Of a DNA stretch of 45,704 bases, positions 1-45,704 are shown piece by piece. Where the stretch lies: contig NC_068991.1 in the NCBI RefSeq assembly GCF_001194135.2, forward strand, positions 23,127,740 to 23,173,443. The letters run 5' to 3'. The notes beneath the pieces are model-generated. The model ran no database searches and had not been told where the DNA came from. It saw only the letters and a program-made list of their open reading frames with translations. Made by a program: the position numbers and the translations under genes. Position 1 is the first letter of the stretch, and every line of letters starts with the position of its first letter. This stretch comes from Octopus bimaculoides (Eukaryota).

Positions 1-165
1 TCTCATGATTAGAATTTTTTTAGGGTGTGTAAAGAGGGAAAGAACCCTCATGTGCAATTTTGATGAAATTCGAATCATGTATTCCAGTTCCTTACAGAAA
101 ATATAACAGAAAAGTCTCATTTTTCAATTGCATGTAACACGGGCAACGCCGGGTATCTCTGCTTC
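1..165 (+). mobile_element. Probable 3' end of a non-autonomous Helitron-like repeat
   Basis: AACACGGGCAACGCCGGGTATCTCTGCT resembles the GC hairpin near Helitron 3' ends, but the CTRR terminus is degenerate. Confidence 0.35.
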
Positions 166-283
166 GTTCCGTTGTCTGTAGTTTATTGTTCTAACGTCCT
201 GTACCCTGATATGCATGTCTATACACATGTAGATGTGAGTATGTACATATATGTGTGTATACATGTATATATATTCTTTGTAT

Positions 284-315
<32 letters not shown>

Positions 316-3300
316 TCAATGCACATATATACACACAAACATACATACAATGTTCAAAATTGCATAACCCTAACCCTTATTATGAAAACCATGAAATATT
401 TAAGTTTTTATCGAGTACTCTCTTAAGAGCCATAATGAATGAAATGCTGTTCTCACATCTGGGACAATGCTGTTATTGCACACATGAACAACCTAGACTT
501 CATCCAACTAATTGGCAAAATTTCATTCACCAACCCAATAGTCTTTTCTTTTATTTGCCCACAAGTACACTATTGCCTCAGTATCCCTTTTCTACAGCTA
601 TTACAATAGCCTCGGCTCGTTTTAACTAACTTGTTGCATATCACCATCACACAGGTCAAGCAGTCTCTCTTGTCACCCATACTGTTTCTGTCCTTTGCAT
701 TAACCACTTGTACTCCATAATTCTTCACCTACAGAAGTTCAACTCTCAGAAATTCTCTTCCCACAAACGTACACTCACAAATTCGTTAAACTGAACACTT
801 CCTATAGCAATCTGACTAGCCCCTGGGCTGCAAAAGTCACGAGCATTACTCACCCCACCTAACTAAACCATTCAAAAGATTGTCTGAGAGCATGTTTTGC
901 ATTACTAAATGATGCTTTTGCTTTCTAATTCATTAATAAATAAGCAAAACATTATTCAAAGTATATGGGAAAACATTTCATTTAGGCATGCTTCGTTAAA
1001 CAAATAAGTGGAATAACTGCTGCCCTGTTTAACGAGTTTCTTTCTTCTAATTCTATTTACATAAGAATACGCCTTGTACGTGTCTGGTACTTCATTTCAT
1101 CGACCGCAGAAAGATGAAAGGCAAAGCTGACCTCAGCGAATCGGAATACCTGGTTTGTGGATGTAGATATTGTATTGCTCTTTTATTCGAAGAAAAATTA
1201 ATCGAGCTATTAACCGAACTAGTAGCCATCTTCGATCAGGATAGATCTTGAACTCAGAAATGAGAGATGAAACTAAACTATGCTAGGCATTTAGTCCAGC
1301 GACCTACCTTTTAACAGACTGATGAGATAGACAGAAGGATAAAAATGAAGGAAATGTTTGTGAGAGAGAAAGGTAAAACCAGACTCTTAAAAAGGTGAGA
1401 CAGAAAGATAGAATAAAGGAGACGCAGCAGGTAGAGTTAGAGAATTGCTATGTAGACAAGTCTATATATATGTGTGTACGTGTGTGCATATATACACGTC
1501 TATGCGTGTCTGTATGCATACATGTGTGTGCAAGTGTATGCATATGTGTGTGTGTAGTTGTAGTCGCTGCAGTTTTAGTATAGCTGTTCCTTCAAGTCCT
1601 ATAACTCACAAGAAAGTAAATGGGTGGGCTACAAAAATGTGAAAATTTGAAATTTAGAGAGACAAAAATATCGCGGAATCGTTAAAAGAAAAAGAGAAAC
1701 TACCTTTTCCTTTCATATGAGATATGGGACTTCGAAGGACAGTTATATATATCACCATCATTATCATTTAACATCTATGTTCCATGAAACATGACTGGAC
1801 GGTTTAACATGAGCCGATGGGCCCGAGGACAGCATCGTATTCCAGTGTCTGCTTTAGTATAGTTTCTACAGCTGGATGCCTTTCCTAACACCAACTTCAC
1901 AAATATCTGCCTTTAAAAATTTTTTTTTTTTTTTTAGACATCAGTACTAGTAAGGTTGTCATACAGCTTCCAAGACGGGGCAGTTTTACGCAAGGAGACG
2001 AGGGGTAAGTATAAGAGAAAGGGCTAAAGCAGAACAGGATAATTGCGGAAAAGGAGTTACATGACACATTTTAGAAAAGGTGGAGAGTAATCGAGTGAAG
2101 CAGAAAGAAAAATAAAACAGCGGTGAACAGAGGTATCTAGGTGGACCCTCAAGGTACGAAGTGGAAAGAAACGAGAGGGACAATGGGAGAGGGTGGAGGT
2201 TGCAAGATAGTATGAGGGAAGTAGTTTTCCCTTTCCCAGGAACTTTGCAACACTAATTCATTAGCATTCAATTTTGCTATATTCGTGAAATATGTTCTGT
2301 AATTTATTTCATGAAACTGCAATTCCATATATTCCAGATATTTTGATTTGCTGTAGATTACATACGTGAACAGGGTAGTGGTCGAGGGTTGATCAAATAT
2401 TACCCTTACTATGGGCGAATAACATTGCCTTCATTCTTATTGCTATGAAAATATTTTCCTTTATTTAAAATTCTAGTGATTTTCATTTCCAAAGTCCCTA
2501 AACAGTGAAACATTATTTTGAAAAGTCATTGGTTTTCCTGTAAATCTGAGATTTGAGTTAAAATATGAAATTTTTACAGCCACCGAGTAATTCCTCTATT
2601 TTCAACTCATTTTATTTACAAATTGGTAATCTCAGACAGATCCATTTTTGCTAAAGGTTTCTTGGAGCGCTGTACTATTGTACAAATAATAAAAACAGAA
2701 TGAATTAGTTTGCGTTAGCACATGATCGTTTACAAGAAATAGAGAAGATAAAATTTTCTTCAAAATAATAATTTTTCTGAGCCCCCAAAAATGAAAAAGC
2801 GCTTTAATTCATTCGATTTCGAAACTCAAAACGATACACTATGAAATGGAGGTATTATTGTGGAGTTTTGGAGTAGAGAGAAGACACGACGGAGCCAGAA
2901 AAAAAAAAAGAAAAAAAAAACACGCACACACACATACATAGGTTCAATAGAGAAATGAGCCTGAAAAAGATGACATGGATGTAGAAGAAAAACAGAGGTG
3001 AAAAGAAGCTGGGAGATGTAAGAAACTTGTGATACAATCAGCTGGTCTAATATGAGAGAGCGAAAGAGATTGTGCTATTTACTTTCAATGGTTACATTGC
3101 AAGAGAACGCGACTGAGCCGTATACGGCCCACATAGAAATCAAATACAATTTTTACCCATTCAGAAAGGTTCACCAAATAAGCAGCAAATGTCAAGAAAG
3201 GAGTAGAGTAGAGCATCCGGAATAAATGTATCTGCGGGTGTTCGATGATAAACTCACTTCCCTGTTTGCCGTAATCCTTGTGGGTGAAGCGAACTTCATG

Positions 3301-3399
3301 CCTGAGCATTGTCACAAAGTTAGACAAAACCAACAAAGTGACAGATAACGGAGTTACTTCTTACTGTAAAAACGAAATTCAGCAATAAATATGAAAAGT

Positions 3400-3808
3400 G
3401 GGTGATTGCAGTAGAGTTCCGGTAATATTAGTGACGTAAAACAGAGTTGTTAAGGTTAATTAAGATTTTGTAGTCAAAGTCGTTCCTATGGACGCCTCTA
3501 CACCGACAGTCGATAGGCTGAGTCGCCATGTCATTTCTTGCTATACCGGAAATATCCGATCAAACCCGAAATAAATTTATTTTCTTGATGTTCAGAATTA
3601 ACAATTTTCGTAAGAAATCACTAAAATAAAATATAATTAAATATAATATAACAAGTTTAAATAAAATTACCAAAATTCGAAAAAAAGAGTAAAGAAAATG
3701 AAGCTACGAAAACTATCAAAGTGACGTATGCACAGTTCCGCGCGAACTTGCTCTCCCGCCAAATTTAATGTTTTTCTGGTAAGTTTAGCTACGTTTCAAT
3801 TGTTGAGG
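3400..3808 (+). promoter_or_regulatory. CpG-rich PCLAF promoter with E2F, ATF/CRE and ETS motifs; possibly bidirectional
   Basis: TCCCGCCAAA (rc TTTGGCGGGA, E2F) at 3754-3763; TTCCGCGCGAA at 3736-3746; TGACGT at about 3432 and 3722; CCGGAA at about 3546 and on - at about 3418. CpGs are retained here while flanking DNA is CpG-poor. Confidence 0.65.
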
Positions 3809-3851
3809 ATGGTACGAACACGTGCTGATGGCTGTGCCTCTGTGAGAAAAG
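3809..3851 (+). CDS. PCLAF: PCLAF coding exon 1 (MVRTRADGCASVRK)
   Basis: ATG at 3809; donor AAG|GTAGGC at 3852. Confidence 0.93.
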
Positions 3852-6800
3852 GTAGGCAAATTGTTCAGATTCTACTAATAATTAAATTAAATATTATAGG
3901 AGCTCATCTGAAAACGTTGAAGATGCTTCCTCACAAAATATTTCTCTTCCATGTGGCTTTTCATTCTCTTACCACATGATGAATAATGATCTCCAAATTA
4001 TTGTCTTTGTAATTGACTCTGAAGAATTTCGTAGGCATTTATTCTTATTACAACATAATCGTAGGTGAAATGTATTTTGGTATTCGCATTAACAAAAGAA
4101 TGTCTCATAATTCGAAACGAAGTTAGTGAAATGTGAATTATTAAATCATTCAATACTTCAATGCAGAAAAGTTTAAACTTGGCAACGTTCTATTTTCTGA
4201 ATGCTCTCAAGACAGGCATAAACACCCCAATCTCTATCAAACCTACTTTACACCCTCTAAATGTCTGGTAGTATATATAAAAATATTTGGAAATTATTAT
4301 GAAATGAAGGCCTTGAAGATAATCGAAATTCGGCGGAGGTGAAGAATACGTACACCACCGGTTTTTGGCATAACAAAAACCCTAACCCTAACCACCGGGT
4401 GTACGTACTCTTTACCTTCGCCCGAAATTCTATGTAGTTATATGATTTGCAGTCCCGTCGATGTGAAACGTTCTTTTAAAGCGATCGAAAAGAATCATAT
4501 CTGATTTCCTTATTCGTAAGATGTTTCTCAGCTGTTTTCTCAGCTGTTTCCGTATTCCTAATATCACAAATTGTGGTTGAGGAGATGATAAACCTCGTTT
4601 AATCCCTCTTGTCAGAAGAGAAGGGCTATACCCATGACCCTGTTGAGAACATCCGAGGCTAGTGGGAAGGAGGGACGAAGGTATTCCCAAACTGGAGACC
4701 CGTCCTGGATGCTTGTAATAGAAAGATCTCTACCAAAGGCACCAAGGTTCGAACAAATACTGCAAGACATTTTTGTTTCTATGCTTTGACGTTTCCGCCT
4801 GTCTACCGTCCTTGACTGGTATTTTATTTATCGCCAAGCATTTCGTCCGACGTTCTAACGAAGTTAAAACTTTTCTGTCGGTTTTGTTACGCTGGTGGAA
4901 CCGTATCGGTTCACTTAACTCTGATAATGATATGAACGACAGTTTGCCTTTTCCCTCATTGAAAGACCTATTTTTTATGCTTGCTGTGAATAAGTAAGAA
5001 AAGATTCGGATTGTGATATACTGCAAAATATTTAAATAAAACTTCGTGTTTGACGTAAAATATAACATCAACCACAGTTTAATGCACACTTTTCATGGTC
5101 AATGTCTACATATTCTAATAGAAACGAAAAGTCAGTTTTTACTCTGTAAGGACGGGTAAAAAATGAACTGTTGTTATTCTAAGAATATGGTACAAGCACA
5201 TTCTTGTGCTCAGCTAATGATGATTTCTTAGTACAGTCTGTTGTAGATGGTGAATGCAATGATTACTTCAAAACTTAGGTGTACACTTGATTTGTCTGGA
5301 ACTACAGCTTTTGAGATTTCTCAATTGCTTTTTGAGAGTCTTATGAAAGGTACATATTCTTGGTTTTGTGTTAATCTTTGATTTTTGGTGGTTGGTTGGA
5401 AACGTCTGAAATGGCAGCTTGATTAATGTTGAAGTTGCTATTGTAACATTGAGTGGAATGTGACCTTTGTCAATTACTTTGGCATTTTACTGTTTTTTTT
5501 TTTTTTTGCTGAGTGCAAATGTTTGCTGGTTTTCTGTTTTTCTATTTGTTTTTTGTTTTTTTTAAAATTTCTTGTTTACTTGGTTTTATTTCGGTTATGT
5601 ATGGTTATTTTGCATTTGTTCTGGGCTTCTATTTTTTCCGTTAACTGGATCCTCGTTTGAAATGTGTCAATAATTGTGATGAATGCATATACTGCCTTGT
5701 TTATGTTGATGATTGGGGTTAGTAAGGGTCGGTCATATTAGAAGATGGTGTTACTGTTGTTTTTAGCCCCAGGAAGACATTCATATCTATCTCTCTCTTT
5801 ATACACCTATTTATATGCTTATTGAATTTAAAAGTTTAAAGACGTGGTTTCATGCATATCCGGAATCTCCGTCATCTAAAACATAGGGGAAAAAATTCGA
5901 AAAATTTCAAGATTTTAAACGGGAGTGGTGGGTGGATATTCTTTTTTTTTTTTTTTTGCGTATTCGTAATCTCCGACGTCTAAACGTAGGAATCTGGAAA
6001 AGAAAACCTTATCAAAAAATGCATTTTTCAAGGAGAGGTGCAATTCTGCATTAGCTCCATTAACTAGGTGATATAATTAGCAATGAAGACAAGTGTTCTT
6101 GTTAGAGTTTATTACTTTAATAGATCGGTGATGGTGATGTGTATATACGTATATTTAGCTGATGATAGAGATTTCATTTCTTCGGGGCCCAATCGTCATG
6201 ATGGTGAATACTTTTGACAGTGATGTTAGGGTGTTATCTTTGATTCACCTCAATGGACTGTTTCTTTCTGCTTCTGCACTCCCCCCTACATTGTTAAGCT
6301 ATCTTGTTTTCCAAGTTTTTCCTTTTTCTTTTCGTGTACTTTCCATTGTAGTAACTGGAGACTTTTTCTTGTTTGTCATTTGACTGCGGCAATGCTGAAG
6401 CACCGCCTTGAAGGATTTTAGTCAAACGAATCGACCCCCAGGACTTTTTTTAAGGCCTAATACTTATGTCGGGTTCTTTTGCCGAACCGTTAAGTTACGG
6501 GGAGATAAACACACCAACCCTGATTGTCAAGCGGTGATTGGGCACATATATAGCTTTGTGCACCGTGTCAGGCTATATGCACTATTCCACAACACTCCAC
6601 CTGTATCTAACGAAGAGGACTAGTTCACCGACCATCCCACTGGATGCCAGTTCCAAGCAGTCGATCATTTTGCGGGCATCAGCCAACATGTTGGGGACCG
6701 GTTTAACTTTCGCAGGCGTCCCCGACATCTGAACATCTCCCCAGTCGAACTCTCGGCCCTTCGATGTCTCCGACGCTGCAAAGACATTATCATAAAACCG

Positions 6801-8837
6801 GCCGACAATAGTGGAGCCGTGGTCGTGTGACGCGCAGACCTCTACAAGGCTGAAGCTCTCCACCAACTTCAAGACACCTCCTTCTTTTGCCCTCTGCCCT
6901 CCAACCCCACACCTAGCTTCCNNNNNNNNNNNNNNNNNNNNNNNNNNNNNNNNNNNNNNNNNNNNNNNNNNNNNNNNNNNNNNNNNNNNNNNNNNNNNNN
7001 NNNNNNNNNNNNNNNNNNNNNNNNNNNNNNNNNNNNNNNNNNNNNNNNNNNNNNNNNNNNNNNNNNNNNNNNNNNNNNNNNNNNNNNNNNNNNNNNNNNN
7101 NNNNNNNNNNNNNNNNNNNNNNNNNNNNNNNNNNNNNNNNNNNNNNNNNNNNNNNNNNNNNNNNNNNNNNNNNNNNNNNNNNNNNNNNNNGTGGCTTCTC
7201 TCCCCTCACACATCCACGACACTAACCATGCTTTTCGTCTTTTCAACTCTTTCTCCTTCCCTCCTGGTCTCTCTAAACTTCTCTCACTCTTGATATCAAG
7301 AGTCTATATACAGTGATCCCACACAACGAAGGACTTCTTGCTCTCAAACACTTCCTAGACCTTCGACCCAACCTTCAACTGCTTCTTGTTTGCGAGGGAG
7401 TTTTACCAACATGTCTCGGGAGTAGCTATCAGAACAAGAATGGGCTCCAACTATGTGAATCTGTTTGTTCGCTACGTTGAGGCCCAAATATTTTCAAGGT
7501 TCACTGGTCTCACTCCAGAACTATATGGTTGTTATATTGATGACTTTATCGGCATGACCTTGCTCTCCCACGAGCAACTTTTGTCCAACCCCTCGAATTC
7601 TCCTGCACCATTCCAACACTTTCATCACCTTTCTCGACATTTCAGCCAACATGCACAACTCCGCTCTCACTACCTCCCCCCACCCTACCCACACCAAGCT
7701 CTCCATTCCCTACTCCCAATTCCTCCGTCTGTGCAGGTTCTGCAGTGACAACCATGACTTTGAGTCTCAGCTCATGGCTTGCCGCTTTATTCTTCGTGGA
7801 TATCTCCTCATCACTATCCACACCGCCCTCACCAGAGCACATTCTGTGGACTGTGCCTCTGCTCTCTCCTCACACCCACTCCGCCGTTGCCCGTCTCGTG
7901 TTTACCCTCTCCAGCGCATCATTCTCCAAGCCTTCCAGTGACTCCAGTTCAACCCCTCCACTTTGAACATCTTCCCCAACCTTCTCACCTTCAAACGAGT
8001 CCACAACCTACGGGACCTCCTGGTCCACAGTTTCTTCCCTAATGTCACCTCCCAACCTGGCTTGTTCCCCTGCTCCCACCCATGCTGCCGCACTTGCCCC
8101 TACCTCTCCAACACCACCATCTTCACAGGTACCCATCATCGTCCTTATCATGTCATTCCTTTACCTGCACTTCTAGCAACATCATTTACTGCATCACCTG
8201 CTCTTTCTGTCCTTCTCTGTACATCCGTCAAACAGGACGCCACTTGGCTGAATGGTTCACAGAGCACCTCTGAGACATTAGGCTCAGCAATGACGCCCCA
8301 GTCTGGTGCCATTTTCACTCTACTGGTCATTCATTACAACACCTGTCTGTTCAGATTGTTTTTGCACAGGGGCCATCCGGACTCTTGCATTCACCATGAA
8401 CAGGAGTTAATCTTCACTCCTATCCACCTCTCCTCTCTTGCCCTGACACCTACTTTCTTCACTCTTACCCACCTTCTCCCATCATTGATACCCCCTCCAT
8501 CAACCCACACCCACTCGCCACACCATCATCCACACACGCATGCATCCACATGTCAGTCACCAGCCCCTATCTACATGCACACGCGCACCTTCAATTTGGG
8601 ATCACCAGTACTTTATCTCCCCTTCTCCCTAGCTCTCCTGTCTAACCACCTTTGTCCAACCAGTTGCCATGATTGACTGTTAACTCCACAAGTTTTTTTT
8701 TATTCTCTTTCTGTTTATTTCCTTGTGTTCCTTTTTGTTGAAGAGCGTAGGCTCAAAACATAAAAGATTTTCACTTTCTTGAGTGTCAAACTAATACACC
8801 TGCTTGTTGTTTATACACTTGTTTTTCGGTAAATTTC

Positions 8838-8892
<55 letters not shown>

Positions 8893-11800
8893 TGACAAGC
8901 TTCTTTCAGTTTCCATCTACCAAATCCACTCACAAAGCTTTGGTTAACCTAAGGCTATAGAAGACACTTGCCCAAGTTTCCACACAGTGGGGCAGAACAG
9001 GGAACCGTGTGGTTGAGAAGCAAGCTGCTTACCATGCAGCCATGCCAGCACTGAGCAATTCATTTGATTTGGGTAACATTACCAGTACAACACCTGTTTT
9101 TCAAAAGCAGGATGCTTTGTTTCAGTGAACTTCTTCTAAATGCTCCAGCATCTGTAACTGAAGGCTAGATGAAATGATAACACAAAAATACCTGCTGTAT
9201 TTTAGAACTTCCACTTTATGATTTGTTTGTCCAGTACCATATCCATTCTTGTGTGTGGGCTACTGTCTTTTATCTGCAAATCCTAAATGTTTTCATTCAA
9301 TGCAGTCTAATCATAGAAATCATATTTTAACAACTATCAAAGTAATTCCTGATATTTCGGTGGAGTATCCCTTGGCTTGCCTTGGAATTTTTTAAAATTA
9401 AAGATTTATGTTTCTCAACCCATGTGTCTCTGCATCTTATGCTCTTGGAATTCACTTTTGGTGCAAAGAAGTTACCTTGCTGTTCACATACAGGATTGAT
9501 AAAAGCTGTGATTTATGATTTTAGAATAAAAATAAGATATCTAATTCCTGTCTATGCCAAGATTTGTAGTTGATGGCAGAAAAGTCAATAAAAAATTTAT
9601 ACTTTCATCTTGAAGAGATGACAGTTGTGAAGAAATAAATATATACAAAGAGGCTTTAGTTTAAAATTATTGGTTACTTAAAGGGAAAGGTGCCATTCTG
9701 TATGCTAATTTTCCATCCCTGATTCTACCTGTTTTCATTTATTCAGCTGTGGCTGCTCGGGCACCCCGCAAAAGTCTTGGTCCTTGCACCAGCTCAGAAC
9801 CCTCATCACCAAGTACATCAAGTAAGTTCAATTTTTCCTTTATTAACCAAACTCTGCTGCAATAGTGGACAGTATTTTAAGTATTTTGCACTTTTGCTTT
9901 TACATTTTTGTTGTTTTATTATTAAGGTGGAGAACTGGCAGGATCGTTAGCACACAGGGTGAAATGCTTAGTGGCATTTGGTTCATCTTTACAGTCTGAG
10001 TTTAAATTCTGTTGGGGTCAACTTTGCCTTTCATCCTTTTGGGATCAATAAATTAAATTAAGTATTTGAGCAATGTGTCCCGTAATAGAATATCAGTCTG
10101 TTGTGATAAGTATTTTCAGATCTGATTTCTTATTTTTGAACACTTAAGTAAAGTTTTTTTTGTCCAGAAACTCAGAGAAGCTAATAGGGTATTTGATCAA
10201 ATAGTCAAAGTAAACTTTGAGCTTCTCTAATATCACTTAATGCCCATCTTCCACACTGACACAGGTTGTATGATTTGACAGGATCCAGTCTGAGTTTAAA
10301 TTCTGCTGGGGTCAATTTTGCCTTTCATCCTTTTGGGATCAATAAATTAAATACCAGTGAAGCATTTGGGGTCGATGTAATTGACTAGTCCCCTCCTCCA
10401 AAATTTTAGGCCTTGTACCTATAGTAGAAAAGATTATTATTATTATTAAAAGTGGCAAACTAGTAGAATCATTATCTGTTGGGCAAAATACTTAGCAGTA
10501 TTTCTTCTGACTCTTTATGTTCTGTGTTCAAATTCCACCATAGTCAACTTTACTTTTCATCCTTTTAAGGGTCAATAAAATTTGTGCACTGGATTTTATG
10601 TAACCAACTTTCTTTTCCCCCTCAAAGTTGCTGGTTTTAAGATTAAAAAAAAATTGTTATTGCTCTTTATGTTCTTAGTTCAAATCTCACTAAGGTCGAC
10701 TTTTTCATTCTTCCAAGGTCTATAAAGTATATACCAGCGAAATACTGAAGTTGGTGGTACTATTAACTCCTTTGCTCCAAATTGCTGGTCTTGTGCCTAA
10801 TCAGAAATGTTGTTTCTGCAAATTTTGCTTTTGCATAATCAAGTATGATATTAGCTGGCTAGTGGAGTGTTAAGTGCCTTATGCATGACTATTTTTTGAG
10901 TGGTAAACATGGGTGTATTTTTGTTTAGTCAGGTCAAAGGCATTCCTGTTGTGCTCTTGATATCTAGGATTACACTGCACACCCATTTTGGTGTGATTAC
11001 CTTTCAAAACTGATTTATCAAATTTTGTCTTTTTGTCTGTTGTTGGATGAAAACTGAAGAGAGGTATAAATTAATTTCTTTCATACAGACAAATATTCAG
11101 GAGGTAACCCTGTCTGTTCACGGCCAACTCCAGAATGGCAGAAGAATATTACAAATTTTTTCAAGTCTAATGGCAGCAACAACAACAAAAGTAGTGAAAA
11201 CAGCACTATTCAGAAAATTGGAGATCAAACAACTTCAGAGGAGAGGTGAGTACTTATTTTCAACTGATTTGTGTGAAGGCTGCTACTACATAGAACAGTT
11301 AGTTTTCTCTAAACCTTTCATGCACTTTTATTTCAATATCTAATAATTTCAAACAATCTTCTTCTTATGAACTAACTGCTTGAAATTTTAGTTATAGTTT
11401 AAAAAAGGAAATGGGGGAGTTCCAACATTTACATAGTACCAATTAGCCCAATCTTATCCATGTTTTCAAACTGCATGCAGTATACATCTAGCATTGAATG
11501 TTAACATTACAATTACACTTCGCACATATGTCAAGGTCACTATCGGCTAGAAATACCAACTAAATCTCTCTGAAATAATTCCCTCTCATTACAAAGAAGT
11601 GTACTGTGGGAGTAGTGATACAAAATAAATATCTACATATAATTATTCTAACTGAAAATAATCTCCTGATCAAATTTAGCAGTTTGTTCTTATATGTCAA
11701 CAAAGCCTTGGTGTTCATAAAAACATTATGTCTCCCATTCAGTGAGGAAGTAGATGTTAGGTATTTGAGCATGTGTCCCGTAATAGAATATCAGTCTGTT

Positions 11801-12512
11801 GTGATAAGTATTTTCAGATCTGATTTCTTATTTTTGAACACTTAAGTAAAGTTTTTTTTGTCCAGAAATTCAGAGAAGCTAATATAGGGTATTTGAACTA
11901 CTAGTCAAAGTAAACTTTGAGCTTCTCTAATATCACTTAATGCCCATCTTCCATACTGACACAGGTTGTATGATTTGACAGGATCCAACAGATCAGAGCG
12001 TAACATCTTGCTTCAATATCTGTTTTGGCATGGTTTCTATGGCTGGATGCACATCCCCTGACACCACTCAACCAGGATGTTTTTTTTTCTTTAGCACCAG
12101 CACTAATAATGTTGCTTTCCAACTTGCAAAGCTAAGGCCATTAAGTGGCTCCTATCACTGCAGAATAGAAAAGAGGGTGAAGTAAAATTAGAGGAACAGG
12201 TTTCTTGTAAGAGGGTGGTAGTGGGGAGGCTCATAATAGAGGAGATACTATTGAGTTGATGGGGGGGGGGTATAGCAGGGAAAAGGAATAGGATTGATGT
12301 TAGGTATGTGATAAAGGAAGGAGTGGGGTAGAACGGTGTAAGGTGGGTTGTATGAGGCTATCCTAAGGGCAAGTGTAGATGGAAGGTGTGAGGAGAAATG
12401 GGGATATAGAAGGTGGGAATAGATGAGGGTGGAATGGGTCATTGAAGAAAAAATTTTGTGTATCATATGACTAATAATCTATTTTCTTTTTTTTTTCAGT
12501 TCATCAAATTAA
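3809..12512 (+). CDS. PCLAF: PCNA-clamp associated factor (PAF15/KIAA0101), complete 4-exon CDS, 95 aa: join(3809..3851,9747..9821,11089..11245,12500..12512)
   Basis: Spliced translation MVRTRADGCASVRKAVAARAPRKSLGPCTSSEPSSPSTSNKYSGGNPVCSRPTPEWQKNITNFFKSNGSNNNKSSENSTIQKIGDQTTSEESSSN*. It matches the PAF15 hallmarks MVRTKAD, RKxVAARAPRK, NKYxGGNPVCxRPTPxWQK and the PIP box. All three introns are GT-AG with consistent phases (1,1,2); total 288 nt. Confidence 0.95.
4329..4426. repeat. About 100-bp imperfect palindrome containing telomere-like CCCTAA repeats (MITE-like)
   Basis: Arms 4329-4356 and 4398-4426 are complementary; inner stem GGTTTTTG/CAAAAACC; CCCTAACCCTAACC at about 4380-4393. Confidence 0.6.
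6360..6550 (-). mobile_element. tRNA-derived SINE, 3' half (split by the PLE insertion)
   Basis: GACTGCGGCxATGCTGxAGCACCGCC...GCCGAACCGxTAAGTTACGGGGA body; the element resumes at about 8870. Confidence 0.7.
6551..8840 (+). mobile_element. Penelope-like retroelement (RT plus GIY-YIG endonuclease), degraded, containing an assembly gap
   Basis: Frame-shifted pieces DIIIKPADNSGAVVV, DIKSLYTVIPHNEGLLAL, QHVSGVAIRTRMGSNYVNLF, YIDDFIG, CSHPCCRTCPY and NIIYCITCSFCPSLYIRQT. Multiple stops; ends at (TA)n. Confidence 0.9.
6922..7190. other. Assembly gap (N run)
   Basis: 269 N. Confidence 1.
8870..9046 (-). mobile_element. tRNA-derived SINE, 5' half with Pol III head
   Basis: The minus strand begins GGCATGGCTGCATGGTAAG (A-box-like) and has a decayed B-box region; this is the continuation of the 6360-6550 piece. 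Confidence 0.7.
9747..9821 (+). CDS. PCLAF: PCLAF coding exon 2 (AVAARAPRKSLG...STS)
   Basis: Acceptor TTTTCATTTATTCAG|, donor |GTAAGT; AARAPRK motif. Confidence 0.95.
9924..10810 (+). mobile_element. Cluster of tRNA-derived SINE copies (GGTCGACTTTGCCTTTCATCC core family)
   Basis: Heads TGGCAGGATCGTTAGC...GAGTTTAAATT and the shared core, two to three copies with (ATT)n tails; contains a templated insertion. Confidence 0.75.
10062..10287 (+). repeat. About 226-bp local duplication of 11761-11987
   Basis: Near-identical by eye, with only a few substitutions and small indels. Confidence 0.9.
11089..11245 (+). CDS. PCLAF: PCLAF coding exon 3 (NKYSGGNPVC...PIP box)
   Basis: Acceptor TTTCTTTCATACAG|, donor |GTGAGT; PIP box QKNITNFF at 11139-11162. 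Confidence 0.95.
12500..12512 (+). CDS. PCLAF: PCLAF terminal coding exon (SSSN*)
   Basis: Strong polypyrimidine tract plus CAG acceptor at 12499; TAA at 12510-12512; AATAAA about 100 nt downstream. Only four codons, so there is no homology support. Confidence 0.75.
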
Positions 12513-12613
12513 CCAGCTGTAGCAGGAGGAAGCATGTTGCCATTATCATTGCACTGTTTTAATGGAATCCTTTGTGATAGCTAGTACAGCACAACTTACT
12601 GCAGTTTTGATTT

Positions 12614-12703
12614 AATAAAACTCAGTAAGATCCTTCACATTTTTAAAAATCATCTTTCATTGTATATTTGCTCATCCTTCTCACATAACAATTTGATAAT
12701 AAA
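12614..12703 (+). terminator. Candidate PCLAF polyadenylation signals
   Basis: AATAAA at 12614-12619 and 12698-12703, followed by U-rich sequence. Confidence 0.5.
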
Positions 12704-13165
12704 AAAAAAAATGTTTTCTTCTATGATTTTTATTTGTCTTTATTTTACATTTTTTGCAGCCACCTGTTTCCATTGGTGGTGTTTTTTGTAGGTTTAGATG
12801 TGTATATATACTGCATTACCTTAAGTTACTTTATACTTGATCATATATACCACAAAAGTTAAGTTACTTGTTATTAACATATGTTACTCGTTGACTTATA
12901 TTGTCTTTTGTTCATAAAAGCATTTTAACTCTAAATGGTTTTTCATACATGTGGCATCTCAGTAATTTATTCTTAAAAATGCATTGCTTTTCACATATTA
13001 TATTGCATATCTCCATTGTGATTTTTCATTACTACATCTGCAAGTACAGTGAAGTCTATGCTTAGTTGAAGAGGTCTAGTAAAACCAAATCATGTCCAGA
13101 ATTATGTTCATCCTTACTAGAATGTTTGAAATATTAGCCATTGATTAATAAGGCTTGGGAGCATA

Positions 13166-13952
13166 TACGAGGTGATATTGTAAGGTTCCTTGACTAGTTA
13201 TATTTAATAACTTATTTACCTAAGTTTTAACATCATCTTGAAATAGTCACCTTGCTCTGCAATACAGCATTCCTGCCACTTTTAGAATCTGGCCTGGAAG
13301 TCGTTTTCTGTGAGTTGGAGACCTTCTGCAATTTGCTCTTGATCTCGACAAGTGTTAAAACAGTGACCTTTGAGCTGCATTTTCATCTTGAGGAACAGAT
13401 GGAAGTCTGCAGGTGCTAAATCTGGCAAATAGGCCAGGTTTGGGAGCAATACCATGTTGTTTTCAGTGAGGAGAGCTTGGTGATGGTGCATTGTCACTGT
13501 GAAGAATCCAGTTCTTCATGCTCCATAGATCTCGTTGCTTTTGCCAAATGTCCTTCAAACGCTTCAAAATGTAGAACTCTTGATGGTCTGGCCCTGGATG
13601 ACAAATTCTTGATGCACAATACCATATTTCTGGAGTGCCGCTCATGGCAGGTCTTCCTAATTGCTCATCATTTTCCAGGGACATTTTTCTGCTTTTGGAG
13701 CGCCCGTGCCACTTGAAACATTGCGTATGACCCATTGCCTTGTCACCATAAGCTTGCTGAAGCATGCTCCATGACAAAATTGCAGACTAGGCTGCAATTT
13801 TGTGATCACATATCTGCATATGTGATCACAAATTTCACAACTTGCAAAGTAAATACAGCAATATCACTTGGCACACTGCCTCATGAAGGTCACTGCTAAC
13901 TCTGTTGGTGTGCTACAGAATTAGCCTGAGAACTTTTTGATACCATCTTGTA
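13166..13952 (-). mobile_element. Mariner (Tc1/mariner) transposon, internally deleted
   Basis: TA-flanked TIRs (TACGAGGTGATATTG... / ...TTTTGATACCATCTTGTA); minus-strand remnants AYGDKAMG..QCFKWH..., WILHSDNAPS and YLPDLAPADFHLF. Confidence 0.9.
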
Positions 13953-15417
13953 ATAATCAACTCTGTACTTAATGCATTAAGTATATTAATATTAACTTCA
14001 CTTTTTGTTTTACATGTAGATGTCTGTGTGTAATTTAAGTCACAAGGCTTTTCTATTTATCTGCTGTCTAGTAAACTATTTCTTATTATATCTGGTCTAG
14101 CATTATGCCTAGCCTGAATAGGTTTGTAATTGTCAGGTGACTTACTTTTTTGTAAGCTTTTAAGATTCTATACAGCCATCTTAAGTTGTCCAATGTCAAC
14201 ATCTGTTATGGAAAAATAGATTGATTTATGGAGTACAACACCTGTGATGTTAAGTGATAAAATTGATCCTAACACAAAATTTAAACTAAAACTTGGGGGG
14301 GGGGGGCAATGAAAAAGCCTGTGTTTGCTCAACTTGTTAAAGAGAGCAGTTAAGTCACCTTTAACAAACCATAGCGTCTTACAAAAGTAAACAGACACTT
14401 AGGATAATGTCATCTCAGTTAAACTTGGCCAATGGTTCTGAAACGAGATCCCAGCATCTCCCATCAAATATTAGTGAAATTTTTAGCATCCCTTTGTCAT
14501 TATTATTGAGAAGACAAAATCAAAGTTTGCATCCATGTAATTTTTCTTTGTGATGCTGGGTAATTTTAACCCCTCTGTTAATATATTTCTGTTGAAATAC
14601 ACTGCCTTACTTTTGAAAATAATGAATTCTTTACAATTATGTTTAGGATTTAAACCTTCTTAAGCTTGTCTCTTTTTCAGTCTATATGCCCACTCCCAAG
14701 AGAAACATTGCACTAAATTCTACCATGAAGGACACATTGAATAATGTAGTCCCAAATATGTATGTGGTAATGGGGGGGGGGGACAAGATGGTGATGACTG
14801 CAATGTTTTTGTTTGTTTTTTTTTTGATAGAATAAGTCTGGTGGTCTGCAGTTGATCTGAGGGCTAAATAACAATTGTATTTGTGTCATTAACCCTTTTC
14901 CAAACCATCCAATATTGCCTCTGCTTCTTGATACAAACTTTGTTTTAAAGTTATCTTAATTAAAACTTACCATTGAGATTTCATGTTGATTTGCTTTGAA
15001 CACCAACTTCATAATGATGAAATTACTAAATTCTTCATTTAAAAAGAATCTACTGAGACAATGGCAGTGTTTTTCAATTAAAGTTCTTTTAATATATGGT
15101 TGGTGCTCCATTGTCTTATTTTCACCTATCTTTAGTTACGCTACCCTGCAGTTAACTGTTCATGTTGAAAGCATTACTGCGAAACTTTCCCCTTGTCAAT
15201 ATTTTCCACTCAATCTTTCAGCTGTCTTGAAATCTGATAAATACTGGTTAAATTATTCATCATTGATGTCTTATAAAATGGAAAATGCTGGGAGTTTGTC
15301 AAAAATCATTCACTTGACTCAACATGCACCAATTCCTGGATGTATTCTGCCTAGGAAGTCATGGCGGTTATAGTTGAAATGCTTTTGACCATAGTTCTTA
15401 GACATAGCCTTGAGGGT

Positions 15418-15648
15418 TTAACCCTTTCGATACCAACCCAGCTGAAACTGCCTCCTGCTCTAGTACAAATGTTTTATTTTCATAAGTTTTGAATTAATAT
15501 CTTCCACCAAATTTTAGTCACAATTTATGTTCCTAACACTACCTTAATGATGACTTAGTTATTTTACTAAATTCTTTGTTATATTTAAAATTAATTGAAA
15601 GAAACAGAGCATCTCAAAAAATAAAAAATATGGTACCAAAAGTATTAA
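15418..15648. mobile_element. piggyBac-like MITE (TTAA ends)
   Basis: TTAA-CCCTTTCGATACC ... GGTACCAAAAGTA-TTAA; same family as 29088-29294. Confidence 0.7.
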
Positions 15649-17559
15649 ACCATGTACTTTTTAATTTAAACACAGAATCAGTTTGTGAAAAGAACAAATC
15701 TAGTTGTTCTGACACTGCATATACATAGTGTATTTCTGATGCGATATTGACTTCCAGAAGGTTGGGTTGTGCAGTCTTTGAGAACAGTGGGACAAAACTA
15801 AATATTTAGTTGTTTATTCCCAGGCCAACCTTGACCAAAGGCTTCCATCTGTAGTATTCTCATCTTTTAGTCAGACATAATGTATCTAAAGCTTACATCA
15901 TTCAATGTGCCATGCAATTTTTGAGAAAGAATTCAACTGCTATTTTTAGCTAGATGGCTAACCACTCTGAGACTCCATTGACTAATTGGTATTAACTGGG
16001 TGCTCTGGTGTGGCAATAACATAGTCAACATTTTATTGTCCTCTTTTCCAAGTTTACATGGGACAAATGGAATTCTTTGAGGCAGATGCTCTTCCTGTTG
16101 CCAATTACTGTTTCCAAGTAAGATAATATTTCATCATAACTGAACATATTTTTGACACTCGTTCACAGCTATCACCCACTCCCGGGATGAAGGGATGTGC
16201 ACACACACACACACACACACACAATTGGCTCCTTTAAGTTTCCATCAACCAAATCCACTCACTAGACTGGTTGGCTGGTGCTATGCAGTGAGACAACCCA
16301 AAAATTACATGGTTGGGAATCAAATTTCTTAAGCACACAACCATGCCTCTGCCTAAAAAAAAAAAAGGAAGAAAAAAAATTCTGTCTGGAATAAATAACA
16401 AAAGTAGAAAAATCACAATTGCGCAATACAGCTTTATTGCAACAAATATGTATGGTTTCCCTTTTAATAACCCTAATGTATTTCATTTAAACACTTCAAG
16501 ATATTAAATATAATAAAATCAAATTTTAAAAAAAGTAATCATTCAAACTGTATGATGATATATTGTTTTTTTTTTAATTCAATTATATTTAATTTTTTTA
16601 TTTTGTTTAATGTCTCAATCTTCATTCAAACTTATCAATGCAATATTATAATAACAACAATAATAATGCAAACAGGAATAAATTTGAAGAGACTGGGTCA
16701 CCACCATTCATTCAGCCTCAAGCCACATAATCCTGGCACGTCCAACATGAAAGCAAAATCTTTCTTTACAGTGGGTTTTTTTTTTCTTTTTCTTTTTGTG
16801 TGCATCAAAGATAATTAACCATCTCTAGTTAAATTGCAATCCAGCTGAAAATATGTACACATAACAAAAGGTTAGCAGCTGCAACCATTGCATGCTGTGA
16901 TTGACAACATATATTTATATATCTTGTTGGCTGTGGTGGATTGTAGAGGTGATCACATAATTCTTTATAACAACCTACAACTTTTTTTTTTTTTTAATTT
17001 CTTTTCCCCACTTCATAACAAATATAAATTACTAGTCTTAATTACTTACGTAAATTTATGTTTCTTACCTTGAAAAACTTTTAGTTACTCCAAATGTTTC
17101 AAATTTTGAAAGACAGTTGTAGGATGACAAATACGTACAATGTATGTGCGTGTGTGTGTGTGTATAACCATTCCACTTTTGGATTGTTTATAGAGGTGCT
17201 ACCTTAGATCTTTTCCTCAAGCAAAAACAAACTAGCTATCATCAATCTAAACCAGCTAAGATTATCTCTGCACATTGGTGTGCAGCTGCATAGGTCAATA
17301 GTGCAGGAAAAAATAACAAATAAATAAACCAAAATAAAAACAAAAGGAACAGTCTGTTTCGGTCTTTGAAACTAGAAAGATGAAGCAAAATGAAACTCAG
17401 CACAGCAGTTATATTTAAGATAACAGCCAAATAATAGACACATGAGTGTGTGGCAGGATGTACATAGTGCACTCATACTTGTGTATTCCTATATCGTACT
17501 CTTACATACTACAGTGTTTAATACTATCAGAATTAGCCTCATACACTCTGAGCCATATT

Positions 17560-17773
17560 ATATGATTATGCATTTATATGTGCGCATTTATGGAGCAATG
17601 TGTTTATTCACACACACACATACATATATACACACACACACACAACACGTATATGCATAGATATATGTGTGTGTGTATTTATCTACATTTAAGTATATGT
17701 ACACACAGACACATACAATGCAAATGCTGGAAGTGGACAGATGTTCATATGATCATAATTCTATGAAATATAA

Positions 17774-17805
<32 letters not shown>

Positions 17806-17815
17806 NNNNNNNNNN

Positions 17816-17854
<39 letters not shown>

Positions 17855-18310
17855 CAATGCTTATTCAATAACATCTTTGTATTGTATTGATAGATATATG
17901 TGCTGAGACTGCAGATGTTTAACATAATTATATATATTTGCATGTATATATATACATCAGTGTATGTATATGTAAATATATATATGCATACATAAATATA
18001 TAGATCTTTTTCCAGGTACATACAGTGAAATACCATAGAGCATTAGGTCATTAACATTATTTTAACAAATATTTGTGGATGCTGCATAGAGACAAAATTC
18101 GATATGGATTTATATATACTAGGTTCTTTTTGCAAGAGTGTGTGTGTGTGTAGAATGCACATAGTTTGATATGAAAAACAATGAGCCTCATTACAGTGGA
18201 AGATAAATATGTATGAGAATTTAGGATTACCTTTTTTATTCATTAAGTACAAAAACAAGAAATGAACTTTTGCATCAAAGGGCTCATGGAAATGTACTCC
18301 CTATATAGAC

Positions 18311-18341
<31 letters not shown>

Positions 18342-18554
18342 CACATAATATATATGTGTGTGTGAGACCCTATTTGTAAAGAAAGAAAAAAACGAAAAAA
18401 TTTCTTGTACAAATATTTCCCTCTATATATTTATTCATCAGTTTATGTGATTTATTTTTGCATATTTTTGTTAATTTTATGACCCTTTAATCCATTAGAA
18501 TTTCAATTAATGCTTCAGTGTGTAGCATGTGTGTGTGTGTGCATGCGTGTGTGA

Positions 18555-18631
<77 letters not shown>

Positions 18632-18949
18632 CACACACACACACACATGCATATATAATCACTATTTGTGTTTGTGTGTCTATGAGCATATGTGCACATA
18701 GATGTAGTTAGATCCTTATCTGGATAAGTTTAGGCAGCTGGAAATGTTATATGGTCCCCAGGGGGTGAGATGCAATGGAAATAAATGTTTTACATCAATG
18801 AAGAAAATCCACGTGTGTGTATATATATAGATGCACACACAAACATATATATGTGTGTGTGTTTGTATATATACATATATAATGTAGCTATATATGGTTA
18901 GTACAAAGAGATTACTCAATACTAAGTTGAGAGAGAGTGTGTGTGTATG

Positions 18950-19010
<61 letters not shown>

Positions 19011-19170
19011 TTAAAAACTTCAATTATTTACTACTTTGAGAACCTTGTAGTAGTAAGCCGCATTGAATTTATTAAACCAGCAATATATTAGGTCATTAAG
19101 AATGAAATGTCCAAAAATAAACTTTCAATTCGAAATTGAACATTTCATTCTTGACAACCTTATATATGTG
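17560..19170. repeat. Dense (TA)n/(CA)n/(TG)n microsatellite field, including a 10-N gap at 17806-17815
   Basis: Directly visible; source of many spurious YIYI/THTH ORFs. Confidence 0.95.
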
Positions 19171-19539
19171 TGTGTGTGTTAAATACTAGGAAATAAACAG
19201 ATTGTATACTCCCAAGCTGCAAAAGACTGTTCAGTCAGCAATGGTACAACTGATCTATCAAGTGAATTTGCAGTTAAGGAGTGTTTAATTCTCATTAATT
19301 TCACAAAAATTAACATATATAAAACTCCGTTCATTTCCAACAAAATTGTATTGAGTACTTATATGGTTTTGTACCACAACATAAACAAAAACTACATACA
19401 TATAGATATGTAAACACACACACACGTATATATCTTTATACACACACAACTTGGTGAAGATGTAGCTTTGATATAAATAACGGTTCTGTAGCAATACAAC
19501 CAAGTCCAAGATTGTCTTCCTGTGGTGTATCTGTCATTT

Positions 19540-19612
19540 TTACTCCATTTTGGATATTTCAAACTTTGTTGTCATGATTTCTTCATCAGAATCAATTAGG
19601 CTAGGCAGCGCT
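19540..19612 (-). CDS. TMEM87A: TMEM87 terminal coding exon ([24 protein letters not shown])
   Basis: CACTAAC branch point, polypyrimidine tract and CAG acceptor; conserved C-terminus; TAA at 19542-19540. Confidence 0.95.
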
Positions 19613-22600
19613 CTGAAAGAAGAACATAAGACATGTTAGTGCAAATACTCACTAGTAGTAGTAGTAGTAGTCCTTTCTACTAATGGCACATCATTTAGTG
19701 TCTGCTTTCTATGCTGGCATGAGTTAGACAATTTGACTGGAACTGGTAAGCCAGAGAGCTGCACCAAGCTCCAGTCTGATTTAGTATAGCTTCTATAGCT
19801 GATGCTCTTCCTAACACCAACCACTAGTCTTAATTACTTGTGTAAATTTATTACACTCCAAGAGTGTAATGGGTGCTTTTCATATGCCACTGGTACAGGT
19901 GCTTTTATGTGCCATCAGCACGGATACCAGTTACATGACACTGACATCAGCCATGACTACAATTTCACTTGGCTTCATGAGTCATCTCAAGCATGGTATA
20001 TTACCAAAGGTCTCAGTCACTTGTCATCGCCTCTATGAGGCCCAACATTCAAAGATCATACTTCACCACCTCGTCCCATGTCTTCCTGGGTCTACCTCTT
20101 CCTCTGGTTCCCTCCACAGTTAGAGATCAGCACTTCTTTGCTCAGTTGTCCTCACCCATATGCATCACCAGTGCAGTTGTCTCTCTTGCACACCACACCT
20201 GATGCCTCTTATGCCCAACTTTTCTCTCAAGACACTCACACTCTGTTGTACATGCACACTGACATTGCACGTCCAGCGAAGCATACTAGCTTCGTTTCTT
20301 TCAAGCCTACACATGTCCTCAGCAGTCACAGCCCGTGTTTCACTGCTGAGTAACATAGCTATTTGTACACAGGCATCATACAATCTGCCTTTCACTCTGA
20401 AGAAGAAGCCTTAAGTTACCAACATAGGTAGGAGCTCTCTGATCTTTGCCCAACCTATTCTTATTCTAGCAGCTATGCTCTTGGAGCATCCACCTCTGCT
20501 CTGAGAGCATAGCTGCCAGAATAAGAATATCTTGAAATTTGGGTGTGAAGGGGACCAGTCACTTACATCAATCCCAGTGCTCAACTGGTATTTATTGACC
20601 CCAAAAGGATGAAAAGGTAAGTTGACCTCAACAAAATTTGAACTCAGAATGTAAAGACGGATGACATGATGCCAAGTATTTTTGTCCAGCATGCTAACAA
20701 TTCTGCTAAGTTGCTGCCTTAATAATCCTTTCTACTATAGTCACAAGGTTTGAAATTTTGGGGGATGGGGTAAGTCAGTCACATCGACCCCAGTACTTGA
20801 CTGGTATTTAATTTATTGATCCCTGAGAGGATGAAAGGCAAAGTCAATCTCGATGGCATTTGAACTCAGAACATAAAGAATGACAAAATGCTGCTAAGCA
20901 TTTTGCCCAGTGTGCTAGCGATTCTGCCAGATTCTGCCACCTTTACTGTCTTAATAATGATAACAAACAATCCTTTCTCCTGAAGGCACAAGGCCTGAAA
21001 TTTTGGGGGAGGAGAGTAGTCAATTACATCGACCCCAGTGTTTCACTGGTACTTATTTTATCCACCCTGAAAGGATGAAAGGCAAAGTTGACCTCAGTTT
21101 AATTTGAACTCCGAACATAAAGACAGATGAAATGCTGGTAATCATTTTGCCTGGCGTGCTAATGATTCTGCCAGATAACTGCCTAAATAATGATAACAAT
21201 AATAATACAAGCGGTCGAAAATTTTGGCACAGAGCCAGTAGTTTTTTGGGGGAGGGGCAGGCAGGTCAATAACATTGATCCCAGTGCTCAACTGGTACTT
21301 ATTTTATTAGTCCTGAAAGGATGAAAAGTAAAGTCAAACCCAGTGAAATTTGAACTCAGAACATAAAGACAGACAAAATGCCGCTAAGCATTTTGCCTGG
21401 CATTCTAACAATTCTGCAAGCTTGCCACTTAAATAATAATGATGATGATGATTTCTATAATAGGCACAATACCATGAATTTGCTATCGTACTTTAACTTC
21501 TCAACACCTGGTATAAAGCTATCTTGCTCTCTACTACAACTTCACTCAGTTGAGGGAGGGAGAGATCCTTTTTTGTCTTGTGAGTTGCTTGGCAACCTCA
21601 CCAGAGCCAGTATTACAAAAAAAAGCACCCAGTAAAGTGTTTGGCATTAGAAAGGGCATCCAGCCATAGAAACCATGCCAAAACAGACACTGGAGCTTGA
21701 TGCAGCCCTTCAGCTTGCTGGATTCTGCCAAACTACCCAGCCTGTGCCAGCATGGAAGACAAATGTTAAATGATAATGGCGAGGGAGAGGAGATGGCGGC
21801 TAATTCCATGCAAAATATGTAGCATGGTAAAATAACAATTAATGTGTGCTTCATTAGTTTCCAGTACTGAGTTCGAATATCATAAGTTATGGGCACAAAG
21901 CAGGCAACAGAGAAGTCCCTCCAATATATCCTTCCATACCTTTGCCATGAAGATTTAATGGATTCTTAGTATAAACAGTGTGTGTGTTTGTATGTGTATA
22001 TACATCCATTTCTATAAAGGGACATAGATAACGGTTTTGTTTGAGACATAAATGAGAGTCAAGTCAAGAAGTATTTCCTTTTTGATGTGTGAAACTTCAA
22101 ACTCTGTAGTGTGCAACATCTGTGCAGACATGGCTATGTGTTTAAAAAGTTCCCTTTACAATAAATGGTTCTTGATCAATCCCACTGGGTAGAACCTTGG
22201 GTAAGTGTTTTGTCATAACTGCTTCAATCCGAAACTTGCTGACGAAATTGGTCGGTAGACTTAAACTGTTATCTGGTTTGAACACCACCACATGACTGCT
22301 GGACGATTTTAGCAGAGTCCACTCTGTTAAATATCCAAAGCATGAAGAGCATTCTACAATCTAACAAAACTATGGAGAAGCAAAGGTATAAGCCGCAAAA
22401 TGAAACTGAAGCTGTTCAAGACATTGGTCCAATCAGTATTACACTATGGATGTGAAACTGGAAAGTGACAAAAATGGAAGGAAAAACAATGGACAGCTTC
22501 CAAGTCGTATGCTTAAGGAAAATACTTGACATCAGCAAGATCAGTGATGAAATCAGATGCAGAGGCTGGAACTGGATCGGACACGTCCTCAGACAAGATT

Positions 22601-25600
22601 GCTAACTAACTAACTATTGAAAGCATTCAAAGTAAGTTTTCAGCCTGAGAATAACTCCTCTCTTCCTCCATCAGCTTTAGAAGTCCTGCAAAAGGTTAAA
22701 GGTGCTAATATTCCTCTTCTACTAAGCCATAATATACTTAAAAAAGAAAAATTCAGAAAATTATATACTTACTTGTCAGCCACTGAAGTAGGGATGTTAT
22801 CTTCAACCCATTTAAGATCATCTTCCTGAAAGAGGATAATACATTACGGATTACAGGTGATAATTGTTTCTAAAGGAAGTTTGATAATAATCAGATGGCA
22901 AAACAAGGCACATCTCAGATCAAGTGCAGTAACTTTTCTCTTTTAACAATTTTTCTGTGATATGAAATTGAACATTACAAACACAGCTTACCAAAGCAAA
23001 CCAATAGTACCAATAAAACCATTAATAGCTGTGATTTCCACAGCATACAGTTCTAGATTTATAATGAAAAAAACTTGACTGATGTCACTCATGTCTCTCC
23101 AAAAAGCTTTGAAGATAAGGCACAAGTGAGGTAAACTGGACTGATTACAACTACCAACCAAAATGTGTTTCAGACTTGATCAGCTATTCCTACTTCTTCA
23201 CTCAACCTACCAGAAATAGTAGACAAATATCCTTCAAATCACATTCTATCTTAGCAGTGAAGGAAGAATACATTGGATAATATAGTTCCAGATACACTGT
23301 ATCAGAAAAAAGTGGTAAGATGATCAAAGCTGGAATGATTTTGATCACAGGCCGCTGGCTTAGATCAGAGCTGATCTGGGTGGCCTAAACGTTTTTCTTG
23401 GAGTTGTTCATGAAGAACATTAACCACACTGAGCTCATTAGTCTTAAAGGACATGCAAAGGACACAGGCAAATTTACTTTCCTCCAGAAAAAAAAAAACC
23501 TTACAACTTACATAAAAAGGTTAACCTCAATAAAGAAATTCTAACTGAACATACTGACTGCAATGAAACTTTTCCACACTTGGTTCCTAGTTATAAAGGT
23601 ACACTGTCCAGTAATCTCTTAACTACACATTTGTCAGATATCAGAGTTAAGTTCATTATTACAATAACAATTTTAATAACTACTAATATTTCATATTGCA
23701 GAAAAAATGATGATCACCAAAGAAACAACAAATATTTAATTTATTACATTCATTGACCAGTTAGTGTTAAAACAGGAATGTAAGAACAACATACCACCAG
23801 CACCAATGATTCCTGTAAGAAACTGAGTTCAGACATGGTTGTGTAATTAAGAAGTTTGTTTCACAACCATATAGCTCCAGGTTTGCTTTCACTACACAGC
23901 ACCTTGGGAAAGTGCCTTATATCATAGTCTTAAGTTGACCAAAACCTAAGATTCTAAAATACAACACATAATATGCTGTATTTTAGTGTGTGAATAGTTG
24001 CTTGAAAATATGTGGCATGCTATACAAGTTTGTCTGGCCATTATATTTCAAGAGGCATGAAATTAATAACTTGAATTTAAATCTTGTGTACATTAAATGT
24101 TATATGTCTTTCACTGGATGGAGAACTTTCTTTTGTTGATCCTACCAACAATGGAACAGTACATTATATATATGAGAATGTGTGTGCATGTGTGTAATTT
24201 TTGCAAATGTATATAGTTGAAAGAATAACCATTAATGAGAAATCAAAATGAAAAAATACAATTATGCTTCATGAAGTCCCTTGAGGTACTTCTTAATTTC
24301 TTACAGACACACCTTTGTCACTCTTGTGGGGATGCAATGAACCATTAACTGGATCTTTAGAAACCTGTAACTAATGACAATGTAGTTCATTAGTTGTAAT
24401 ATAAAATATATGATAATAAATGTCTAAATGCAACCCCTGAAAGAGTATGGAACATTTAAAACTAGAAAAGCACTCTGAGAGTGCAGACCTCTACAAAGCA
24501 GCTCATTTTAAGATAGATACACGAGTAAAATTATTAATAGAGAAACGAAAATAAACTTTGGAAACAGCAATGCCACCATAGGTTATGTGGAAATAATGAA
24601 CGTGTTTTCGAGGGAGATAATCAAAGAACGTAACCTCGTAATACTTCATGTAAAGTAAATATAACAAATGAAAAATCCTTCAAGAATCCATAAAAATTTC
24701 CGGATCACTACCAAAATTTCATCATCTATTCCTTGTGTCATTACCAACTTTTCCTGCAAGTTTCATCAAATACTGTTCACAACATTTTGAGTTATTTTGC
24801 ACATAGACGGACAAACCAAAGCTGAAGAATACATAACTGCCTTCCTTGGTGGAGGTAAATATTAGAGAAACTTACTGCTTTATTTTTGGAATCTTTCTGT
24901 TTTGGAGATCCATTCGAGAGAGGTTTAGCTCCTCTCATCTTCATACCATCTGTAAGGGACAGAACTGAGAATTAGAGGCTAACAGAAAAAAGTAAGATAA
25001 ATTAAGTATCAACTGAAACTTGAAAAGCAGACTTCTGGCTATTTTAACAAGTAATGCTTATCTAATCACAGCTTAATCAAAGAAAGCTCTCAAAGGTTAA
25101 GGGACATACCCTTTCTTCTTTGACAAATGAAGAACAAAAACTAAATAGAGAAGAATAAAAGCAACAACAAAAATAAATCAGTTGATACTGACCAAAAGCA
25201 TCGTTCATAACAGTATCATCATCATCTTCATCTTCAGCATCGAGCAATGGGGAAAAGGCATATCTAGAATATACAAAACAATTTCATATGTTTTTTAATC
25301 AAGACTCTAAAGGAATTTACCCAAATATACCATATACATGTACTCTTTAAGTTTAATTATAAGTTCCTACCTAAAACTGTGATGTATTTTATGCCATCTA
25401 ACACATGTAGAGTCAAAGCATTTAGTCACTAAGGTTGAGGTTAATAAAATCATATTGTACAAGACATAAAATATTTAGATTTCCACACTTTGCTCCATAT
25501 ACTAATAAAAGCAATAGCATTAGAGATATAGTGAGAAAGAAGTCACAACATATCTAAAAATAAGCATCTATGTTACTGGTCTACTTAGTTACAGATGACA

Positions 25601-28600
25601 GGGCCTACAATTCAATAGCAATAGCCAAAATAAACAAAGCTGGAATAATGATGGAAAATACAAACCTTTGGTTATTTGCAGAGGGTCTCCACAAAATCAT
25701 AATAACCAAGAGCAGCACAGAAAACAGCAGATGCCAAAAGGCATCATCAACCCACAATTCTCGCCAATCCTTTAAAGCAAATAAAAAACAAACATCATTA
25801 CTTACAATCATAACAAGTCTCTTTTGCAGATTGCTAGGATGTCCCTTTGCAACCATCACTGATATTAGTTTATTTACATACAGACATGTACGAGTGAGTA
25901 TTTGTGTGGTTATGTGTATCTGTGGCTGCTTAAACTTTGGTGATAACATTGTAGTGGGGAGGTGCAATGGCCCAGTGGTTAGGGCAGCGGACTCGCAGTC
26001 ATAGGATTGCGGTTTCGATTCCCAGACCGGGCATTGCAAGTGTTTATTGAGCGAAAACACCTAAAGCTCCACGAGGCTCCGGCAGGGGATGGTGGTGAAC
26101 CTTGCTGTACTCTTCCACCACAACTTTCTCTCACTCTTACTTCCTGTTTCTGTTGTGCCTGTAATTCAAAGGGTCAGCCTTGTCACACTGTGTCATGCTG
26201 AATATCCCCGAGAACTACGTTAAGGGTACACGCGTGTGTGGAGTGCTCAGCCACTTGCATGTTAATTTCACGAGCAGGCTGTTCCATTGATCGGATCAAC
26301 TGGAACCCTAGACGTCGTAAGCGACGGAGTGCCAACAATAACATTGTAGTAGAAACTGTACAGGAAATAATATCTACCTTAAATGCAAAAACATAGTGTG
26401 TGACAAGTAACAAAATTTCCATATCTTGTAAACAATATTTCTTGTGACAATGATGATGAAATTAATGTTTGGACGAGACTCGGGGAAGCTGCAGCAGTTT
26501 TCTAATGGAAGTGAAATTATACCTCTACATGTTCACTGTGGTACCACTAGCTATCTATGCTCATGAGAAAGTTCAACTAGCTTTCATAACAAACTTACTG
26601 TCTTTCATAGGCACAATATATGCCCAATATTAAGTATTGAGCATAGTATGTACTAAGTATTTAGTACATAATATCTGTATTTGCTGCAGATACTATGTTA
26701 TAAGTGAAGTTATAAAAAGAGGCACAATGAATAAGGAACAATACAATATTTACAGTAGAAATTAAATGTGCAGATCTGTAAATCAGTAAAAGGTGATGTC
26801 TTTCCTTCAATCACAAGGAGATATACATTTCTGATAGATCTTTTTTCAGTTATTTTGGCCAACAGAGAAGCTTCTATACAGCTGCTAACTTGCTAGAAAT
26901 AGTAGCAAAAACTTCCTCAAATCACACTCAAACATCTTTAAAGATGGAAGACAAACTGGACAATGTAGTCCTAACCATAAATTTGAGATGGTAACAGCTA
27001 GACTGACTTGACCATGCCTGCCTGACCAGAACTACCTAGGGTTAAACAACATCAGCCCTGACCAACATGTGAATATCCACATGATTACACAAACTACTAG
27101 AAATAACAGTCAATTCCTTCTAGAATCACACTTTATGAACTTACATTTTATGTAAAACAGTTAGCCCAACTGAAAATGAACTGGCTGATCACAGCTAGAA
27201 TGCCTTTGATTCTAAATCTGCTCAATGAAGGCTGACCTGAATAAACAATAATGAGGGCTGACCTTAATAAGCAACAACAAAAACAACCCTGGATAAAGAT
27301 AATGAAGGTGTTAATTGAAAGATACTTACTGTAAGGCAGAACTTGAGCTTGTGCTGGGATATTGACCAAGCCATGTAAGATATGGACGCTGCAACAAATA
27401 GAGTGAAATATTAGTTTCAAGTTGATGTCACAACTTACATAAGGCAAAAATTGTATGGCACTTCCTAACATGGGATAACTGTATCATCTAAGATGGATAT
27501 AACTGTATTGAGTGCAAACATAATTCAATGCTGAGAATGTTGACTTCATAATCATGAGGTCTCAGTTTCAATCCAATTGTGCAGCACATTCAGCAAGAAT
27601 CTTACTATATCCCTAAGTTAACTCTTCTCTCTGTCTTTTTCTCCTTTCTATTCCATTTATATTTAAATTAGTAACAGTATTTTGATTTCCATTTTGCATG
27701 TTTTTCTTTTGAAGAAATAGGTAACCCATCACTCCTAAATTAATGCATTGTATGTTAATTATGTAATTACATAAATGTTGTTGTTTTACTCTACTGAAAT
27801 AGCTGAAGTGGTTTCATTAATTGAACAACTTGAATCATTCTCAAAGCTGTCATGTGATCCCCCTATTGATTGTACAGTATTATCAGAAATGAATATAAAT
27901 CTATGGTGTCTCTTTTCCTCAAGATGGAGGCATATATGATGTCTCACATCATAGACATTAACCATTTCACTGTCGAGAGCAGACATATCCATTCCAAAAA
28001 TTCATTACTATTAACTGTAGAAAGTAGTTTTATATATTAATCTATCTTTAGTTGAGGAATGTCATATTTCAAACTGGTTTCTTTTGAGATATGTAAAGTT
28101 TATTAAGGCAATATGATTTGCAGAAAATCCCAATTCTACTTTTTGGTAGATATTTAACATCATTACTGGAATAACCATGAAATCTAATTTAACAGTTAAA
28201 GGGTTAAAATATGGTGTCCTTCAGTAGAGATGTTAATCATATAGAGTTCACCAATATAGTCAAAACTATATGATGTCCTCAATATAAATATATCAGTATA
28301 GTATCTTCTAATATAAATATAGCTATTGGTCTGTCAATATGGATCATAAATACAGAGAGTTCTTTGATATGATAATAGGTGTAATGAACCTCAATAGTGA
28401 CACATATCTACAATGGTGTCAAATATGATGTAAACATATGTTACATCATACAGAGGTTGCCTTAATGACATGAATGAAAAGTAAAGAGATAAGGACAAAC
28501 CCTTGACAGACAACCACTTGTAGATTATAGCACAATAAAAATTACTGAAACAAACAGGTTTAATAGAAATAAAACAGATGAATAAGAAACTACCAACTTA

Positions 28601-30147
28601 TGGATTAGGGGAAAATTGCTTGTGATAGGCAAAGGTCCTATCATTTTTCTTTAAGTCCTGAGTATTTAGGAGCTCTGGTAACATGGTATTAAGAGTTAAT
28701 TAGATGAGTCATCAATGTATCTCTAGATATAACATTATAAGATGATCTGATAATTTATCTCAAATGGTTTTACTAGGTTAAGGTATAATATAAAGTCTTC
28801 TACTGAGAAATATATCAAGGTTTGATCTCACTATCCAACAACGAGCAGATAGTGATTCAAACTACTATTTTGTTTTATAGAGAAGATTCATGTCAAATGT
28901 GTAATACAACAAAAAACAAATTTAAACTGTGACTGTGAGTTATTGTGATTTCTGAAAGAACCAACTTTAACAACTCATGGTCCTTCTCCTGAACAATTCA
29001 CTCAAAGTTTTCTATAATCACACAATTCCTTCAGTTTGCTTGAAAAAACTTGAAAACTCTGCTGTGAACAAGACTATGACGGTGGCATTAACCCTTTTGA
29101 TACCAACCCGGATGAAATTGCCTCTAGCTCAAAAGTACAAATGTCTTGTTTTCAAAAGTTCTGAATTAAAATCTTCCACCAAAGCTTAATCACAATTTAT
29201 GTTCCTAACACTAGCTTAATGATATGTAAGTTATTTTACTAAATTGAAAGAAACACAGAGCATCTCAACAGAAATATGGTAACAAGAGGGTTAAAGAGCA
29301 GACTGATATTTTTACTTACCCAAAACTGCAAATATAAGTGTGTTGGTGAAATGTCGATAGAGTGAAAGCTTCACTATGTTTCTTCGTAGTCGCAGTGTTC
29401 TGGTGGTTTGTACAAGGCCAGAGAAAATGTGTTGACATTAAGAAAAAATATTTTGTCTTTTTAGTGTCCAGTAGTTTAATATATGTTATACTCGGAAAGG
29501 GAACATAGCATCATATTGCAAAGATGAAGACAAGTTAGTAACATATCAATGGGTTTTGAAGTTAGCAAGTTGCCAACATATCAATACTTTAAGTTAGCAA
29601 TACATGGAGAAGAACACTGCATATAAGTAACAGGATGAGTAGAGTGGGTAAGTTACTAGTGTAATCAGTTGTAATTAGCACTATATAATGATGATGGTAG
29701 TTTCTCATAGTCTGAGAAAGACAGTTCTGCAATTTCTTGCTGAACAACCTGCATGGATTATTTGTTTATAGTGATCAAATGTATGTGCTGTACACAAGCT
29801 CACTCCCTCCATCAAATCGACATTGCCTGAACAAGATGCACGGTGTACCACATGTCAGATGTCAAAGTGATCACAGACCAATGTGAGATGAAGTGTTTTG
29901 CTCAAGAACACAACACACCACATGATCCAGGAATTGAAACCACAATCTCAGTCATGAGTGCAACACTCAAGATAATATTATTTACATTCAACAGATATTT
30001 GTCCTCATCTTGTTTGCTGTTAACACAATGTTTCAGCTGATATACCTATACACTACGCCAAATGCCCATGGGCATATGGCGTAGTGGTTAAGAGCGCGGG
30101 CTACTAACCCCAAGATTCAGAGTTCGATTCCAAGCAGAGACCTGAAC

Positions 30148-30184
<37 letters not shown>

Positions 30185-30855
30185 TCGAAAAATACCTTAG
30201 GAATGAGAACCCAGGTTCGAAATTTCTCTAAGACACCTGAAGAAGGCTGGAGAGTATATCAACCAAAACGTATTAACAACAAGCAAGATTAGGACAAATA
30301 TCCATCAAATGTAAATAATGCAAATTATGTGCATAATTCCTCATCTCTTAAATATAGAACTGTACTCACAATAACTTTTGCTATCTTAACTTTTGATGGC
30401 AGATACCAGTTTAGCAACATGTTGCATGGCCTAACAAACTAACATCATATTGAGAGTGGAAGAAAATTTACATATGATGGAGGGTAAAGAGTTAGCAACA
30501 AATTAGTTTCATTAGCAATTAGAAGCAGTACATTAAATATAGTTGAGAAGGAAAGTTTAGAGTATACAGGCTGTGAGATCAAGTAGAATAAGTTAGCAAT
30601 ATGCTTCAATCTTATAATATAATTAGCAATATATTTCAATATATCTCAATTTTAAAAAAAATATTTAAAAAACACGTCTAAAAATGAATTTGCTTATGGT
30701 AAAGGATATCCACCAGCAAATAGCAGCATCAACAACAGCTAAAGGAACATTGGCTAACATCAGTTCTTTAGATTGGTCACTCTTGGACTGTGGAAAAAAA
30801 CAAAGAAAAAATAAAAATAAAATCAGACAATTTCTTATTTCCTCAGTGAGTTAAA

Positions 30856-30902
<47 letters not shown>

Positions 30903-33900
30903 CACACACACACACACACATTAATAATAGGCAGAAGTTACAGAGTGACAATGGCCAAATTCGCATTTGATAAGTGCCAATACACAAAACTCTCAGCTTT
31001 TGACTTACTCTCTAACTTCTGCTGATGATATATATACATATGTGTAAAAACATCTCATCACGCAATCAAACCAATGAAAGCCTCTACCTGGTCACTTGAC
31101 ACACTAAAAATAGCAGCCAAAGTATCCCCCTACCTAAATCACACGCCCATTGTACATAATGTCCTAGATTATCTCTAAAAACACGGTTTGCTGAAGGTTG
31201 GAATGTCTTTGATGAAAGGTTTGCTGTATCAGGGTTGATTTGAGGCTAAATAACAACAAAATTATTACTGAGACAGACCAATGACGGAGCCTGTATGTGG
31301 TTGCATGACCTGCTAGAAAAAGTAACCAAACTTCTTTATATACAGAATACAAAAACCTCTATCCTGTGATATACACGTAGAGTCCATTATGTCTGGGAAG
31401 AAAGACGGGATGATCACAGTTGGGACATCTTTGATCATATCTGCTCAATCAGATCCAACTCAGGACTAAGCAACAGGTGACGAAGGGAATAAGATGGGAC
31501 AACGAGAAAGCCTTTACCTGGTGGCCCAAGTTGCTAGAAAGAGCAACTAAATCTTCCTGACAAAAAGAAAAATGAAATTCCCGTCTTCAAGAAACAAAAA
31601 TTCAAATTTATATTACCTTATAATGTTCGCTTAGGAATTCATTACTTCTAGAAAAGAATAAGACAAAATGGCCATGGCTGGAACGCCTTTTCTCACAGAT
31701 CCATTACAATCAGAGCTATCCTGTGGTTAAAACAATTTCTTCACTGAATGATGAAGCAGCTAAAGTTAAAGAAAATGCCGCTAAGCAATTTGCCCGGCAT
31801 GCTAATGATTCTGCCAGCTCACCACCTTATTATTATTATTATTAACAATAACAACAATAGTAGAGGTGGTTTGTCATGGAAGCTTGTAAATTCACAAGGG
31901 ATCTTGGCATTAATCCTGAGTTAGATGAAGAATCTGAAACCACTGCTACTGTACTAGCAAAACAAATCAAGTGGACTGCTAAAAAGAATGGGCAGAAACA
32001 AACTAAAGAGAGGTGGAATCAGAAATCCTTGCATGGACAATATACTCTTTGAAGTCAAAATGCTGATACTGATCAAGCAACAACCCATCAGTGGCTGAAG
32101 AGTTCATGATTGAAAACAGAGACTGAAGACTTTATACTGGAAACACAAGATCAAAGCATGTTTACCAAAAATTACTAGACTAATGTTCTTAAAAATGGTG
32201 CTGACCCAAAATGCAGATTCTGCAACACATTTGATGAAACAATAAACCATCTTATTTCTTTGCCAACACCAAATGAATATAAAAACGGGCCACAATAGGG
32301 TAGGATGGTATTAACATTGGAAAATATAGAAGCACTACAAAATTGACACTTCTACCAACTGGTATGAACACCATCATGAGCCAGTGGTTGAAGGTAAAAA
32401 TGTCACCATCCTCAGGGATTTTTCAGTCAACATTGACATAACAGTCTAGGTTAATCAACTAGACATAATTATAATTATTAAATATAGTGAAGAAAATACT
32501 TGTAGATTGCTAGATGTAAGTATCCCCACTGATAAAACTATATCTGTAAAGAAATTTGACAAGCTTAGTAAATATAAGGATCTAGAAAGTGAAATACAAA
32601 GAATGCAGCACCTTAAAGCAAAAACTATTCCTGTTATTGTAGGTGCTCTCGCTATGATAAAAAAAATGAATATCAGAAACAATTAGACAACATCTCAAGA
32701 GAATCATATTTCAAAGAAATCCAAAAGATTGTGCTGACAAATACCACCTGCATCCTTAGAAAAACCCTAGCAATTTAAATGTTTGTATTGTGTTGTATTA
32801 CATGAATGCATTTCTGAATTGCCCTCTCTACTTTCTATTCCCAAGTTTTCAATTACATTTCAACATCTCTTAAGCTTCACTTACACCCTAGGGTGTTGGG
32901 TGTGTCTTGGCAAGACACATTTAAACTACTACTACTACTACAACATTGACCCTAATACTTATTTAATCAACTTTATCAATGGAAGGCAAAGCAGACCAGA
33001 GTAGGATTTGAATTCAGAATCTATAGAAACTTAACCAAATACCCACAGGATATTTTGTCCAATGTTCTACCATCTACCTGCCATATGAATTTTCTTTCCA
33101 GTTAATCAGTCTTTAAAAGTATTTTGAAGCAAAATAACTTACCTTTAAGGCTCGTAAGCAACTTTCAATAGATGCCAAAATGAAGTATAATATGCCAACA
33201 CAGAGGACTTTGTGAAAGGTGAGTCCAAGTCGGGGTCTATAAGTGTAGAGAAAATGGACAACAATATATGATTCTTAGAAAAGTGAATTATTGGGTAAGA
33301 TAAAGTCCCTTCAATAGAGAATATAGAAAAGGAGTCAAATTTTGACTATACCCTTTATGTACATGATAGGGACAAGAAAAAAGAAATGTGAAACAGAGTG
33401 TGGAATGTATGTACAAAGATAGTATAAGGTTAAATAAAAAAAATGATACTGAAAAAGAAAAAAATGGAGTATATACAGCATTGCATGGTGGTTCTGGGTT
33501 AATAGTCCTGCCATTCCAACAAACAGAGTTGTGGTTAGCTGAACTGAGAAGGTCCAAGATTACTGTCTTAGGAATTGATAGAACAGTTCATATCACTATG
33601 ATATGTCTATAGCCAAGACAATGAACTGACAATGTTGAGTAACTGTTTCTGTATGGTTTAGGTGAGAAATAAATTAACGTTCAACAAGATATTAGGTCAC
33701 CCCAAGTAACTTCTTCGGAATTCATAGTACACAATTTCCAATTATGAAATAAAAGAGGCAAGCATGCGATTCAGAATTCAGTACCAGCAGCACCAAGTAG
33801 AGCTCCTATAGAACTCTGAGTGGTTCTACCATAATTATTTCTACCATAGCCTATCGTTAACTAATACTTAACAAGTGAAAGTGTGTGTGTGTGTGTTTTT

Positions 33901-36900
33901 GTGTGAAAGAGAGAGGTGTCGGGTGAGTGTGTGTCAGTATATCTGTGCAACTAACTCAAAGATATTTACATCATTAAAGGGAGGTGACTCCCTAAAACTA
34001 GGTTAACTCAATTATATAATAAATAGGAAACAATAAAAAATTACTAGAAAAATACTGAGATTGATATAATTGACTAAATGCTTTGAAAGTTGTGTCCCAG
34101 GATAACCAGAATCCCATGACTGAAAACAGTAAAAGAATATTTTGCTCACAGACGTATCAACAAATCTGCAACATTTAAACTGAGTTTAAATCACATCAAT
34201 CTCAACAGTCTTGATGGACTTACAAAGATCATTAACACAACCCTTTCTTCTTCACTCAACCATAAATAAAAGGAAGAAAAAGAGAGAAATTTGATCTCAT
34301 ACTTCTAAAGTTAAATGTATGACAACCTTACCCACTCAAACATTTAATCTTTCATTCAATCTTTAATTAGTATTAAAAAACAGGAAAAATATGAAAAGCT
34401 GAAAAAAAACAAAAATTGTATGATACTTACTTGACTATACCAAAACCGAGACTGACAATGACCACTAACATGCGAGCCAGCATCCGCTTGAAGCATGAAA
34501 CCAACTCAGCAAAAATGACTGCTCCTCGAACTAAAAGAGAAAAACATTGGAAACAATTTCAGGTAAGTTTTAATTTTACTTGACAATATTTAGTTTCATC
34601 CCTATGTTTTGAGTTCCATTCTCCTGGTCAATAAAATAAGTACTGAGAATTGAATGCGATTGATTTGATTGACTCTACAATTCCATGGAAATTAGTGGTA
34701 CTGTACCAATGTCATCTCTTTATTGCACACAACCTCAACTCAAGTAAAAATTTGGTATACCTCCCAATAGCACACTAGATGAACAGAGGAATTCAGAGCT
34801 AACAATCTTTGCAAAAGACTCAGCACAAAGTAAATGACATACAAACTTTGAACTATTCAACAGGTAGGCCAACTACACAATAAGTTGATCAACTAAGACT
34901 TTTGTGATGACAAAAATTACAGAAGTAATCTGTCCAAACAAACTACTTGTATGAATATTTACTTTATTTTGCCCTTTATAAGAACGACAATGTTTGTAAG
35001 GTTAAATGGTGGAACTGCTCACTGTATGGTCAGATAATCAAAATTCTATTACAAGTATTAGGCAGAGCATGTGAGCAAAGTACCCCACAATAGTTAGTTA
35101 TCTTCCAGGTTATTTATCTGATAATGAGTTTCATTATGTCACTGTCAAGTGCATGATATCATAAAAGAATTCATAAGTAAAGCTGCAAAAATGCGGAGAA
35201 AAGCCCTGGTTTTTCCCTCGCAACCAATAAGAAAATTTCTTCTATTTTACTGATGACAACACTAAACTCTACAATGAAATAGAGAAAAAATTCCCTTGTC
35301 AACACCACTATAACTACATCCAATTACAAATGAAAATATTAGTCTGAGCCTCTACTTAGTCACTCAGCCTACAAGAAGTAGCATCCAAATTTCCCTCAAA
35401 TCACATTTTACCACATTAAAAAAGGAGAGACATATTAAGAAATGCAGCCCTAAATACACTATACTTTAAAAAAAAACAAAAAAAACAACAAAACAACTGA
35501 TTATCCTCCGTACCAGTACTGACTCAACACTAAACAACAACATATAACAAAATACAGAATACAAGAAAATACTCACCTGATACCCCAGTGCTACTGATAC
35601 TCTGGTATTCAGCATAGAAAACTGCCTTCTCCAACATTCCTGCATTTTGAAAGAAAGAAAGAAAAAATATTATAACTATTATTGTTATTAGCACCAACAG
35701 TAGAGTAGTGACAGAAGCAGTAGAGTGCTGGACAATATACTATGTGATATCCAATTACATTTTTCCTTTTTTTAATGTCCCGGGTTCAAATCTCACTGGT
35801 ATCAGTTTTGCCATTCATCTTTACATGGTTAATAAAATAATATTAGTCAAATATATGTTGAACCAAAGACATTTTGGTATTTAGTTTCATCCCTCTATGT
35901 TTTGGATTCGAATCTCACTAGAGCTCACTTTACTGTTCATCCTTCTGATATCATTTTAAACACTTATACCTTCCACATAATTCATATGCATATGCTAATA
36001 TTGTTTTGTGGCAAGAGTCATGACACCCGCTGGATGAATACACTTGACTGAACAACTATAAATAGTACTGGTCTGAGTGAGAGACCAGAGAGAGAGAGTA
36101 GGCTTTAATCACAAGAAGTTGTAAGGTGTCGTTTTGGTAGTTTGTTGGAATATCGTTTATTGGATTGTAATGTTATTGTTACCCTGCTTTGTTGATAAGG
36201 GTACACCAGGCATATATGCATCACAACCATATGTGCGCGACATAGTGATCTCATATCAAGATGAACAGTGCATGACCTTGCAGGTGGGGCCCAGTCAGAA
36301 TTTTCTTTAGGTTGAATAGCCCATCCTGCTCAAAAGGTCCCTGAATAAGGGTTGTTTAAGGATATTGAACAAAACACCCATGTTTCCAGAGGTAAATTAT
36401 CCAAACCCCAAAGAATTCCTCTCAACACATGACTATGATGCACCCCCACTACTTCTGCTTGTGATCAGAGATGCATATACTGTCAGCCACTAAGGGACAA
36501 ACAACTGACAACTAAATTTGTGGTATTAAGCAGAATATTTGCTGTGGCCCATCTTTTATACCAAGACAAAACAATATACATAACACTTCCAATCAGTTAA
36601 ATATTATTTATTCCTTGTAACTATAGGTATTCATTCAAAATAGCTCAAATTCTGAATAGGAAGCAGTTATATTTGTAGGTTGGAGAGAAACAAGCAAAAA
36701 AGAAAACTGAATATTTACCTAGTAAGATAACAGCACCAATCCAAAACTGTATACGAAGTAGGTCTCTCCAGTTGCAGGCCAATAGAAGTAACCAAACTAT
36801 GCCATAGAAGATATATAGTAGTCCCATGATGCCAAAGAACTGAAGTGATAGAATGTTAAAACATAAAATGTAATAATATAAAATGATAGTCTCGAAACAC

Positions 36901-37799
36901 ATACAGACATGAAGATACAATCACACTATTTCTAAACCACCTTATAACCAAACAGAGGAGTCAACAACAGAAGACTATGCTGCCACTTGACCTGAAATTG
37001 AAATAGTAGCCAAGTCTCCCTTAAATCAAACCATATTCAAAAATAAAGACAGATTGCAATATGCACCTGAATATACAAAAGACAGGATGGTCACAGCTGA
37101 ACTGTCTTACATTATAGGTCTGCTTGATTAGGGTTGTCTTGGGAAAAAATAACAAGTAAACAAAATACCACATAATGAAAAAGGAGGTATGTACCCAGCA
37201 AAATTCATATACCCAAACACACACAACATATACTGACTCATAAGAAACAAATATTTTATTCCATATTTAGACAAATTAGACCCTTACAATTTCAGTTTAT
37301 ACACAACATATATTACTGACAAAATAAAGCCAGGTAACCTGACTGAACACTGCAACCAGGCCCTTGGATTCCTTGAGTGAAATTCACTCTGCTATAAGCA
37401 TGTAGGTAAATGAACATCACCTCATTGTGAGAGACTGGGTTGAAGATCATATAGACATGGTTTCAACTCCCAGCCCCAGAGATGCATTGTATAGCTGAAA
37501 ATGAGCACTTGCAACAGGTGGCAATGTTGAGAGGGTCAATTGTGTGACAGACTGGTGTACCATTCAGAGGAAAGTATTATACTCTTGGTCACTTATATGC
37601 CCTAACCTAATAAACTCCAGGCACAAGGCAGACCAAAATAGCTAACAAACATTTAGGCCAAGTAATAAGTTGTGCTGGAGAAGACTCATCTAAACCATGA
37701 AAGCATGGGAAAATGGATGTAAAATGATGAGGAGAAATAATTGCCTTCACCTTTTTATTTTAAGTCTCCTCATTTATTGTTTGAAAGATTATTATTATC

Positions 37800-37861
<62 letters not shown>

Positions 37862-40800
37862 CATCATCATCATCATCATTTTATAAAGATTGACGTAATT
37901 CTTCATGAAGGTAAATGGACAATAAGAAGAGCATGATGTGATTTTTAAATGACCATTTATTTAACAGTTTGAGCGATATTTCAACAGATCATTTGTCTTC
38001 TTCAGATTCGAAATCTAACATGAAAACAACTGCAGAAACACAGAAATTCAAAATATAAACAAGGATATTTTGATAGAATGATCAGTTTTCAATTTTCTAA
38101 TTGGCAAAAGGAAAAGAAATAAGGAAAAAAAAAATTAAGAAAAGGAAAAATATTTAGTCAAACAGTTTTGTGTAAATTCACCAATCATTTTATTCATTCC
38201 TACAAGGCATTATATTAGTAATTCACAAATACATTTGTCCTCATGCACTTTGAGGACTGAAAGTGTAGAATTCAGAATATTTTCTGAGAATGTGCACTTC
38301 CAGGTGTTTCTCAAAATTGCAGCCATTTGATGTAAAGTGTTTGGCAAGTTCTGTGGAACTACTGTTATTGTACCTGACATCATACCTGTGCCAATCAAAT
38401 CTTTTGTTTAATTATACAACCAATATAAACCAAGTTGCATTTGGTGCATTCTGCTGCATACACCAAATGAGAATCTTTATATGTTCCACCTTCCATATAA
38501 ATCATAACATTTCTGTTATGATACATGATGGAATTGACTTGACTCATGTTGTTGCACAATGAACAGGGCTTACCTCTCTTGCAGCTGTTTTTCTAAGTGC
38601 AGCATTCAGAAACTCCAATGATAGTTTTCTTGAAGTTAAAGGTAGTGGTTAATATTTCTGTTATATTTTTATTGCGTCTAAAGGCTACAATAGGCAGCTG
38701 AAGGAACATTTGTTTGAAATGAGGATATTTTCTGCAATATACTGGTAACTTTCATGTAACACTTTTGAAATGCAAGTGAAATTTCAGTGCCAGTTAAATA
38801 CTAAAGGAATTCTATAACAAATTTTAATTTGGTTGCTAAAATTATGTGTGGAAGTTTAACTTTCCTTGCTAATTTTAGCTATGTCATTTTCCTTTTACCA
38901 GTTATATAATTGAAAACTGATGATGCCATTCTATCAAAATGTGAATGCAAGATTTCCTCATTAATATTTTGAATTTCTGTTTCTGCGGTTGTTTTCATTT
39001 TACATTTTGAATCTGAAAAAGACAGATGATCTGTTGAAATATCATCCAAACTGTTATGTAAACAATCTATTACAAATCGCATCATGCTCTTCTTATTGTC
39101 TATTATTACTATTATTTTTATTTAAAACAGTTTGATTTGGCCCATGCTGATGAACTAGGCTTCTGTAAGAAACCTATGAAACTTTAAACTGCATGGGGCC
39201 AAGTCAAACTGTTTTAAATAATAATATACGAGGGGTTTTCATTAAAGATTTCCTCTAACCCACTTCCAGTTATTGCAGGAAACAGAACTTATACAGGTAT
39301 AATTATACATGTTTCTACATGTCACATTATAAATTGGCAGCTTTCCATTAGTATTTGTTTGTCTTTTATGGCTGCTAAAGTGGACTAAAATGTTATAATG
39401 GAGGCAGTCGAACGCAGATCAGTGATCAGGTTCTTATACTTGAAAGGTCATACACCAAAACAGACTTTCAATGAGATGAAAGAAGTTTATGGTGATGATG
39501 CACCATCATATGACTGGATCCCGTGCTGGTGGCACGTAAAAAGCACCATTCGAGCATGGTCAATGCCAGTACCACCTGATTGGCTCCCGTGCCAGTGACA
39601 CATAAAAAACACCCACTACACTCTCGGAGTGGTTGGCGTTAGAAAGGGCATCCAGCTGCAGAAACCTTGCCAGATCAAATTGGAGCCTGGTGCAGCCTCC
39701 TGACTAGCCAGTTCTCAGTCAAACCATCCAACCCATGCCAGCATAGAAAGTGGATGTTAAACGATGAAGGAATAAGAAATTATGTCATAGTTTACAGCTT
39801 TTTCTGCTACAAGAAGCAATGCACCCATAGATGAATGCTTGTGTATCATCCTATAGCTTCATCGAAGCTTCAGACATGAAGTACAATGGGGTTATTCAAC
39901 AAGAACAATTTGAAACATTATAAGTTTTAAAAACAACTAAACTTACCAACAGAAGGGGCCACTCATTTGCAGATAAATATCCATGCTTTCCCAACATTCG
40001 AATTGTAACTAGAAATGAAATATACATAGGTCATTATACAGTTGGCTCTGATAAAAACAAAACTTCACAATGGAAATAATCCTAGAAATTCTCTTTGACT
40101 TTCTGAGTTTAACAGCAACAACATTACAGTTTTATGAGAGAAAACTAAATATAAATTACATTAAGAAAAAGATACATAAAAATTTTTTTTAAATAATGAA
40201 AGCCAAATATTCAACAGATGATGTGATGGTGTTAATAATAAGGCCTGAAATTTTGACAGAAGGGCTAGTCAATTACATCAACCTCCATACTCAACCGGTA
40301 TTTATTTTATTAACCCTGAAAGGGTGAAAGGCCAAGTTGACCTTGGAATTTGAACTCAAAACATGAAGAATTAGATGAAATGCTGTTAAGCATTTAGCCC
40401 AATGCGCTAACAATTCTGCCAGCTCACTGCCCTTATGATAATAATAAAAGTAATAATAAAGGTTTCAAATTTTGGCATACAGCCAGCAAATTTAAGAGGA
40501 GTGGTTTAGTTGATTACATCAATCTCAGTATTTGGCTGGTACTTATTTTATCAATCCTCAAAAAGAATGAAAGGCTAAGTCAACCTTAGTGGCATTTGAA
40601 CTCAGTACATGAAAAGAGGGAAGAAATACTGCTATTTTGTCTCCTACATTAATGATCTGCCAACTTGCAGTCTTCATGATAATAAAAATAGTAACTAGTC
40701 TAACTGTTGGGTTACTGGGGAAGTCTGAATTTCCCAGCAATGGAGTTTTGTTTTGTGGGGTTTTTTTTTTTTTTTCTTTTTATATTGCATGCTTTCAATG

Positions 40801-43800
40801 AATGTGACATCGAAATCATGCATAAACGCTGCCTTTCCCCAGAAAAGGAAAGATTTGGCTGCTATTTCTTGCACACCCTGCTACCACATAACAGGTATTT
40901 CAGGTCCATTATCACAAATAGCTCTTACGTGGTAGCAGAGCGTGCTAGAAATAGCAGCCAAATCTTTGGAGGTGGGATACGTTGAATGCCCTCAAAAGAA
41001 ACCTATGGAAAAAAACTATTTCAGACTGAGGTTACAGACGTGTCTTTTTATGAAATATTTACCATATTTTTAAAGTCATTTTCACTTTAAAATATTTTCC
41101 CCATCATAATGTGTCTAATGGAAAGGTTACAGTTTCTTGCCTTTCAGGGTTAAGTTATTTTCAGAGTATTTTCCCATTATGCACCGTTTGGGGTATTTAT
41201 ACTCCAAAACACCAAATATCTCAATAACTACTGGTCTGATTTACATGAAACTTGTTTTATTCCATTCAGAGTATTTTATTCAAAGTATTTTACCATTATG
41301 TGCCAGTTTGGCTGTGTAACATTGCAAGCAAGCAAGACTGAACTTCACTTTTAATGTATCATAGATAATAATAATATCTCTTGAAGCAATTAATATAGTG
41401 GTTAGAGATCTTGAAGAAAGGAATTCATGTAGCTTTACCAAGAACGTTTTTGTATTCTTACTGTCAATACAGAGACTGTGAAAAGCTGAATCAATAGGAA
41501 GACCAATAGTTCATATACTGATATAAACATAATAATCTACCTGTGGCCTAAACACCAAAGTCTCAATTAGTTCAGTGCTCCAAGCTGTAAATAAGCATCA
41601 CAGAGCAGGAAAACTCACTACTATATTTTCAAAATGTTAACATTAACAATATTAAAACTTTAGAAATAATTAAAAAGTGAGAAAGACAAAGAAACATATC
41701 CAACACATACTATCAGCGGTGAAATGCTTATCGGAAGTGATTTCTAAGAAAAAGGCGTATGGTCCGTCATGCCATGTTGATGCCACAAAGGAATGTTTCT
41801 CGTGCTGAAATATAAGTAAAAATATAAAATTATATCACCAGCTTTGTAACAATGCTTATTATTTTGTGAAATTATTGACACATACAGCATTCCTTGGAAG
41901 TACTGCACAACCACAAAGCAGGTTTATACAGCCCTAATAGCAGTGAGTACCAGGATTGGTTTTAAGAGAAAATGCTGGCTTATCACAATTTATTGTCATA
42001 TGAATTGAATCAATATTTTAACTGTTCAAAATTGTTAGTTATGACTCATGAATAAAAGGAAAATTTTAATTAAATTTACATGCTTTTATTTTCACCAGCT
42101 GTCTGGCTTCCATGCCGGGGGCACATAAATAGCACCATTTGAGCGTGATCGTTACCAACGTCGCCTTCCTGGCACTTGTGCCAGTGGCACGTGAAAAGAC
42201 ATCCGAGCGAGTTCGTTGCCAGTACGGCTGGACTGGCTCCTGTGCAGGTGGCACGTAAACGTAAAATACACCATTTTGAGCATGGCCGTTGCCAGTACCG
42301 CCTGACTGGCCTTCGTGCTGGTGGCACGTAAAAGCACCCATTACACTCTCGGAGTGGTTGACATTAGGAAGGGCATCCAGCTGTAGAAACTCTGCCAGAT
42401 CAGATTGGAGCCTGGTGTAGCCATCTGGTTCACCAGTCCTCAGTCAAATCGTCCAACCCATGCTAGCATGGAAAACGGACGTTAAACGATGATGATGATG
42501 AAATTTATTCCTATTTCTTGTAAATGACATGTTTATCCTCATCCATTTGTAAATTTCTAAATTCATCATGAGCCAATGTCTTTTAGGAGGGTATTAGGGA
42601 ATGTTTGATGCTCATGCTGTTGCCAATGAACCTTAGCTGTGTAGCTTGGACAGACCCAAGAACCAACCAGGTCATAGACATGCATTTCTGGCAGTGAACA
42701 TGTGTTTAATAAAAAAGAGGAAAACGAACAAAACATACTAACCTTATCATACCTTACAAATCATAAACTCACAACTTATCTATGAGATAAATATGAAAGT
42801 TTGTCTATTTGTTTTGAAACAACTTTGTTATTTCTTAACAAACTTTTACCAAATTTGGCATGGAAATCTGAAAGAATCCCAGAATAATCCATGAAGAACT
42901 AAAATAATACAAACCCAGTTATGCAGTTTCTTTGGTGTCTTTTTTGTTTTGCTCACAGTTTTTGAAATTTTAAAATTTTAAAACTAAGTGAAAATTTTCA
43001 AATTTGGTATATTGATGTAATTTTTCACACTGAATCTGATTTTCACTTGTTTCAGGAAAAATTTAGAAAAATGTTACAAAGAGCTTAAAGTTTATTTTTA
43101 CCCAATCAGAAAACAATGCTTGGAAACAGGCATTTTGTGTGTAATAGTGTCTATGACAACATGATGATGACAAAACATTATGACTACCGTCTTTCAAGTC
43201 TTAACTCGATACTGTGGTTCACAGATCATCAGATGCTTATAATATTGCAGCATTATTATTTCAAAACTATTTCAAGCAATCTCAAATATTTTGTAAAAGT
43301 AGAATCAAGAATTCCATTGGAATTTAGAACATCAAAACAAATATAATTCCAATTGAGGTCTTTACAAATAGAGAAAGCTAGTCTTAAGAAAGAACATCTT
43401 TTGCTGAAGGGCAAAAGACAGAGGAGTTGTATAACTTTCAATTTGTTGCAAATGGATAGTATATGAATAGGTGAATAAAGAAAAAAAAAAAAAATTTATT
43501 TGGGTTAAATTTCACAAAAAACGAAAAAAACAACAACAAAAACTTACATATTCAGAAAAGAGACAACACTTGATACCATAGTGGTCAAACTCTAAACGTG
43601 TTTGACCCAACATACACATAAATATTAAGATATTTTCTTGTAACACGTAAGCGTGATACAGTCAAAATAAACTTCTGAAAAATCTAAGCTGCACCAAAAT
43701 TTTCATTGGATCAAGTTCACTACTTGCACTACTACTACTACTACTCTGGAAAATGATCTAACCATCATAACTTCATGGTTTTTTTTATATCATATGAACT

Positions 43801-44593
43801 TCAGTGAAGTCAGTAACCTGGAGAGTAATGAACTTGATCAGATTGACTTCCTCTGATAAACTATATAAAGATATTGCACTCACTGGTACAATACATTACT
43901 GATCTTTACTATTACTAACAACCACATCTCTTAACTGACTAGTATCACATCAGTAATAACTGATCAATAATTTCCCTTAACCCTTTAGTAATCAGACTAA
44001 TTTGTGAAGTGTAATGCTTGTTTATTTACATTGTTTCGAATTTATCATGCATTATCGCACAGATTTGAGATTTCAATGATGTGATTGTTTATTTTTAGAA
44101 TGATATTGTAGGGTAGATGTAAGAGGCCAGACCTGGCCAGTTTCAACATAAAACAAACAGAATATTTGGGCAGGATATGGCCAGTTTGAACACTAAAGGT
44201 TTAACACAACTACTCAATAATCACTTCATTTCACACATTGATAAGCACTAATATCTGATACCCACTTTATTAAAAAATAAGTCAAACCCACACCAGCATG
44301 GAACATGGGCATTAAATGATGATGACAAACAGTAATAACTTGAGCCAACAAGGGATCTTCTAGAAACAGCAGCCAAATCTTCCTCAAATCACACCCTACC
44401 ATTGAAAAATAAAGCTGGAACACTTTTGATCCTAAGTCTTTTTGAGCCAGGCTAACATGGGGCTAAATTACAACAGTAATGTTTGTTTGATACTCACCTC
44501 TCTCATTGCAACAGTAGCAGCTGTGCTGTTTGCTGCAGGACTTTTCACTGATCGTTTCTGTCGTCTGGGTTTCAATATATCTTTCGTTACATT
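19540..44593 (-). CDS. TMEM87A: Transmembrane protein 87A/B family (LUSTR/GOST seven-TM), 5'-partial; 15 exons and 416 aa in window
   Basis: Exons join in frame (1251 nt including TAA). They encode family motifs [80 protein letters not shown] and the C-terminal SKME*. Invertebrates probably have a single TMEM87, so A versus B cannot be assigned. Confidence 0.95.
19650..20515 (-). mobile_element. RTE-clade LINE, 3' fragment with 3'UTR and (ACT)n tail
   Basis: Minus-strand remnants [38 protein letters not shown] and [13 protein letters not shown]; the ORF ends near 19965. Confidence 0.9.
20520..21440 (-). mobile_element. Head-to-tail array of four tRNA-SINE copies (about 220-240 bp each)
   Basis: The core CTGGTACTTATTTxATCGACCCCxAAAGGATGAAAGGxAAAGTxGACC and TTTGAACTCAGAA (rc B-box) recur four times, separated by (AAT/GAT)n. 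Confidence 0.85.
21590..21778 (+). mobile_element. RTE-type 3' tail fragment
   Basis: GGCATTAGAAAGGGCATCCAGC...CAGCATGGAAGACAAATGTTAAATGAT, the same 3'UTR family as 19650-19960. Confidence 0.7.
22340..22605 (+). mobile_element. RTE-like LINE RT C-terminal remnant
   Basis: Translates [38 protein letters not shown] ... WNWIGHVLR with frameshifts. Confidence 0.8.
22773..22825 (-). CDS. TMEM87A: TMEM87 exon ([17 protein letters not shown])
   Basis: CAG acceptor, GTAAGT donor. Confidence 0.95.
24460..24858. mobile_element. Non-autonomous DNA element with short subterminal inverted repeats (Helentron/HINE-like)
   Basis: ACCTCTACAAAG near the left end and CCTTGGTGGAGGT at the right end; the family assignment is recollection only. 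Confidence 0.4.
24876..24949 (-). CDS. TMEM87A: TMEM87 exon (DGMKMRGAK...KNKA)
   Basis: CAG acceptor, GTAAGT donor; GMKMR motif. Confidence 0.93.
25193..25263 (-). CDS. TMEM87A: TMEM87 exon ([24 protein letters not shown])
   Basis: TAG acceptor, GTCAGT donor; acidic cluster. Confidence 0.93.
25666..25769 (-). CDS. TMEM87A: TMEM87 exon ([12 protein letters not shown]...WRPSANNQ)
   Basis: AAG acceptor, GTTTGT donor; strong family motif. Confidence 0.95.
25956..26337 (+). mobile_element. Full-length young tRNA-derived SINE with 13-bp TSD
   Basis: A-box TGGCCCAGTGG, B-box GTTTCGATTCC, CpGs retained; TSD ATAACATTGTAGT at 25943-25955 and 26338-26350. Confidence 0.9.
27330..27388 (-). CDS. TMEM87A: TMEM87 exon ([20 protein letters not shown])
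   Basis: CAG acceptor, GTAAGT donor; phases fit both neighbours. Confidence 0.9.
29088..29294. mobile_element. piggyBac-like MITE (TTAA ends)
   Basis: TTAA-CCCTTTTGATACC ... GGTAACAAGAGGG-TTAA; homologous to 15418-15648. Confidence 0.75.
29320..29428 (-). CDS. TMEM87A: TMEM87 exon ([36 protein letters not shown]), after the AC acceptor
   Basis: Preceded by CAACAC|; donor GTAAGT; strong family motif. Confidence 0.95.
29429..30709 (-). other. U12-type (minor spliceosome) AT-AC intron, 1281 nt
   Basis: 5'SS |ATATCCTTTA; branch-site-like TTTCTTAAT ending 8 nt before the terminal AC|. The join gives CWW|IFSGL, collinear with vertebrate CWWIFISL. Confidence 0.9.
29977..30363 (+). mobile_element. 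Fold-back tRNA-SINE with a hammerhead-like tail
   Basis: A-box 30077-30087, B-box 30122-30131, (AAT)n; the tail at 30253-30319 has an inverted copy at 29977-30046; 36-nt palindrome at 30051-30086. Confidence 0.8.
30710..30787 (-). CDS. TMEM87A: TMEM87 exon ([26 protein letters not shown]), ending at a U12 donor
   Basis: CAG acceptor; followed by ATATCCTTT (U12 5' splice site). Confidence 0.9.
30860..30920. repeat. (TATC)n(CA)n microsatellite
   Basis: Directly visible. Confidence 0.95.
31860..32925 (+). mobile_element. R4/Dong-clade non-LTR retrotransposon 3' fragment (CCHC knuckle plus restriction-like endonuclease)
   Basis: Translates [39 protein letters not shown] and [23 protein letters not shown], with stops; flanked by (TTA)n and (CTA)n. 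Confidence 0.85.
33143..33236 (-). CDS. TMEM87A: TMEM87 exon ([12 protein letters not shown]...RALK)
   Basis: TAG acceptor, GTAAGT donor. Confidence 0.95.
34431..34530 (-). CDS. TMEM87A: TMEM87 exon ([33 protein letters not shown])
   Basis: TAG acceptor, GTAAGT donor. Confidence 0.95.
35577..35639 (-). CDS. TMEM87A: TMEM87 exon ([21 protein letters not shown])
   Basis: CAG acceptor, GTGAGT donor. Confidence 0.95.
36719..36839 (-). CDS. TMEM87A: TMEM87 exon (FFGIMGLLY...[17 protein letters not shown])
   Basis: CAG acceptor, GTAAAT donor; strong family motif. Confidence 0.96.
37790..37880. repeat. (TAT)n(CAT)n microsatellite
   Basis: Directly visible; abuts the PLE inverted repeat. Confidence 0.95.
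37915..39217 (-). mobile_element. 5'-truncated Penelope-like element: GIY-YIG remnant flanked by about 200-bp inverted repeats
   Basis: Minus strand about 38590-38400 reads [14 protein letters not shown]...[18 protein letters not shown]; 37915-38115 is the reverse complement of 38887-39103. Confidence 0.85.
39122..39217 (+). ncRNA. Type I hammerhead ribozyme-like motif (probably inactivated)
   Basis: About 25-bp stem I, CTGATGA (39147-39153), 9-bp stem II, GAAAC (39178-39182) and a palindromic TTTAAA loop; the cleavage triplet reads CTG instead of GTH. Confidence 0.6.
39227..39513 (+). mobile_element. Mariner 5' fragment (TIR plus HTH start)
   Basis: TA-CGAGGGG TIR; [38 protein letters not shown]; truncated by an RTE tail. 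Confidence 0.85.
39514..39768 (+). mobile_element. RTE-type 3' tail with internal minisatellite unit
   Basis: GGCACGTAAAAAGCACC...GGGCATCCAGCTG...GTTAAACGATGA. Confidence 0.75.
39947..40008 (-). CDS. TMEM87A: TMEM87 exon ([21 protein letters not shown])
   Basis: TAG acceptor, GTAAGT donor; GYLS..WPL motif. Confidence 0.92.
40240..40675 (-). mobile_element. Two tandem tRNA-SINE copies (same family as 20520-21440)
   Basis: The GGTAxTTATTTTATxAxCCxxAAAGxxTGAAAGGCxAAGT core occurs twice. Confidence 0.8.
41711..41804 (-). CDS. TMEM87A: TMEM87 exon ([22 protein letters not shown]...)
   Basis: CAG acceptor, GTATGT donor; TWxDxPY motif. Confidence 0.88.
42095..42501 (+). mobile_element. Young RTE-type 3' tail with three-plus internal 65-73 bp units and a (GAT)n tail
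   Basis: CpG-rich; units start GGCACRT; ends GGACGTTAAACGATGATGATGATGA. Confidence 0.8.
43977..44204. mobile_element. Second piggyBac-like MITE family (TTAA ends)
   Basis: TTAA-CCCTTTAG ... CTAAAGGT-TTAA. Confidence 0.65.
44360..44470. repeat. Dispersed short repeat family (AAATAGCAGCCAAATCTxCCTCAAATCACAC); further copies near 23220, 26900, 31090, 35380, 37000 and 40950
   Basis: The same motif recurs at least six times in TMEM87 introns; class not determined. Confidence 0.65.
44498..44593 (-). CDS. TMEM87A: TMEM87 exon ([32 protein letters not shown])
   Basis: TAG acceptor, GTGAGT donor, phase 0-0, open 96 nt. This is a low-conservation luminal region, so support comes from splice signals and phase only. 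Confidence 0.7.
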
Positions 44594-45137
44594 CTAATTG
44601 AAAAAGCAATGATTATAATTTCAAGTAAACTTGTAAATTGAAAAGAAAACAGTAACATGTCAAGGATGAAATGAAAAATTGAAATAACTTTATTAACAAA
44701 TAAATGAAATATAAAGAAAAAAACTCAACGGAAACCAGAATGGCCTGATAAAAAAAAACTGATGCGTTAGGAGTCATTCTAATGAGAAACTGATAATGTT
44801 ATAAAACATAACTTTTTTCCCTTTGTTTCAATGTAAACATATGATAAACAATTTAAGGTGACAGGTGTTGCACCAGTTTTTAAAGGCAAGCTTGGTTTTC
44901 AAATTAAATTCAAAGTAATAACTCACTATGACAATGGAAGCAATGTGTTTTAGAGATGGGAGTATAACAAGTTTGAATTGAGCCACATGGTTCTGGGTTC
45001 GATTACACAATGATACACTTTGGGTAAATGTCTTCTACTATGTCTTCAATTTGACCAATACCTTATTAGTAAAATTTGGAAAACAGAAAATATGTCGGAG
45101 TCAGACACACACGCACACAATCTAGTCTCACTCTCTT

Positions 45138-45176
<39 letters not shown>

Positions 45177-45339
45177 AGTCTTACTAAATAGGAAGGCAGA
45201 CAAATCACAAATCCCTTCAGGTAGATGGCCCTTCTCAATCTGTAAAAAAGGTGTAGGTAGAAACTTTATAAGATAGACCCAGTGTAAAAGGTGCAGCAAT
45301 ATCAGAGGAAGGTTAACAGGGAAACTAGCTTTTGTATGT

Positions 45340-45470
45340 GGAAAATACATACATATATATACATACATAATACATATACATACATACATAATACATATAT
45401 ATATACATACATAATACATATATATATACATACATAATACATATATATACATACATACATAATACATATA
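45340..45470. repeat. TACATACATAATACATATA-type compound micro/minisatellite
   Basis: Directly visible. Confidence 0.9.
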
Positions 45471-45471
45471 T

Positions 45472-45704
45472 CATCATCATCATCATTTAACGTCCGCTCT
45501 CCATGCTAGCATGGGTTGGACGATTTGACTGAGGACTGGTGAAACCGGATGGCAACACCAGGCTCCAGTCTGATTTGGCAGAGTTTCTACAGCTGGATGC
45601 CCTTCCTAACGCCAACCACTCAGAGAGTGTAGTGGGTGCTTTTACGTGTCACCCGCACGAAAACGGCCACGCTCGAAATGGTGTCTTTTATGTGCCACCC
45701 GCAC
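45472..45704 (-). mobile_element. RTE-type 3' tail, runs off the window
   Basis: (ATC)nATTTAACGTCCG...CTACAGCTGGATGCCCTTCCTAACGCCAACCAC; reverse complement of the 42095-42501 family. Confidence 0.8.

Follow-up and report, generated by a model that had tools for sequence, protein, structure and literature searches.

We found that a gene of the TMEM87/GOST family, lying on the minus strand of the window (the whole 45,704-nt stretch of Octopus bimaculoides DNA analysed here), very probably carries a U12-type AT-AC intron that is orthologous to the catalogued mammalian TMEM87A/B minor intron. From homology and conservation, we infer that the corresponding exon junction, 30710/29428, is used in this species. 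One TMEM87-family copy was found in the window, which comes from an AT-rich genome, and the exon blocks supporting it are the following:

19543..41798, minus strand: extent of the TMEM87/GOST-family gene as detected from homology-supported exon blocks
near 41798-41697 and 40009-39950, minus strand: two exon blocks by homology, both weak
36839-36717, 35640-35578, 34531-34431, 33236-33143 and 30787-30710, minus strand: exon blocks of the 5′ part, by homology
29428-29320, 27388-27330, 25769-25665, 24956-24879, 22828-22775 and 19614-19543 (C-terminus), minus strand: exon blocks of the 3′ part, by homology

Joining 30710 to 29428 gives ...AAICWW/IF... (the slash marks the intron position), a 63-residue peptide from two exons that aligns without gaps to human TMEM87A residues 360-412 and matches the TMEM87A chains 8ctj, 8hsi, 8htt and 8kb4 in the PDB (cryo-EM) with E ~1e-19. 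When a 243-residue model from seven consecutive exons was used as the query, it matched Pfam GOST_TM (PF06814) with 277 bits and an E-value of 1.9e-82, over profile positions 5-246 of 246, and the AT-AC junction leaves this match unbroken. These similarities support the assignment of the gene as a TMEM87/GOST-family orthologue. All the other boundaries inspected in this gene are GT-AG.

The intron and its surroundings were delimited as follows:

30710..30787, minus strand: upstream exon, 78 nt, phase 0 to phase 0, encoding 26 residues
29429..30709, minus strand: AT-AC intron, 1281 nt, phase 0, between a Trp and an Ile codon
30701..30709, minus strand: U12-type 5′ splice site ATATCCTTT, which together with three exonic bases reads TGGATATCCTTT
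29436..29447, minus strand: branch-site 12-mer TTTTTCTTAATG, the same as in the minor intron of human SACM1L
29429..29430, minus strand: 3′ terminal AC, in the context CAC/ATT at 29431-29426
29320..29428, minus strand: downstream exon, 109 nt, encoding 36 residues plus one base

The original prediction placed an AT-AC intron between an exon ending in TGC TGG TGG and an exon starting with ATT TTC TCT, and every base of this arrangement matches on the minus strand. The upstream exon finishes with ...GAT GCT GCT ATT TGC TGG TGG, of which 30710 is the last base, and its own acceptor is of the ordinary U2 type (a T-rich tract and CAG at 30790-30788). The downstream exon opens with ATT TTC TCT GGC at 29428, giving the peptide IFSGLVQTT..., which corrects an earlier reading, and is followed by a U2-type GTAAGT donor (29319-29314, minus strand). 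The intron itself begins with ATATCCTTTACC (30709-30698, minus strand) and ends with TTTTTCTTAATGTCAACAC, the longer stretch at 29448-29429 (minus strand) being TTTTTTCTTAATGTCAACAC. The features expected of a U12-type intron are present, namely a /RTATCCTT 5′ splice site directly after the exon, a TCCTTRAY-like branch site near the 3′ splice site (optimum 11-13 nt), where a long pyrimidine tract is not required, and a 3′ terminal YAC, as in the AT-AC subtype. The branch-site core TTCTTAAT lies at 29444-29437 (minus strand) and contains candidate branch adenosines at 29439/29438, 11/10 nt from the intron 3′ end. It is two positions off the TCCTTAAC consensus, both of them C-to-T changes, which presumably would give G-U wobble pairs with the U12 snRNA rather than mismatches. 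If the established U12 pathway applies here, the U11/U12 di-snRNP would recognise ATATCCTTT, the 5′ splice site, jointly with the branch site TTCTTAAT, U6atac would take the place of U11 at the 5′ splice site, and one adenosine 10-11 nt upstream of the terminal AC would act as the branch point. The resulting Trp/Ile exon join would make one of the seven transmembrane helices of the GOST domain continuous.

Scores for the two window signals were taken from the identical 12-mers catalogued in supplementary file 3 of Olthof 2019 (PMC6717393). One minor-intron criterion of that study is an AT-AC 5′ splice-site matrix score above 50 that is at least 10 above the other matrices, and a separate criterion is a branch-site cut-off of 65 (Olthof 2019, PMC6717393). 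The window 5′ splice-site 12-mer is identical to those of mouse Tmem87a, which scores 91.1, and human TGS1, which scores 92.5, and the branch-site 12-mer is identical to the human SACM1L entry, which scores 76.7 against the cut-off of 65 (Olthof 2019, PMC6717393). Since both 12-mers match catalogued minor signals, the intron is a minor intron by published criteria, and the minor-spliceosome signature originally claimed for it is borne out by the full U12-type AT-AC set. SACM1L is an unrelated gene whose 5′ splice site is of the GT subtype (GTATCCTTA) and not AT-AC; its likeness to the window intron is confined to the branch site, and it shows that an intron accepted as minor can have this weaker variant.

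In human and mouse, TMEM87A and TMEM87B are already on record as genes with a minor intron (Olthof et al. 2019, PMC6717393; Akinyi and Frilander 2021, PMC8329584), coordinates for both being given in the supplements of the former, and the intron concerned separates exons 11 and 12 (Olthof 2019, PMC6717393). Given this prior cataloguing, the window intron would be the orthologue of a known intron. The human orthologue, to which the original prediction had pointed as a check, is TMEM87A, whose minor intron (ENST00000389834, chr15:42228821-42231191; MIDB/Olthof et al. 2019, PMC6717393) is likewise of the AT-AC class, with the exon end TGG before ATATCC (Olthof 2019, PMC6717393). The 5′ splice site of mouse Tmem87a equals that of the window, and the human one, TGGATATCCTTC, differs from it by one base. 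The genes differ in the branch site, which is TTCCTTGAC in mammals and TTCTTAAT in the window, in intron length (human 2371 nt, mouse 2855 nt, window 1281 nt) and in number, mammals having two paralogues where a single copy was found within the window.

In TMEM87B, the orthologous minor intron follows a similarly short exon, of 72 nt in mouse against 78 nt in the window. The mouse Tmem87b minor intron also holds a mutually exclusive exon 11a, and competition between the spliceosomes leads to tissue-dependent isoforms (Olthof 2019, PMC6717393; Akinyi and Frilander 2021, PMC8329584). The window differs in having no alternative exon copy inside or upstream of the intron, since no duplicate of the 78-nt exon came up in either the minor intron or the one upstream of it, even when searched at relaxed E-values. 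A second RTATCC was not found inside the minor intron either, where the sole RTATCC is the 5′ splice site itself, and the only other one between the neighbouring exons, at 33053 in the upstream intron, is preceded by stops. With neither an exon copy nor a second donor, the mammalian circuit of major/minor spliceosome competition is therefore absent in the window, which has the plain form of the intron.

At CWW/IF, an ATATCC intron also occurs in five other genomes: two known from vertebrate-type contigs, the rest from a close relative, a spider and a third invertebrate. In all of them, a branch-site motif precedes the intron end (AC, AA or AG) by 10-13 nt. A further contig contributed the acceptor side. 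The introns and their splice signals are:

L001, close relative with exon proteins 94-100% identical (ENA ERZ21867824, closest locus): intron at CWW/IF of 3385 nt; 5′ end ATATCCTTTATA (begins ATATCCTTTA); 3′ end TTTTCCTTAATTGCTTTAC
L005, more distant invertebrate: 657 nt; 5′ end ATATCCTTTGAA, ATATCCTTTG; 3′ end TTGTCCTTAACTTAGCTTAC, GTCCTTAACTTAGCTTAC
L010, 29132-32013, spider Stegodyphus dumicola: 2882 nt; 5′ end ATATCCTTTAAT, ATATCCTTTA; 3′ end TTTGCCTTAATTTTTAATAA, GCCTTAATTTTTAATAA (AT-AA)
L011, vertebrate-type: 179 nt; 5′ end ATATCCTTTTGT, ATATCCTTTT; 3′ end TTTACCTTGACTGTAATAAAC, TACCTTGACTGTAATAAAC
L007, 125-271, vertebrate-type: 147 nt; 5′ end ATATCCGCTACT, ATATCCGC; 3′ end TTCCTTGACTGTCGGGGGCAG (AT-AG)
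L012: acceptor side, the donor lying outside the contig; 3′ end CTCCTTGACAGTTGATTAC

The 5′ splice site ATATCCTTT recurs in L001, L005, L010 and L011, and the branch-site spacing of the window is repeated in L001, L005 and L010. The two vertebrate-type introns, L011 and L007, share with TMEM87A the placement at the identical CWW/IF codon boundary. The AA and AG ends of L010 and L007, each combined with an ATATCC donor, represent 3′-terminal subtype drift in a U12-type intron.

The same boundary can be read from proteins. Many homologous ORFs enter the exon from the intron through SLT, LLD or LLN (TCCTTAAC, TCCTTGAC), followed four to five codons later by a Y, H, N or D codon (xAC) directly before IF. 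A second group of proteins on genomic contigs runs out of the upstream exon as CWW-ISF (ATATCCTTT), and a third is uninterrupted over CWWIF. In the spliced, cDNA-like relatives P0103, P0059 and P0063, CWWIF or CWWVF is contiguous, and the NCBI protein P0053 of Stegodyphus dumicola reads CWWIF.

The comparison with the close relative L001 separates the splice signals from the rest of the intron. Third codon positions are identical at 34/63 sites, and the two introns (1281 vs 3385 nt) can be aligned over the first ~10 and last ~20 nt only. As only the signals are alignable, the splice signals are under selection, which argues for a working minor spliceosome in this lineage.

The intron is not found everywhere at this position. 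It has been lost precisely in L006 (204-515), where the fused exons read TGT TGG TGG ATA TTT, and at the DNA level L008/L009 have an AG-ended intron four codons upstream of the site (L008 83-340). Protein evidence from P0149, P0151, P0154 and P0155 suggests an intron one codon upstream, at ..R/WVF. These shifted introns could have arisen by U12-to-U2 conversion with sliding or by independent gain. Positional conservation, drift of the 3′-end subtype, and loss or replacement in some lineages are the usual behaviour of U12-type introns.

Counted over the whole window, the donor motif is not rare. The 8-mer ATATCCTT has 5 copies on both strands against 2.65 expected, a number reached by 12 of 100 shuffles, and no enrichment of ATATCCTT/RTATCCTT was found in the whole window. 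The remaining two minus-strand copies of ATATCCTT (36365 and 38068) lie deep within GT-AG introns of the TMEM87 gene and adjoin no exon end. At one fixed site, ATATCCTTT is expected with p ~1.2e-5 under the window base composition. Its placement is not due to chance, as it stands exactly at an exon end set independently by protein homology; that the position is non-random follows from this homology-defined exon end, from the branch motif 10-11 nt from the AC and from conservation in other genomes.

We next consider what retention of the intron would do. Reading through the donor gives 18 residues and then a stop, with 14 intron-encoded codons, so that the truncation of the seven-TM domain after 14 added residues, which the original prediction had put forward, is confirmed by translation:

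30665..30667, minus strand: in-frame TAA on retention, reached after 14 codons

With the intron retained, the mRNA would not be productive: it would encode a truncated protein, be degraded by nonsense-mediated decay or stay in the nucleus. The premature stop is present in the sequence, and a regulatory use of it might be imagined, in which a genuine U12-type intron would also, by being retained or removed under control, turn TMEM87 expression on and off. The stop inside the seven-helix domain would suit such a switch, a role as molecular switches has been suggested for minor introns, and there is tissue-dependent alternative splicing around this intron in mouse Tmem87a/b. However, no feature at the locus is specific to regulation, an early stop upon retention is the rule for almost any intron, and the mammalian arrangement of mutually exclusive exons 11/11a is missing here. 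The switch is a generic proposal for minor introns, not supported by anything specific to this locus, and we regard it as unlikely.

On the sense strand, the minor intron carries six TTGCTAAY motifs, with TTGCTAAA and TTACTAAC, in 1.28 kb, the window total being nine on both strands. The motifs lie at 30491-30629 and 29541-29600 (minus strand), in degenerate repeats of ~30-35 nt that flank the intron centre, and we take them to be similar to U2-type branch points and to sites bound by STAR/SF1-family proteins. By analogy, the cluster might tune U12-intron retention, either through decoy branch sites or as a platform to which proteins bind, in which case TMEM87 output would be adjustable by a route unlike the mammalian exon 11/11a competition; we consider this very doubtful. 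The TTGCTAAY cluster was not found in the orthologous introns of L001 and L005, and because of this it is probably a decayed lineage-specific minisatellite and not a conserved element.

Another reading accepts the AT-AC ends and assigns their removal to the major spliceosome, as in a U2-type AT-AC intron. In introns of that kind, the 5′ splice site is ATAAGT-like, of the major type, and a branch site resembling TCCTTAAC is missing. The type of spliceosome is indeed not settled by the terminal dinucleotides alone, which are insufficient for this according to Olthof 2019 (PMC6717393), citing Wu and Krainer 1997 and Dietrich et al. 1997. Here, however, the full minor consensus ATATCCTTT stands at the 5′ splice site, the branch motif lies 10-11 nt from the 3′ end, each of the two 12-mers is identical to a catalogued minor signal, and the ATATCC donor is kept across phyla even where the 3′ end is AA or AG, which is typical of U12-type introns. 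Removal by the major spliceosome is thus highly improbable, and the U12-type assignment is preferred.

It is more improbable still that the window copy is a non-functional pseudogene whose intron signals are relics. The homology-supported exons are all open and in frame and encode a full-length GOST_TM domain, and the per-exon protein identity of 94-100% to the close relative, combined with synonymous sites near saturation, points to purifying selection.

The original prediction had also noted that the nearby GT, joined to the nearest upstream AG, creates an immediate stop, and translation agrees, since the GT inside TGGTGG (30713) joined to that AG (exon start 29456) gives ...AAIC and then a stop at once. 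Further GT, GC and AG dinucleotides lie close by, and we enumerated 15 GT or GC donors, located from -45 to +120 nt around the end of the upstream exon, together with 5 AG acceptors from -150 to +60 nt relative to the downstream one. Among their combinations, 13 keep the frame, and three of these 13 are free of stops; in all three, the AG lies within the conserved exon and lacks a pyrimidine tract, and at least 19 conserved residues are deleted. As CWWIF, which is present in every homologue, is reproduced by the AT-AC join alone, the chance that the true boundaries are other GT-AG sites and that ATATCC and AC are coincidental is next to nothing.

The main value of the U12-type AT-AC intron lies in correct annotation. 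The gene model here must permit the AT-AC junction 30710/29428, or else the TMEM87 protein would be split, truncated or given a wrong peptide. That predictors restricted to GT-AG would mis-annotate the gene, as first suggested, can be seen from proteins deposited for other species, where the truncation or distortion falls precisely at CWW/IF. Faulty models at this boundary are P0048, P0049, P0050, P0072, P0085, P0109 and P0160, from fish, tree shrew, tuatara and periwinkle. The Perca, Nibea and Tupaia (P0050) entries begin at the first Met past the junction, the Lates and Seriola entries read CWWISF..., and a Sphenodon entry is without WWIFIS. The Littorina entry (P0160) begins inside the intron (MAIGIRSSFYFLDCDH/IF...), and its back-translation fits TTCCTTGAC...CAC. 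The Littorina signals were inferred from this protein, and the mammalian splice signals were taken from the supplement of Olthof 2019 (PMC6717393). Judged from these entries, the errors at CWW/IF are a recurrent annotation fault caused by the AT-AC intron. The feature is real but ordinary and expected, and raises no new question. Its evolutionary contribution is a further example of the TMEM87 minor intron at a codon boundary shared by this invertebrate lineage, a spider and vertebrate-type sequences.

Several repeats were observed along the window. Inside the intron, at 29977-30319, there is a foldback/MITE-like element with inverted terminal repeats of ~50-69 nt that are 80-84% complementary. 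Between the repeats lie an (AAT)n microsatellite at 30148-30182 and, at 30051-30086, a near-perfect palindrome of 36 nt. The palindrome looks tRNA-like by eye and was rejected as a tRNA gene, having no ARAGORN or Rfam call; over the whole window, neither ARAGORN nor Rfam (at gathering thresholds) gave a match. Just upstream of the 78-nt exon, at 30856-30920, an (ATCT)11.8 microsatellite is followed by (CA)9, and a long (AAT/ATT)n tract lies at 37.8 kb (37788-37873). A run of N at ~6870-7240 marks an assembly gap, after which, at 7386-8676 on the plus strand, ORFs with a reverse-transcriptase-like YIDD motif lie in sequence that is richer in GC and has a strongly negative GC skew. This region at ~7 kb is probably a retroelement fragment.
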